Source: a virus
Lineage: Duplodnaviria > Caudoviricetes
Direction: 5' to 3' (one strand)
IMG/VR virus record: IMGVR_UViG_3300029305_005547
Coordinates: 1-64,000 of that record
DNA length: 64,000 bases
Below, piece after piece: positions 1 through 64,000 of the stretch. The notes below the pieces were generated by a model. The model did not search any database. It was not told where the DNA came from and saw nothing but the letters and a program-made list of their open reading frames with translations. Position 1 is the stretch's first letter, and each line of letters opens with the position of its first letter. The position numbers were made by a program, and so were the translations under genes.

Positions 1-19
1 GAGGTCAAAAAAAAAAAAA

Positions 20-61
20 TGTATAATAGAGACTCGTCGTTCCTCCTCGTCTCTATTATAC
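20..61. repeat. 14-bp inverted repeat hairpin at window start, followed by a T-rich tract to ~245
   Basis: TGTATAATAGAGAC...GTCTCTATTATACA; downstream sequence almost free of G. Confidence 0.7.
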
Positions 62-384
62 ACTTCTTCTTTTTTCTTTCTTCCCTTTATTTATTTGTTT
101 ACTTTTTTATTATTTTTAATTTTTTATTTTTAATTTTTTATTCTTCTTTATTATTACTTTTTATCTTCTTTTTAATTTTTCTTTATTATTATTTAATTTT
201 ATTTTAATCTTTTTTATTTTTCTTTTAATCTTCTTTTAATCTTCTGACATCCTAATCCGTCCTACCATTAGATTTCGAAAATTTACTAAATTATTAATAC
301 TTTTATAAAAAAATATTATCAATATGAAATTTATATAACAAATTTTTCTTCCAAAATATTACTCTTAAATTATGAAAATAAATA

Positions 385-404
385 TATATTATTTTATTAG
401 AATA
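385..404 (+). promoter_or_regulatory. Putative early (virion RNAP) promoter TATATTATT-N6-GAATA
   Basis: TATATTATT core or close variant recurs at 7338, 7883, 19366, 24422, 25622, 27983, 30435, 41605, 48585, 56929, 58389, always upstream of + strand ORFs; resembles phiKZ early TATATTAC. Confidence 0.7.
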
Positions 405-426
405 AAAAAGAAAGGAAGTTTATCCA

Positions 427-879
427 ATGAGTAAGAAAAACAAAAAATCCAAAAAAGAAAAAGCTTTTGAAAGTTTTAATCTGGATGTCGGAAATATCGA
501 CTCATTTCATTCAAAACTTGATAAGCAGTATCAAGAGATTGTAGGTGATATTGAAGATATTCAGTATAAGATTTATCTTGCTGATAAGAAGAAGCAGAAG
601 AAACAGAAGAAGAAAATGAAGAAAGGTAAGATATCTTTCTATGAGCCTAAAAGTAAGAAAACAAGATTATGGGCTATTGAAGAACTTACCGGTGAGAAGA
701 TGTTTAACACAATTAAAACACTTCTTCTTGATTTAAAGCCTATCGTAATAATTATTGCTAAGATGATAATGGCTTTAATAGTATCTATTATGTCGTTAGA
801 TATTATTAAGGAGAAGATTTCAACATCTACTTTATCCAAAATTGATTCAATATATAATATGTGTAAGGCTATAGCATAA
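427..879 (+). CDS. hypothetical protein (Lys-rich, C-terminal hydrophobic segment)
   Basis: ORF with AAGGAAG RBS after early motif. Confidence 0.75.
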   Translation: MSKKNKKSKKEKAFESFNLDVGNIDSFHSKLDKQYQEIVGDIEDIQYKIYLADKKKQKKQKKKMKKGKISFYEPKSKKTRLWAIEELTGEKMFNTIKTLLLDLKPIVIIIAKMIMALIVSIMSLDIIKEKISTSTLSKIDSIYNMCKAIA

Positions 880-897
880 GAGAAAGGATGTGATCTT

Positions 898-1425
898 ATG
901 CTATATGCAGTTATTGATACAACTGCAAATTCACTTTCTGAAAAACTTATCGGATATCATGATAAAAAGAAGGTGGTTGCACAATATTATTATTCGTTAA
1001 GACAACTTGAAAATTCTTCCAAATACAAGTTTGTCAAGTGTAAAAAGAAACTCATTAAGAGTATACCGGATTATTTTGAATATTACTTAGTTCGGTTTGG
1101 AAGAAATTACATTCCATCGATGTTTTATAGTATGGCTAAAGATGACATACAAACCTTATGTTTTGAATATAAGTTTACGATGGATATTTTAATGCGTATT
1201 TTTGAATTGGAGAAAATATCTCAAAAAGATAAGGATACAATTGAAGAAGCTCTTTTCATAGTTCAAGATATTATGGATAAAGAGATGGATTGTGTTATAT
1301 CTCCAGATTCATTAAAGGACCAAGAACGCATGTATAATGAGTGGAGAAGTCAAATTATGTATGACGCTATTCCTCTTACAAAAGAAGATTGGGTACCTTT
1401 CTTTGATGGAGATGATCCAGAATAA
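898..1425 (+). CDS. hypothetical protein
   Basis: ORF with AAAGGA RBS. Confidence 0.75.
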   Translation: MLYAVIDTTANSLSEKLIGYHDKKKVVAQYYYSLRQLENSSKYKFVKCKKKLIKSIPDYFEYYLVRFGRNYIPSMFYSMAKDDIQTLCFEYKFTMDILMRIFELEKISQKDKDTIEEALFIVQDIMDKEMDCVISPDSLKDQERMYNEWRSQIMYDAIPLTKEDWVPFFDGDDPE

Positions 1426-1614
1426 GTTAGGTACTCTATCTAACTTATTAATTTAGTATCAAAATAAATTTTTAAGTATATTGAAAAATTATTTCGAAAA
1501 AGTATCGATGAATTTCGATAAATAAAAAAGAATAAATTCAAAAGTTATTTTACTTATTAGTTATCACAAGGACTAATGTGTATTTTAAATTTTTGGATAG
1601 AAAGGATATAGAAA

Positions 1615-1974
1615 ATGGCTTTGATAGATCCTAATAATCCTGTTCATTATCGTTTACCTGTAGAAGATAAAGTTGAACAGATGGATGCTTTAATTCAATC
1701 TGCAAAAGAAGAAGTTGAAAGATTGAATAAGTCACTTGATGAAGTTATTGGTAAAATTGATGAAAATGAAAAAGAAGCTTTGATCGCATATATTAGTAAC
1801 AAGACATCTGTAAATGAAACGAAAATGCAACTTACTCAGATGAGTTGTAATATTGAAAAGATGCATTTAGAAAATGAAATTTTCGAACTTAAGACAAAAA
1901 TCAATATGTATCGTTTTATGGCAGGAATTGAAGGAATTTTGTTAATATGCAGTATTATAGCTTCAATTAATTAA
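1615..1974 (+). CDS. coiled-coil protein with C-terminal TM helix
   Basis: heptad-rich sequence, hydrophobic C-terminus, RBS. Confidence 0.7.
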   Translation: MALIDPNNPVHYRLPVEDKVEQMDALIQSAKEEVERLNKSLDEVIGKIDENEKEALIAYISNKTSVNETKMQLTQMSCNIEKMHLENEIFELKTKINMYRFMAGIEGILLICSIIASIN

Positions 1975-1987
1975 AAGAGGTTTTAAT

Positions 1988-2227
1988 ATGGAAATACTAA
2001 AATTTTATGCACATGATGGGTTTACAGAATATCTTATGTGTGGTATTTGTATACTGCTTATAGCAGGTATTATAAAATTATGGTGTATGGCAAATTCTGA
2101 AGAAACTATGATTGAATATATTCTGAATAGGATATTTATGTCAGTAGGTGTAATAGTAGTATTCTTTGTACTTGTAGCTTTATGCAGTTATTTTTGCTAT
2201 ATATTTCAAACTGTAATAATTATATAG
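1988..2227 (+). CDS. small two-TM membrane protein
   Basis: two hydrophobic stretches, GAGG RBS. Confidence 0.65.
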   Translation: MEILKFYAHDGFTEYLMCGICILLIAGIIKLWCMANSEETMIEYILNRIFMSVGVIVVFFVLVALCSYFCYIFQTVIII

Positions 2228-2240
2228 GAAAAGGAAAAAG

Positions 2241-2507
2241 ATGAAAAAGACAAATGAAAATATAGGTAAAAAAGTCTATGCTATTATACACAAACCATAT
2301 GGATTTGTGGTTATAAAAGCAATAACCACAGATTATTACCCATCAGTTGAAATGTATTCAGTAAAAGAAATAAGTTCTACTGAAACGAATACGCCTGAAT
2401 ATATTATTAAAGCATGTAGGATATTTACAAAAAATATTGATGCTGTAAAATATAAAAATACTTTGACTGACTTTTCTAGAAAAGGTCATATTCCAGCTTT
2501 GTTATAG
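2241..2507 (+). CDS. hypothetical protein
   Basis: ORF with RBS in operon. Confidence 0.65.
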   Translation: MKKTNENIGKKVYAIIHKPYGFVVIKAITTDYYPSVEMYSVKEISSTETNTPEYIIKACRIFTKNIDAVKYKNTLTDFSRKGHIPALL

Positions 2508-2524
2508 GAAAGGAAACGTTAACT

Positions 2525-3388
2525 ATGAAAGAAATTATGAAAAAGATGATCTTAATAGTTGGAAAGACTAGATCATCCAAAGATACTTTTGCACGTCTTT
2601 TGAAAGAAAGATATGATGTGGAACCTATTGTAAGTTTCACAACAAGACCGATTAGAGCTAATGAAGTAGATGGAAGAGAGCATTGGTTTATTACTAAAGA
2701 AAGAATGCAGGAGATTAAAGATACAGGAAAGATGATAGCATATACCATTAATGAAAAAACAGGAATTGAGTATTGCGCTACATATGAAGAACTCGATCCT
2801 AAGAGATGGTATAGTTACATCATAAATCCTGAAGGAATAAGATATTTCTTAGCACATGCACCTAAAGATCTTTTTATTCATATCATATATTGTGACTGTG
2901 ATGAAAAAGTTCTCGCAACAAGAGGAGAAGGAAGAGGAGAAGATCCGGCTGTATTTTTAAAACGATTAGAATCAGAACGTTTTGAATTTGATTACTTTAA
3001 AGATAAATGGGTTAATTTTATTAATGGGATAATTAAGACTGATGAAATTCCATATGATGAGATGCCCAATGTAACAGAGATAATCTTCAATAAAGCTAAT
3101 GAAGCGTATTCTACATTTGCTTGTTCTTATGTATCAACAGCAAACCATGTAGTTAATGAATATTCAGAAGGAGATTATGCTATTTTACATAATTTCCATG
3201 GAAAGAAACATCTGGAAAAAGTTTCTATTAAGAAAATTTATACAGATGCTAAAAGGTTTGATGAACCTTATGTTGTAGTTTATGAATACCCGGATACATG
3301 TTTCAGATTATCTGATATTAAGAAAAAACCTGAAACTATTTTTGAATGGATCAGGGTTAATATTAATATCAAAAAGTGGTTTATGTAA
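2525..3388 (+). CDS. gmk: guanylate kinase-like nucleotide kinase with C-terminal extension
   Basis: variant P-loop GKTRSSKDT; GK signature SFTTRPIRANEVDGREHWFI; INPEG. Confidence 0.8.
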   Translation: MKEIMKKMILIVGKTRSSKDTFARLLKERYDVEPIVSFTTRPIRANEVDGREHWFITKERMQEIKDTGKMIAYTINEKTGIEYCATYEELDPKRWYSYIINPEGIRYFLAHAPKDLFIHIIYCDCDEKVLATRGEGRGEDPAVFLKRLESERFEFDYFKDKWVNFINGIIKTDEIPYDEMPNVTEIIFNKANEAYSTFACSYVSTANHVVNEYSEGDYAILHNFHGKKHLEKVSIKKIYTDAKRFDEPYVVVYEYPDTCFRLSDIKKKPETIFEWIRVNINIKKWFM

Positions 3389-3461
3389 TATGATAACTAG
3401 AGAATCTGGTGTACCGTAAATGATACACCAGATTCAATATATTTTATAAGGAGACCTAAAA

Positions 3462-4406
3462 ATGAGTAAAAGTAACTTAATAGTATGTTTTCCTTTTATC
3501 GACCAGAAAGAAGGGTTTGAATACCTTACTGAATTAAATATTCCTTTTTTAAATATTAATTATGGATATTTCCGTTTTTATGAAAGAGGATATACTGAAA
3601 AAGAAAAGAAAGACTGCGACGCATCCATGCGTATTGGTTATGAAGGACTTATGAAACATATAAAAGATGTTCCTTCTATGAAAGAAGTTAACAGAAACTT
3701 TGAAAAAGATGTAACCAGGTTTCTTAACGATACTCTTATGAGTGAAAAATATGAATTCATATTTATTGAATTTGACCCAGAGATTATCAGGTATCTTACA
3801 GATAACCAAATCAAATTCTCTGTTGTTTATCCGTTAGAACACCTTAAATTTTATTATGTGGGAAAAGAATATTGTAAGACAGTATCTAAACCTGCACCAT
3901 TTTCACATTATCCATCAAGACTTATTTGTGATATGTGGGATGATTTTATTAAAAAGTATGATAGTATAAATGACGGTACTGCATACAGACTTAAGGAAGG
4001 AGAAAATTTAGTATCATTTTTAAAGTTCTGGATCGGATTTGAAGGTCGTGATAATTATCAACCTAATAAAACTTATGAAGCTGAGTTTGGAATGCTTAAG
4101 AATATATATGGAATGCTTTCTTCAGGATCACTAGATCTTAGTAGAGATCCTGTGCATTTTATTCCATGCTCTAATAATTATCTGAAGAATAATGGAAGAA
4201 TATATATTACTGAAGATGCGATGATTACTATGATAAATGCGTATCATATTAAACAAACACCACCATTCTCTGACAAAGACATTATAAATACTTTGTCGTA
4301 TTTTAGTCTTTTAGATAGACCGAAAAATACTAAGTATCGTGTTGTGAATGGAACTAAGATGTATGTTATATATGAATCTGCATTAAAAACAATTATATTT
4401 CAATAA
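3462..4406 (+). CDS. degenerate P-loop/NMP-kinase-like phage protein with C-terminal extension
   Basis: IVCFPFIDQK resembles eroded (S/A)FPGxGK; VVYP...WDDFI...LKEGENL pattern of a phage kinase-like family. Confidence 0.45.
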   Translation: MSKSNLIVCFPFIDQKEGFEYLTELNIPFLNINYGYFRFYERGYTEKEKKDCDASMRIGYEGLMKHIKDVPSMKEVNRNFEKDVTRFLNDTLMSEKYEFIFIEFDPEIIRYLTDNQIKFSVVYPLEHLKFYYVGKEYCKTVSKPAPFSHYPSRLICDMWDDFIKKYDSINDGTAYRLKEGENLVSFLKFWIGFEGRDNYQPNKTYEAEFGMLKNIYGMLSSGSLDLSRDPVHFIPCSNNYLKNNGRIYITEDAMITMINAYHIKQTPPFSDKDIINTLSYFSLLDRPKNTKYRVVNGTKMYVIYESALKTIIFQ

Positions 4407-4419
4407 TAACTAAGTTAAC

Positions 4420-4452
4420 GATAGAGGTTGGAAACTAATTCCAACCTCTATC
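4420..4452. terminator. bidirectional intrinsic terminator
   Basis: 14-bp stem GATAGAGGTTGGAA/TTCCAACCTCTATC between convergent genes. Confidence 0.8.
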
Positions 4453-4457
4453 ATTTT

Positions 4458-7253
4458 TTATATTAAAATATCATCCAAATCAACTTCTGTAAATTTAATT
4501 ACGTTGTCATGGAATTTTTTCATATTGTATTTAGTAAGAGCATTACCAATACGAGATGCGGATAATCCAATTGCTTTATTATCAAGCATATAATAGAAAT
4601 CACCACCACAAATATTACAGATCTCACCCTTTTGTGTTTTAACACAAGTCATAGGAGTTCTAAGCTCTACCACTTTTCCAACATATTTTTTGATATTATC
4701 AGAAGTAAGTAAAACTGGTTTACCCATAACCATGATATATCTGTACATGTAATTTTTGTAGTTATCTTCTGTAAGTTCCATTTTAATTCCGCGTTTAGTT
4801 TGACAATCACTGTCTTTATCACCTAAAAATTCTGTCTGACATTCAGCAAGAAGCTTTTTCGAAATATAGCCAGAGTCTCTAGTTCCGCAAGCTTTCGGAT
4901 AGGCTCCTTCAAGAATTGTATTAGATGAAATAGGAATATCTTTAATTGCGAGACCATCATTAAGAGAATTCTGTACAACCTCATATTGACCAGTTGCTCT
5001 ATTATATACAGCACCTCTCATAAGAGCGATGTTTTTATAGTTATTTCCTAAACTACCACGAGCACCGGAATTATAAAGATCCATACCAATATCATCTTTA
5101 AATACTTCTTTAGTCTTAGCAATAAGTTGTTTTTCAATTTCAGCTGCTATAGTAGCATCACCACTAGCAAGCTCTTTTTCATACTTCTTAAATAATTCTT
5201 TCTTCAGTTTTTCAACTTCAGGATGAATTTTAATTGTTGCAGGTGTAAATGATGGTGTTACGAGAACATGACCTTGTAAAGACATCCAGTCTCTTGTATC
5301 AACATATACATACATTTGATCAGTTGTTATACGTCCTTCAAGTAATGCAGTAGCAATAGTTCTTTCAACTCCACCTAGAAATGCACCTTCAGTCATTTCT
5401 GTATTTATATATCCTAAAATATTAACCATTCCAGATTTTTCAATAAGACCTTTATTGAAAATAAATCTACCTATAGTTGTATCAATAGGTTCTTTATTAT
5501 TACAATAAGTTCCAACTGGAATAGTCATAGTATCCTCTGGATTATATTTCGGATAATATCCATCAGGATGCTCTGTATGACCAAATAATTCAACCAATTT
5601 ATCAAATGTAATGTCATCAGGAGTTAACTTTGTTAAATTATGAATTTCTGACACATTGAGTGACTTATTTGATTTATTTGGATTCTTGGTCATATTATAA
5701 AATGTCTGAATAGCTTCAATCTCTACAAAACGAACTAATGAACCGTCCATTCTTACAAAGAATGAAGGTCTATTCATAACTCTTTCACATTCATCGTTTG
5801 CTTCCTGAGACCACATAATTTTCATAGTTGTTTGATCTCCGTCATAGTCACCGTCAAGTCCAGGCAAATATGAATTCGAAAATCTTACTGAGTCGATAAA
5901 TAATGTAGGTACTTTACTATCAGGAAGATTTAAATCAATATCAGGATAAAAAGGATAAACCTTTTCTCCAACTTGCATAGGTATTGTCTTAGAAGTACTA
6001 AGTACTCTAATCCTTGAAACAAACAGACCATATTGGTCAATTAACGGATAACGTGTTACAATAACATGCTTATCTTTAATAATATCTTCACACGCCATAT
6101 AGAACACATCAGTCCATGTCATTTTTCTGTTTGCAATTGTTGCAAGTTCATCTTTATTTTTCATATCATATCTAGTTCCATGGAAGATAAGGTAAGATGT
6201 CTTACCATTCTTTAATGGAATTTCGATAGGTTTAAATCTTGTATCAGGATCCTTTATATACGAATCCATTTTCTTTTTTAAGAATTTATCAGTAAACACC
6301 AATTCAGGATTTTCCATTTCTACAAGAGAAATCACTTTTCCAGTTTTAGTATCTATTAAATTCTTTTGAGAATCATTCATTAATTCTCGTTCAAAAAATC
6401 CCTTAACCCAATTCATTACAAACGGATGAGCTAAGGATAATACTTGGGCAATAGGAATACCAGTATATCTAAAATTAACCTGCATATCTTCAGGTTTATT
6501 TGCGTGAAATGAAGTAGCTGTGATTACAGTACGTGTACAAAGGTCAACGTTTTTACCCATAAGGTATTTACGAAGTAAACCATTTTTAGACTGTAATTTT
6601 TCTTTAAAGTAATCATAACAATCTACGATTAAATTTTGAATAGCTGCCTGAGAAGAATATAAATTAAAGTTAAATACATCGTTTTCTTTTAAAATAGAAG
6701 CTAAACGAATTGCATTCACATAAAAGTTATTAATCTCAGGAACTTTACCACCACCAGAAGATGACGTAACGTCTCTATAAAATGGAGGAATTACAATAAG
6801 TTTTGACATGAAAACTTCAGCTTTTTTAGATTTCATTACCACATCTATACGTTCATTTCTTGCAGGTGAATCTGTATATTCCCACTTAATTTTTTCCCAG
6901 TTATCATATAAAAATTGGACACCTGTTTCTCCATGAATTTCATCAGATAATACAAGATGACCTTCACTGTTGATGGTATAAAAGGATGATCCATCAACTA
7001 TTTTTTCAACGTTTCTGAAAAATCTTTTGATTATCTTATATATATGAGGATGGAAGAATATGTGCCCTAAATCAATATACGCAAAGGTTTCTTTACGATC
7101 CTTTGGCGTCATACCAAAAATCTGAGTACTAAAGAGTCCTTCCGGATGAGCTATATTTCCTCGTTGCATCATAACGTGAGATGTAACAGGTTTAAGATTA
7201 TTCACCAAGATAAACTCGTCAGTATTAAGTAATTGGACTTTCAATCTTGTCAC
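4458..7253 (-). CDS. rpoC: phage multisubunit RNA polymerase beta' subunit (probably virion RNAP), N-terminus to trigger loop
   Basis: GLFSTQIFG, LMGKNVD..RTVI, RYP, catalytic GDYDGD, SGARGS, TRDSGYISKKL, Zn site RTPMTC..ICNIC, ends just after MKKFH; late promoter upstream. Confidence 0.93.
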   Translation of the reverse strand: MTRLKVQLLNTDEFILVNNLKPVTSHVMMQRGNIAHPEGLFSTQIFGMTPKDRKETFAYIDLGHIFFHPHIYKIIKRFFRNVEKIVDGSSFYTINSEGHLVLSDEIHGETGVQFLYDNWEKIKWEYTDSPARNERIDVVMKSKKAEVFMSKLIVIPPFYRDVTSSSGGGKVPEINNFYVNAIRLASILKENDVFNFNLYSSQAAIQNLIVDCYDYFKEKLQSKNGLLRKYLMGKNVDLCTRTVITATSFHANKPEDMQVNFRYTGIPIAQVLSLAHPFVMNWVKGFFERELMNDSQKNLIDTKTGKVISLVEMENPELVFTDKFLKKKMDSYIKDPDTRFKPIEIPLKNGKTSYLIFHGTRYDMKNKDELATIANRKMTWTDVFYMACEDIIKDKHVIVTRYPLIDQYGLFVSRIRVLSTSKTIPMQVGEKVYPFYPDIDLNLPDSKVPTLFIDSVRFSNSYLPGLDGDYDGDQTTMKIMWSQEANDECERVMNRPSFFVRMDGSLVRFVEIEAIQTFYNMTKNPNKSNKSLNVSEIHNLTKLTPDDITFDKLVELFGHTEHPDGYYPKYNPEDTMTIPVGTYCNNKEPIDTTIGRFIFNKGLIEKSGMVNILGYINTEMTEGAFLGGVERTIATALLEGRITTDQMYVYVDTRDWMSLQGHVLVTPSFTPATIKIHPEVEKLKKELFKKYEKELASGDATIAAEIEKQLIAKTKEVFKDDIGMDLYNSGARGSLGNNYKNIALMRGAVYNRATGQYEVVQNSLNDGLAIKDIPISSNTILEGAYPKACGTRDSGYISKKLLAECQTEFLGDKDSDCQTKRGIKMELTEDNYKNYMYRYIMVMGKPVLLTSDNIKKYVGKVVELRTPMTCVKTQKGEICNICGGDFYYMLDNKAIGLSASRIGNALTKYNMKKFHDNVIKFTEVDLDDILI

Positions 7254-7275
7254 CTACTTTCTTAGTTTATAGGAT

Positions 7276-7289
7276 TAAATTAGTGTTTT
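7276..7289 (-). promoter_or_regulatory. Putative late promoter AAACA-N6-TAA for RNAP beta'
   Basis: minus strand AAACA CTAATT TAA. Confidence 0.7.
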
Positions 7290-7373
7290 TTGGTTTTAAA
7301 TTAAGGGATATAAATTTTATGATACTAAAATTATTCATATATTATTTTTATATGATATATGGAGGGATATGAT

Positions 7374-7856
7374 ATGTATAAACTTGAAAATGTGTTAATT
7401 GAAACAAATGAATATCATACTCAATACATTCAAAAATGTAAAGCATTTAAAATACTTTTTAGTGGACATGATAAATGTAAATATTCATTTGGATTAGATG
7501 AATTTGATGCTGTCATTAATAGTAAAATGACAGTTAGAAAAGCAAAAAAGATAATATCTATTCAAGAGATTAATTTTGATGAATTAGATATTTTAAACTT
7601 GCCATTATTTATATGTGATTTATTAGGTAAAGATGGTAATAAACTTAAAAATAGCCCATGGTTATATTTAGTTGATTCAAAAAATCATTTATATGTAGAC
7701 TTATTTTATGCTGCAAAACTCCACATAATACCTATAGAAAGATATCAAAATGATTTATATTTTTCATTTGATGATTATGATGTAAAATTTAATGTAACTG
7801 TATTTAATACGCATGCTGTAATTTATATTACTGAGAAAATACGTCATATAAAATAA
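7374..7856 (+). CDS. hypothetical protein
   Basis: GGAGG RBS before ATG 7374; early motif at 7338. Confidence 0.65.
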   Translation: MYKLENVLIETNEYHTQYIQKCKAFKILFSGHDKCKYSFGLDEFDAVINSKMTVRKAKKIISIQEINFDELDILNLPLFICDLLGKDGNKLKNSPWLYLVDSKNHLYVDLFYAAKLHIIPIERYQNDLYFSFDDYDVKFNVTVFNTHAVIYITEKIRHIK

Positions 7857-7946
7857 AACCGTAAAGTCGGAATTTTCAGTGATATAATATTTTAGTGAAT
7901 ACAAGCTGATGACCTATAAAAATAAAAAAGAAAAGGAGATACACAA

Positions 7947-8372
7947 ATGGGAAAAGCTGAAAAATTCACAGACGTTTGCGGTTCTGAAGTTAAGGAAGAT
8001 ATCTTAAATCTTAAATGGTTTATGGTAAACTTCAAAGGTGATACAAATGGTACTGCATATTATTTCGGTAAAGATGAACTTGATGTTGTTCGTAGAAATA
8101 ATTTTACTGTAAATAATCTTGAAGATATTAATTACACACTTATTGAGGTTGACAATATACCTATTATAAGTAAAATGATTTATTTTATCGACAAAGATAA
8201 CAGACGTTATGTAGTTCTTTATACCGGAAGTGGTTCTTTCTTTAGGTTCCTTGAGAAGATATTTAGAGAAGGTAAACCACACCCTTCTGCGTTTGATTAT
8301 GAATTTGAAGATGGAAGAAGGTATTTTAAAGTGGTGGTTACTAATTACACCGTAGATCTATACGAGTTATAA
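7947..8372 (+). CDS. hypothetical protein
   Basis: AAGGAG RBS; early motif at 7883. Confidence 0.75.
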   Translation: MGKAEKFTDVCGSEVKEDILNLKWFMVNFKGDTNGTAYYFGKDELDVVRRNNFTVNNLEDINYTLIEVDNIPIISKMIYFIDKDNRRYVVLYTGSGSFFRFLEKIFREGKPHPSAFDYEFEDGRRYFKVVVTNYTVDLYEL

Positions 8373-8431
8373 ACAACTGAATACAAAATTAAATATGGTG
8401 GAGGCTTTTAGCCAAGAGCCGGAGGTTTATT

Positions 8432-8890
8432 ATGATGAAGAGAGAAATTAATGAAGAAACCCTAAATGTATTAGAATGGGGTAATATCGTTCCTGGTACA
8501 AGTATACCTACGATTGAAATTATTGATCCTAAATTAGAAGGTGATAATGAGGTCGTTGGTTATCTTCAGCCTTTTAGAGGATACAAGTTTCAAGTATCCG
8601 GTACTGCAAAAGGTTCAATGGATTTAGGTAGTACACGAGTTATAGGTCTTGGACACCTTATAAATATTACACATAAGACAGGACCTACATTCAACTCAAA
8701 TAGAAATATGGAGGGAATCAGCAAAGAATTGATATTAGCTATGATAAGTTTAGCAGTTACAAATTTCTGTCATAGCTCATACGGTTATGGTTATATACCT
8801 CCTCAAATGACAAATTCCAGAATCGATGAATTCGTTGATAGTTGTTATAAATGGATTTGTATTCACTCTTGTGATGGAGATGTTGAGTAG
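8432..8890 (+). CDS. hypothetical protein
   Basis: GGAGGT RBS. Confidence 0.75.
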   Translation: MMKREINEETLNVLEWGNIVPGTSIPTIEIIDPKLEGDNEVVGYLQPFRGYKFQVSGTAKGSMDLGSTRVIGLGHLINITHKTGPTFNSNRNMEGISKELILAMISLAVTNFCHSSYGYGYIPPQMTNSRIDEFVDSCYKWICIHSCDGDVE

Positions 8891-8903
8891 AGGAGGTGTT
8901 ATA

Positions 8904-9182
8904 ATGGTTTGGTACTATATAGCATTATGGTTAAGTGTAGGCATTAATATTTTCGCAGCCATATTGAATGCTAAAGCTAGAAAAAAGTACTTAGAATCAA
9001 AGAAAATATGCGATGATTGTATCGCATCATATGATAGCGTTGTAAAAGATCAACAAGAATTGATAAATGTGCTAATGCTTGAACGTGCAAACTGGTTAGA
9101 TAATGAGTTAGAAATTATCGACCTTGATGATGATCAAAATAAAAATAAAGAAGATGGAGGAAATGATCATGAAGAAAAATAA
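8904..9182 (+). CDS. membrane-anchored coiled-coil protein
   Basis: AGGAGGT RBS before ATG 8904; N-terminal TM. Confidence 0.7.
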   Translation: MVWYYIALWLSVGINIFAAILNAKARKKYLESKKICDDCIASYDSVVKDQQELINVLMLERANWLDNELEIIDLDDDQNKNKEDGGNDHEEK

Positions 9183-9819
9183 CACACTTGGAGCAATCGT
9201 AATTGGAGTAACCGCTGGAGCAATTGCTGGCGGAGTAGTAAAAGGAGTTACAATGTTATCTGAAAAGGTAAAGAAGCGTAACCAAAGAAATAAGTTTGTT
9301 GGAGTTTGTATTAAACCTATCAACCTTCAGCTATTTAAAGAAGTGAGTGATAAGGTATTAAAAGACCGTATAAAAGAATCTGTTGAAACAATGGATAATC
9401 TATATACAAAGGAATGTGAATTTATCGCTACATGCGATAAGATTTTCCCGGTAGTACAGTCGCTTGCTGATACACTTGATGAACTTATGGAAGCAGTAAC
9501 CAAGTCTGAAGCAGATTCTGACGAAGTTGCAAAAATTGCAAAACGTTACTATGATCTTAAAGAAGAAGTTCTTAGGTATTATGAAACTTACAAATTAGAT
9601 GAAGACGAAGATTGCTTCGTTGATGAATCTATCGAAAATGAATGGGAACATGATTCTTATGATGAAAATACTACAGAAAGGACATCCGAAGAATTGACGG
9701 ATGAGAGTGATACAAATGGAATTACAGGTGATGGAGATAAGAAGTCAGAAGAGAGTACAGGAGAGCAGTCCTGTGATGCAGAAGATCAGAGCAAGAAGAG
9801 CGAAGGAGGAGAAGCTTAA
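9169..9819 (+). CDS. hypothetical protein with N-terminal hydrophobic GxxxG helix and acidic tail
   Basis: GGAGG RBS before ATG 9169. Confidence 0.7.
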   Translation: MKKNNTLGAIVIGVTAGAIAGGVVKGVTMLSEKVKKRNQRNKFVGVCIKPINLQLFKEVSDKVLKDRIKESVETMDNLYTKECEFIATCDKIFPVVQSLADTLDELMEAVTKSEADSDEVAKIAKRYYDLKEEVLRYYETYKLDEDEDCFVDESIENEWEHDSYDENTTERTSEELTDESDTNGITGDGDKKSEESTGEQSCDAEDQSKKSEGGEA

Positions 9820-10153
9820 ACAGCTTAGAATCCGTATTGCTATTATTGGTAGCTGTATCGTTTCTATAGTAATAATGCTTGGATTTGTAGTATCAGCAAA
9901 AGCTGAAGAGAAAGCTTATCTGGATAATCTTAATAACTACGATAAGTATTATACACAAGTATATATTGACTCAAGTACAGATACGGTTTGGGGTCTCTTT
10001 GATGAGATTACAAGCAAGTATCCTGATACAGGAAACTATGATAGAGAAGATTGGATTGAAGAGGTTCGATATATGAACCACTTAGATTACGAATGCTCTA
10101 TTACATACGGCAACTACATTGCAGTACCGTATTTGAACGGAGAGAAGAACTAG
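9701..10153 (+). CDS. YneA-like membrane protein with LysM-like domain (start uncertain)
   Basis: TM helix then KYYTQVYI..DTVW...WIEEVRYMNHL...ITYGNYIAVPY, like Lachnospiraceae YneA/LysM proteins. Confidence 0.65.
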   Translation: MRVIQMELQVMEIRSQKRVQESSPVMQKIRARRAKEEKLKQLRIRIAIIGSCIVSIVIMLGFVVSAKAEEKAYLDNLNNYDKYYTQVYIDSSTDTVWGLFDEITSKYPDTGNYDREDWIEEVRYMNHLDYECSITYGNYIAVPYLNGEKN

Positions 10154-10173
10154 GTGGAATCCACCTAGTTCTT
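10145..10173. terminator. bidirectional terminator
   Basis: near-perfect palindrome AAGAACTAGGTGGA/TCCACCTAGTTCTT. Confidence 0.8.
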
Positions 10174-10177
10174 TTTA

Positions 10178-10570
10178 TTATTTTAACGCATCAATCAAGT
10201 AATCAGATTCTTCTCTTGAAATGATACCAATACTTTCACTTTCATAAACCGATACTAAGGTTTGTTTAACCTTTTCAGGTTGTTTGAATTTTTTAAATAT
10301 TGATTTCTGTTCATTATCGAATTTTTCTTTTTCTTTTTTGATTTGTTCTTCTACTGAATGAAGCAAATAACGCTTCTTTAATTCCTTAGCTTTATTTTCG
10401 GATATATGACCTTTCTTTTGTTCAACGTCAATGTACGCAGGGGTTTTAATGTCTGGAAATTGTGCGTTAATTTCATCCATAAATGAATCGGTCATTTTAT
10501 CCATTGAAAGATTATGGAATTTTTCAGGTATAGAAGATTTAAATTTTTCTTTTTTGTTAAAAATACCCAT
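10178..10570 (-). CDS. probable internal head protein
   Basis: late promoter upstream; C-terminal VYES..GIISREE motif shared with 34155 ORF. Confidence 0.55.
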   Translation of the reverse strand: MGIFNKKEKFKSSIPEKFHNLSMDKMTDSFMDEINAQFPDIKTPAYIDVEQKKGHISENKAKELKKRYLLHSVEEQIKKEKEKFDNEQKSIFKKFKQPEKVKQTLVSVYESESIGIISREESDYLIDALK

Positions 10571-10631
10571 ATACGTTCACCCCTTCGTTTAGTCTTTTAA
10601 AAAATTGTTTTCAAGTAATTTATAGTCTCAA

Positions 10632-10645
10632 AAACAGTGCTTTAA
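10632..10645 (+). promoter_or_regulatory. Putative late promoter for portal
   Basis: AAACA GTGCTT TAA. Confidence 0.7.
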
Positions 10646-10675
10646 GCTAATTAAATAGAAAGGAGACTTATAATC

Positions 10676-13063
10676 GTGGCTAGAAATAACGATAAGAAGT
10701 CTACTAATACTGATGAATTCTCTTCATCAGAAAAGAGACGAAACGATGAATTATTAAAAAATATAGACAGTATGATTAGCCAGATGGAGTTATCCTTGTA
10801 TGGTACTGTAAAGAAAAATGATCATGATTACCTAACGAATCAGTTTAATGAAATTCTTAAAGGTGAAATGAATGGTCTTAACCATACACAGGATAGTGAT
10901 GTTTCATCTTTTATGGCTAAATTATTTGATAATGATAAGAGACTTGGATGGAATAGTCCAGATATCGAATCATTCTTAAATTCAGATGATGGTCAGATTA
11001 TGACATTTCTATCTGATGCATATCAGAATAAGATGCTTAAATATGCAGATCTCCAGGAAATTGCATCTCAGCTCATTGAACTTAGAGAAGCAATTCTGAT
11101 TATGAGAGATGCTATAGTTTCTCCTGATGTAACAGATGGCGGTATTTCAAGACATTTCTTATTTGATTTTGAAACTGAAGAAACCGAAGAAAATATAACT
11201 TCTAAACTTGAGTTTATAGAAAAGAAATTTGGTCTTCAGAAAATTATAAAAGACCACATTGTTCCAAAGACTCTTACATATGGTTCATACTATGCATATG
11301 TATTACCGTATAGTAAGATATTTGCAGATTTTTCTAAAAAGACATCTGATCCAATTACAGGTCAGAGTTTTATTAGTGATGCAAGAAGTTATACAGAAAA
11401 GAGTATTATAGAATCTCTTCATACTGAATCTGCTGGTATTGAAACTAAAAAAGAAAAACAAAAAGAATATGAAGATAAATACTTCACAGAATGTGCTGAA
11501 GACTTTTTAAGTCAGTTCACAGAGTCAGAAAAACAGCATATGAGTAAAGTACATTTTGGTGAGGTAGATCTTAAGAAAGTTAATTTAATAGAGAAAGTTA
11601 AAGAAGAAATCAAAACATACATGGAAAATATTACTGTATGCAATGATGAAATTCCTCTTCCATTTTTACTTGAATCTGTAGATGGTCTTACTGAATACGC
11701 TAATCTGTTTTTGAATGAAGGAGAACAAAACCTTTTCAAAGAAGTAACAAATGTTGATACAGGTGTTTATAAATCAAAGACAGATAAGAAACGTTTGAAA
11801 AAACATGAAAAAGACTTTGAAAATGTATCGGATTGTTACATTAAATTGTGTGATCCTACGCATTTATTTCCGTTAAAAATCTTAAATAAACCTATAGGAT
11901 ATTTCTATATACAGGAAGATGATGTTCGTCCGGTTAATGGTATTATGACAAGTACGACATATTATAATAGATATGATCGTACTGGAAGACAGCGAACCAT
12001 TATTGATAATCTTGTAAATAGAATTGTAATGAGCTTTGATAAAAAATTCTTGCAACAAAATACTGAACTTAAAGAAGTAATTGCTGAAGCACTTATGTAC
12101 TATGATCTCAATAGTAAAAAACTTAAATTCCAGTTTATTCCTGCTGAGTATGTCTGTGAATTTAAAGTTAATGAAGATGAGAATAAGAATGGTGTTTCAA
12201 TGATAGAACCATCATTATTCTATGCAAAGTTGTATTTATTATTACTTCTTTTCAAGATTACATCTATTATTTTATATTCTAATGACCAGAAGGTAAATTA
12301 TATCAGAACTTCAGGTATTGATAAGAATATTAGTAATAAGATTCAGGAAATTGCAAGAGATAAGCAAAACCATAAAGTAAATATTATGGATTTAATGTCA
12401 TATACTACAATGCTTCGAAAAGTTGGTAATGGTACAGAAATGTATATTCCAATGGGAAGAAGTGGCGAACGCGGATATGAAACAGAGATCTTACAGGGTC
12501 AGGAAGTTCAGCTTAATACTGAACTTATGGAACTTTTAAGAAATAGCTATATTTTAGGTACTGGTGTACCTTCTGCTATTATGAATTATTTAAATGAAGC
12601 TGATTTTGCAAAATCAATTGAAACTGCTAATACAAGATTCCAAGGTCGTGTTATGAGCTTACAGATAGACTTCAATTCAACAATTACAGATTTCTACAAA
12701 CTTGTAGCAAAGCATTCCGGAGTTATTGAAGATGAAGATATCGATGAAATTGAAGTTCAATTAACACCTCCTAAATTTGCAAATAATCTTATTAAACAAG
12801 AGTCTCTTACTTCATTTGAAGCTATCAAGACTTTTGTACTTGGATTGTTTCTTGGAGACCAATGGCAGAGCGATCCTACACAGATTGATCTTGCTAAAAA
12901 TCTTACGATTAAGCTTGTTAATAAATATCTTCCTTCTATCGATACAGATGAAATTGAAGAATGGATGGAAGAAATTAAACTTAAAGCAGTTGAAGATAAA
13001 CTTAATCCGGTTAATAAAACAAACACAGATGATATTGATGATTTTAGTGATGATTCAATATAA
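10676..13063 (+). CDS. portal protein (T4 gp20-like, jumbo phage)
   Basis: 795 aa; ELREAILIMRDAIVSPD, GSYYAYV, GTGVPSAIMN, FAKSIETANTRF; late promoter. Confidence 0.75.
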   Translation: MARNNDKKSTNTDEFSSSEKRRNDELLKNIDSMISQMELSLYGTVKKNDHDYLTNQFNEILKGEMNGLNHTQDSDVSSFMAKLFDNDKRLGWNSPDIESFLNSDDGQIMTFLSDAYQNKMLKYADLQEIASQLIELREAILIMRDAIVSPDVTDGGISRHFLFDFETEETEENITSKLEFIEKKFGLQKIIKDHIVPKTLTYGSYYAYVLPYSKIFADFSKKTSDPITGQSFISDARSYTEKSIIESLHTESAGIETKKEKQKEYEDKYFTECAEDFLSQFTESEKQHMSKVHFGEVDLKKVNLIEKVKEEIKTYMENITVCNDEIPLPFLLESVDGLTEYANLFLNEGEQNLFKEVTNVDTGVYKSKTDKKRLKKHEKDFENVSDCYIKLCDPTHLFPLKILNKPIGYFYIQEDDVRPVNGIMTSTTYYNRYDRTGRQRTIIDNLVNRIVMSFDKKFLQQNTELKEVIAEALMYYDLNSKKLKFQFIPAEYVCEFKVNEDENKNGVSMIEPSLFYAKLYLLLLLFKITSIILYSNDQKVNYIRTSGIDKNISNKIQEIARDKQNHKVNIMDLMSYTTMLRKVGNGTEMYIPMGRSGERGYETEILQGQEVQLNTELMELLRNSYILGTGVPSAIMNYLNEADFAKSIETANTRFQGRVMSLQIDFNSTITDFYKLVAKHSGVIEDEDIDEIEVQLTPPKFANNLIKQESLTSFEAIKTFVLGLFLGDQWQSDPTQIDLAKNLTIKLVNKYLPSIDTDEIEEWMEEIKLKAVEDKLNPVNKTNTDDIDDFSDDSI

Positions 13064-13066
13064 ATT

Positions 13067-13102
13067 AATGAAGAAGAGTATATTTCTATACTCTTCTTCA
13101 TT
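13067..13102. terminator. bidirectional terminator
   Basis: 16-bp stem between convergent genes. Confidence 0.8.
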
Positions 13103-13103
13103 T

Positions 13104-13559
13104 TTATTTATCCCAATCACTTTTATTTTGATCTGTTGGTTTCAATAAATCAAATGCTACAATTCTCATATCTTTAGTTTCTTTAATATTATCAGAAATC
13201 ATATTTACATTCCCAAGATATCTGATTCCCAATTTGTAATTTTTCTCTTTTAACGTTTTTAATATATGAAAAGATCTTTCATTTATAGGATATACTCCAA
13301 CTTCAGTATCATAATGAATCATATCTTTAGATTCAACATGTCCTATGATGCATTCAGGTCTTACTGTACAAAATTCTTCAGGAGGAATATATCCATTAAT
13401 ATTGTAAATAGGGCTATTATACGTAACAGGTATTCCTCTGGGATTAATATTAAATGCATTATCTAATGCCTTTTCGAGAGTTTCTTTACTATACAAAATA
13501 CCATTCATGTTTACTTCACCGCATCTAGTAACAGGTTGCATGTATATTACTTTTTCCAT
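13104..13559 (-). CDS. prohead protease-like protein, probably catalytically degenerate
   Basis: NMNGILYSKETL, GHV, LGIRYLG in place of GxSSRGxG, IVAFDL. Confidence 0.45.
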   Translation of the reverse strand: MEKVIYMQPVTRCGEVNMNGILYSKETLEKALDNAFNINPRGIPVTYNSPIYNINGYIPPEEFCTVRPECIIGHVESKDMIHYDTEVGVYPINERSFHILKTLKEKNYKLGIRYLGNVNMISDNIKETKDMRIVAFDLLKPTDQNKSDWDK

Positions 13560-13675
13560 TTTTACCCTCCTTAATATAGGTTATATATTTGTCCCAATGC
13601 TATATTATTTTTAATTTTTTCATATTTTAGACCTCAAAAAACATTAAATTAATCATATGGAAAGAAGGTAATTTT

Positions 13676-15886
13676 ATGATTCAAATTATTAAAAAAGACA
13701 ATACAATTCAGCCTTTTGATATAAGTAAAGTCATTTCGGCTGTTAATAAATCTGCATATAGAGCAATTTACAGATTCTCTGATAATGAAGTCTCACTGAT
13801 AGAGAATTTTGTAACCAGTGCAGTAAATGATCCTAACAATTGGGAGAAAGAAGAAAACGGAGATGGATACCTTACGGTTCCTATGATGCATAATATTGTA
13901 GAAAAATGTCTCACCAATATAGCTCCAACTGTAGCACAAAGTTACAGAGATTACAGAAATTACAAGACATCATTTGTTGCAATATTGGATTCTGTATATA
14001 AGAAATCTCAGGCTATTATGTATATTGGTGACAAAGAGAACGCAAATTCAGATTCTACTTTAGTAAGTACTAAGCGTTCTTTAATATTCGGTCAATTAAA
14101 TAAAGAATTATATCAAAAATTCCAATTAACCGTTAAGCAATTACAGGCGTGTAAAGATGGATACATCTATGTTCATGATATGAGCAGTAGACGTGATTGT
14201 ATTAACTGCTGTTTAGCAGATGTTGGTAATGTGCTTAAAGGTGGTTTTGAAATGGGTAATATTTGGTACAATGAACCCAAATCACTTGATGTTGCATTTG
14301 ATGTTATTGGTGATATCATTCTTAGTGCGGCTGCACAACAGTACGGAGGTTATACAGTTCCACGTATTGATGAAATTTTGATTCCTTACGCACAAAAGAG
14401 TTATGATATTCATTTTAACAAACATTTCAAATCTAAGATGCGTTCTATTATGAACGTTATGGGATATACTTCAGAAGACGAAGTATATCATAATTTTAAG
14501 ACAAACATTGAAAAAGAAGCTCATGAAGAAGCTATGATTGATGTTAGAAGAGAAATGGAACAAGGATTCCAGGGTCTTGAAATTAAATTAAATACTGTGG
14601 CTAGTAGCAGAGGAGATTATCCTTTTACTACATTTACAATTGGTGTATCTACTGATACTTTTGCTTCAATGGCAGCTGAAGTGTGTCTTGAGGTTAGAGC
14701 AAAAGGACAGGGAGCACCCGAAAAGAAAAAATCTGTACTTTTTCCTAAGTTAGTTTTCACATATACTGAAGACTTACATGGAGAAGGTAAAGAATTAAAT
14801 TGGCTTTTTGAAAAAGCATTGGATTGCTCTTTGAGAGCAATGTATCCTGACTTTTTATCACTTGATGGTGACACTGTTGTTGCCAAAATGTGGCATAAAT
14901 ATGGTGAGGTTATTGCACCTATGGGTTGTAGAGCATTCTTATCGCCTTTTTATGAAAGAGGTGGTGCTGAACCTGCTGATGAGGATGATAAACCGTTCTT
15001 TACAGGAAGATTTAATATTGGTGTAGTTTCACTTAACTTGCCAATGATTTATGCTAAATCAAAACAAGAAAATATTGACTTCTATACAGTTCTTGATGAA
15101 TATCTTGAACTTGCAAGAGAAGTTCATATAATGACTTATAATTATTTAGGAAATATGAGAGCATCTACCAATCCGGTTATGTGCTGTCAAGGAGGATTCC
15201 ATAACGGAAATCTTAATCCTAATGATAAGATTAAACCTCTTCTTAGATATGCTACTGCTAGTTTCGGAATTACAGCTCTTAATGAGCTTAATAGAATTCA
15301 CAATGGTAAATCTATTAGAGAAGATGGTCAATTTCCATTAGAAGTAATGGAATATATTAATAAGAAAGCAAAAGAATTTAAAGCTGAAGATCATATAAAT
15401 TATGCAATTTACGGAACTCCTGCAGAAAGTTTATGTGGAACTCAGGTAAATCAATTCCGTGCAAAATACGGTATAGTTGAAAATGTTTCTGATAGAGATT
15501 ATGTTTCAAATTCATTCCATTGTCATGTAAGTGAAGAAATGGATGGAATTGAAAAGCAAGATAAAGAATTCAGATTCTGGGAGTTATTCCAGGGAGGAAG
15601 AATTCAGTACGTTAAGTACGACATAAATTATAATAAAGATGCAGTTCGGTCATATGTAAAACGCGCTATGAAAATGGGATTATATGAAGGAGTTAATTTT
15701 ACTCTTTGTTATTGTGAAGATTGCGGTAAAGAAGGTGTTGGTGTTGATGAATGCCCTAAATGCGGTTCTAAGAATCTAACAAAAATTGAGAGAATGAATG
15801 GTTATCTTTCATATTCCAGAGTACACGGAGATACACGATTAAATTCAGCAAAGATGGCTGAAATTGCAGACAGAAAATCTATGTAA
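13676..15886 (+). CDS. nrdD: anaerobic (class III) ribonucleoside-triphosphate reductase
   Basis: N-terminal ATP cone, INCC, MGCR, YGTPAESL, Zn ribbon CEDC..CPKC, glycyl-radical loop RMNGYL. Confidence 0.97.
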   Translation: MIQIIKKDNTIQPFDISKVISAVNKSAYRAIYRFSDNEVSLIENFVTSAVNDPNNWEKEENGDGYLTVPMMHNIVEKCLTNIAPTVAQSYRDYRNYKTSFVAILDSVYKKSQAIMYIGDKENANSDSTLVSTKRSLIFGQLNKELYQKFQLTVKQLQACKDGYIYVHDMSSRRDCINCCLADVGNVLKGGFEMGNIWYNEPKSLDVAFDVIGDIILSAAAQQYGGYTVPRIDEILIPYAQKSYDIHFNKHFKSKMRSIMNVMGYTSEDEVYHNFKTNIEKEAHEEAMIDVRREMEQGFQGLEIKLNTVASSRGDYPFTTFTIGVSTDTFASMAAEVCLEVRAKGQGAPEKKKSVLFPKLVFTYTEDLHGEGKELNWLFEKALDCSLRAMYPDFLSLDGDTVVAKMWHKYGEVIAPMGCRAFLSPFYERGGAEPADEDDKPFFTGRFNIGVVSLNLPMIYAKSKQENIDFYTVLDEYLELAREVHIMTYNYLGNMRASTNPVMCCQGGFHNGNLNPNDKIKPLLRYATASFGITALNELNRIHNGKSIREDGQFPLEVMEYINKKAKEFKAEDHINYAIYGTPAESLCGTQVNQFRAKYGIVENVSDRDYVSNSFHCHVSEEMDGIEKQDKEFRFWELFQGGRIQYVKYDINYNKDAVRSYVKRAMKMGLYEGVNFTLCYCEDCGKEGVGVDECPKCGSKNLTKIERMNGYLSYSRVHGDTRLNSAKMAEIADRKSM

Positions 15887-15903
15887 AGGAAGGTAAAAAA
15901 TAA

Positions 15904-16338
15904 ATGGCAGATCCTATTCCTTACGCTTATAAAGCGTTATATCTTACAAAAGATGAAACTAAAGATGGACGTAATTTAGGACTTAAATTCGTTCTTGAAA
16001 ACAAAGATCGATGGGAAGATATTGCTAATTCTACATATGAACTACAGACATATGATAAAGGTACTTCTCAAATCGTTCACGAAAATAAGTTGTATATGAT
16101 TCACAGAGATTTTATCTTTGTTGACAATGCTGAAAGAGTATTCTTATGTAAATGCTATGAAGCAGAAGTTGATACGTATGTTGAATCTACAGAATCTGAT
16201 GAAGATGAAGGATATACACCTGATTCTATTAAGATTGCAGGTCAGTACGATTATCTTGAAAAGAATGCTGATAACAGCTCTGAAAACACAGAAGGTGAAG
16301 TATCTGATGAAACAAAACCTGAAACAGAGACTAAGTAA
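15904..16338 (+). CDS. acidic hypothetical protein
   Basis: RBS; follows nrdD. Confidence 0.75.
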   Translation: MADPIPYAYKALYLTKDETKDGRNLGLKFVLENKDRWEDIANSTYELQTYDKGTSQIVHENKLYMIHRDFIFVDNAERVFLCKCYEAEVDTYVESTESDEDEGYTPDSIKIAGQYDYLEKNADNSSENTEGEVSDETKPETETK

Positions 16339-16342
16339 ATTA

Positions 16343-16377
16343 AAATACACTAGTGAGAAATTCTCACTAGTGTATTT
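16343..16377. terminator. intrinsic terminator
   Basis: 17-bp stem followed by T-run. Confidence 0.8.
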
Positions 16378-16468
16378 ATTTTTTTATAAAATTCAATATA
16401 CTAATAAAGTTTTATATTGTTAAAATATTTTAACAATAATTTATGACAGTTGAAAGGGGTGAGTATTT

Positions 16469-16675
16469 ATGTGGAGTGCAAAATTACATATGCCTATTCC
16501 ACAAATCATGTTATGTCATGACTCCGGTAGAACTTTTAATAGTGAAGTTTCTATCGAAGAATTTATAGACGCACCTAGATTTGATGCAATCACTGTTATT
16601 GAAAGTGACGATCATATGTGTGTTCTTAAATATAATACTAAAGAAGTAAAAACTCGTATTCCATATGATGTTTAA
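16469..16675 (+). CDS. hypothetical protein
   Basis: GGGGTG RBS; AACA-N6-TA motif upstream; hairpin 16680-16707 downstream. Confidence 0.6.
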   Translation: MWSAKLHMPIPQIMLCHDSGRTFNSEVSIEEFIDAPRFDAITVIESDDHMCVLKYNTKEVKTRIPYDV

Positions 16676-16710
16676 AAAAGAAGGATGAACCAAATGGTTC
16701 ATCCTTCAAT

Positions 16711-17976
16711 TTATTGTAATTTGAATTCTTTCTTGATCAAGTTATTGATCATTTCTGGATTTATACAAATCATGATTGTATATGTCAAATATCCATAATC
16801 GTCATTATTAAAATGAATATCAAGCTTATCAAAATCCACATAATACTCAGTACCAGGACTCATAAGTCTACCTTGTTCCCTTATTCTAATATCAACGATT
16901 TCTCCAACATAATAATTTCTGTCTGTATAATGCTTTATAGCAGCTGTGATTGCTGGACTAAGAAGCGTTGAGAAATTAATAGTATCTTTCTTCTGAGATA
17001 GACCACATGTTGCACGATTATATTGAGTCCATCCAGTTTGTAAATTCCAATCTTCTTTTAACAAGACATCTGTAAAAATAGGAATGATCGTTCCATCATC
17101 ACTAAATGTAGGTTTCTTAATCTTAAATACTTTATCCGAGAATAAGAAATACATACCATTAGTATAAAACTCCATTCGTATAGTGAAATTGATCTGATAA
17201 TTATCATTGATCTGACCATTTCTTTCACCATCATCAATTTCAAATGATGGTATCGTTGTAATAATTTTTACAGGATGGTATCTATAAAATTCCTGGCTAT
17301 TCGTACTCCCTTGTAATTTATACGTTACAGGATTTACGGAATTTTGATTCATATAACTTAAAAAGTTTTTAACAGAACCATTTTGATTAATGTCGACACC
17401 AGATAGTTCTGAAATCATTTCCATAAGTTCTATAGAAAGAAAACTTTCAAAACATGTATCAAGATCAAACGGGCTATTCATAGGAATTTTATTCTTTAAA
17501 TATGTTGCATAATTCAACTGTTGCATTAATGTAGAAAATACCATAACTACATCTACATACATTACAGTTCTATTTAATTGATATTTTATTGCTACCTGAT
17601 TTCTACTATCAAAGAAAAATGGCTGTAAAGCATCAGGTCCAAAATTATATGAATTATAAAGTAATCTATCTGTAAGAGGAGTACCCTGTAAAAATCTTTC
17701 ATCATTAAAGTCTACTCGTGGTCGTATCATTAATGCTGGTTTAGAATTTTTACTAATCTCATTAGATGTTCGTCTAAGTTGTCTATGAGCAATCTTAGAA
17801 CTAACATTAATTGATTTAAAAATACTATCACCTTCATCATTTTTTGGAAACTGATCAATTAACCACTTTTGAATAAAAGCAACTGCATTACCATATGTAT
17901 GGGCACTTGATGACATCATTTGAACAAACTTTACAGGATGACTCTTTAAAGGTTTCTTTTCCATTTCTTTTACCAA
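16711..17976 (-). CDS. probable virion structural protein
   Basis: 421-aa beta-rich ORF; GACA-N6-TAA late-like motif upstream. Confidence 0.55.
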   Translation of the reverse strand: MVKEMEKKPLKSHPVKFVQMMSSSAHTYGNAVAFIQKWLIDQFPKNDEGDSIFKSINVSSKIAHRQLRRTSNEISKNSKPALMIRPRVDFNDERFLQGTPLTDRLLYNSYNFGPDALQPFFFDSRNQVAIKYQLNRTVMYVDVVMVFSTLMQQLNYATYLKNKIPMNSPFDLDTCFESFLSIELMEMISELSGVDINQNGSVKNFLSYMNQNSVNPVTYKLQGSTNSQEFYRYHPVKIITTIPSFEIDDGERNGQINDNYQINFTIRMEFYTNGMYFLFSDKVFKIKKPTFSDDGTIIPIFTDVLLKEDWNLQTGWTQYNRATCGLSQKKDTINFSTLLSPAITAAIKHYTDRNYYVGEIVDIRIREQGRLMSPGTEYYVDFDKLDIHFNNDDYGYLTYTIMICINPEMINNLIKKEFKLQ

Positions 17977-18076
17977 CCTTTCATAAGTCTTTTAAAGAAA
18001 TGTCCCTATTTTTTAATGATTATTAATTATCGTAAATACATAGAATTAATTGCTTAAATGAAAGGAGGTGGTAAAA

Positions 18077-18364
18077 ATGAGAAGATCGAAAAACCACAGC
18101 TCGTTTAAGATGTTTTTAAGACGAATATTAATCACGTTGCGTTTCTTCGGGCAACGATTGCTCAAAAATGTGCATGAGATTCTAATCGGTCCCGGAACCG
18201 AAAAAAGAATCAGAAAGAAATGTGATAAAAACCAACTTGAAAATTTAGGTTTGATTATATATCTGGAGATATTTACGAGATGTAATACAAAATGGCAATA
18301 CTTAGTCATAATGTGCCGTGATGTTCACAAGCGTGTCAGTGGACTAAGTTTACACCCCGTTTGA
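18077..18364 (+). CDS. small basic protein in a hairpin-rich transcript
   Basis: AAAGGAGG RBS before ATG 18077; TACA-N6-TAA motif at 18037. Confidence 0.45.
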   Translation: MRRSKNHSSFKMFLRRILITLRFFGQRLLKNVHEILIGPGTEKRIRKKCDKNQLENLGLIIYLEIFTRCNTKWQYLVIMCRDVHKRVSGLSLHPV

Positions 18365-18495
18365 GAAACCTAAATATTTTTCAGTCATCAAGTAGTTCAT
18401 TATCGTAAATTATAAATTATAGAGAAAACGAAATTCATTGTGAACCTTTAATGGATAAAAGATGACTTTTACAATTATATTATACTGGTGCATGT

Positions 18496-18532
18496 AAATT
18501 CCCCTAGGGTCATTTCGATCCTAGGGGAATTT
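18496..18532. terminator. bidirectional terminator at 3' end of fibre cassette 1
   Basis: AAATTCCCCTAGG...CCTAGGGGAATTT. Confidence 0.8.
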
Positions 18533-18535
18533 TAT

Positions 18536-19240
18536 TTATGGTATTAATAAAAAATTTTCTATTTTTGAAAGTCTATTATCGTGTATTTGTAATAATTTTA
18601 TTATAGGTGATACAAATCTTGAATAATCTATTCCATCAGGTTCATTATTATCATTACATATTACAGGATATGTTAAATATTTATAGACATCTTCTGCAAT
18701 AAGTCCTAAACAATTTACACCATTATTTTCATTGATATAATCATAAATAACAGGTTTTAGTTTTAATAGATCATATGCATATTTATCATCCATGTAATGT
18801 ATATTTTTCTTATATTTAATAGAAGAATCGTTTGTAAAACTTTTTCCGCGCATTCCAACCCATGTCCAAGAACTATCGGTACTACTTGGTGTTTGTAATT
18901 GAATTTCATTTATAGCCATTAATTTTAAATATGAAGTTGAAGATGAATTATTAGCAACAAGATATGTATTATTTCCCTTTGCATAAAAAAATCCTCCAAC
19001 TCCTTGGCTAGTTCCTGTATTTGCATAAAAATGCGCAGTATTTAAAGCTGTAAATGATGTTTTAGATGTAATATTGCCAACAACTGTACCACCACTACTT
19101 AATGATAAATAATCATGTGTATGTGATGAAGATGCATAATTTGAATGTGAATGGTTTGCTGTAGCACAATAACTAGTATAATTTGAAGTTGTAAGCATAC
19201 CGCTATGTGTATGATTAGAAGATGCTTTGTTACTATTTAG
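18536..19240 (-). other. silent tail-fibre tip cassette 1 (HxH repeats plus Peptidase_S74 intramolecular chaperone); frame opens at LNSN inside the repeat
   Basis: LNSNKASSNHTHSG extends the ORF by 14 codons to a TAG in the repeat; SSIKYKKNI...LKPVIYDY...GLIAEDV...IDYSRF; no RBS. Confidence 0.8.
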
Positions 19241-19310
19241 CTAAATAAAGAATCTGTAAGTCTCGAGAAATATCGAGACTTACAGAAAACTTACTTAACT
19301 AAATTCCGTC
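19230..19310 (-). repeat. 81-bp hairpin element, copy 1
   Basis: TTACTATTTAGCTAAATAAAGAATCTGTAAGTCTCGAGAAATATCGAGACTTACAGAAAACTTACTTAACTAAATTCCGTC. Confidence 0.95.
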
Positions 19311-19413
19311 CCCCTCACTTAAATCCAATCTTAAACTTTTGATGAAAAATCATAATTTTTATTGATATATTATTATATTGAATTTATTCATATAATTTCG
19401 GAGGTGATGCAAT

Positions 19414-19638
19414 ATGCAACCAGAAAAAATTCATGTAATAGTAAATGAAGATTATACAACATCTTATGGAAATGAAATGGTCAAATTTTCTAAAGGTGAT
19501 AAAGTATGGGATTACAAGAATGATATATTTGACCATAACGGTCAAAAAATGATATTGGCTAAAGACGAAGTTATTGGTCATATTATTGGGTTCTTACCAT
19601 TAAATAAAACAAATTATGAAAACACGATCGGTAGGTGA
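19414..19638 (+). CDS. hypothetical protein
   Basis: GGAGGTG RBS; early motif at 19366; hairpin GGTAGGTGATCT/AGATCACCTACC at 3' end. Confidence 0.7.
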   Translation: MQPEKIHVIVNEDYTTSYGNEMVKFSKGDKVWDYKNDIFDHNGQKMILAKDEVIGHIIGFLPLNKTNYENTIGR

Positions 19639-19769
19639 TCTCAGTCCAGATCACCTACCCTTCCAATACACAAGGAGAATTTTCACCCAATGAAAAATGG
19701 TATTTTTATATAGATTAAAATCTATTAATAAACAGTTCTTTGAAATTAAAACAGAAATGAGGTGATTAC

Positions 19770-19931
19770 ATGACATTATTTACAAAAGTACTTATTTTAT
19801 TAACGATAATCGTCGGTATTATTTTAATACTAATTATCAAAAAGAAGTTAGATCAATGGGCTATTGATCGAGCGATGAGACCTTACATAGAAGCTGAAAA
19901 GAAAGACGATAAGAAAGAGAGGAAATTATAA
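19770..19931 (+). CDS. 53-aa single-TM membrane protein (not in ORF track)
   Basis: GAGGTG RBS; MTLFTKVLILLTIIVGIILILIIKKK... Confidence 0.65.
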   Translation: MTLFTKVLILLTIIVGIILILIIKKKLDQWAIDRAMRPYIEAEKKDDKKERKL

Positions 19932-20159
19932 ATGGATAAATTTGTATTCGTAGAAGATTGGTTAGATCTTGAGAAAAATTTTATATCTGTGAAATGTACA
20001 ACTGATAATGCGTTTTATTCTATACTGATTTATACTTATGATGATCCATACACATGTTATTATCAGGAAGGTGTATGTCCGGATAAAAATCTTAAGGAAG
20101 AACTTGAAAAAGAACTCTTCGCATATCTACATTCTAAATATCCAGAACATTGGGATTAA
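19932..20159 (+). CDS. hypothetical protein
   Basis: GAGG RBS; abuts previous ORF. Confidence 0.7.
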   Translation: MDKFVFVEDWLDLEKNFISVKCTTDNAFYSILIYTYDDPYTCYYQEGVCPDKNLKEELEKELFAYLHSKYPEHWD

Positions 20160-20162
20160 ATA

Positions 20163-20193
20163 AAGAGACTACTGGAAATTCCAGTAGTCTCTT
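20163..20193. terminator. bidirectional terminator
   Basis: 15-bp stem AAGAGACTACTGGAA/TTCCAGTAGTCTCTT. Confidence 0.85.
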
Positions 20194-20201
20194 ATTTTTT
20201 T

Positions 20202-21017
20202 TTAAACTTCCTCTAACATGCCGTTATCGGGGTTGTAAGCGGTTCTAACACCAGAATCCTGTTCCATAGTGAACTTAGGACAGAACTGCATAGAGTCCAT
20301 AAGAACCTGATACTTCTCAAGCAACTGCTTAGCAATTGCATTGATCTGAGGGCTGTCATACATAGTACAGCTGAATGTGATATCCATTTCAGCGATACTT
20401 GCTTCACCAGCTCTGTAGTTCAAATGGTCCATCTTGATTGTGGTAGGGAAACAGTTTGCAAACATGCAAGCAAATTCGATACCATTGGATTTACCAGTTC
20501 TATCAGTTACAACATAGAAGAATTCTGCAGTGTGATTAGACTGCTTTACTTCAAGGTCCACACCATGATAGGTTGCGAAACCAGACTGCAGATCCATTAC
20601 ACCAGAAACCCACCAATGAAGTACTTCACCCATAGGTCTACCAGAAAATTCGTAAGTAGATACGGTAAAGGAGTTGGTGTTATTCTTAGCGATTGTAGGG
20701 ATCTGGAATTCACGACCAACGTATCCACCAGTGATAGTTTCACTGTTTACGTCGATATCATTAATTCCGGAAATACCGGTATTTGCATACTCCAAAACAT
20801 GCTTAAATTTCTTAAGCTGCTCAGGAATACCATTCTGTTTATCAAGCATGAAGGTAGGCATTCTTGTCATAAACAATCTAGCTTTACCTCCGATGAAAGG
20901 ATCGTAAGACGCAAGAACGTCGTGTGTTACGTCCAATCCACCAAGAAACAACGCATACTTTGTAAGCTGCGCATCATCATGGGTCTTAATACCCTGCTGA
21001 ATAGTTACTGCTGCCAT
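20202..21017 (-). CDS. tail tube protein
   Basis: directly downstream of sheath; ANCFPTTI...MDITF tube-like pattern; high-expression codon usage. Confidence 0.75.
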   Translation of the reverse strand: MAAVTIQQGIKTHDDAQLTKYALFLGGLDVTHDVLASYDPFIGGKARLFMTRMPTFMLDKQNGIPEQLKKFKHVLEYANTGISGINDIDVNSETITGGYVGREFQIPTIAKNNTNSFTVSTYEFSGRPMGEVLHWWVSGVMDLQSGFATYHGVDLEVKQSNHTAEFFYVVTDRTGKSNGIEFACMFANCFPTTIKMDHLNYRAGEASIAEMDITFSCTMYDSPQINAIAKQLLEKYQVLMDSMQFCPKFTMEQDSGVRTAYNPDNGMLEEV

Positions 21018-21035
21018 TGGTCATACCCTCCTTTC

Positions 21036-23177
21036 TTAAGCCGCATAATCTCTTCTGTTTACGTCGATTTCAATAATAGCTCTCTTCATCAGAGTTCTAA
21101 ACTGAACTTCTACGTAGCAGTGAAGGATCTGTCTGTCGGACTCCCATTCATTCATATCGAATTTAATATCGAAAGAATGAACAAGGCTGCCAATGATATG
21201 TTCGTACTTAGCCGCTTCGATCTGTCTGAAGGTTGCACGCTCAGAAGCGTTAGCAAAGTTGTACAGATTGTCGAATACGTCCTTTTCAATATTTCTCTTA
21301 AGCCACAGAAGAACATGCATATTGCTCTCTTCAGTGAGATCAGAGTTGATAGTCTGAGCGGTATTCTGAATACCTCTCTGGAATACGTTTTCGCCAATGG
21401 CTTCAACGTAGTTAAGTCTCATATTTGCAAGAGTATCCATGAGATCAGCCTCATGAAGATCAACTGCCGGAACGATAGAGTTCTTAGCATGACCTACAAT
21501 TCTTGCATATGCCTTTGCGAAAGGAGTCTGAATACCGTTAGTCTTCCAATGCTTAGGTAATTCAGAAGCAATGAAGTGAGTAGCGGATACAACAACCTTT
21601 CTCTGAGTGAACGGATCAGAAACCTTCCAGTTATGACCGTTCAAAGAAATAATTCTGTTTGCAAAAATACCGCCATAAAGTTTAGCGATGTTCTTAAGAA
21701 CTGCATTAGAGAAGGTATCATATTCAATACCGGTATCAATGTAGCAAAGAGCATCTGCACGAGCGATAGCAAACTGAGCCAAGGAAATCTTTGTGTAGTA
21801 AGAATAGTTAGCATCAAGCAGATAATCTGCAGGAGTACGTCTTACAGACAAGATTGCCTTATCAAGAATACCACTGTATGCTTTTGCATACATATAGTCT
21901 TCTACGGTAGCTTCACCAAACTTAAGATGAGTAATACCTGCTGTTACAGCAGCATTGTAATCCTTAGTGGAAAGCTTTTCAAGAGCGCCGTTAATAGTAG
22001 TCTTCTTCTCAGTATCGATAAATGTACCGAAAGAACCATCGTGACCACCATTTAAGTAAACGCCGATATCGTTACCCATGCTTACACCATATTCATCATC
22101 CGGAATAGGATAAGAATCATTGTCAGGTGTAATAGCCTGGAAATACTCATACTTGGAAGAAGAATTGAGATTCAAACCAAATAAAAGGTCAAACTCATCA
22201 ATTTCAGGAACTTCCAATTCAACGCCTGTATCTTCTGCAAGACCGGTCAAGAATTCAACGTAAGCATCATAAACAGCTTCAACGCTTTCTTCATATACGC
22301 CGATATTTACAGGATACTCACCTGCGTCGTATTCAGAAATAATATCATCAACGAGCATAGACTCGTTATTAATAACGGAAGTAACAAGGCTACCAACATA
22401 TGTAGCAATCTTCTCAAGACCGTTTTCTGCAGACATAACTTCAAAGGTATAGATCTTTCTCTCATAATCCTTCTCATATTCTGCATTCTTTGTGATTCTC
22501 CACTTGTAGTTGTTTCCATAAACACCACGACCGGTGGAGTTAAATTTAATCAGAGGAAGACATGTCCAGCTATTACCTCCATCGGTAGCTTCAATATCTT
22601 CAACGCCAGCTTTAATCAAAGCGTCCATCTCTTTTACTGTGTGAACTGCACTAGTTCCATCAGTAAGTTTATTGGTTGCAGTATCCACGGTAGGAGCAAA
22701 ACTCTTACTACGGAACATAACCTGAAATACCTGCTTCTGAACATCCTTGGTCTGCTGAGTGATACCATCATCACCGTATACAGGATCACCGTTTTCATCA
22801 ACAACACCTTCAGAAACGGTAACGTTTGCTGTACGATAGTATACATAAACACCAGAGTTAGCATAAGTTGCATCATCCGGCATAACTCTCATACAATATA
22901 CAGATGTGTAACCAGATCCAAGAGAAGCATAGGGCATCATAAGCGCCTGACCATATTTCTTATAGTCAGTAGGACCGAATACATTTTTAAATGACTTCTG
23001 GTCTTTCATTTTTACGATTTTATTATCAATACCCTTACCAGATCTGAAGACATGAATCGTTTTGATTGTGTCATCAGTTTCTACAGCAGGAGTATCATAA
23101 ACCTCTGTATTGTCGTAGATAAATGTCTCGACATGAGGGTATTGTCCTTTAGGGACAATCTGGATTGCTGATGCCAT
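21036..23177 (-). CDS. contractile tail sheath protein
   Basis: 713 aa; FKNVFG, YCMRV, LNGGHDG, LLDANY, C-terminal VEVQF..IIEIDV; late promoter at ~23203-23216. Confidence 0.85.
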   Translation of the reverse strand: MASAIQIVPKGQYPHVETFIYDNTEVYDTPAVETDDTIKTIHVFRSGKGIDNKIVKMKDQKSFKNVFGPTDYKKYGQALMMPYASLGSGYTSVYCMRVMPDDATYANSGVYVYYRTANVTVSEGVVDENGDPVYGDDGITQQTKDVQKQVFQVMFRSKSFAPTVDTATNKLTDGTSAVHTVKEMDALIKAGVEDIEATDGGNSWTCLPLIKFNSTGRGVYGNNYKWRITKNAEYEKDYERKIYTFEVMSAENGLEKIATYVGSLVTSVINNESMLVDDIISEYDAGEYPVNIGVYEESVEAVYDAYVEFLTGLAEDTGVELEVPEIDEFDLLFGLNLNSSSKYEYFQAITPDNDSYPIPDDEYGVSMGNDIGVYLNGGHDGSFGTFIDTEKKTTINGALEKLSTKDYNAAVTAGITHLKFGEATVEDYMYAKAYSGILDKAILSVRRTPADYLLDANYSYYTKISLAQFAIARADALCYIDTGIEYDTFSNAVLKNIAKLYGGIFANRIISLNGHNWKVSDPFTQRKVVVSATHFIASELPKHWKTNGIQTPFAKAYARIVGHAKNSIVPAVDLHEADLMDTLANMRLNYVEAIGENVFQRGIQNTAQTINSDLTEESNMHVLLWLKRNIEKDVFDNLYNFANASERATFRQIEAAKYEHIIGSLVHSFDIKFDMNEWESDRQILHCYVEVQFRTLMKRAIIEIDVNRRDYAA

Positions 23178-23246
23178 AAAATATAGCCCTCCTTCTAAAA
23201 TTTTTATATATTTGTTTTGGTTAATTACGGGTCTTTCAACAACAAT

Positions 23247-23972
23247 TTACATCTTAATGATTTCTTCAATAGGTGAAAATTGTTCTGTTCCCTTATTTCG
23301 TGATCGGTTAATAGACGTTGTTAACATACTATCCATATCCTCGAATGTAAGTGATGAGAACGTAGATGCGTACTGACATATTTGCCTAGTTCCGACTGTT
23401 ACGTAAGCATATGGAGAGACATTAATATCTCCACCATAAATTTTAGCAAATGGTTCCGAAAGATTAGATGGGTTTCTATAATTAAGTGCTATAACCATTT
23501 CTTCAACTTCAGGTCTAACACCAAAATTAACTTTATTAACCATCTTATTTTTTTGGCAGAGTGAAGCTGCCATGTCATATGGTACACTGGAAGGAACCTT
23601 TCCATTCATTACCATGTCTAAATACTGTAATGATGACTGTGCATCCTGAATGATTTTTGAATTCATTAATTTCATATTCTTATTATATTTAAGAACCTTA
23701 CATGGTGTTTCTCCACCAGGTAAGTTGACATTTCTGTTTTCTGAATCATATACATACACAGTTATCTGATACGGTTGTTTCATAACTCTATAATTCTTGA
23801 GTTTTCCATTTTCGAAAATTCCTACATAAAATAACCCCAAAGTTTCAATATATGAAGAATAATCGATTGCATATCTTTTACTTTGGTCGAAAAATTCAAG
23901 TGGAATATAAAATTCCATATAGTCGGTATCTAGGTAGACATAATTGCTATCTTTACGAAAATAACCAGCCAT
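23247..23972 (-). CDS. probable RNAP beta' C-terminal fragment (separate subunit)
   Basis: AAAGGAGG RBS before ATG 23972; GV..EMVIA..., STFSSLTFEDMDSMLTTSI similar to SF.SAASFQETTRVLTEAA, SPIEEII; late promoter. Confidence 0.6.
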   Translation of the reverse strand: MAGYFRKDSNYVYLDTDYMEFYIPLEFFDQSKRYAIDYSSYIETLGLFYVGIFENGKLKNYRVMKQPYQITVYVYDSENRNVNLPGGETPCKVLKYNKNMKLMNSKIIQDAQSSLQYLDMVMNGKVPSSVPYDMAASLCQKNKMVNKVNFGVRPEVEEMVIALNYRNPSNLSEPFAKIYGGDINVSPYAYVTVGTRQICQYASTFSSLTFEDMDSMLTTSINRSRNKGTEQFSPIEEIIKM

Positions 23973-24042
23973 GAGTCCCTCCTTTCCACCAAAAGTATCC
24001 GAGCTTAGTAAACTGTTTTTCAAGTTAAAAATCGGATAAATT

Positions 24043-24359
24043 GACCGGAGTGAGCATTGTAAACTCACTCCGGTCTCAGGTTATTTTTGCCGTCTTAGGT
24101 ACTACTTTATCACTGTGTATTGATGCTGTTGGATCCATTCCTAACCGCTAAACACCGTGAGTAGTGTTTCCTCCTATTCGGCTTATTTTGCTCGGCATCT
24201 TCCGAGCCCTTGTAATGCATAGGTACAGACACATCCATCAATGGCGGCACAAGCGCGGCCAAATCCCACATACCCCGACCAGAACTAAATCTGACGGGTC
24301 TCATCCATCCAAGGCAGCGCAATTATCCGGTTGCCGCAAAGGTCCATACCCTTTGCATT
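24043..24359 (-). ncRNA. candidate structured ncRNA (~315 nt)
   Basis: GC-rich intergenic island; AACA-N6-TAA promoter at 24358-24370; multiple stems; terminal hairpin 24043-24075. Confidence 0.6.
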
Positions 24360-24455
24360 ACTTATTTGTTATAGTTTGTATAAAAAAATATTTTTTAATT
24401 GTAATTAATGAAGTTTTAACATATATTATTTTAATGGATTGGAGGAAAATATAAT

Positions 24456-24962
24456 ATGATATATCCAGATATGTTAACATCTGTAAAATATACAGAGCGT
24501 TGTAAAAAAGATTTAAGAGAAAAACCATGTGAAAATGACGATGGTTACATAATTTATATTAAGTCAATGATTAATCATGGAAAAACTGTAGATACTTTAG
24601 CGAGTAATGATAAATTTCATTTAATGCAATTTACAGATGCTCATACATTTTTAATTACAAATAATTTACGATTAAAATTTACTGAAGAAGAAGAGAGCTA
24701 TATTCAAGCTGCAATTCAGCGTTCTTTAAATATGGTAAAAGCATTCAATATTTTAAATCATCCATCAGATGGACCTATGTATTTTGAAGAATTAAAAGAA
24801 GTTCAACAACAAGTTGTTTATAGAATTCAAAAAGTAATCGAAAACCCTTATGAGCATATACCTTTAGAGGTTCAAAAATCTATTTCAGACGAAAGTTTAT
24901 TTACTACAGAAGATGTGCATGATTTTAATTATTTTGTAACTACAGGTGATAAAGAATTATGA
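24456..24962 (+). CDS. hypothetical protein
   Basis: early motif 24422, GGAGG RBS. Confidence 0.75.
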   Translation: MIYPDMLTSVKYTERCKKDLREKPCENDDGYIIYIKSMINHGKTVDTLASNDKFHLMQFTDAHTFLITNNLRLKFTEEEESYIQAAIQRSLNMVKAFNILNHPSDGPMYFEELKEVQQQVVYRIQKVIENPYEHIPLEVQKSISDESLFTTEDVHDFNYFVTTGDKEL

Positions 24963-25609
24963 GACGTAGAGAATCAAGATATAAATTAGATATAATAACA
25001 AATGCAGAAATGGCTAGATGTCGACTATTTACTGAAATCCAACGACCTATACACCCAGGTGGTGGAAGATGTGAAGGTCATGAAACGTATTATGAACGAA
25101 TGGATAGTATAACTAATAAAACATACAAACCATTTTGTATAGTTGACTATATGAATCATGATGTAAAAATAAATGAAAACTTTGCTAAGTTATATAAGGA
25201 ATGTGTTAAAAATATATTTCCAGTAATTGAAGCTGAATACCGTTTACTTTTATATATTTCGTTAATTAAAGCAAGTATGGAAACTTCTAGTCGTAATGAA
25301 GACGTTACTGAATATATTGGTAAATACTATGCTTATAACTGTGAAGAATTCATGGATGTTTTATTTAAAGACGATTATAAAATAGATATCAATATGTTTG
25401 ATAGTCACCATCTTGATTGGTGTTGTAATGTATATCTTAAAAACGGTATTAAATCTGTAATGGTCAAAGACATGATCCAAGATCAGTTGACTGATGAAAC
25501 AGATTATATTGATCTTGAAGTTAAATTTAAAATTGAAGCATACCATACAGAGATGTCCAAACAATCAGCAGATTCAATTAGATCTACATTTAATTTCGAT
25601 TTTAAATAA
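24959..25609 (+). CDS. hypothetical protein
   Basis: ATGA overlap with previous ORF. Confidence 0.7.
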   Translation: MRRRESRYKLDIITNAEMARCRLFTEIQRPIHPGGGRCEGHETYYERMDSITNKTYKPFCIVDYMNHDVKINENFAKLYKECVKNIFPVIEAEYRLLLYISLIKASMETSSRNEDVTEYIGKYYAYNCEEFMDVLFKDDYKIDINMFDSHHLDWCCNVYLKNGIKSVMVKDMIQDQLTDETDYIDLEVKFKIEAYHTEMSKQSADSIRSTFNFDFK

Positions 25610-25659
25610 TATTTTTAAAGATATATTATTTTATTAGAATAATTTGGAGGTGACGCAAA

Positions 25660-26673
25660 ATGTTTAAACGTAAAAAAGAAGAATTGCTTAAAACAAAAAC
25701 GATTAAGTTCGTTGCAAATATCATACGTAATACACGAGAGCGTATGATTCGTAGACATGAAATGATAAAGGACTCATTAGAATTATCTATCGAATGTAGA
25801 AGATGTATCGTTGCATTTCATGACGATATTAGATTAGCAGTTCGTGTACTTAATGGTTTACCAATTCTCGATGATAGCTTTGTTGAGACTGGTGTACTAC
25901 CTGATGATCCTCTTAACTTATATGCTTATAAAAGTATCTTATGGAGAGGAAGCATGAAATCAGAACCTGTAGATAGTAATATCTATAAAGGAAGATTTAT
26001 TATGCAAATGCTTATGAGTATAGACCAATCTTTCGATGAAATGATTTGGAAAGAGGTTGAATACCGGGGTAAAAAGAAGGATGAAAAAGAATGTGTTGGT
26101 TTAATTTATCAAGTACGTGATTGCCTTGGTAATTTTATTGATATGATTGCGGATAATAATCCGGATTATCGAGATGAATTACTTAAGGTTAATGAACTCA
26201 TTGTATTTTCAGATAATGAATATTTCAAACGATCAAAGAAAACTCTTGGAGTTGTGAGTAGAGAACTCAATAGATTAGATGAAATGCTTCATCCTGGATT
26301 TTTAGATAGTGGAAAACCCAGCGATGATATTGTGATTCAGAATGTATGCTTAATTGCATATGTACTTGCTACAGGAAGTAGTAATGTTAAGAATACATTT
26401 ATGGTTCCGGAAGAAATTGATATTCGAAATGAAGATGATGTTAAGGTAATGATCGAAGTTTTGGGTAATTGTATTTTATCCAGAAGAGTTTCAACAAGGC
26501 CTTATCCGGAAATTTATAAATGGTTCCTTCATTCTCTTCCTAAGATCAAGTATAAATTCAAAGATATTAATTACAATAAATCATTAGCTGAAGGATGTAG
26601 AGCATTGAGTTTCGTAAGCTTCTATAGCGGAAGTAAAGAGATTAAGAAATTGATAAAGAAAATGATTTATTAA
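25660..26673 (+). CDS. hypothetical protein
   Basis: early motif 25622, GGAGGTG RBS. Confidence 0.75.
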   Translation: MFKRKKEELLKTKTIKFVANIIRNTRERMIRRHEMIKDSLELSIECRRCIVAFHDDIRLAVRVLNGLPILDDSFVETGVLPDDPLNLYAYKSILWRGSMKSEPVDSNIYKGRFIMQMLMSIDQSFDEMIWKEVEYRGKKKDEKECVGLIYQVRDCLGNFIDMIADNNPDYRDELLKVNELIVFSDNEYFKRSKKTLGVVSRELNRLDEMLHPGFLDSGKPSDDIVIQNVCLIAYVLATGSSNVKNTFMVPEEIDIRNEDDVKVMIEVLGNCILSRRVSTRPYPEIYKWFLHSLPKIKYKFKDINYNKSLAEGCRALSFVSFYSGSKEIKKLIKKMIY

Positions 26674-26781
26674 TAGAAAGGAAAGGAGCTAATAACTCCT
26701 TTCTTTTTTATTATTTTATTTACATAATTAGTAACGAAAAAGATCGTTAACTAAAAACTATAGTTTAGGAGGACTACACCA

Positions 26782-27153
26782 ATGAGTGAAGTAAACGAAA
26801 ATGTAAATGTACCTGAAACTAAGACCGTTGTTGTTTATGATGCCCAGGATATCGAACAGGTTTTGTCTATTCTTGACAATGATACTCCGGTTCGTGGTAT
26901 TGAAACTATGAGACAGGTCGTAAATGTATTTGATGTATTGAAGACAAAGGGTTTTGTGCAACAGGCTCAGACAGAGTTTGATCCTGGAATGCAGCCTATG
27001 GAAATGACCCCGGCTGAAATGGTTGATCCTAACGCTCCTACATTTGTTGGTGAAGGCGATGTTATGTATGATGGTAATGATACTGATATTGCTGAAGAAG
27101 TTGAAGAAGCCGCAGAAGTCGAACATGTTGATGGTGAAATTGTAGAAGAGTAA
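26782..27153 (+). CDS. acidic hypothetical protein
   Basis: AGGAGG RBS. Confidence 0.75.
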   Translation: MSEVNENVNVPETKTVVVYDAQDIEQVLSILDNDTPVRGIETMRQVVNVFDVLKTKGFVQQAQTEFDPGMQPMEMTPAEMVDPNAPTFVGEGDVMYDGNDTDIAEEVEEAAEVEHVDGEIVEE

Positions 27154-27184
27154 TGAGCAGCCGGTATTTTTAGTTAAATAAATT

Positions 27185-27213
27185 ATCCCTAGATGGTTAT
27201 ACCATCTAGGGAT
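27185..27213. terminator. bidirectional terminator at 3' end of fibre cassette 2
   Basis: ATCCCTAGATGGT/ACCATCTAGGGAT. Confidence 0.8.
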
Positions 27214-27217
27214 GTTT

Positions 27218-27853
27218 TTATTGATATATAACAAGACCTAATCTTACATTTCCATTTATAGGTGTTATATTTTCATGATCTGAAGTATCTACTATTAAAC
27301 GTTTCATTGCTATAATTCTAATGTATGTTGTAGAAGAATCATACATATATGATGCAAATCCTTGCTCACTTTCAACTACAACTAACACTACTGACGGTCT
27401 TGTTGAAACTCCAACATCACTAAATTGAATAACTATCTCACCTCTAGTACATGTTACTACTTTGGAACCTACATAAACAGGTGTTGTTGGTTTACCTGTT
27501 AAAGCCGCATAAACATGTGTGTGAGATGATGATGCATATCCAGTATGAGTATGATTTGATGTTGCATAACCACTATGGGTATGGGATGCAGAGGCGCAAT
27601 AAGTAGAATAATTATTCGCATCCAGAATAGTTCTCCAGTTTTGCCACGATCCAGATGCTTTTGTTCTATGCGATATCTGAGAATCTAAACCACATTTGAT
27701 TTGTGACATGAAATTGTTATCCCATGTAATATGAATCATATTTGTTGTTTGGTCGCCAGTTGAATTATATGTTGTAGAATAAAATCCATTATTAGATAAA
27801 GAATCAATTGTTGAGTATACTACATTCGTTTTAGTAATTACCTTACTATTTAG
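27218..27853 (-). other. silent tail-fibre tip cassette 2 (knob-like domain, HxH repeats, C-terminal beta domain); frame opens at LNSK inside the repeat
   Basis: frame extends 38 codons upstream of the listed ATG to a TAG in the repeat; NGFY...HRTKASGSWQNW; SHTH/NHTH repeats; no RBS. Confidence 0.8.
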
Positions 27854-27923
27854 CTAAATAAAGAATCTGTAAGTCCCGAGAAATATCGAGACTTACAGAA
27901 ATTTTACTTAACTAAATTCCGTC
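27843..27923 (-). repeat. 81-bp hairpin element, copy 2
   Basis: three substitutions relative to copy 1. Confidence 0.95.
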
Positions 27924-28026
27924 ATGTCATTCGATCACCATAATATACCCTGTAAAACCCGTTTTTCTTATATTTTCAGTGATATATTATTATATTGAAT
28001 AAATATAAGAAAGAGAGGTTATTCTA

Positions 28027-28140
28027 ATGAGAAAATTTGATGAATTCCATTCAAAGATCATTAATTTAAATCATTCTGAATTTAAATTTAAAGTAGAATC
28101 AACTGAAATTCCAGATTATACAAAACTACCTGATAAATAA
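28027..28140 (+). CDS. 37-aa peptide (not in ORF track)
   Basis: early motif 27983 and GAGAGG RBS; MRKFDEFHSK... Confidence 0.5.
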   Translation: MRKFDEFHSKIINLNHSEFKFKVESTEIPDYTKLPDK

Positions 28141-28160
28141 ACGAAAGAGAGGATTTACAA

Positions 28161-28643
28161 ATGACAATTTTTAATTTAGATAATAACTTAGGAACATGCT
28201 TACACTTAATAGAAAAAACTGATAATTTTGCTATTTGCATTGCTGTTATGGAAGATGATTTAATTCCTACAGTAGAGAAACTTGGAACTGATGTAAATGA
28301 TAAGTTTAAGAAAATATTACTATGTAAGTTGATTGAACTGATAAAGGATAGCGCTCCAATTATTGTAATAAATAAATTTACTGAAAATATAATTCAGGCA
28401 TTATTATTTGTCGATGACAAATCTGGTGTAGTAATACTAACGACGACAAATTGTCTTGTAAGAATTCTTTCGGTATTTAATTATTTTTACGAGTATGGGG
28501 TTGTTGATCATAAGATTTTATATTTAAATTACGAAGATTATGTATTTCAAACAAATTTCACACGTTTAGTTGATGTTTTATTGACTAATGCGACGAATGA
28601 TGAAAGATTAATGTTTGCATCTATTCTTAACAGACCTCATTAA
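28161..28643 (+). CDS. hypothetical protein
   Basis: GAGAGG RBS. Confidence 0.7.
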   Translation: MTIFNLDNNLGTCLHLIEKTDNFAICIAVMEDDLIPTVEKLGTDVNDKFKKILLCKLIELIKDSAPIIVINKFTENIIQALLFVDDKSGVVILTTTNCLVRILSVFNYFYEYGVVDHKILYLNYEDYVFQTNFTRLVDVLLTNATNDERLMFASILNRPH

Positions 28644-28724
28644 TTTGAGGTCTTTCTTTTTTTCCTAAAAATAACCTCAAAAAACAATCTATTTAATATT
28701 AAATAGAAAGGCGGATTTGATAGA

Positions 28725-29687
28725 ATGCAAACTTCATTATTTACAGAAGCATCTATGTCCGATTCCTTTATCTATGGTTTATTCAATGCGTCTGGAGAAA
28801 TTCAGGCACGCACTGTTAAAGCACTGAAAGAAGGAAAGGTTTTAGATAAAAGCTTTATCGAAGAACAAATCATTCAGATAGAAAGAACCCGTATTTCTCC
28901 TTTAGTACCTAAAGTCATGCAGGCTTTCGAAGACGGTGTTATCCGTTTAGTATATTGGACATCTACTACTCAGAAGATGACAAAGTCTGTACCATTTGTA
29001 ATTCATAAAAGTCCAAGTGGTCCAGTTGTAAGTATTTTTGTTTCTTCATTTGGTAAGTTAGATGCAGATAATCTTCGTTTAGATATGCCTATGAAGAATC
29101 TGTATATCCTTATGGAATCAGCTTTCTTGGCATATCATTTTCATGTGAGAAGTCAGGTACTTACAAGAAATACGACACTTATGAAAATTACAAATGAAGT
29201 ATACACCAATATGTTTATGAGAGTATTAAATAGAGATTATGCTCTCTCTTTGGATGTATCACTTCATGATAAGATCTCTTTTGTAATTTCAAAGTTTTTC
29301 CTTACAAATATTTGGGAAGCTAATAATAGAGATTTAATTAATAACTGTGCCCTCCAAACAACTACTGAAAAGAAAGCGGAACTTATGCAGCTTATTTCAG
29401 ATGAGTATGATGCTAAAGATCCTAAAAACATTGAGGAGTTGTTTGCATTTCTTAAAGAGATTTCACCTAGAATGAATAATCTTACAGTAAGATATTTCGT
29501 CGAAAGATACTTAAATACTTATGGAGGTTCATCTGTACTTTGTATTGATTATCTTCCTTATGTTATTTTTGCTATCGACAACACAATCGTTGGTGGTTTC
29601 TTACTCAGTCAGAATACACTTTCTGATATCGTAAAGAATACGAGAGAAATTAGAAAGTTTTGGCCTGAGATTGCTAAACTTGTATAG
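28725..29687 (+). CDS. probable virion protein
   Basis: late-like motif at ~28682; N-terminal LFTEAS possible processing site. Confidence 0.55.
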   Translation: MQTSLFTEASMSDSFIYGLFNASGEIQARTVKALKEGKVLDKSFIEEQIIQIERTRISPLVPKVMQAFEDGVIRLVYWTSTTQKMTKSVPFVIHKSPSGPVVSIFVSSFGKLDADNLRLDMPMKNLYILMESAFLAYHFHVRSQVLTRNTTLMKITNEVYTNMFMRVLNRDYALSLDVSLHDKISFVISKFFLTNIWEANNRDLINNCALQTTTEKKAELMQLISDEYDAKDPKNIEELFAFLKEISPRMNNLTVRYFVERYLNTYGGSSVLCIDYLPYVIFAIDNTIVGGFLLSQNTLSDIVKNTREIRKFWPEIAKLV

Positions 29688-29701
29688 GGAGGGTAAAAGA
29701 T

Positions 29702-30367
29702 ATGAAAAATTTAAAAATGGTTTTCTTTATGAACCGTGACAAACATACAGAAAGTATGAAGCCTATGATTATCTCCACTCTTGCAAGAGCAATATTTTTC
29801 CCTGATGGAAAAACACTTTTGGAGAAATGGGAGAGTGATATTAAATCATCTATTGCCATAGTTCATAGTGAAGAAATAACAAAAAATGATGATGGATCAT
29901 CTTTTAAATGGTCATGTACAACTTTTGGTGATAAGAAATATCAAGTGTCTGCTCACTTTAGACCTAGTATTGCAAATAATCCTACAGTAATTTCTAGTGA
30001 CGAATCAAGCATTCAGAAAAGTATTACTATTACAAAGAAGGATGCTAGCGGTACTATTACAGAAGAAGTTATTCCTTACGGATCTTCTGCTGGTGGTGTT
30101 AAGCAGTATAGATATGCATTTCCATTACCAACTGAATTCGCTAAAGGAAGAACTGTTAATTTTAACAATGCTTCTATTACTATATCAGAAGGTCATGAAT
30201 CTGATTTTATCAAGTTCCATACATTCCACAACTGTTTCTGTGAATATTCAAATGGTAATTTGTTTGTTTATGTTGATCACTTTAACGGAATGGATGCTGT
30301 TGATATGACAGGTTTACCTTATGTAACTGAAGATTTCAATATCATGATTGATGGTTTATTTATTTAA
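29702..30367 (+). CDS. possible tail/fibre-associated protein
   Basis: STLARAIFFPDGKTL resembles fibre shaft T.A.AV..DG.TL motif; late operon. Confidence 0.4.
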   Translation: MKNLKMVFFMNRDKHTESMKPMIISTLARAIFFPDGKTLLEKWESDIKSSIAIVHSEEITKNDDGSSFKWSCTTFGDKKYQVSAHFRPSIANNPTVISSDESSIQKSITITKKDASGTITEEVIPYGSSAGGVKQYRYAFPLPTEFAKGRTVNFNNASITISEGHESDFIKFHTFHNCFCEYSNGNLFVYVDHFNGMDAVDMTGLPYVTEDFNIMIDGLFI

Positions 30368-30374
30368 AATAATT

Positions 30375-30402
30375 TGAGAGTATAGGATTTCCTATACTCT
30401 CA
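30375..30402 (+). terminator. intrinsic terminator
   Basis: 13-bp stem followed by T-run. Confidence 0.8.
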
Positions 30403-30480
30403 TTTTTTGTTGTAAAAATCTCTCATTTTATAAGTATATTATTTATTTAGAATAAACTAATGAAAGAGAGGTACTTTGTT

Positions 30481-31620
30481 ATGATTAAAGATGATGTAAG
30501 ATGTTTAAGTGGAAGTGAATGTAATAATATTATTTATCTGCATACCGATTTTGTTTCTTTCATGCGTAATAATGGAAAATTTCCATCCTTAAAATCTAGA
30601 AATAGTAAAGAAAGGAAACTAGCACAGTTCATAATTGACATGGAAGAAGATTTAAAAAATGGATATATGAATCCAAATATTTTCTTTAGATTATGTAGAG
30701 AAACTCCTGGATGGAATGGAACAGACGATGAACGAAATATTCTTGCAAATGAATATTATAAAGGAACACCAAATATTTTCATGACATATCGATATCTTAA
30801 CAGAAGTTTGTATCGTAAAATGAGTTGCGAGTGGATATCATATCTAAGTGCAGAACAAATAGAATTTTTGTCTGATATGTTTATGTATGGTATTAGAATT
30901 ATACCGTGTGAAGATCCTTTTACATTTACTGAAATTCCTGTTAAAACACCTGAAGACTTTGATTATTTATTAATTGAATTATTAAGACATATTGATCAAG
31001 AGAAAGCGGATCTTATTAAGAGATATTATGGATTCTTTTGTAAAAGAGATTCTTCTGTTCATATGAAGGTAGTTCAACCTATTTTGTCCTTCATTCGTGA
31101 TAATTATTATGCAGGAATTATCCTCAATCATGTACCTCAGTTATATACTGCGTTTCATATTAATCCTAGATACATTGGTATTTCTTATAGAAATGATATA
31201 TTAGATCCTAATTGTTTTATAAAAGAATATATTTCAACAGATGAATCATTTTTCCGTAGTTCATTGATATTCGATGCCTACGAAAAATGTACTGATGAAG
31301 AAAAAGAATTAATCAATATATTCAATACAGTTAGACATGATAGTCATATTTGCTTTTCTAAGATAATTTTCTATAACCATAAATTATATGGAATGACGGA
31401 TATACATGTCGAATTTCCTAAATCCGTATACAAAGGTTTAAAACAAATTGGCGTAGAGACATATGCTGATGCATTTGTTATGGCTAAGTATAATAGAAAT
31501 GCATTATTGAAAATTAAAGGTTTAGGTACGAAACGAATAAATCAGATGTTGGAAGATTCATTAGAAGAATTAATGTCAACTAGAGATAAATTCAAATCTC
31601 AAATTAACAAAGGAGTGTAA
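30481..31620 (+). CDS. protein with C-terminal RNAP alpha-CTD-like HhH domain
   Basis: KSVYKGLKQIGVETYAD...LLKIKGLGTKRINQM; GAGAGG RBS before ATG 30481; early motif 30435. Confidence 0.6.
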   Translation: MIKDDVRCLSGSECNNIIYLHTDFVSFMRNNGKFPSLKSRNSKERKLAQFIIDMEEDLKNGYMNPNIFFRLCRETPGWNGTDDERNILANEYYKGTPNIFMTYRYLNRSLYRKMSCEWISYLSAEQIEFLSDMFMYGIRIIPCEDPFTFTEIPVKTPEDFDYLLIELLRHIDQEKADLIKRYYGFFCKRDSSVHMKVVQPILSFIRDNYYAGIILNHVPQLYTAFHINPRYIGISYRNDILDPNCFIKEYISTDESFFRSSLIFDAYEKCTDEEKELINIFNTVRHDSHICFSKIIFYNHKLYGMTDIHVEFPKSVYKGLKQIGVETYADAFVMAKYNRNALLKIKGLGTKRINQMLEDSLEELMSTRDKFKSQINKGV

Positions 31621-31625
31621 CAGTT

Positions 31626-31865
31626 GTGAATGATAAAGAAAAAACTTTAGTAACTGATCTAGATATCAAGAAAAGAACTAAAAAGCTCCTGATTAAATCT
31701 GGATATAAAACTGTGGAAGATATTATGACTTACACAGAAGGACATCCGTATTTGATGAAAGAGATGATAAAGGGGTTTAAAGAAAAAGATGCCGGTGACC
31801 TTTATGAAGCATTAAAGTCTGTTCTTGGTATGGCATTATTTGAAGGAAGGAATGTATTAAAATGA
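31626..31865 (+). CDS. stand-alone RNAP alpha-CTD-like protein
   Basis: VTDLDIKKRTKKLLIKSGYKTVEDI...IKGF. Confidence 0.55.
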   Translation: MNDKEKTLVTDLDIKKRTKKLLIKSGYKTVEDIMTYTEGHPYLMKEMIKGFKEKDAGDLYEALKSVLGMALFEGRNVLK

Positions 31866-32077
31866 TTAAAAATTTTATTGAATATATTTTGTTAATGTAT
31901 TTTCCACTAGCATTAATATTTTCTATTTTAGTTATATCTTTTGATAAGAAGTGGGTGTTTAGAAATAAAATGAATAAATTCATTTGTGAAGATCATGAAT
32001 GGATAAGCTATATAACCAGTACATTATTTACATTAAGTATGGGTTATCATTTGTATATAGGATTTAAATATTATTAA
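31862..32077 (+). CDS. small membrane protein
   Basis: two hydrophobic segments. Confidence 0.6.
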   Translation: MIKNFIEYILLMYFPLALIFSILVISFDKKWVFRNKMNKFICEDHEWISYITSTLFTLSMGYHLYIGFKYY

Positions 32078-32106
32078 TTTTATTAATGAAAGAGAGGTAC
32101 TTTTAC

Positions 32107-32448
32107 ATGAAAGAAACATATGGTATTTGTAAAGGAAGTTTAATGAGTATACTTAATTATAATAAATCTAGACGTAAACGTTCCGATACTGATAATAAAA
32201 AACGATCTTATTATTGTGGCATGCCAAAAAATCCACGATGGATGTTAAAAATAGAAGTTTTATCATTAGTATCTGAAATATATCATTTTCAACCTAATGA
32301 AAATAAATGTATGGAAGAAATTAACCAACTAAAACAAAAATATGCAGGTGATATGGAAGTTATAGGTTGGATTGATACCTGGTTAGAACATATAAAAGCC
32401 GAAAAGACAAGAAGAGTTTCTCTTCAAGACGTAATAAACAGGCGTTAA
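32107..32448 (+). CDS. hypothetical protein
   Basis: GAGAGG RBS before ATG 32107. Confidence 0.65.
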   Translation: MKETYGICKGSLMSILNYNKSRRKRSDTDNKKRSYYCGMPKNPRWMLKIEVLSLVSEIYHFQPNENKCMEEINQLKQKYAGDMEVIGWIDTWLEHIKAEKTRRVSLQDVINRR

Positions 32449-32491
32449 GGTTCTTATTGTAAGCCGAGAGAATAATTTAAAAATAATAAAT

Positions 32492-32517
32492 GAGATGTGG
32501 TATTAATACCACATCTC
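32492..32517. terminator. palindromic bidirectional terminator
   Basis: perfect 26-bp palindrome GAGATGTGGTATTAATACCACATCTC. Confidence 0.75.
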
Positions 32518-32529
32518 CTTCTTTTTTGT

Positions 32530-33522
32530 TTACGCAAATATAACAGGGAACTTTTGACCGAACTTATCAGTTGCGATCATGGTAGATCTGTTAATAGATA
32601 ACGTGTCTGCTGTTGAAGGTAAAGGATAATCATCTAATATTTCTCCATCTTCATTTTCAGCGATAAACACTTTTGTATCGTTATCATCATCGACAATTAC
32701 TTTTACAGTAACTTTTTGGTTCTCGTACTTGATATACTTTTCAGCATCAGAACTTCTGGATTCATAGTCATCCGATGCAAGCATATTAGAAAGAATATCA
32801 CCGAACATTTCGTCACCATCATTGATATCATCAATACCAAAATCATTTGATCCCATAAGACCATCTGCATTCTGTCCCATGATTCTTTTAAGATAACTTG
32901 ATGCAAACTGACCCATGTCACCATCTTCACCAGCTGCATTTTTACCAAACTTCTCTTTTTCTTTCATGTTAAGTTCTGCTGTAGTCTTCTTGATATTAGC
33001 AAGTTCTTTAACGATATCTTTACAAAGTGATCTTGATGTATTCAAAGTACTAATAAGATCGGTTGTAAACTTTCCGACACCTCTTGCAGAAGATTTCTGT
33101 CTGTTTAAGATATCATATCGTTCCTGTAAAGAATCAGATAACTTAGTCTGATCTTTTAAAATATCCTGTAAAAGTGCTACTTCTTTTTCGAAATCTTCAG
33201 TATGATCTTTAGGACCATCCTGGTTCTTCTTCTTTTTCTTTTTCTTTTTACCACCGTCTTCTTCACCAAAGAGACTACTTAATTTTTTAAGATTTCTCTT
33301 TTCTGTACGAAGTGTAGATAATGCATCAAGCCATTCATTATCACACGGCTCATCATCATCTTCAATTTCAACGGTTTCTTTTTTCTTACCTTCTTCAATT
33401 TTTGCAATAGATGAAGGTAATACGAAAGAACTCATGCTCTCAAGCTCATCAAGATCTCTTAAAGCATCATCTTTCTTATATCTGGACGGTACATATTCGT
33501 CATCATCATGTTTCTTACCCAT
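32530..33522 (-). CDS. hypothetical coiled-coil protein
   Basis: AGGAGG RBS; acidic and poly-Lys tracts. Confidence 0.75.
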   Translation of the reverse strand: MGKKHDDDEYVPSRYKKDDALRDLDELESMSSFVLPSSIAKIEEGKKKETVEIEDDDEPCDNEWLDALSTLRTEKRNLKKLSSLFGEEDGGKKKKKKKKNQDGPKDHTEDFEKEVALLQDILKDQTKLSDSLQERYDILNRQKSSARGVGKFTTDLISTLNTSRSLCKDIVKELANIKKTTAELNMKEKEKFGKNAAGEDGDMGQFASSYLKRIMGQNADGLMGSNDFGIDDINDGDEMFGDILSNMLASDDYESRSSDAEKYIKYENQKVTVKVIVDDDNDTKVFIAENEDGEILDDYPLPSTADTLSINRSTMIATDKFGQKFPVIFA

Positions 33523-33532
33523 AAGCTACCTC

Positions 33533-33826
33533 CTAATCGATTACGATAGGAATGTCATATGCTTCGCAGATATCATGCTCGATCTTACAACCTCTTGCAT
33601 CTTTCCAACCGGAAGCAAAAGCTGCCATATCGGCTTCAGATAATTTACCGATAGACTTACTCAAAAATCCAACTGCATTTCCATTGTAGTTTTCAAAGAA
33701 TGAATCAATGATCTCAACATCGTCATACTTAGACTTAATCTCAGCGATCATCTTCTCTCTTTCTTCCTTAATGAATTCGTCAGTCTTACCTCTCATAGGT
33801 TGTGAAATAAATACTTTCTTAGCCAT
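33533..33826 (-). CDS. DUF4406-like / nucleoside deoxyribosyltransferase-fold protein
   Basis: KVFISQPMRG...GWKDARGCKIEH. Confidence 0.75.
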   Translation of the reverse strand: MAKKVFISQPMRGKTDEFIKEEREKMIAEIKSKYDDVEIIDSFFENYNGNAVGFLSKSIGKLSEADMAAFASGWKDARGCKIEHDICEAYDIPIVID

Positions 33827-33847
33827 TTTTGGTTCCTCCTTGATAAT

Positions 33848-34036
33848 CTATATAAGTGAATCCTCAATAAATGTATGAGATATTCGTTTACCGTAACCTG
33901 TTGCAAGAACTTTGTTCTTTACAACTACATCTTTCTTTTCGTTAGTTTCGGATTCTGCAACTTTATCAATGAATTTCTTCTGATAAGTATACAGTTTTAA
34001 TCCAAAACGTTTTTCAATGAATTCTGAAAATTGCAT
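33848..34036 (-). CDS. hypothetical protein
   Basis: GAGGTG RBS before ATG 34036. Confidence 0.55.
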   Translation of the reverse strand: MQFSEFIEKRFGLKLYTYQKKFIDKVAESETNEKKDVVVKNKVLATGYGKRISHTFIEDSLI

Positions 34037-34154
34037 TTGAATCACCTCAATAAATATAAATATGACCGTCATTTACGAATTTGTTACACCCATAGTTTTT
34101 TACGATATTTTTTGTTTTCACAATATAATAATTACATTATGAAAGGATATAAAA

Positions 34155-34907
34155 ATGGATATCATTAACACAGTCAAACTTGAGATTTATGAATCTTTCT
34201 ATAATGGCGTTATCTCTGATGAAGAAGTTGACTTTTTATTAGAATCCGTTACTTCAAAAAATGACAGAAAACGTCAGTGTAACTTTATTTTGAAATATTG
34301 GGCTAAACCAAGTGGTAAACAACCGTTATCTAAGCAAGAAGCGTTAAAAATAATTAATGAGTTTGAAACAAAAAATAAAATTGATCCAGATTCAAATATT
34401 GGCTATAAAGTATTTGAGGCTTTTGCTATTACTAATTATTTGCAATCAAAATTCAATAAATATGTTAATAATTTTGATGATAAGTATATTTCTATTTTTT
34501 TGAGTAATGTACAAAATGAATATATTGAAATTAAAGAATTGAGTGAAAAATTAAATAGTTTATTATCTTCAGCAAATTCTGAAGATAAAAAGGATCAAAT
34601 TGTAACAGATTTCTTAATAGAAAATAGTAAGAAATATGGAACCATTGAATATAGAGAAAGAAATAATAAAGTTTATAAAGTTGAATCACTTAATGTAGTG
34701 GTTGATAATGCATTGAAGTTTTGGAATGATAAAAAAATGAAAATTGTATCGGGTGATGGTGGAGGTAATTATTTACTTTATTCACCTATAACTGGAAAAT
34801 TTTATGATTATGATCACGAATCTGATTCAGGTGAAAATTATAAAAAATGGCTAACTAATGGAGTTTCGTATAAAGATTTTATGAATCATATACGAAACTA
34901 TAATTAA
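34155..34907 (+). CDS. probable head protein with SMI1/KNR4-like C-terminal domain
   Basis: N-terminal IYES..GVISDEE..LLES leader; SGDGGGNYLLY...GKFYDYDHE. Confidence 0.55.
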   Translation: MDIINTVKLEIYESFYNGVISDEEVDFLLESVTSKNDRKRQCNFILKYWAKPSGKQPLSKQEALKIINEFETKNKIDPDSNIGYKVFEAFAITNYLQSKFNKYVNNFDDKYISIFLSNVQNEYIEIKELSEKLNSLLSSANSEDKKDQIVTDFLIENSKKYGTIEYRERNNKVYKVESLNVVVDNALKFWNDKKMKIVSGDGGGNYLLYSPITGKFYDYDHESDSGENYKKWLTNGVSYKDFMNHIRNYN

Positions 34908-34950
34908 ACATATGTGAATTTTACATTACAAGATTAAGTAATTGATTTTT

Positions 34951-34987
34951 ATAATTGAGAATGCATATAGTATGCATTCTCAATTAT
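34951..34987. terminator. intrinsic terminator
   Basis: 17-bp stem. Confidence 0.7.
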
Positions 34988-35048
34988 TGTTTTTGATTAG
35001 TTACTTCACATTTACGTAAACTCATAATTATGAAAGTAGGTTTGATTT

Positions 35049-36941
35049 ATGGGTAAAATTATACCAAAGGATTCGGCGATGCTTGTCGATATCCAATATG
35101 TAAAAGAGAATAGAAAAGAAGGTATCCCAGATGTTTTGTATATTGTGTGGAAGGATTTAGATACAAATGAAAAACATGTTACAACTATTCCTAACCCACC
35201 GGTAGATATATACTTTGAGAAACCTGAATATCGAAACACACATTTAGATCCTTATGGAGTTCCATACAGTTTAAACTATACTTATCTCGATAGAGTAGAA
35301 AAAAGAACTGTTGCATATAAGGATATTATTAATGCTATCATTGAAGATGGTGGTGACGGTCTTAAAGCACAAGCTGCTGATATTTATAAGACCAAACGTT
35401 ATAGTGAACTTAAGAATTTTTTAATGTATCCATTTGTATATGGCGCTGATTATGACGTAAGAGCATTATATAGATATAAATGGATGACTATGTACGATAA
35501 TGACAGACCAAAGCCTATTTCAAAGGCATTCATGGATATAGAGACGGACTTTCTTGATGTAGATGGTTTAGCTGACCCAGCAACATGTCCTATTGATCTT
35601 GTGACTTTGGTTGATAACGATGAAATGAAATGTTATACTTTCGCTTTAGTAGGTCGAGGTTATGAAGAACGTGATATGACTTATATGACTCAAAGTGAAA
35701 GAGATAAAGAATTATATAGAAGAGAATTACATGAAAGTAGACTTAAGCAAGAAGTTGAATTTATTGAAAATCAAGAGTCCATAAAAGAAGAACTTCATCA
35801 GATGTTTGATGAGTCATATGGATGTCTTGATTACAAATTTTTCTTCTATAAAGATGAAGCCAAGATGTTAACTCATATTTTTCAGTTGATTAATAAAAGA
35901 AAATTTGATTTTGTTACATTTTGGAACTTTGAATTCGACGTGAATTATATCTATAAAAGAGCACAGGTTTTAGGTATTGACCCTAAAAGCTTATTCTGTC
36001 ATCCAGATTTTCCAGTTCAGGAATGCTGGTTTAAAAAAGATAATTTTCATTTCGATATTAAATCAAAAACAGACTTTTTCTTTAACACAGGATATACGAA
36101 TTATACCTGTCAGATGAGAACTTATGCAGCAATAAGAAAAGGTCAATCTGAAATTAGATCTTTCTCACTTAATTATATAGGTAAGAAAGTTGTAAAAGAC
36201 TCTAAGCTTGATTACGGCGAAGAAGGAAGTATTAAATATTTCCCCTATCGAAATTATAAGAAATACTTTATCTACAATATCAAGGACGTTTTACTTCAAA
36301 AAGGTATTGAAGATAACACAAGTGATATGGAAAGTTATTATGCTACATCATATCAAAACATCACACCGTATGATTCAGAGTTTAAACAAACAGTAAAACT
36401 TCGTAACTTCCAGTATTACGATTTCTTAACATCAGGAATGGTTCCTGGAGAAAATGTGAACTTAACACCTTTTGGGCAACCTGATGAGGAACCAGATGAA
36501 GATGATGATGATGAAGGTGGAGGACGTAAAGTAGGATTTGAAGGGGCACTAGTTGGAGACCCAAGATTAAATCTTCCGACAGGAATGGCTCTTTATGGAA
36601 ATAAAAAGACAAATAATATATTCCAATATGCTATAGATATGGACATGGCATCCTTCTATCCTAGTACTATATTCGCAATGAATATTGATCCGAGTGCATT
36701 ACATTTTAAAACAATACTTGATGCATCTCAATTTGATATTCTTGGTGGGGATAAGAAAATCCATACTTATACTCATCTTCGTACGCTTCATACTGAAGCA
36801 TCCGACTTCCATGATGATGTTGCAAAAGAGGCATTTGATAATTTCCAGACTAAGAACTGGTTATCAACAGGAAGAAAGTGGTTTAATCTACCTTCAATGG
36901 ATAAACTTTATAGAAAAGCTTGCGAAGAGTTAGGAGCGTGA
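35049..36941 (+). CDS. family B DNA polymerase, split subunit (3'-5' exonuclease plus palm motif A)
   Basis: ExoI DIETD, ExoII WNFEFD, ExoIII YNIKD, FEGALV, DMDMASFYPS; motifs B and C absent. Confidence 0.88.
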   Translation: MGKIIPKDSAMLVDIQYVKENRKEGIPDVLYIVWKDLDTNEKHVTTIPNPPVDIYFEKPEYRNTHLDPYGVPYSLNYTYLDRVEKRTVAYKDIINAIIEDGGDGLKAQAADIYKTKRYSELKNFLMYPFVYGADYDVRALYRYKWMTMYDNDRPKPISKAFMDIETDFLDVDGLADPATCPIDLVTLVDNDEMKCYTFALVGRGYEERDMTYMTQSERDKELYRRELHESRLKQEVEFIENQESIKEELHQMFDESYGCLDYKFFFYKDEAKMLTHIFQLINKRKFDFVTFWNFEFDVNYIYKRAQVLGIDPKSLFCHPDFPVQECWFKKDNFHFDIKSKTDFFFNTGYTNYTCQMRTYAAIRKGQSEIRSFSLNYIGKKVVKDSKLDYGEEGSIKYFPYRNYKKYFIYNIKDVLLQKGIEDNTSDMESYYATSYQNITPYDSEFKQTVKLRNFQYYDFLTSGMVPGENVNLTPFGQPDEEPDEDDDDEGGGRKVGFEGALVGDPRLNLPTGMALYGNKKTNNIFQYAIDMDMASFYPSTIFAMNIDPSALHFKTILDASQFDILGGDKKIHTYTHLRTLHTEASDFHDDVAKEAFDNFQTKNWLSTGRKWFNLPSMDKLYRKACEELGA

Positions 36942-36945
36942 TATA

Positions 36946-37761
36946 ATGGCAGTTACTGTAGAGGATTTACTTACTGATATTGAAAAACGTATGGTTGCTC
37001 TTGGCTATGAAGATTTTGAAGAACTCTATAGTCAAGATCACGATATACAAAGTTTAAAAGAATTAAAGCGTAAGCTTATGGATGATGCTAAAGCGTTGCG
37101 TGAAGAAAAGAAATTGAAAACACGGTGGACTAAAGAACTTAGAGACGTTTTAGTAAAACTCTCAAAAGTTTATAAGAAAGATTTTTATATTTATAATGGG
37201 TCTATCGTGATACCAGGAAAAATATCTCAAGAATCACTTAAAGGTAAATTCATACTTACAATTAAAGATGAATTCCAGGAGTGTATTAAACGAATTTTAT
37301 TTAACGATGAAGAAAATAGAATGATTTTTATTCGAGAATTATCGGAATTTAAATCACTTATTGATGAGTTTTTAGAATGTGAAGAAGCAATCTTAACGGC
37401 TGGTGTTGAACGTAGCATAATCGAAGTTTGTGACATTAATAAAACTCTTTTAGTTAAAGATAAAATGGATATCGAATTAGAATCAATTAAATTAGATTCA
37501 GAAAAGTTCAAACCACTTGAAATTGATGATACTGATGTAGACATCATTGGTACAAAGAAGTTGTTTGAAATGAAGTACGACGGATATCCACCAATTGAAG
37601 GAAATATTCAATTATTTCCATTTTATAACGAAAAAGATAGACCTGATGTAGAGTTTATGTGTGGTGATTTTGAAAAACGTGGTTTAATCACATTATACTA
37701 TGCAAGGTTTCATGTAGATTATCAATATTTTGATATCTATTTTAAGATTTACTTTTTTTAG
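36946..37761 (+). CDS. hypothetical protein
   Basis: ORF in polymerase operon. Confidence 0.75.
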   Translation: MAVTVEDLLTDIEKRMVALGYEDFEELYSQDHDIQSLKELKRKLMDDAKALREEKKLKTRWTKELRDVLVKLSKVYKKDFYIYNGSIVIPGKISQESLKGKFILTIKDEFQECIKRILFNDEENRMIFIRELSEFKSLIDEFLECEEAILTAGVERSIIEVCDINKTLLVKDKMDIELESIKLDSEKFKPLEIDDTDVDIIGTKKLFEMKYDGYPPIEGNIQLFPFYNEKDRPDVEFMCGDFEKRGLITLYYARFHVDYQYFDIYFKIYFF

Positions 37762-37774
37762 GAGTTGATGAAAA

Positions 37775-38050
37775 ATGTTAATGCGTGCTGTAGCAACGGT
37801 AACGCACAGACCGTTCATTGGAAAAAAGAAAATCCATAAGATACGGTTTCAATACATACTTCCAGAGGGTTCGGAAAAAGAACCCTTTGAGAGTATAGGA
37901 ATGCGTATTATGGCATATAAACAAAGAATTCCTATACATGAATTTGATAGGGTAGAAATAACTAGTATTGAATATCCTGTACATTTGGTTGATTCGGAAT
38001 TATTCATTGATCTAGCTAAAGAATTAATAGAAAAGGAAATTATAGTATGA
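37775..38050 (+). CDS. hypothetical protein
   Basis: AGGAG RBS. Confidence 0.65.
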   Translation: MLMRAVATVTHRPFIGKKKIHKIRFQYILPEGSEKEPFESIGMRIMAYKQRIPIHEFDRVEITSIEYPVHLVDSELFIDLAKELIEKEIIV

Positions 38051-38679
38051 AAATTTATGAAGCAAGTTGTGTTTTCGTTCCTGTACGAAGACCAGACTCA
38101 TATTCTGAAAATAAGTTAGTTCAGTTTTTCCAAAGATTGAATGAAGAAAAAACTGAATTCTATATCAGTGCACACGTATTCGTGTATGATCATGAAAATG
38201 AAAAAGATATCATAAATGGTGTTTTAACACAGCATTTTATGACAGAAGTTCAAAATATTGATTTTAGAGGGTACAAGTATTTACCTACAAAAGTATCGTA
38301 TAAAGAGATTTCTCTTGATGATGTTAGAATTGTATGTATTGAATCTAGTAATCAATGGATTCGATATGTTCGTTTATTACGATATCCTGACTTTGATTGG
38401 GATAGATATGTTCTTATTGAAGAACCTTTAGCTTTAAAAAATGGAACAAAACTCAATCTTGGAAATTTGACGATGTTCCATAATAGAGACTTTAGTGGGA
38501 TTAATACTGAAGTCAATTTGGATGAAGTGGTTTATACATTTCATGGTACGGATGAAAATGGTAAACAATTCCAATCACAAAAGAATGCTAGCAAACTCAG
38601 GTATGATGTTTTAGATCCAGTGTTTAATAGTCCTGAAGAAGAATTGAGGTTTTTAAAGAATGAAGAAAAATCCGTTTAA
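38047..38679 (+). CDS. hypothetical protein
   Basis: ATGA overlap. Confidence 0.7.
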   Translation: MKIYEASCVFVPVRRPDSYSENKLVQFFQRLNEEKTEFYISAHVFVYDHENEKDIINGVLTQHFMTEVQNIDFRGYKYLPTKVSYKEISLDDVRIVCIESSNQWIRYVRLLRYPDFDWDRYVLIEEPLALKNGTKLNLGNLTMFHNRDFSGINTEVNLDEVVYTFHGTDENGKQFQSQKNASKLRYDVLDPVFNSPEEELRFLKNEEKSV

Positions 38680-39022
38680 CGAATTATTTCATCCTGAATC
38701 TTTCTATGCTGATTTATTTTGTCATTGTAAACCTGAATTTAGTCAGAGAGATTCATACGATGAAAGAATTAAAAAACATTTCATGAATTTAGGACTTGAA
38801 AATGAAAAAACTGCTGGAATTATAGGAAATATAAAAATGGAATCTGAAATGAAACCACAGTTTGAAGCAGTTAAATTAGAATTAAAACCAAGATCATTAA
38901 GTCCTGAAGATATAGAAACTATTCGAAAAGCTCAAGACCGTTTAACATCGCAAATTAATGGAGTTTTAGGAATGGTTTGTCTAAGTGATATGTTTAGAAA
39001 TGACGAAGAGGAGAATAACTAA
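38660..39022 (+). CDS. hypothetical protein containing a phage tail-lysozyme-like fragment
   Basis: LGLENEKTAGIIGNIKMESEMKP. Confidence 0.45.
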   Translation: MKKNPFNELFHPESFYADLFCHCKPEFSQRDSYDERIKKHFMNLGLENEKTAGIIGNIKMESEMKPQFEAVKLELKPRSLSPEDIETIRKAQDRLTSQINGVLGMVCLSDMFRNDEEENN

Positions 39023-39477
39023 TGGAAAGTATTTCAAATATCAATATCGATGGAAAAGTCGAAGATAGAATTGCGGATGAACTTGCAAAACTTGCTCTTG
39101 AAAGAACTACTGATGAGCAATTAACAACTATGATTAATAACGTTATTCATGACAAATTCGATGCTGAAAGAAAGCATACATGGGGAAACGATGTTAATCA
39201 ATCATATAAACTGATTTTACAGAAATATTATCAGAAATTAGGAGAGAGAATAACAACTATTCTTGAAACTGAAGACAAAGAAAAAGAAATTGACGAAACT
39301 GCTAGACGTATTATTGATAATGCAAGAGAAGCATCTGAAAGATATCTTACGGAAGCTATTGCAAAACGTATGTGTATGATGCATACTGATTTTGCAGGTG
39401 ATTGGCAAAAGATGGATATGACTATTTTTGTAAATGATGTTATGAATAATCATTTACAAAGAGATCATATGAGATAA
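39022..39477 (+). CDS. hypothetical helical protein
   Basis: GAGGAG RBS; TAATG coupling. Confidence 0.7.
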   Translation: MESISNINIDGKVEDRIADELAKLALERTTDEQLTTMINNVIHDKFDAERKHTWGNDVNQSYKLILQKYYQKLGERITTILETEDKEKEIDETARRIIDNAREASERYLTEAIAKRMCMMHTDFAGDWQKMDMTIFVNDVMNNHLQRDHMR

Positions 39478-39491
39478 TATGGAGGTTAAAT

Positions 39492-39965
39492 ATGCCTTTT
39501 ACATCAGAAGTATTAGACAATGTAACACAGTTTTGTAAAACACGTTATGATCAAAAAACGTTTGAACATGCTAGACGTGTTATGATATATGCTAGTCAAA
39601 ACGTAGATGTGTATAGATTCCTTAGTGAATATACAACTATACAAATATCATGTACTGCACTTTTACATGATATTATCGAAGATACTAAAACATCGTATGA
39701 TGATATCAAGAGTTATCTTTCTCAATCCGATGATTTATTCGATTGGGAAATTGAAAATCTTATTAGTAGTTTAAGATTATTGACTCATGATAAGAAAAGA
39801 CAAACTTATGATGAATACATTATAAATATATCAAATAAACGATCATTTGATGTGGTTGCTTATGCTGTCAAAATAGCAGATATGAAAGATCACTTATCTC
39901 TTCATGAGACGTTAACAACTAAGCTTAAAAATAAATATGTAAAAGCGTTGGCTGAATTATTATAA
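39492..39965 (+). CDS. HD-domain phosphohydrolase (SpoT/Mesh1-like)
   Basis: EHARRV, ALLHDIIEDT, LLTH, VKIADM. Confidence 0.8.
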   Translation: MPFTSEVLDNVTQFCKTRYDQKTFEHARRVMIYASQNVDVYRFLSEYTTIQISCTALLHDIIEDTKTSYDDIKSYLSQSDDLFDWEIENLISSLRLLTHDKKRQTYDEYIINISNKRSFDVVAYAVKIADMKDHLSLHETLTTKLKNKYVKALAELL

Positions 39966-39971
39966 AAAGTT

Positions 39972-40000
39972 TCCCTAGTCTAGATAATCTAGACTAGGGA
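39972..40000. terminator. bidirectional terminator
   Basis: 14-bp stem between convergent genes. Confidence 0.8.
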
Positions 40001-40006
40001 TTAATT

Positions 40007-40240
40007 TTATTCATCTTTATTATCGATTTTTTCTTTAATCTCTTTTAATTTCTTTGCAACATCATCGATCTCATCTTCAGCTTCATCTTTAGTAATGAAA
40101 CCTCTCGTTTCTTTCTTTTTAATCGCTTCAATCTTTTCTTCAAGCTCAGCAATTTTATCAGCCTTAGTATCTACTTTACCAGATTCAAGAACAGCATTGA
40201 GATCATTTTTAATTGCATATAAATTATCGAGGAAACTCAT
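40007..40240 (-). CDS. small charged protein, probable head protein
   Basis: AAGGAGGT RBS, late promoter; VLES and GFITKDEA motif. Confidence 0.6.
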   Translation of the reverse strand: MSFLDNLYAIKNDLNAVLESGKVDTKADKIAELEEKIEAIKKKETRGFITKDEAEDEIDDVAKKLKEIKEKIDNKDE

Positions 40241-40363
40241 TATACGATACCTCCTTATTTTCTCTGAATTTACAATAATGTTTTTATTATCTAATTCAAC
40301 TGGCTATGCTTGTTATAAAAAACATTATCGTAAACCAAAAATAAGAAAGGATGGTATAAAACC

Positions 40364-41392
40364 ATGAGTAAAGATAAAACTTTATTTGGTTTCATAGGTA
40401 ATGTGTGTAAGCAGATTGCTGATGGACAGAAATCTGATGATGGTTCTCCTATTGCTACTGAAGCTGATGTAAGAGCAATTGTACAGGAGATGGTAACCGC
40501 TAATTTTATTAATGGGGCAATTGCTAACGAAAATGCAACTACTCCTACTGCAGAGACTGTTGTAGGTGAATATTTCATCTTTGGTAATGGTACTCCTCTT
40601 ACTATTAAGGAAAGAACTGATGGTGTTGAAGGATGTATTGTTGCATGGGATGGCGGAGAATTTTTGGTAGACACTTCTATCGTTACTACTGTATTTGGTG
40701 GTAGACATGATGATGAGACACCTACCAATTCTTCTATTACAATCGAAGGTGGTACTGTAAACCATGTTATCGGTGGCGGTCTTCATAAGGCATATACCGT
40801 AAATTCTAAGATTGTTATGAATGGTGGTACTGTAAGATCTATCCGTGCAGGTGCATGTGATCAGTGGATTGGTGATTGCAGCTGTGACAATGTTAAGTAT
40901 GGTGGTCCTATCGAAGAATCTTGGTGCCGTGTTGATAACGGTGAATTGATTCTTAATGCAGGTCATGTTACATATACCGTATTTGGTGGTAACAATGGAT
41001 TTGCAAGAATCAAGAATACATCTATTACTGTAGGTGAAGGAATGGTAATCGACGAGTATTTGTATGCTGGCGGTGCAAACGGATCTATCGAGAATGCTAA
41101 GCTGGTTATCAATGGTGGACAGATGAAGACTGTTGCAGGTTGCTGTAGAGGAATTATGGATACAATCGATATTACTGTAAATGGTGGTACTATTGAAAGC
41201 TTGTTTGCTGGTGGAGATGTTCCTTTTACTGGATCTCCTGAAGCTCCTAATGGTAGCGACAGTCATGGTAAATTTAATAAATCAACCGTTGCTATTAATG
41301 GTGGTGAGATCGGTCTTATCGCTGCAGGTGGAAATGATTACGTTGTACTTGAAGATGACGCTGAGTGTGTTGACATTGTTGACAATCGCTAA
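40364..41392 (+). CDS. Gly-rich beta-solenoid repeat protein (possible virion adhesin)
   Basis: repeats of ITIxGGTV..V(F/Y)(A/G)GG; late promoter AAACA TTATCG TAA. Confidence 0.65.
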   Translation: MSKDKTLFGFIGNVCKQIADGQKSDDGSPIATEADVRAIVQEMVTANFINGAIANENATTPTAETVVGEYFIFGNGTPLTIKERTDGVEGCIVAWDGGEFLVDTSIVTTVFGGRHDDETPTNSSITIEGGTVNHVIGGGLHKAYTVNSKIVMNGGTVRSIRAGACDQWIGDCSCDNVKYGGPIEESWCRVDNGELILNAGHVTYTVFGGNNGFARIKNTSITVGEGMVIDEYLYAGGANGSIENAKLVINGGQMKTVAGCCRGIMDTIDITVNGGTIESLFAGGDVPFTGSPEAPNGSDSHGKFNKSTVAINGGEIGLIAAGGNDYVVLEDDAECVDIVDNR

Positions 41393-41397
41393 AAATA

Positions 41398-41428
41398 ATG
41401 AAGAGGATGGAAATTCCATCCTCTTCAT
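41398..41428. terminator. intrinsic terminator
   Basis: 15-bp stem ATGAAGAGGATGGAA/TTCCATCCTCTTCAT. Confidence 0.8.
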
Positions 41429-41458
41429 ATTTATACTACTTTATTATCTCCATTATAT

Positions 41459-41518
41459 GAATCTGTAAGTCCCGAGAAATATCAAGACTTACAGAAAACT
41501 TACTTAACTAAATTCCGT
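41459..41518 (-). repeat. truncated (60-bp), cassette-less copy of the hairpin element
   Basis: GAATCTGTAAGTCCCGAGAAATATCAAGACTTACAGAAAACTTACTTAACTAAATTCCGT; lacks the TTACTATTTAGCTAAATAAA arm. Confidence 0.9.
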
Positions 41519-41643
41519 GACAACTTCACTATCACATCTATTTTAGATTAATACAAATCGTGATATAAATTATATCAATATTTTACTTATTTATTTTGTA
41601 GAAATATATTATTTCTATGAATAAAATATAGGAGGTACTTACA

Positions 41644-42006
41644 ATGGATGTAAGAATTCAAGTTGGTGACTATGTAAGACATTTCAAGAGAGAAACGCTC
41701 TCTGAAGAAGCAAAGGAAATACCTATGTATTTATATAGAGTATTAGCTATTGCTAAACATACTGAAACAGGGGAAGAACTTGTCATTTATCAGGCACAAT
41801 ATAATGATAAGCAAGTTTATGCTAGACCGAAAGATATGTTTTTATCAGAAGTTGATAAAGAAAAATATCCTGATATTAAACAAAAATATAGATTGGAAAA
41901 GGCATCTCCTCTTGAAGTTGCTTTGTGCGTAAGTAAGAATTGTAAAAGTATGGATGCTCTTGCATCTTTAGTATCTTTTGTGAATGGATTAGATCATGAA
42001 ATTTAA
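41644..42006 (+). CDS. DUF1653 family protein
   Basis: YVRHFK...[22 protein letters not shown]...[13 protein letters not shown]. Confidence 0.85.
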
Positions 42007-42015
42007 GGAGATAAT

Positions 42016-42615
42016 ATGAAACTAAAATTATTTACAGTTCAGTATCCTGATGTTCTTTATAAAATAATGCAAAATGGTTATTATAGAACGGATATGTCTA
42101 AAACAGATTCATTCTTTTCTGACCATTATGGATTTATGATTGAACAAATGATTGATAGACATGTAGAATTTCCCAAAGGATTTTCAGACCCTTTTAAAAA
42201 CCCACCAGTATGGGCTTGGTACATATATGATGGTGAAAACAAAGTTCCTGATAATTTAGAAACTTGTGGTGTTGGTGTAGCAGGAGAAGAATATGTCTGT
42301 ATTGAATTTGAAATTGAAGAAGATGATGTTTTATTATCTGATTTTGATGCATGGCATAACGTCCTTAATAATTCATGGTATGAAGGAAGTTTATCAGAGC
42401 CTGAATATGATGCATTACATGAATGGTATGATAGATTACCTGGTAAGGAGAAAGAAATTCTTAAAACTATAAGTTGGGAACGAATTTTCGATATCGAGAA
42501 GTTTAAGAATGAATGGACTTCTAGAGGTTTTTATGTACAAGGTACTATTTGGGAATTGCGTAAGGAAATGATTACTAATGTACGTAAATTTGTAGCAAAA
42601 GAAATGGAAGAATAA
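42016..42615 (+). CDS. DUF3841-like protein
   Basis: LFTVQ, PVWAW, VLLSDFDAWHNVLN, SWERIFD, QGTIWEL. Confidence 0.75.
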   Translation: MKLKLFTVQYPDVLYKIMQNGYYRTDMSKTDSFFSDHYGFMIEQMIDRHVEFPKGFSDPFKNPPVWAWYIYDGENKVPDNLETCGVGVAGEEYVCIEFEIEEDDVLLSDFDAWHNVLNNSWYEGSLSEPEYDALHEWYDRLPGKEKEILKTISWERIFDIEKFKNEWTSRGFYVQGTIWELRKEMITNVRKFVAKEMEE

Positions 42616-42729
42616 TTCTGAAATTTAAGAGAAAGGATTTATTTTGTCAGTAGATCCTTTCTTTTTTTGTAATAATTTTCAATTTAAAAAACTACACTCA
42701 TTTAATCATAGGAACTAAAATGAGAAAGG

Positions 42730-43092
42730 ATGGTAATTAAAATGGCTTTAATAACAGCTGAAAGATTACATCGATGGAAATGTCTTTTTTGTGGTTCTAA
42801 GGATAAAAATATTATGTCGATTAGATTACCTATAAGAAAATCAGTCTCAAAAAATATTGATCCAAGTAATTACACTGAAGGTGTAAAAATAGTTACTTGT
42901 AGTCAATGTGGTAAAACTGAAATATTTGCTCATTCAGCATTAGCGATGATGGGTGTACTTACAGGTGATACCGTAACGATAGAAGAATCTGAAGAATTCG
43001 TAAACAAATTCCATGAGATGAACCATATTGATCCTAAGATCAATCCCCATGCAATACATGGACCAAAAATTAATAACAATGAAAATACCTAA
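42730..43092 (+). CDS. zinc-ribbon protein
   Basis: CLFCG...CSQCGKTE. Confidence 0.65.
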   Translation: MVIKMALITAERLHRWKCLFCGSKDKNIMSIRLPIRKSVSKNIDPSNYTEGVKIVTCSQCGKTEIFAHSALAMMGVLTGDTVTIEESEEFVNKFHEMNHIDPKINPHAIHGPKINNNENT

Positions 43093-43157
43093 AATGAAGG
43101 TTAAGATACTCGGATAATTTCGTAAACCAAATAAGTATGAAAAGAGGTTGACAAATT

Positions 43158-43922
43158 TTGAGTATTGAAAATGTAACAAATGTAGAAGATTCTTTCTTGT
43201 CTCAGGTTCCTGTGGCATTACTTGAAGAAAATATTTTGACTCAATTTCGTAATCCGGATAATTTCCGTATGGATTACATTGCATCATTCATCAGTTCATA
43301 TAAGTACTCTTTGGGTATGATTGAAGATGACGATGAAAAAATGGAACTTGTATCTCAGCATGATGAGTTCATGAATTTTATGCAGGATACATTATTTGAA
43401 AAACTTGGAATAGGAATAAATAATTTTGGAGAAATGTCTTATGAAGAACAGGAAGATCTTGTTCATTTTGTGTATCGTTTCTTCATTATTAATATGAAGC
43501 AGAACTTCTTTAATTTATTCCTAAATTATATCAACAGAAATAAGGAAATGCTTCTTGAAAATGCTGTGAGAAGAAAAGATGTAACATCTCAGGCTTTTAA
43601 GAGAGAACTTCCTGAGGAAGATACCATTATTCTTGCAAATCTTTCTGACATTATGAATTATGTCATTAATGATGCAGAATTAACCGTTGACGATTTCTTG
43701 GAACTATGTGAAGGAGAAAGTCCTTCAACTGAACTGACTTTAATGTCAGAATATTACGATGATTTTATAATTACTGGTAATTTCATTGAACGTTATACAC
43801 GTATGTTAAGAATTCCTATGCGAATTCGTATTGAAGGCGATATTCGAAATCGCATTTTGAAAAAGTATAGAGAAGAAAATCCTCTATTACCTCGTGAAAA
43901 CCAAGATACAATTGAAGAATAG
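43158..43922 (+). CDS. hypothetical acidic protein
   Basis: GAGG RBS, TTG start. Confidence 0.7.
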   Translation: MSIENVTNVEDSFLSQVPVALLEENILTQFRNPDNFRMDYIASFISSYKYSLGMIEDDDEKMELVSQHDEFMNFMQDTLFEKLGIGINNFGEMSYEEQEDLVHFVYRFFIINMKQNFFNLFLNYINRNKEMLLENAVRRKDVTSQAFKRELPEEDTIILANLSDIMNYVINDAELTVDDFLELCEGESPSTELTLMSEYYDDFIITGNFIERYTRMLRIPMRIRIEGDIRNRILKKYREENPLLPRENQDTIEE

Positions 43923-43972
43923 ACATATAATATTTTCATGAGAATAATCAAAGAAAGGATTGGTGGAACCTA

Positions 43973-44797
43973 ATGTGGGGAAACAACGCTAACAGATTAA
44001 ATACACAGAATGGTAGCAATGGATTAAATGTGAATACAAGGATTAAGAACTTTTCATCCGATGTATCATCACTGGCAGCTTCATTTTGGAACCAAAATTT
44101 TAGTATTACAATTAGTCCGGCTATTGGACCGGATGGAAATGGAATCATGCAATATGATCAGAATCGTCAAGGTAAAACAGCATTAACTTTGGATGCTTGT
44201 GAGGCATTGGTTGCTCAGTTTAATGAAGTAATATTGCCTGTTTATAACAGCGTAGTTTTGAATGGAGAAACATGTCCTGAATCTCTTGGTGTTACTGTAG
44301 AGACTGGTCGTGATCCTAAAAGAAACATCGTTGGAATTGAAATGATGGCTCCTACCGATGGTAGTGAGATTCCTGATATGTATTTCGTTTACTATGGAAT
44401 GGTAGATGCTAATAACATTGCATCTCCTGCAAGCACTTTCAAACATAAGTTTGCTAAGAGAGCGATCAGAATTGATTACAACCCTAACACAGGTGTTGCT
44501 AAGAAGGAAACATATGCTAATTCAGACTTCAATCTGTTTATGAATATGATTTCTAAGACGGAGTTGTTGCTCCCTTATTCTGAGCATGTTCGTAAGTACT
44601 CAAGTGAAAGATCTAAGTCTTTTACACCAAACAATGGAAATTCTTCTTATTCCGGTGGAAATAATAGTTACAACAATTATCAGAGCTCTGGCGTATCTAC
44701 AAATTTTGCATCATCCCCTAGTGGATTTGGCGGTGCAGGTTTTGGAATGCTTGGTGGAGCACTTGGCGGTGACGCTGAAGAATTACCGTTCAATTAA
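43973..44797 (+). CDS. probable single-stranded DNA-binding protein
   Basis: Gly/Asn/Ser-rich linker and acidic-aromatic tail DAEELPFN. Confidence 0.55.
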   Translation: MWGNNANRLNTQNGSNGLNVNTRIKNFSSDVSSLAASFWNQNFSITISPAIGPDGNGIMQYDQNRQGKTALTLDACEALVAQFNEVILPVYNSVVLNGETCPESLGVTVETGRDPKRNIVGIEMMAPTDGSEIPDMYFVYYGMVDANNIASPASTFKHKFAKRAIRIDYNPNTGVAKKETYANSDFNLFMNMISKTELLLPYSEHVRKYSSERSKSFTPNNGNSSYSGGNNSYNNYQSSGVSTNFASSPSGFGGAGFGMLGGALGGDAEELPFN

Positions 44798-44861
44798 AAG
44801 ATTTCTGAATGAGGAGAAGGTCGAAAGATCTTCTCCAATTTCTTTTTTGTGAGGTGATATA

Positions 44862-45587
44862 ATGATAGAAGGATCTAAAGACCCTGAAATTAACCGTATA
44901 CGGTTTAGATCATCAAACAAGATGTTTCAAAATTCATCTTGTATTTTTGTTGAATATATAGACTGCCTTCAAATACCTTGGTTTACTTTCCTTACTTTTT
45001 TTAAGGAAGAAACTAAATTTGACGAATTATTCAACATGAATGAAATACGATACCTATCACCAAGAGCATTACTTGGATGGTACTTTAACAGAAAAGAAAA
45101 AAATCCTTTAATGGAGTTATTAAAAGATGATAAACATATTTCACGTGAAGAGATGGATTCAATGTTAGCTTCTATAGTTAATACTGAAGAAATATTTTTC
45201 AACGTAAATATAGATACAAATATTCATCCTATTATTGGTAATTTGATTGCTAATGAAATTACAAAAAAGATAATTGTATATTATCCTGAAGAAAATGAAT
45301 ATGTTAAAAAAGACGTTCATGATAAATTTGGAGACTATGCAGAAGTTGTGTTTGGTGATATAAGACAAGTTCTTCAAAAGGTTCCTAAAGATACAACATA
45401 TTTCTTTTCTGATGTTATGCATTTATTAGTGATGGAAGAATTGAAGAAACTTGATTTTTCAGCAATTATGATTCCAAATAACTACAGATATAATTTTGTG
45501 GATGATGATAAAAAAGAGTATCTTGTTAATATGAAATATTTATCCGAAAAGTATGTATTCAAATGGGGTGTATATTCAGTTGCTTAA
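44862..45587 (+). CDS. hypothetical protein
   Basis: GAGGTG RBS. Confidence 0.7.
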   Translation: MIEGSKDPEINRIRFRSSNKMFQNSSCIFVEYIDCLQIPWFTFLTFFKEETKFDELFNMNEIRYLSPRALLGWYFNRKEKNPLMELLKDDKHISREEMDSMLASIVNTEEIFFNVNIDTNIHPIIGNLIANEITKKIIVYYPEENEYVKKDVHDKFGDYAEVVFGDIRQVLQKVPKDTTYFFSDVMHLLVMEELKKLDFSAIMIPNNYRYNFVDDDKKEYLVNMKYLSEKYVFKWGVYSVA

Positions 45588-45644
45588 TTTATGATTAATC
45601 GTAAAACACCACCATAACAATTTTATCATAAACGGAGGTACACA

Positions 45645-47708
45645 ATGTCAGAAAATCGTATGACATTCATTGATTCGGTTATTAAACATGACCCTGAAAT
45701 CAATGTAATCGAAAAAGATATTATGAATAGCAGAATCGCTCAGGTATTTGATCAGATTGCTGCTACTTTACAGAAATCTTTAGGACCTGTGGGTGCTCAT
45801 GCAATTATCTCACAGTCACCTAATTATCATGTAACAAAAGATGGTTTTACCATCATGAAAAACATCCGTTATAATTCAGAATATGGATATGTTGATAACG
45901 TTATTGCCGGAATGATTTCCGACATTTGTGGTAGACTTAACTTTGCAGTTGGTGATGGAACAACCAGTGCAGTTTTGTCTGCAAATTCTATGTATCAGAT
46001 TTTCAATAAAAGAAGTTCTGATATTCGTGAAATGTTTTTCTTGCCCAGAAACGTTTTGGCAAGAATGAAAGAATTAACAGAGATTATCGTTGAAAAGTTA
46101 TCAAACAAAGCTGTTGATATCAGATCACTTTCTATTGATGAAATGTGTGAATATATTAGACAGGTTGTATATGTATCTTCTAATGCAGATACTGAAATGA
46201 CTGATACTATCGTTAATCTTTACAGAGAAATTGGTTTCCCTGCAATTTCTGTAGTTAAAGCTGCAGATGGAATTACAAAGGGAAAAGTTGTTGAAGGTTT
46301 TATGTTTCATGCAAAACTCATGGACAGACTTTATATCAACAGCGATGATAATTGCCAACGTGGTAAAGACTATGATGTAGTTATTCTTGACCATAAAGTT
46401 ACTCTTAACTTTTACAAGAATATTCTTCGTCCTTTGTCTTTCATGTGTAAAATGCGTGGCAGGAAACTTATTTGTATTGCACCTAATTATGATGAGGTTG
46501 CTCTTCAGGGTGACATTCTGAATGATCTTAATGCAGAATACAGAAATACAAAAGATATTAACTTGGTACTCATGGGTTATCGTGCTACAAAGAATTCTGA
46601 CCGTAAGAGAATTCAGGATTTAGCTATGCTTTGTAATACACAGGTTGTTACACAGAGTGTAGAGTCTGAACTTATGAAGCGATCAGAAGTAGTTCTTAGC
46701 GGTTCAAGTGGAGATGTGGATATTAATAGATTCCTTGAATTTATTAACATTGATGAACGTAACATCCCTGGTATTAAAGTTATGGAAGTATCTGAAAATC
46801 AGATTCTGTTTGTTGATTACTATGATGGATACGAACCTGTTGTTAAAGTAAATGAATCTGATTTCGACTTCAGACTTGGTTACTGTGGTGCAGCTGATTT
46901 ATATCCGGATAAAGATTCTATCTTTACAAACTTTAAGTACGATGAAAGTCTGTATGAAAAGTATGTTTCGGATGCTAAGAAAGAACTCGATGATGCTATC
47001 GAGAAATATAAGAGACTTGGTACATTTAACTTTGAGACGGATGATGCTCAAAGACGTTACCTTGGTCTTAAACTTAAAATGGGAACTATTGAAGTTGGTT
47101 CCACTACTGACTTTAGTCAGGAATTTTTAAGAGATGCTATGGATGACGCAGTTAAAGCTGCAGAATCAGCATACAGAAATGGAGTTATCCTTGGTTGTCA
47201 TTCTTCATTGCTTGCAACTATTCGTGAAGAAATTGTAAATGGAGATTATTCAGGAAAGGATAAATTCCTGCTTCAAACTATGTTTGATGCTTTCCGGTAT
47301 GTAAGAAGTTGTGTACTTGCAAATGGATTTGATGATTGTGAAATTGAGATTACTGATATTGAAAGTCTGGATGATGCTATGTACGCTATCACTGAAGGAC
47401 TTGGAATTGAAGTTCGTTTCGCACATGATGAAAACACATTTGACGGATTTATGGAACATTTATCAAGTGTTGTAAATCCTGGTACACATATGAAGTTATT
47501 TGATTTCATTAATGAAATTGAGATTTATACCGGTACAGCGCTTGATCTTGATATGAGTGATACATTAAATCCTCACATCAATTTCAATACAAGAGTTGTA
47601 AACAGTGCAGCAACAGACAGAGAGATTCTGATTGCTTCATCAGATCTTGTAAGTTTGCTTACCACTGGTAATCAATTAGTAATTTCGAGAGGAAATTACG
47701 GAATGTAA
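45645..47708 (+). CDS. groEL: phage GroEL-like chaperonin
   Basis: SLGP.G, VTKDG, GDGTTSA, DDAVKAAESA..GVILG; late-type promoter at ~45604. Confidence 0.92.
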   Translation: MSENRMTFIDSVIKHDPEINVIEKDIMNSRIAQVFDQIAATLQKSLGPVGAHAIISQSPNYHVTKDGFTIMKNIRYNSEYGYVDNVIAGMISDICGRLNFAVGDGTTSAVLSANSMYQIFNKRSSDIREMFFLPRNVLARMKELTEIIVEKLSNKAVDIRSLSIDEMCEYIRQVVYVSSNADTEMTDTIVNLYREIGFPAISVVKAADGITKGKVVEGFMFHAKLMDRLYINSDDNCQRGKDYDVVILDHKVTLNFYKNILRPLSFMCKMRGRKLICIAPNYDEVALQGDILNDLNAEYRNTKDINLVLMGYRATKNSDRKRIQDLAMLCNTQVVTQSVESELMKRSEVVLSGSSGDVDINRFLEFINIDERNIPGIKVMEVSENQILFVDYYDGYEPVVKVNESDFDFRLGYCGAADLYPDKDSIFTNFKYDESLYEKYVSDAKKELDDAIEKYKRLGTFNFETDDAQRRYLGLKLKMGTIEVGSTTDFSQEFLRDAMDDAVKAAESAYRNGVILGCHSSLLATIREEIVNGDYSGKDKFLLQTMFDAFRYVRSCVLANGFDDCEIEITDIESLDDAMYAITEGLGIEVRFAHDENTFDGFMEHLSSVVNPGTHMKLFDFINEIEIYTGTALDLDMSDTLNPHINFNTRVVNSAATDREILIASSDLVSLLTTGNQLVISRGNYGM

Positions 47709-47722
47709 AATGAGGTGGATAT

Positions 47723-48556
47723 ATGGACAGAAACCTTTTAAAGGTAGATGATCCGACATATCAAACCTTAAGTGATTTTATTCATCACCCATTTGGTGTA
47801 CCCTTCACAGATGTTGGAGAAAAGCTTAATCCGAAATATGAAAAGTTTAAATCTATGATTTCTGTTGCAGGGTACTCCATTTTGGACGATTCCTATTATA
47901 TTCACATTAAGGTTCCGTCAGAATCATCACCTGGAAAATTTTATGATGTAGTCATACAGTTTATGCCGTATACTGAAACTATGAAGAAAGAACATATGCT
48001 CGATAATTATGTAATACAGTTCTTTTCCAATAGTCCAAGTTTCATTTATAAATATGCGGCATTATATAAACTTCATGGCTATATGATTGATGCTCTTCAG
48101 GAAAAATTGGATCCTGAATATGCAGATCGATTACCTGAATTATCAAACTCTGAAATGAAACTTATGTATGATAAATCTATTTATTTTGCAGTTAAGTTTC
48201 TTTACGAAAATTGTCTGACATATTTGTCTAAATCTGGTCTTCGTTACACCAAAAAACTTGAGTTTAGAAATTTGGTAGATTCCATTGTGGATAATAAAAC
48301 ATCTTTAAAGACATCAGCTTATGATGTTGAAAAGAAAGCTATTGCTGAAGGAAAAGCAGATACTTCAAAAATTCAAAAAGAAATGAAGCGTCTTTTTGGA
48401 AATAGATCTGGAAATAATATTCATCAAAAGAAAACAGCAGTAACTTCTACATTTCCTGGATCATCAGGTATTAAGCATACTCCTGTAAAATCAAAAAATA
48501 CAGGTAAAGCTAAGAAAGGAAAGGTTACATCCACAACGTCTACGAGGAGAAAGTAA
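47723..48556 (+). CDS. hypothetical protein with basic C-terminal tail
   Basis: lies between chaperonin and putative sigma-like subunit. Confidence 0.7.
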   Translation: MDRNLLKVDDPTYQTLSDFIHHPFGVPFTDVGEKLNPKYEKFKSMISVAGYSILDDSYYIHIKVPSESSPGKFYDVVIQFMPYTETMKKEHMLDNYVIQFFSNSPSFIYKYAALYKLHGYMIDALQEKLDPEYADRLPELSNSEMKLMYDKSIYFAVKFLYENCLTYLSKSGLRYTKKLEFRNLVDSIVDNKTSLKTSAYDVEKKAIAEGKADTSKIQKEMKRLFGNRSGNNIHQKKTAVTSTFPGSSGIKHTPVKSKNTGKAKKGKVTSTTSTRRK

Positions 48557-48627
48557 TATTATTTTGATTTATTCAAAATAGGGATATATTATTTATTCGT
48601 AGTACCAAAATAAAACAAGGAGAGACA

Positions 48628-50304
48628 GTGATGGGACGAAAAAAACGATCAGAAATTGAAGCTGAATTATTAGCAGCGAACGGGTCAGACGGACTTGCAA
48701 AACCTGTGATTGACAGGGCGACGATTAAAGCTCCTATTAACGTCTGGGTTCAGACGAAAGCAGAAACATACCTTGAGTATGATGTTCAGAAGTGTATTAT
48801 TCATTTCGATAAGATATTCGGTATTAAGAAGCTTGAAGCTTATAATCAATTTATTATTAAGAAAGATTCATATTCAAACCAGTTACCTATTATATGTAGA
48901 TATCTGAATTTCTTTATTCATGAATATGATATTGAACATGAACTTTTGATGATATACTTAAATCTCAAGTTCTCTATTGATAATGAAGATGGTGATATCT
49001 ATTTCAGTGGAGAGAACCAGCTTGAAGCATTTATTGAGTATATCTATCAGGTGATGTTTACCCCATCTATCATTGCTAAGATACATAATCTGGTAGAAGA
49101 TAATTATCTTGACGATATTGAAGTAGATGATGGTTCTAAAAAATACCTTACCAAGGAAAAGAAACATTTGGAGTCTTTGGAGTTTACGAATGAACATATC
49201 AAAACACTTCTTAAGATAAGTTTTGGTATTAAGATGATGACTCCTATTATATTCCATTATCTTGGTAAAAACAAGATTATTGTCAATAAGACTACTCCTC
49301 ATTTGTATAATGCATTTAAAGGTTTATTCAAAATCTTCAATGATACTTGTGATATGTATAACAAACTTTTTGTGTACGTAAAAACGAAAGTAATGGAGAA
49401 TAAGTCTAATAATGACAGAATGTATCAGCAAAGAGAAATTCTTGGTGTTGATGAATTTACTGTTATTCATCGATTTACAAGAGTTGTTCTTATAAGTGAA
49501 AACATTGTAAAGTTTAAGTTTAATGAAAACTGGGATGCATCTGCTAAGAAGTATAAAGAGAATGTGACCGGCTTTATTAAAACGATTATTAAATATCAAC
49601 TTATGTATTTCATTAAAGAACAGCACAGCAAAGGATTTACAGAGCTTACTTATGCAAGAAATGCGGATGGATTATCAGGCGTAGATAAAATGGAAATGCA
49701 GTTAGAGAAGCTCGATGAAGGTGCGATTATTATCGCGAAAGAATCTGTAAATAACGAGGTAGATAATCTGATTAAGGAATATGGATTCACTATTACGGAT
49801 GAGGAACTTGATTATTATGTTAAGAATTTCAATATTCAGCCGTTACATCAGCAACTTATCATGTCGTTGTTTGCATCAAATTTAGGATCATTTAGAAATA
49901 CTTTGGGTATTTCTCGTGTTAACTTTATTAAGTTAGCACTTATCCTTAAGAAACGAATTCTTAGAGAATCCGGTTTTGATAATACGAGTGTGTTTACAGA
50001 TAGAGTAGCACTTCCGTATATTTTAACAGGTAATATCAAAGAAAAGATTAATACGCGTTTGATTAGAAACGCTAAATTTAAAGAGGACTGCGAAGAAAGT
50101 TATATTATCGAAGACCTCTTAAAAAATAAGTATAGATATCTGGAAGAAATCGACAAAGATTGTATTATGGGAATTTTATCGACTATCAATAATACAGTAT
50201 TTACATATTGCTGTTATGAAAATCCGGACGTATTCGGACAAGAGATTGATGTTGAGAAAAATTCAATTACAGATGAACTTGGTTTCTTCTTAAGAACTAT
50301 TTAA
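48628..50304 (+). CDS. probable promoter-specificity (sigma-like) subunit of non-virion RNAP
   Basis: 558-aa helical protein two genes after the chaperonin (as AR9 gp228/gp226); own early promoter at 48585; no diagnostic motif confirmed. Confidence 0.5.
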   Translation: MMGRKKRSEIEAELLAANGSDGLAKPVIDRATIKAPINVWVQTKAETYLEYDVQKCIIHFDKIFGIKKLEAYNQFIIKKDSYSNQLPIICRYLNFFIHEYDIEHELLMIYLNLKFSIDNEDGDIYFSGENQLEAFIEYIYQVMFTPSIIAKIHNLVEDNYLDDIEVDDGSKKYLTKEKKHLESLEFTNEHIKTLLKISFGIKMMTPIIFHYLGKNKIIVNKTTPHLYNAFKGLFKIFNDTCDMYNKLFVYVKTKVMENKSNNDRMYQQREILGVDEFTVIHRFTRVVLISENIVKFKFNENWDASAKKYKENVTGFIKTIIKYQLMYFIKEQHSKGFTELTYARNADGLSGVDKMEMQLEKLDEGAIIIAKESVNNEVDNLIKEYGFTITDEELDYYVKNFNIQPLHQQLIMSLFASNLGSFRNTLGISRVNFIKLALILKKRILRESGFDNTSVFTDRVALPYILTGNIKEKINTRLIRNAKFKEDCEESYIIEDLLKNKYRYLEEIDKDCIMGILSTINNTVFTYCCYENPDVFGQEIDVEKNSITDELGFFLRTI

Positions 50305-50376
50305 CTTGGTAACGACCTCATGGATTACTAGATAATAGTATCCATGAGGTTTTGTATGAAAGGTTAGTGAAATAAT

Positions 50377-50778
50377 ATGGGAAAAATTTTAGATAAACTT
50401 TTTAAGAAAGAACAACCTAAAACTGAGAAGAAAGGTTATTTGTTAGTTGTTACTTATGAAACAAGTGAACATGCTACAGTTAACCATGTCTTCAATAGGG
50501 AAGAGAAAAAATTTATTCGTAAAAAGATCTTTGCTGCAAACACAATTGCATCAGAATCATATTTCTCTGATATCAATGAAATGATTGACGAAATCAATAA
50601 TCATAGAGAATATAAAAGGTTTCTTGCAGGTAATAATGTAACTACGATTTTGTATGTAGAATCTACAGTTACATTAGTTGATGGTACTTATGTAAATAAG
50701 ACGACAAGCGTACCATTTTTCTATGTGCCTTCAAGATTAAAGCTTGAGGTAAATGAAAGTAAAATGAATAAGAATTGA
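50377..50778 (+). CDS. hypothetical protein
   Basis: ORF with RBS. Confidence 0.7.
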   Translation: MGKILDKLFKKEQPKTEKKGYLLVVTYETSEHATVNHVFNREEKKFIRKKIFAANTIASESYFSDINEMIDEINNHREYKRFLAGNNVTTILYVESTVTLVDGTYVNKTTSVPFFYVPSRLKLEVNESKMNKN

Positions 50779-50788
50779 GGTAAAACAG

Positions 50789-59963: not shown

Positions 59964-62378
59964 ATGAAATTTGATGTACGCCCTATTCCTAGCGCAGTTG
60001 AAACTGGTTTTACCAGTAGATATATGGAAGCTAAGGTATTGGAAGATATTAAAGTTTTAAATGAAATCACTGAAAATTATTCCTTAGGCTATTTATCAGA
60101 ATCCTGTGCATTTGCAATGCTTGATATTATTAGTCAGAATGAAGATAGATTAATGGAAGCAGCTATGGACGCTGATGACACCATCGGTGGTATGTCTATT
60201 AAGGAACGATTAAACGCAAACATTAGCCCTCTTCAGTTTGTCGGTGAAGGTGTTTTACCTTATAAAGAAATCGTTAAAGCAAATGACGGTGAATCTTTAT
60301 ATAAAGCATATACTATGGAGAGAGCTTGGAATGGTGAAGATGCTGTTTATGAAATGGCATCTAAAATTGCCGACGCTAAAGAAAATGAACTCAGAATCTA
60401 TAAGGAAAGTTCAGGTGAAAAAGGATTTACTGAATTTGAACGTAACCTTTATAAGAACTATCCTGATGATAGAGTGACTCCTGATTTCTTATATGAAAGA
60501 GTAATTGAATCTAAGATTTTATCTGGTTCTTTATCTCTTGAAGATGGTTATGTTTTACAGGAGTTTATAGAATCGAGATTTGCGGTAAACGAAGACGTTA
60601 CATCTATGATGCCTGTTGTACCTTTAACTGGTGATGATTTATCTCCGGATTTATCAAATACCAGTATCAAAGATATGGTATCTGCAACAGATTCTGAAGC
60701 AGCCGACAACGATAATGATCCTACGGATCCAGATGATGATGGCGATGTTATTTATGGAACCATTAAAGTTGAAGAATCTGTAAGTTCACAGCTTAGAGAA
60801 GCTGGTGCTTTTGTTGCTTTGGAAGGTGTTGTTTATAAAAATAACATCGTATTCGATTCTGAAATTCGAAAATTATATGATAAACTTAAGAAAGATCTTA
60901 AGTTAACAAATCCTAACGATGAGCAGGCTTCTTTTAAGTCTATGATTAACGTTAAGAAAAATCGTTATACTCTTAATTTTGCTAATACCCAAACAGATCC
61001 TGCAAGCGTAACAACCGCAATTGTAAGTTGTGGTTTTAAACCAATTAAGGAAAATGGAGTAGTTGTAAAATACGAAAAAGTTTCTAAGGGAATTAAAATC
61101 ACAATTGAATTTACATCTGTCGATAATGGTGTTATTGCATTTTATGAAAATAGTGACGGTGTAGTGAAAGAATCATCCTTGGATGATAAAGTAAATTTCG
61201 GTATGGATTGTGATGCATCTGATGTAAAGAATGCAGCTAAAAAAGTAAAGAAACTTCGTGCTGATAAAGATACTAAGAAAGAAGATCTTGACCAGGCAGT
61301 TTCAAATCTTGACCATGCTATTGAGAACTATAAAGAAGTTCAGAAGGCACAAAAAGAAAAAGAGGTTAAAGAATCTGCAAAAGATTTAATCTGTGTTATT
61401 AGAAGTGCTAGAAATAAGAATATGACTTTCAGAGAATGGCTTACAGAATCTTGTGTAGATCAACTTACAAGCGATCATCCTTTATTTTGTAAGAATAGAG
61501 AAGTTGCATCATCTTACGTGAAAGAAGCATTTTATTCTGTAGTAGATGTACTTCGTCGAGGATCTACAGATGAATTTGTATCCGAACGCGTTAATACTGC
61601 AATTGATATGATTAACACTAAGATTCCTTCTTTGATGATTTCTGAAAGTAATTTTGGAGATTTCATCAATGACATTTTGGTTTCTTCTCCGGCGAAAAAA
61701 GTTTGTGAATCTTGTTATGAAATGTTAGAATCTGTTCATGATGAACATGTTACAGAATTTGCATTTACAGAGACTGTGAAAATGTTTACAGAATACGTTA
61801 ATCGCCAAATGGAAGATGAAATTACCTGTGAAAGAGTTCTTAATGATAAAGAATTTAGACAGGATGTATTTAATGAGTCTGGTGATAAGATCGATGATGA
61901 AATTCAGTCTACAGTAGAATTACTTAATAGACTTGGATACAAAGTAAAGTATTCTTCTGCCGGTCATAGTCAAACCAGAATCAAGGAAGACAATTATCGA
62001 GATGGTGTATATCATGGAAAACTTTATACAACCGCAAGAATTACATTCGATAAGCATTATGACCTTAAGTCAGTGCCGGATGGATGGTATGAAAACAAGA
62101 ATTCCGATAAAACAGCTATCTATGTAAGAGCATATTCCTATGATCCTAAGGATGGAACTCCTAATGAAGCATTTGAGAAGTGGAAAACTTCTTATATTAA
62201 GGCATTAAAGGATTGGGCTGAGAGTTTAAGTGAAGCTAAAGATCCTGAAGCAAAAACAGAATCTGCTATTGAAGATTTTGAAAAAGATCTTATGAGCGGA
62301 ACTGAACCTGTATTTGTTGAAAGCCCTGAAGTTGATTTTGATTCATTCATGGAATCTGAAATTGATGCTCTTAAATAA
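59964..62378 (+). CDS. large acidic probable internal head / scaffold-like protein
   Basis: late promoter AAACA ATCTTT TAA; many xES motifs. Confidence 0.55.
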   Translation: MKFDVRPIPSAVETGFTSRYMEAKVLEDIKVLNEITENYSLGYLSESCAFAMLDIISQNEDRLMEAAMDADDTIGGMSIKERLNANISPLQFVGEGVLPYKEIVKANDGESLYKAYTMERAWNGEDAVYEMASKIADAKENELRIYKESSGEKGFTEFERNLYKNYPDDRVTPDFLYERVIESKILSGSLSLEDGYVLQEFIESRFAVNEDVTSMMPVVPLTGDDLSPDLSNTSIKDMVSATDSEAADNDNDPTDPDDDGDVIYGTIKVEESVSSQLREAGAFVALEGVVYKNNIVFDSEIRKLYDKLKKDLKLTNPNDEQASFKSMINVKKNRYTLNFANTQTDPASVTTAIVSCGFKPIKENGVVVKYEKVSKGIKITIEFTSVDNGVIAFYENSDGVVKESSLDDKVNFGMDCDASDVKNAAKKVKKLRADKDTKKEDLDQAVSNLDHAIENYKEVQKAQKEKEVKESAKDLICVIRSARNKNMTFREWLTESCVDQLTSDHPLFCKNREVASSYVKEAFYSVVDVLRRGSTDEFVSERVNTAIDMINTKIPSLMISESNFGDFINDILVSSPAKKVCESCYEMLESVHDEHVTEFAFTETVKMFTEYVNRQMEDEITCERVLNDKEFRQDVFNESGDKIDDEIQSTVELLNRLGYKVKYSSAGHSQTRIKEDNYRDGVYHGKLYTTARITFDKHYDLKSVPDGWYENKNSDKTAIYVRAYSYDPKDGTPNEAFEKWKTSYIKALKDWAESLSEAKDPEAKTESAIEDFEKDLMSGTEPVFVESPEVDFDSFMESEIDALK

Positions 62379-62392
62379 TAACAAAACAATTT

Positions 62393-62419
62393 CCCCTAAC
62401 TACATTATGTAGTTAGGGG
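62393..62419. terminator. bidirectional terminator
   Basis: CCCCTAACTACAT/ATGTAGTTAGGGG. Confidence 0.8.
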
Positions 62420-62424
62420 TTATT

Positions 62425-62859
62425 TTATTTACGTATGAAAAATGCACACAGAAAAAATATCCACGTTAAAAATATTTGAAATAAATGAAATAAAAAATCC
62501 TGTTTAAGTGATAAGTATCCTTTATTTGCTTTCATATCATCAATAGAGTAATGAATAAAAATATTAGCAAAAAAGAATCCTAAAAATAATATAAAACCAG
62601 ACATATTCATTAGTTGATTATAACTTCTTATTAATAAATATATCGTTAACGGAATAAACACCATACAAGTCCATTCAAATGAATGAATAAATAACGAAAT
62701 TTTATAATCATTTTCATACTTTTCAAATGGATAATTTTCATCCCACCATTTTTTCTGTTTAAAATTACATAACTTTGTTTGAAGAACAAAATCATCTACT
62801 ATACTAAAAAATATCATTAATATGAATATTAAAATAGATTCACAAATTATATTAATCAT
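62425..62859 (-). CDS. DUF3307-like membrane protein
   Basis: DDFVLQ...LFIHS...IHYSIDD.K...DFLFH. Confidence 0.65.
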   Translation of the reverse strand: MINIICESILIFILMIFFSIVDDFVLQTKLCNFKQKKWWDENYPFEKYENDYKISLFIHSFEWTCMVFIPLTIYLLIRSYNQLMNMSGFILFLGFFFANIFIHYSIDDMKANKGYLSLKQDFLFHLFQIFLTWIFFLCAFFIRK

Positions 62860-63998
62860 AATTCTTTATTTGCCTCCATTTCAAGTTCTATTAATTTAAG
62901 TACATCTGTATTTAAGTATGTACTTATCTTTTCTCCTTCTATTTCTCGTCCATTCTTATCTTTGATATATGTACTAAGAACATCACCCACTGAAAGATTT
63001 CTATTCAATAAATAATCATATTTATCTACAATTTCATTTAAAACCTTTTCATCAGTAGATTTTTTCTTTGCCACATATCCATTTACGAATTCACAAGTTA
63101 CTTTAGGTTCATTCCTAAAATTCTCTCTCATACCATTAATAAAGAATTCAGGATTTGGATAATTTTCGGGTATATTGAAAATGAATTTTATCTTTACACA
63201 ATCGCTTGTTGCTACAAGATTACGAAGCGATTTGGAATAAGTTTCAAACATTTCATCTGATGAAAACATTTCGTGCTCATACCCAAATGAGTATGTTTTA
63301 AATTTAGGAGCATCATAATTCTCGTGAAACTCCGAAGAATATTTTTCATTAGACTCCAAATCACAAGTTATTTCATAATATCCCTTTGGTTCTTCTTCGC
63401 CATGAATCCAACGTGTAAAACTTCCTATATAATGAACCCATCCTTGAATAACTGAATGAACGTGATAATGACCAAAATATACTTCACCTTTACAGCATTT
63501 TTTAAAATCAGCTGTTGTAAAAGTTGCAGGTTTTAGTCGTCCATCACTTTTTTCTTTTTTAGATTCTCTTTTAATCATAGTCATTGCTTCAGCAATTACA
63601 CCATGACCAAAGATATAATCATATGCATTCTTTTTTGAAAAGTATTCTTCATAATAAGAATCTTTATCTTTAATATACTCTTCAGGAAGATATAATACAT
63701 TCATTCCAGGAAGTAATTCTTCTTCACATACATTTCGTATAACTTTAAAATCCAAACCTTTTCTATTTTCAAAGATAGAAAAGATATGGTACTGATCAGC
63801 TTCATGTGATTCTGTACCATATATAACTCTTATACATTTGGTGTACTGAACTAATTTATTCATAAGCCACAATCCACAATCACTTGCTCTATCGTTTAAG
63901 AATATTTTCTTATCCCAGTAATCACCAGCAATAATTATAAAGTCAAAAAAATTTCTAGTATCTAATAAATTAAATAGATTTTTCCTAAGTTCTAATCG
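62856..63998 (-). CDS. SbcD/Mre11-like metallophosphoesterase nuclease (5' end outside window)
   Basis: frame open to window edge; IIIAGDYWD, GTESHE, FGHG, FGHYHVH, YIGSFTRW.HGEE..KGY. Confidence 0.85.
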   Translation of the reverse strand, partial: RLELRKNLFNLLDTRNFFDFIIIAGDYWDKKIFLNDRASDCGLWLMNKLVQYTKCIRVIYGTESHEADQYHIFSIFENRKGLDFKVIRNVCEEELLPGMNVLYLPEEYIKDKDSYYEEYFSKKNAYDYIFGHGVIAEAMTMIKRESKKEKSDGRLKPATFTTADFKKCCKGEVYFGHYHVHSVIQGWVHYIGSFTRWIHGEEEPKGYYEITCDLESNEKYSSEFHENYDAPKFKTYSFGYEHEMFSSDEMFETYSKSLRNLVATSDCVKIKFIFNIPENYPNPEFFINGMRENFRNEPKVTCEFVNGYVAKKKSTDEKVLNEIVDKYDYLLNRNLSVGDVLSTYIKDKNGREIEGEKISTYLNTDVLKLIELEMEANKEL

Positions 63999-64000
63999 TA

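Follow-up and report, generated by a model that had tools for sequence, protein, structure and literature searches.

An 81-base fold-back element as the putative filler of sockets for tail-fibre tip switching in a large phage

The 81-base fold-back element that recurs through this phage genome was most readily interpreted as the filler of an empty socket, within a system that would switch tail-fibre tips at the DNA level by means of an Xer-like phage recombinase; the inner hairpin of the element would act as a transcription terminator. This reading is advanced with moderate confidence. The window (i.e., the whole stretch of DNA analysed, 64,000 nucleotides) comprised the first 64 kb of a record of 278,849 bp, in which 18 copies of the element were found, 5 in minus sense and 13 in plus sense. 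Copies were 94–100% identical across these 18 sites. The sockets spanned 19 kb to 172 kb of the genome, 13 being direct and 5 inverted relative to the single promoter-bearing front part of the fibre gene (the 'head'). Features within the window are listed in Table 1.

Under the proposed mechanism, the outer arms of the element would represent a pair of recombination boxes in inverted orientation that differ slightly from each other. The left box measures 18 nt, and the right box terminates in an 11-nt core that is read in frame as LNS. On paper the boxes pair as versions of one site, and a hairpin would not be required. Between them would lie either a 51-nt filler, in which case the tip is silent, or a 1.65-kb head comprising the promoter and the first 374 fibre codons, in which case the tip is expressed. 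A single Xer-like tyrosine recombinase would swap head and filler, or neighbouring segments, by crossing over at the left box and at the right core. In such a double crossover, two left boxes would recombine with each other, as would two right cores, the boxes behaving as heterospecific duplex sites; this would serve sockets in either orientation and would keep one head per genome. The G-T pairs of the outer stem would then be the differences that keep left and right boxes distinct, and could favour either strand in different lineages, while the inner hairpin and its U-run would stop sense RNA and so insulate the silent tip. As an observation in its own right, a short G-rich run (e.g., GGGGGA) occurred just upstream of the left box in most copies of all four lineages (for instance at 19310–19325 and 56881–56890 of the window, and at the loci of phage B, L102 and L104), the genomes having about 30% G+C; its sequence varied between copies.

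Table 1. Element copies and start-less tips in the window
Feature	Position	Strand	Details
Element copy 1	19230–19310	-	left box 19292–19309; outer-stem arms 19290–19304 and 19235–19249; inner hairpin 19253–19286
Right core of copy 1 (CTAAATAGTAA)	19230–19240	-	end of element copy 1
Start-less tip 1	18536–19240	-	234 aa, begins LNSN; HxH repeats; C-terminal Peptidase_S74 chaperone domain (PF13884, 1.6e-5)
Element copy 2	27843–27923	-	inner hairpin 27866–27899; one T-G pair in inner stem
Start-less tip 2	27218–27853	-	211 aa, begins LNSK; first Met is residue 39
Partial copy 3	41459–41519	-	left box and inner hairpin with two T-G pairs; without right box, without tip
Element copy 4	56800–56880	-	right-box G of one outer G-T pair is A, giving a Watson-Crick pair
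Start-less tip 4	56484–56810	-	108 aa, begins LNSK

Sixteen of the 18 copies directly preceded an in-frame open reading frame (ORF) of 94–457 aa that had no start codon, and that began CTA AAT AGT (LNS) after an in-frame stop. This frame begins within the 3' arm of the outer stem, where the original prediction had located the junction between stop and LNS. Two tip ORFs contained no Met at all and three had none before residue 93, while none of the 18 copies had an upstream ORF running into it. At approximately 0.08 stops per codon, in a genome of 30% G+C, the chance of each frame being open was less than 1e-3 by our own arithmetic. Tip sequences displayed HxH repeats and YLPLSGGT motifs, and Peptidase_S74 was detected in two of them; the first tip matched the C-terminal 210 positions of the phrog_372 tail protein (743 positions) and also the phrog_1980 tail fiber protein. 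The tip products were identified on this basis as tail-fibre ends. Tips on the left side of the socket, such as might be used after inversion of the head, were sought and rejected, as leftward frames were just 6–29 aa long here and 6–49 aa in phage B, a relative described below. With respect to base composition, positions 20000–24000 of the window had a G+C content of 0.36–0.40, compared with ~0.30 elsewhere; this stretch covers the minus-strand ORFs 21036–23177 and 23247–24068, and overlapping plus- and minus-strand ORFs at 20202–21560.

Several tips ended in ...SLSGTTLTIT, stopped at TAG, and were followed by GGAGG-ATG and a second gene. Since these second genes have a normal GGAGG and ATG, translation initiation is conventional and the missing tip starts are real. 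A conserved second gene (MSIIVNGTTIPT...) was seen at L033:8365–8847, and after the tips at genome positions 100428, 119486, 125352, 126476 and 172319; the second gene after tips had no family match, and perhaps encodes a fibre partner or an assembly protein. Translational routes into the tips were considered and discarded. Ribosomal bypass of the T4 gene 60 type, or a frameshift over the hairpin, was rejected because at no copy did an upstream ORF terminate within the 5' arm, and because both AUUUAG motifs lie out of frame; recoding of TAG was rejected because in-frame TAA codons occur further upstream inside the element; and a Shine-Dalgarno sequence bridged by the hairpin to a non-AUG start was rejected because no start codon follows the stem, either in this phage or in phage B.

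A single full fibre gene was present in the genome, outside the window at 136210–138090, and its junction (...QIDT|LNSN) lay on the same 11-nt core, without the hairpin. The 18 nt after this junction were identical to those of the tip at 71379. A lone 18-nt left box was located at 135681, 1.65 kb upstream of the LNS junction of the fibre gene; at the expressed locus, therefore, the boxes flank a 1.65-kb head (a promoter region plus 374 codons) in place of the 51-nt filler. Only 6 nt of the left box can pair with the right core at this locus. Searches of Pfam and PHROGs gave no match for the head, for most tips, or for a 56-aa ORF that lies inside the head module on the opposite strand (L031:1851–2018, minus; approximately 135850–136017 of the genome). 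This small ORF was also called as a gene in L100 and L101, and could be a regulator or a directionality factor.

When the head was used in a protein search, heads of 95%, 74%, 71% and 66% identity were recovered, joined to unrelated tips exactly at LNS; in lineage B the head-tip junction reads LNC instead of LNS. Different head-tip and head-socket combinations are shown in related DNA. In locus L100 of a related strain, the flank corresponding to genome 96048–96112 was followed by the left box and then by the head, so that the head fills a socket that is held in this phage by the dead copy 96118. That copy (genome 96095–96180; L013:1503–1583) was observed to have a one-base insertion in its right core and no tip behind it. 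The partial type of copy 3, together with its upstream flank, also ends locus L100. In L101 the head occupied the same locus as in this phage, with a different tip and second gene, while in L099 (lineage B) the head and one tip adjoined a region that is 60 kb distant in the complete B genome, forming a rearranged module. The overlaps of matching segments in these strain comparisons place the exchange points within two stretches, the left box of 18 nt and the right core of 11 nt. Joining of head and tip by RNA trans-splicing or ligation was rejected, because the fusions are present in the DNA assemblies of related strains and RtcB was not found.

Phage B has a genome of 275,512 bp with terminal repeats, and contained 35 start-less tips headed by the element. 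In both phages the tips were dispersed over ~150–190 kb, in both orientations and among other genes (16 tips here, 35 in the relative). For lineages C and D only short contigs are available; those of lineage D contained four or more sockets, each in inverted orientation with respect to the head, and no left box near the head; its layout looks like a plain inversion shufflon, as far as can be judged from the contigs. More distant fibre relatives (L109 and L111) had no repeated element. No match was obtained among GenBank phages by DNA. In IMG/VR, the exact inner hairpin gave 0 matches, the right box gave one chance match, and the lineage C and D patterns gave none or chance matches only; a pattern scan of JGI metagenomes gave 0 matches. 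Other genes were seen near these fibre loci. A lineage D contig carried a reverse transcriptase gene (RVT_1; L103:9266–10414) ~2.2 kb downstream of its fibre gene, which may represent a diversity-generating retroelement beside the cassette switch. Genes for a polyphosphate kinase and a PARG-like protein were found near the fibre locus of phage B (L046:2162–4204 and 11935–12759).

One tyrosine recombinase was identified, at genome 64172–65194, just beyond the window. It scored 231 bits against the XerA model (cut-off 220), compared with 82.7 bits for the integron integrase model TIGR02249 (cut-off 265) and 50.6 bits for PRK15417 (cut-off 435), and its nearest solved relatives were XerC-like, XerA and XerD; by these comparisons the enzyme is classed as Xer-like. 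Phage B has an ortholog of 73% identity. The gene maps to 64.2 kb and the head to 136 kb, and the putative link between recombinase and element is drawn from their co-occurrence in two genomes only. The record of 278,849 bp was searched for serine recombinases, Y1 HUH proteins, reverse transcriptases and RtcB, and contained none; the Y1 HUH family (PF01797) was absent from it, while control genomes gave matches. Retrohoming, or a diversity-generating retroelement, was rejected as an explanation since no reverse transcriptase was found.

Some observations tell against the mechanism as proposed. At 11 and 18 nt, the core and the left box are short for complete Xer-type sites, and a second binding arm was not found at the head locus. 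The 14-6-14 inner palindrome also fits the core site of a tyrosine recombinase, and so it might be the palindrome (14-bp arms with an asymmetric 6-bp centre) that provides a duplex core or accessory site for the Xer-like enzyme, its symmetry reflecting the binding of a dimer and not a hairpin. Its layout resembles that of loxP or dif-type sites. Lineages A and D have almost identical 6-bp centres and arms that differ by compensatory changes, and no lineage of the four, phage B included, departs from TCT.TA / TA.AGA at the base of the inner stem. However, the head locus is entirely without the palindrome, yet the head is found in different sockets in different strains; phage B has the orthologous recombinase but a degenerate palindrome; and the exchange points derived from strain comparison fall in the outer boxes. 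We consider a role as recombination site unlikely for the inner palindrome, and continue to place the putative sites in the outer boxes.

The fold that had drawn attention to the element was recovered by computation. On the minus strand of copy 1, an outer stem of 15 bp is separated by a 3x3 internal loop from an inner stem of 14 bp, which is closed by a loop of 6 nt, in agreement with the layout first described (an outer stem of 14–15 bp, a 3x3 loop, an inner stem of 14 bp and a 6-nt loop). As RNA, the minimum free energy of copy 1 was -36.9 kcal/mol on the minus strand (z = -9.0) against -26.7 kcal/mol on the plus strand (z = -7.5). Corresponding values were -35.8 and -23.7 kcal/mol for the copy at 27843–27923, -35.4 and -28.0 kcal/mol for that at 56800–56880, and -25.1 and -14.7 kcal/mol for that at 41459–41519, which is without the 3' outer arm. 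When both strands of all copies were folded, the cassette-sense strand was favoured in 18 of 18, with means of -34.4 and -24.6 kcal/mol (a difference of ~10). With DNA parameters the strands differed by only 1.7–3.4 kcal/mol (-17.7 versus -16.0; -16.4 versus -13.0), and so the asymmetry is large only for RNA.

The outer stem in this phage contained two fixed G-T pairs, and T at the stem edge faced either G or A. In the inner stem, 10 of 18 copies carried a T-G, to which the copy at 41495 added a second. The original prediction, that stem deviations are all G-U on the cassette-sense strand, was borne out by the pair table for the window; exceptions were confined to copies outside it, namely a G-A mismatch in two copies (118120 and 171783) and A-C at the stem edge in four. 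The number of informative positions had been thought small, and about five transitions were counted. Since these positions are few, and since the copies share ancestry and are not independent, the strand bias has a two-sided chance of ~0.06 (five of five transitions on one strand, by our own arithmetic).

When oriented in the sense direction, the element aligned gap-free among this phage, phage B and lineage D, and a gap-free alignment over three lineages hints at some geometric constraint outside the socket model. The better-folding strand differed among them. In this phage the sense strand was better throughout, and the 14-bp inner stem had only G-T deviations save the G-A in two copies. In phage B the antisense strand was better in 35 of 35 in-register copies (-23.3 versus -18.5 kcal/mol); the outer stem had two A-C and a T-T, the A-C positions being G-T only on the antisense strand, and 4–7 of the 14 inner pairs were broken. 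In lineage D the sense strand was better by only 2–3 kcal/mol, with an A-C at column 16–65, a G-A and a T-T in the outer stem, and one T-G in the 14-bp inner stem; column 16–65 is A-C in lineage D and G-T in this phage. Summed over lineages, the outer-stem deviations comprised ~3 on the sense strand, 4 on the antisense strand and 3 transversions. Wobbles were therefore split between strands among homologues, which is the outcome that the original prediction had itself named as telling against it. Strand bias alone is a weak signal and not a conserved property in relatives, and it is unfit as evidence for an attC-like or HUH-like site.

Seven pairs of the element changed on both sides, and the covariation score among homologues was 0.213, compared with 0.128 in shuffles; 0 of 500 shuffles scored as high, and slid controls remained below 0.08. 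By this measure the symmetry is selected. The covariation is compatible with a hairpin, and with a single protein-binding site present as two inverted copies as well. In every lineage, the left box departed from the complement of the right box at 2–3 positions, which varied among lineages in both column and kind; such persistent differences fit sites that are barred from mutual recombination better than they fit a selected hairpin. The filler of phage B looked mosaic, its 5' inner arm being like that of lineage D and its 3' inner arm like that of this phage, with the result that its inner stem no longer pairs. This mosaic hints at past exchange within the filler.

These data bear on whether the element is recombined in the manner of attC, as a folded single DNA strand in which stem, loop and stem provide two recombinase-binding duplexes and the wobbles mark an active strand that may vary by lineage. 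Such a reading would accommodate the uniform strand bias within each genome (18/18 sense here, 35/35 antisense in phage B), the layout of stem, 3x3 loop, stem and loop, the compensatory changes that preserve symmetry, the conservation of element length without gaps, and a recombinase belonging to the Xer/integron-integrase superfamily. Nevertheless, it is distinctly unlikely: uniformity within a genome reflects the shared ancestry of copies and not independent events; transversion mismatches occur in the outer stems of phage B and lineage D; the inner stem of phage B is mostly unpaired; the gap with DNA parameters is only 1.7–3.4 kcal/mol; the head locus pairs only 6 nt of left box with right core; the integron-integrase model gave 82.7 bits against its cut-off of 265; and the element is near-invariant within a genome, as attC sites are not. 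The fuller version of this idea, in which the element is a structure-specific single-stranded substrate, by which the Xer-like recombinase of a jumbo phage swaps a promoter-bearing half-gene among dozens of sockets, and for which the active strand has switched between lineages, we hold to be improbable. Were it true, an integron-like mechanism would be operating on gene halves inside a virus.

The original prediction, that the site acts as a folded single strand and not as a double-stranded palindrome, can be retained in part. Only the inner hairpin is a plausible folded single strand, in the form of RNA, on account of its compensatory pairs, its sense-strand G-U pairs and its U-run; the general claim is opposed by the antisense preference of 35/35 phage B copies, the A-C, G-A and T-T of lineage D, the small gap with DNA parameters, and an expressed locus that is free of the hairpin. 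The inner stem of this phage and that of lineage D differ at three pairs (columns 27–54, 30–51 and 31–50), in each of which compensatory transversions preserve pairing, and the wobbles of the stem were all G-T on the sense strand: at column 34–47 in this phage and lineage D, at 35–46 in the copy at 41495, and at the loop-closing pair in a partial lineage C copy. Of the 14 bp in the hairpin stem, 6 are G-C; the loop is 6 nt long, and a U-rich run is present on one strand only. In lineages A, C and D the sense strand carried a T-run immediately after the stem. For copy 1, the inner hairpin and TTCTTTATTT produced a terminator-like call on the minus strand only. In our own scan, 15 of 18 copies had the G+C-containing stem-loop and U-run of an intrinsic terminator on the transcribed strand. 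We infer that the inner hairpin of this phage and of lineages C and D acts as an intrinsic terminator on the sense strand and thereby shields the silent tip; a role of this kind would explain why G-U is tolerated in the inner stem on that strand.

Insulation of this kind would not be essential, since phage B keeps 35 silent tips without a hairpin terminator. Phage B was without both the inner stem and the T-run, and in the 150 nt upstream of its sockets a terminator-like site was present in only 4 of 35 cases. At several window sockets, such as 27843–27923, no gene lay close upstream on the same strand, and so there would be little transcription to stop there. The hairpin might have some RNA role other than termination, as an RNase III-type processing site, as a stabilising 3' hairpin for upstream transcripts, or as a block to translation into the tip. 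A 29-bp interrupted helix of approximately -35 kcal/mol with only G-U deviations would suit such a role, as would the presence of stops in all frames within the element. We think it quite improbable, given that Rfam 15 gave no family match at gathering score anywhere in the window, that phage B is without the fold, and that most copies have no upstream ORF in need of such a structure. Termination is retained as the preferred function of the inner hairpin.

It is highly improbable that the element is a MITE-like non-autonomous transposon, with the boxes as its terminal inverted repeats and the head as a cargo version moved by a transposase. It does have 14-bp terminal inverted repeats, a length of ~80 bp and many copies, and the same boxes flank the head. 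However, all copies preceded a fibre tip in an identical frame, with none elsewhere; the right repeat forms part of a coding junction; the flanks showed no target-site duplications; and a Y1 transposase was not found, in a search that covered the Y1 family.

Comparison with known systems began with those that the layout of the element had been said to recall, namely integron attC sites and the hairpins of HUH transposases; box order, sequence invariance, strand consistency and the enzyme all speak against these. As in the attC/IntI system, an imperfect two-stem palindrome with an unpaired spacer stands at promoterless cassettes, and a tyrosine recombinase is present. In attC sites, however, the boxes are ordered 5'-R'' (RYYYAAC)...R' (GTTRRRY)-3' with crossover in R', whereas here they read 5'-GTTRRRY...RYYYAAC-3'; the left box has GTTAAGT (GTTRRRY) on its 5' side, and the 3' complement is ACTTAAC in phage B and ATTTAGC here. 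This test of box order upheld the earlier remark that the GTT/AAC boxes point outward and that the site is not a canonical attC. Between attC cassettes, structure is conserved and sequence is variable, whereas the sequence here is near-invariant (94–100%); only the bottom strand of attC is recombinogenic, whereas the better-folding strand here flips between relatives. The recombinase falls far below the IntI cut-off, and unlike an integron the cassettes are half-genes fused in frame, with no array and no attI. Similarly, the element does not match the hairpin ends of IS200/IS605-type HUH elements, as PF01797 was absent and the hairpin is the whole filler and not a subterminal end. The inner hairpin is like an intrinsic terminator in having a stem-loop followed by a U-run on one strand, with G-U pairs tolerated; it is unlike one in being embedded in a longer palindrome, in being 94–100% identical at 18 sites, and in being absent from phage B.

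DNA inversion systems of related type include the R64 Rci/sfx shufflon, p15B Min, Mu Gin and P1 Cin. The nearest described system is the Rin shufflon of Bifidobacterium prophages, in which a constant part of a receptor-binding protein is joined to start-less variable parts through 11-bp asymmetric rix sites and an armless XerD-like recombinase (PMC6109161). Both systems join a constant N-terminal receptor-binding part to alternative start-less C-terminal parts that share a short, asymmetric, in-frame crossover (11 bp in Rin, an 11-nt core here), and both have an Xer-type recombinase without an arm-binding domain (XerD-like in Rin, Xer-like here). Unlike Rin, the tips do not form one invertible cluster by an adjacent recombinase, and 13 of the 18 sockets are direct relative to the head; the tips are dispersed in both orientations between other genes, and in front of each lies a fold-back filler of 81 bp that contains a second (left) box. 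Descriptions of the rix sites include no hairpin, and here the promoter and constant part are flanked by both boxes and occupy sockets that differ among strains. A literature search returned no description of dispersed two-box sockets with a movable head. What is unusual is that 16 start-less receptor-binding tips in a large phage, and 35 in a relative, are scattered behind one conserved socket, and that the socket holding the sole promoter-bearing front half of the fibre gene differs among strains. The parts of the socket can be told apart, the boxes as putative sequence sites and the inner hairpin as probably a transcription stop, which guides the first mutations to be made.

The arrangement is also like recombinase-mediated cassette exchange, a laboratory method that uses heterospecific lox or FRT sites, in that two non-identical sites flank either insert, and a double reciprocal crossover would swap the inserts while leaving the flanks unchanged. 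It differs in that the sites here are deduced from sequence comparison only. We know of no natural example of such exchange. If the Xer-like enzyme does drive the exchange of heads and fillers, then these phages would provide its natural counterpart, with a host-range repertoire far larger than those of the known inversion switches.

Follow-up and report, generated by a model that had tools for sequence, protein, structure and literature searches.

A probable late transcription unit for a structured noncoding RNA ahead of the tail genes of an AR9/PBS1-like jumbo phage

The window analyzed here covers the opening 64 kb of an IMG/VR virus record that is 278,849 bp (~279 kb) long. An intergenic region spanning 23973–24455 separates plus-strand genes that start at 24456 from a divergent minus-strand structural operon. 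The first gene of that operon, including its strong ribosome-binding site, occupies 23247–23987 (RBS 23987–23977, ATG at 23972) and encodes a 241-aa virion structural protein (23247–23972); it is followed by the genes for the tail sheath (21036–23177) and tail tube (20202–21017), with assignments to phrog_2926, phrog_19666 and PF23806. The element described below thus lies upstream of the tail operon, where the sequence-only reading of this DNA had placed it. The 241-aa protein is 28% identical to a virion structural protein of the Bacillus phages AR9, PBS1 and vB_BpuM-BpSp, and jumbo phages of Staphylococcus and Listeria have further related proteins; the sheath and tube, like the virion protein, are kin of those of AR9, PBS1 and Staphylococcus jumbo phages. 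In addition, an ORF at 4458–7253 is β′-like and carries an RNA polymerase active-site domain (PF00623, 26.3 bits against a cut-off of 25.3). Because its structural genes are related to those of AR9 and PBS1 and because of this β′-like ORF, the phage can be placed, from its genes, as a distant uncultivated member of the AR9/PBS1 group. Phages of this group have uracil DNA and two unusual multisubunit RNA polymerases. In three Staphylococcus jumbo-phage records, homologues of the 241-aa protein are labelled “viral RNA polymerase beta-prime subunit”, while the AR9 and PBS1 records name the same homologue a virion structural protein; a Pfam search of the 241-aa protein returned no match to back the beta-prime label. 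A gene for an anaerobic ribonucleotide reductase (NrdD with ATP-cone; 13676–15886, plus strand) suggests an anaerobic host.

The intergenic region contains a GC-rich island (24030–24371) whose 250-nt peak is 0.50; the genome as a whole averages 0.321 (sd 0.044), which puts the peak 4 sd higher. A single place in the 279 kb is higher (island 209238–210007, peak 0.512), making the GC-rich island already remarked on in this AT-rich genome its second most GC-rich 250-nt stretch. The minus strand was predicted to fold with a minimum free energy (MFE) of −115 to −120 kcal/mol (z = −4.4 to −5.1 against dinucleotide shuffles, with 0 of 100 shuffles as good); the fold of the plus strand is good as well (z −4.8), though less stable (−103 kcal/mol). 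Rfam 15 yielded no match at the gathering score across the whole window, so the novelty proposed earlier survives that comparison, and at E ≤ 10 the RNA region gave snoU19 (15.8 bits) and ST7-OT3_4 (12 bits) alone, both noise. The families covered included tRNA, tmRNA, RNase P, 6S, pRNA, group I/II introns, riboswitches and GOLLD/ROOL/HEARO. ARAGORN found no tRNA and no tmRNA, and the remark that no hallmarks of tRNA, tmRNA or RNase P could be recognized agrees with both searches.

Two late promoters and one early-type promoter can be recognized by comparison with AR9, in which the late consensus has been experimentally defined as AACA-(6N)-T(A/G), with the last base as start site, and the early consensus reads AAATATATATTAT-(6N)-G (PMC5312081). 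The first late promoter, P1 (24359–24371, minus strand), comprises T-AACA at 24370–24367, the 6-nt spacer AATAAG, T(−1) at 24360 and A(+1) at 24359. Its full string, TAACA-AATAAG-TAA at 24371–24358, fits the AR9 late consensus; the AACA-AATAAG-TAA promoter pointed out previously on the minus strand is therefore present. Eight of ten related loci keep AACA-N6-TA and then A[TC]G where the RNA begins, L016 and L018 having near-consensus variants, and in relatives the motif is kept amid otherwise unalignable AT-rich DNA. TAACA-N6-TAA is under-represented in the window (4 seen versus 8.4 expected from shuffles), and its occurrence at P1 is therefore not background; two of the four copies head ORF-free units. 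Late promoters that are likely real also occur before genes in the form AAAACA-N4-TTTAA, for example at 7287(−), 10609(−), 10633(+), 13640(+), 59083(+) and 59926(+).

The second late promoter, P2 (24004–24017, minus strand), consists of AACA-GTTTAC-TA at 24017–24006 with a start at 24006, serves the virion-protein, sheath and tube genes, and sits ~25 nt past a 12-bp hairpin that follows the GC-rich body. P2 (AAAACAGTTTACTAAG) and a preceding T-rich box are conserved in most relatives above ~77% identity, including L025 and L026, which carry no RNA. A search of viral contigs with the exact P2 pattern matched two previously known loci and no others. On the divergent side, an early-type promoter at 24421–24436 (plus strand), ATATATTAT-N6-G, for the genes beginning at 24456, matches the AR9 early consensus and is conserved among relatives.

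Initiation at P1 and termination at the hairpin would yield a noncoding RNA of ~320–330 nt (24030–24359, minus strand), its 5′ end being taken from the promoter and its 3′ end (~24027–24040) from the hairpin and T-tract. All sequences listed in the sequence-only reading were located on the minus strand, and comparison with relatives now sorts the stems drawn from them. The branched 5′ domain (24214–24359), modelled by MFE and two-sequence alifold, is predicted to close by pairing AAUGCA (24359–24354) with UGCAUU (24219–24214). Its first hairpin, GCAAAGG/CCUUUGC (24356–24336), was recovered as a sequence but fared less well as a structure, since it acquires one A·A mismatch in the closest relative, L023, and the MFE fold prefers the AAUGCA/UGCAUU closure. 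Neither 5′ closure beat shuffled controls, and a 5′ closing stem as a general rule was dropped because it did no better than shuffles. Within the same domain, the hairpin CCCG-UCAGA/UCUGG-UCGGG (24298–24274) is backed by relatives, with A–U to G–C and G–U to A–U changes in L023. A middle hairpin, GCUCGG-AAGAUG-CCGAGC (24190–24207), contains the GCUCGG/CCGAGC stem noted before; it too is backed by comparison, being invariant in L023, and L016 bears a different hairpin at this position.

The 3′ domain is a 101-nt rod of nested stems (24084–24184), delineated with covariance model R1 and a manual motif-anchored check. It comprises stem A (24182–24179 with 24092–24089), stem B (24165–24160 with 24106–24101) and stem C (24159–24152 with 24118–24111), with an apical stem beyond. 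An AAACAC/GUGUUU hairpin had been suggested here (24169–24150); its letters are present but belong to the nested covarying stems ACUACU/AGUAGU and CACGGUGU/ACACAGUG, and the hairpin is superseded by stems B and C. The proposed long-range pairing of AUUGAUG (24242–24236) with CAUCAAU (24125–24119) could likewise be found in the letters but loses two of its seven pairs in L023. The body is followed by a terminator-like element (24027–24075), in which a 12-bp GC-rich hairpin (24075–24043) precedes a T-rich tail (24042–24027). This end hairpin, described correctly at the outset, is a perfect 12 bp and draws support from G–C to A–U and C–G to U–G changes in L023. Its T-run begins more than 2 nt past the stem, which is why a simple terminator scan omits it; the T-run abuts the stem in most relatives.

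Searches with the DNA itself failed to reach relatives: blastn against 50,697 phage records and nhmmer of the RNA against 11 related loci gave no match. Homologous loci were therefore found through the neighboring protein; metagenome and second viral scans added just L033 and L037. Ten lineages carry a like unit upstream of P2, built to one design: AACA-N6-TA or a near-consensus variant, an RNA start A-A-U/C-G, and a 200–420-nt GC-enriched, ORF-free body. All of these related units close with a 12–15-bp hairpin, different in sequence in each unit, and then a T-run. The bodies can be aligned among closest relatives alone and are unalignable between lineages whose neighboring protein is 81% identical.

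Between the window RNA and L023 (87% identical), 14 of 172 paired columns changed (8%), versus 44 of 154 unpaired columns (29%), and 10 of 11 changed pairs still pair, two having changed on both sides and eight by way of G–U. Such G–U intermediates fit the minus strand as RNA. Model R1, built on the window RNA and L023 alone, recovered the syntenic stretches in L016 (E 4.5e-8) and L034 (E 6.7e-7). In the rod alignment, which is fitted to the model and hence biased toward structure, and in which four sequences align confidently, pairing holds in 95% of cells, and both sides have changed in 13 of 26 pairs; slid controls with partners moved by 1–3 columns gave 24–55% paired and one or two pairs changed on both sides. 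A manual check anchored on the two conserved loop strands found the same nested stems in six lineages, with stems B and C made of wholly different sequences in each. The full arrangement of stems A–C around AGGA..GGAAAC/ACCUAA before a terminator was found in the window, L023, L016 and L034, and L027 (14.0 bits) and L017 (11.8 bits) matched at the expected syntenic place, below significance. A second body type gave a similar result, with 10 of 10 changed pairs still pairing between L002 and L033 and five of them changed on both sides. The covariation check proposed for this element thus found paired columns spared and changes that are compensatory in two close pairs and across lineages, which argues that the pairing is under selection. 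Comparison of the L002-type RNA (L002: 2088–2435) with L033 (1058–1436) also revealed a 32-nt insertion that merely lengthens one hairpin, which shows RNA bodies growing by helix extension.

The rod has a conserved asymmetric internal loop between stems A and B, where AGGAGGAAAC faces ACCUAAG. The purine-rich, Shine–Dalgarno-like 5′ strand (AAUAGGAGGAAAC, 24166–24178) is kept as AGGA-(0–2 nt)-G(G)AAA(C/U) in the window RNA, L023, L016, L034, L027 and L017. The conserved 3′ strand (ACCUAAGA, 24093–24100) contains ACCUAA, invariant in the window RNA, L023, L016 and L034 and replaced by CCUAAA in L027 and ACCUUA in L017. The letters of the 5′ strand are exactly those of a ribosome-binding site used by these phages. 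One real ribosome-binding site, in a relative of 63% identity (L042: 1501–1535; G002 88398–88432), has ~16 nt identical to stem A plus the 5′ loop strand (GCCGAAUAGGAGGAAA). Several roles for the loop were considered and set aside. A Shine–Dalgarno sponge pairing with 16S rRNA is weakened by interruption of the GGAGG core in L034 (GGAAGG) and L027 (GGAUGG); a K-turn is disfavored by the lack of conservation of the G·A positions beside stem A, and an 11-nt tetraloop receptor by a 5′ strand that differs from the canonical receptor strand.

The unit has a patchy distribution. In L025 and L026, which have a neighboring protein of 85% identity, precisely P1, the RNA and its hairpin are missing, and P2 is retained; in this natural relative, at least, the unit is dispensable. 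No such unit was found at the locus in the distant relatives L028–L032, L037, L004–L012 and AR9. In a tree of the neighboring protein, the carriers form one clade (85/77 support) with L025 inside it and outgroups without the unit, a pattern that fits one gain and a later loss; the tree is poorly resolved within the carrier clade, and the order of body-type changes is unreadable from it. The bodies of other lineages (L002, L018 and L021) do not align, and for this reason the “family” may comprise several unrelated RNAs or be loosely constrained. A search with covariance model R2 gave no further copy elsewhere in the genome, and on nine related records including AR9 its sole match was the real ribosome-binding site in G002. 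At the same locus in a 64%-identity relative, L028, L029 and L030 (1261–2000) have a 740-nt AT-rich gap with ~10 copies of TGATTCATT at 35–50-nt spacing and a 57-nt inverted repeat, an iteron-like array that is a possible origin of replication.

Among described systems, the late transcription units of AR9 offer one comparison. The two phages share the late promoter grammar with the last base as start site (PMC5312081), their lineage as judged by structural genes and split multisubunit RNA polymerase genes, and the ATATATTAT-N6-G type of early promoter on the divergent side; an AR9-type promoter thus occurs here together with a β′-like RNA polymerase ORF and AR9-like structural genes. In contrast, AR9 has no counterpart at the locus, its virion-protein gene following another gene after 94 nt, and a search of AR9 with model R2 came up empty. 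The AR9 non-virion polymerase units include internal and antisense late transcripts (PMC5312081); the main text of that transcription paper reports no ncRNA gene of this kind, the word “noncoding” occurring 0 times, and in the literature on the AR9/PBS1 group we found no ncRNA described.

In organization, the closest parallels are the short promoter–terminator RNAs of giant Pseudomonas phages. ONT-cappable-seq of phiKZ and 201phi2-1 identified short 5′UTR or intergenic RNAs, such as sRNA005 before the tail protein gp277/gp182 (PMC10914365, PMC11512511). Those RNAs are likewise structured and likewise consist of a start site and a near terminator directly before a gene for a structural or tail protein, and their phages are again jumbo phages with RNA polymerases of their own. 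However, they stay below 250 nt, and read-through from the same start site gives the downstream mRNA, whereas the RNA predicted here is ~320 nt (~200–420 in relatives), GC-rich and made of several domains, and beyond the terminator the gene has a promoter to itself. A start–terminator unit before the gene is thus present here, yet it is followed by a separate conserved P2 and exceeds the <250-nt size; the RNA is larger and autonomous in its layout. Phage group, host phylum and promoter type also differ, and no relation in sequence would be expected. GOLLD, ROOL and HEARO RNAs are also phage-borne, highly structured and noncoding, but none gave an Rfam match at E ≤ 10, and the RNA here reaches at most about half their size and occurs in one narrow clade. 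Similarly, phi29 pRNA and 6S RNA keep their fold while sequence drifts, and their paired ends and rod shape recall the 3′ domain. Unlike them, the RNA here has no Rfam match, a late rather than early promoter, and two domains instead of a single rod with a central bubble; the related phage AR9 has a large terminase, and nothing ties the RNA to packaging or RNA polymerase.

Taken together, the locus is probably an “RNA moron” of an AR9/PBS1-like jumbo phage: a late transcription unit, autonomous in its layout, for a new, dispensable, trans-acting structured late ncRNA. In outline this bears out the earlier suggestion of a late phage RNA, possibly undescribed, under a late promoter of its own, a reading supported at the level of sequence by the empty Rfam search, the promoter, the lack of codon conservation and the compensatory substitutions. 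In the proposed mechanism, the non-virion RNA polymerase would start at A24359 from the AACA-N6-TA promoter and make a GC-rich multi-domain ncRNA of ~320 nt, with a predicted stop at the 12-bp hairpin and its T-rich tail; 25 nt further on, P2 would drive the tail genes independently. The product would consist of a branched 5′ domain, in which pairing is predicted for the first bases, then a short hairpin in the middle and a 3′ rod of 100 nt. In Gram-positive hosts, RNA is stabilized by pairing at its 5′ end together with a strong hairpin at its 3′ end, and on that ground we infer that the RNA would accumulate late and act in trans, perhaps as a protein- or ribosome-binding scaffold or decoy operating through the conserved loop; the trans action is a guess. 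Its role would be accessory and fast-evolving, tied to interaction with the host or to late regulation and not to a core assembly step, as its turnover and presence/absence pattern seem to resemble accessory host-interaction functions more than core morphogenesis. Two specific modes of action were tried and rejected. A CsrA-type sponge finds GGA motifs enriched in the window RNA and L016 alone and not in the other seven RNAs, mostly outside loops, and an antisense regulator of phage mRNA finds no above-chance complementarity in the rest of the 279-kb genome, the best stretch being 13 nt (E ~1).

The first alternative is a cis-acting leader, in which the P1 transcript is the structured 5′ leader of the tail operon, the hairpin a conditional attenuator-type terminator and the short RNA a by-product. 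The unit is indeed co-oriented with the structural operon and directly upstream of it, and 5′UTR terminators in phiKZ and 201phi2-1 give abundant short RNAs together with read-through mRNAs, one of them before a conserved tail gene (PMC10914365, PMC11512511). The conserved P2 between hairpin and gene speaks against a leader: it is retained in relatives without the RNA, so that the operon does not need P1. Moreover, the size of the body far exceeds that of an attenuator, its sequence is too variable for a ligand-binding aptamer, and the sole candidate antiterminator pairing, ACUCAC/GUGAGU, is weakened in L023 by sequence inspection. With a body that cannot be aligned across lineages, no conserved antiterminator and a gene that has its own promoter, the locus does not resemble a riboswitch or attenuator, and we regard a leader as possible but unlikely.

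A loosely constrained or decaying element is very unlikely on present evidence. By this account the GC-rich inverted repeats matter as DNA or not at all, the locus being either what remains of a lost gene, an intron or a mobile cassette, or else a feature acting as DNA, such as a spacer or insulator that keeps the divergent early and late promoters apart. Very fast turnover, with a body unalignable where the flanking protein is 81% identical, would be expected of such an element, as would clean loss in one relative; the folding of both strands and the non-significant 5′ closing stem point the same way. Against these stand the conserved late promoter and terminator architecture that frames all carriers, the retained GC content 4 sd above the genome mean, and the sparing of paired columns with compensatory change in two independent close pairs and across lineages. 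Many of the kept pairs are, in addition, G–U on the minus strand; they would be A·C mismatches on the other strand and are weak as DNA.

A small protein gene, be it the 70-aa sense ORF or a micro-ORF behind the Shine–Dalgarno-like loop, is scarcely credible: the 70-aa ORF (24322–24110, TTG start) exists and the loop AAUAGGAGGAAAC resembles the ribosome-binding sites of the phage group, but the 70-aa frame shifts after ~17 codons in L023, where the region is 87% identical in DNA, and no homologue has a start codon 5–10 nt past the Shine–Dalgarno-like loop, the nearest GUG opening at most 4 codons. The 96-aa antisense ORF is likewise broken in L023, and neither ORF has a counterpart in L016 or L002. 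The codon-pattern conservation that would speak for a gene is thus absent from both ORFs of the island, which break frame in the closest relative, and no frame combining a start and a ribosome-binding site with retention in relatives was found; on these comparisons, the unit is noncoding.

The preferred reading of an autonomous late RNA unit can be set beside further candidates in the same genome. A genome scan for a late promoter, no RBS-supported ORF of at least 40 aa and a hairpin with a T-run returned four further units, starting at 57258(−), 113478(+), 236498(+) and 263260(+), which with 56182(+) make at least five; in three of these five, the 5′-terminal bases pair with those immediately preceding the terminator. 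Two lie in the window: at 56171–56397 (plus strand), a ~215-nt unit starts at 56182 and its first 12 bases pair with pre-terminator bases, and at 57014–57270 (minus strand), a ~225-nt unit starting at 57258 combines a 10-bp 5′ hairpin with a 17-bp terminator stem. The others, at G000 113478–113700, 236498–236700 and 263260–263450 (plus strand), are ORF-free units of 170–210 nt with late promoter and terminator; units 113478 and 263260 have a common hairpin followed by UAUGAAWAUUCCAA and closed ends, and may form a paralogous small-RNA family. Elsewhere, a 702-nt ORF-free gap between same-strand ORFs (G000 168493–169194; L038: 994–1695) reaches a GC content of 0.50; it had no Rfam match at E ≤ 0.01 and may represent an intron or a further large RNA. 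The RNA ahead of the tail operon looks like one narrow-clade family, and late RNA units look like a general habit of these phages. A more far-reaching proposal, decidedly doubtful at this stage, is that AR9-like jumbo phages of anaerobic gut or rumen hosts carry a repertoire of late structured RNAs made by their own polymerase, with about six such units in this genome alone, the tail-locus RNA being a ribonucleoprotein component, a decoy, a pRNA-like assembly or packaging cofactor, or a ribosome-binding-site mimic that captures a translational or immune factor of host or phage late in infection, with its fast evolution reflecting an arms race.

To our knowledge, ncRNAs of lytic phages are barely charted. 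The locus offers a clean case, combining a consensus late promoter, a discrete terminator, a compensatory fold, natural deletions (L025/L026) and body swaps (L002, L018, L021). Even if the P1 transcript were a mere leader, the locus would still document tandem late promoters with a terminator between them before the tail genes. Should the RNA be made, it would follow that the non-virion polymerase transcribes genes dedicated to RNA, and the unit would supply a defined promoter–terminator pair for in vitro work on that enzyme and raise the question of what role several late RNAs per genome play.
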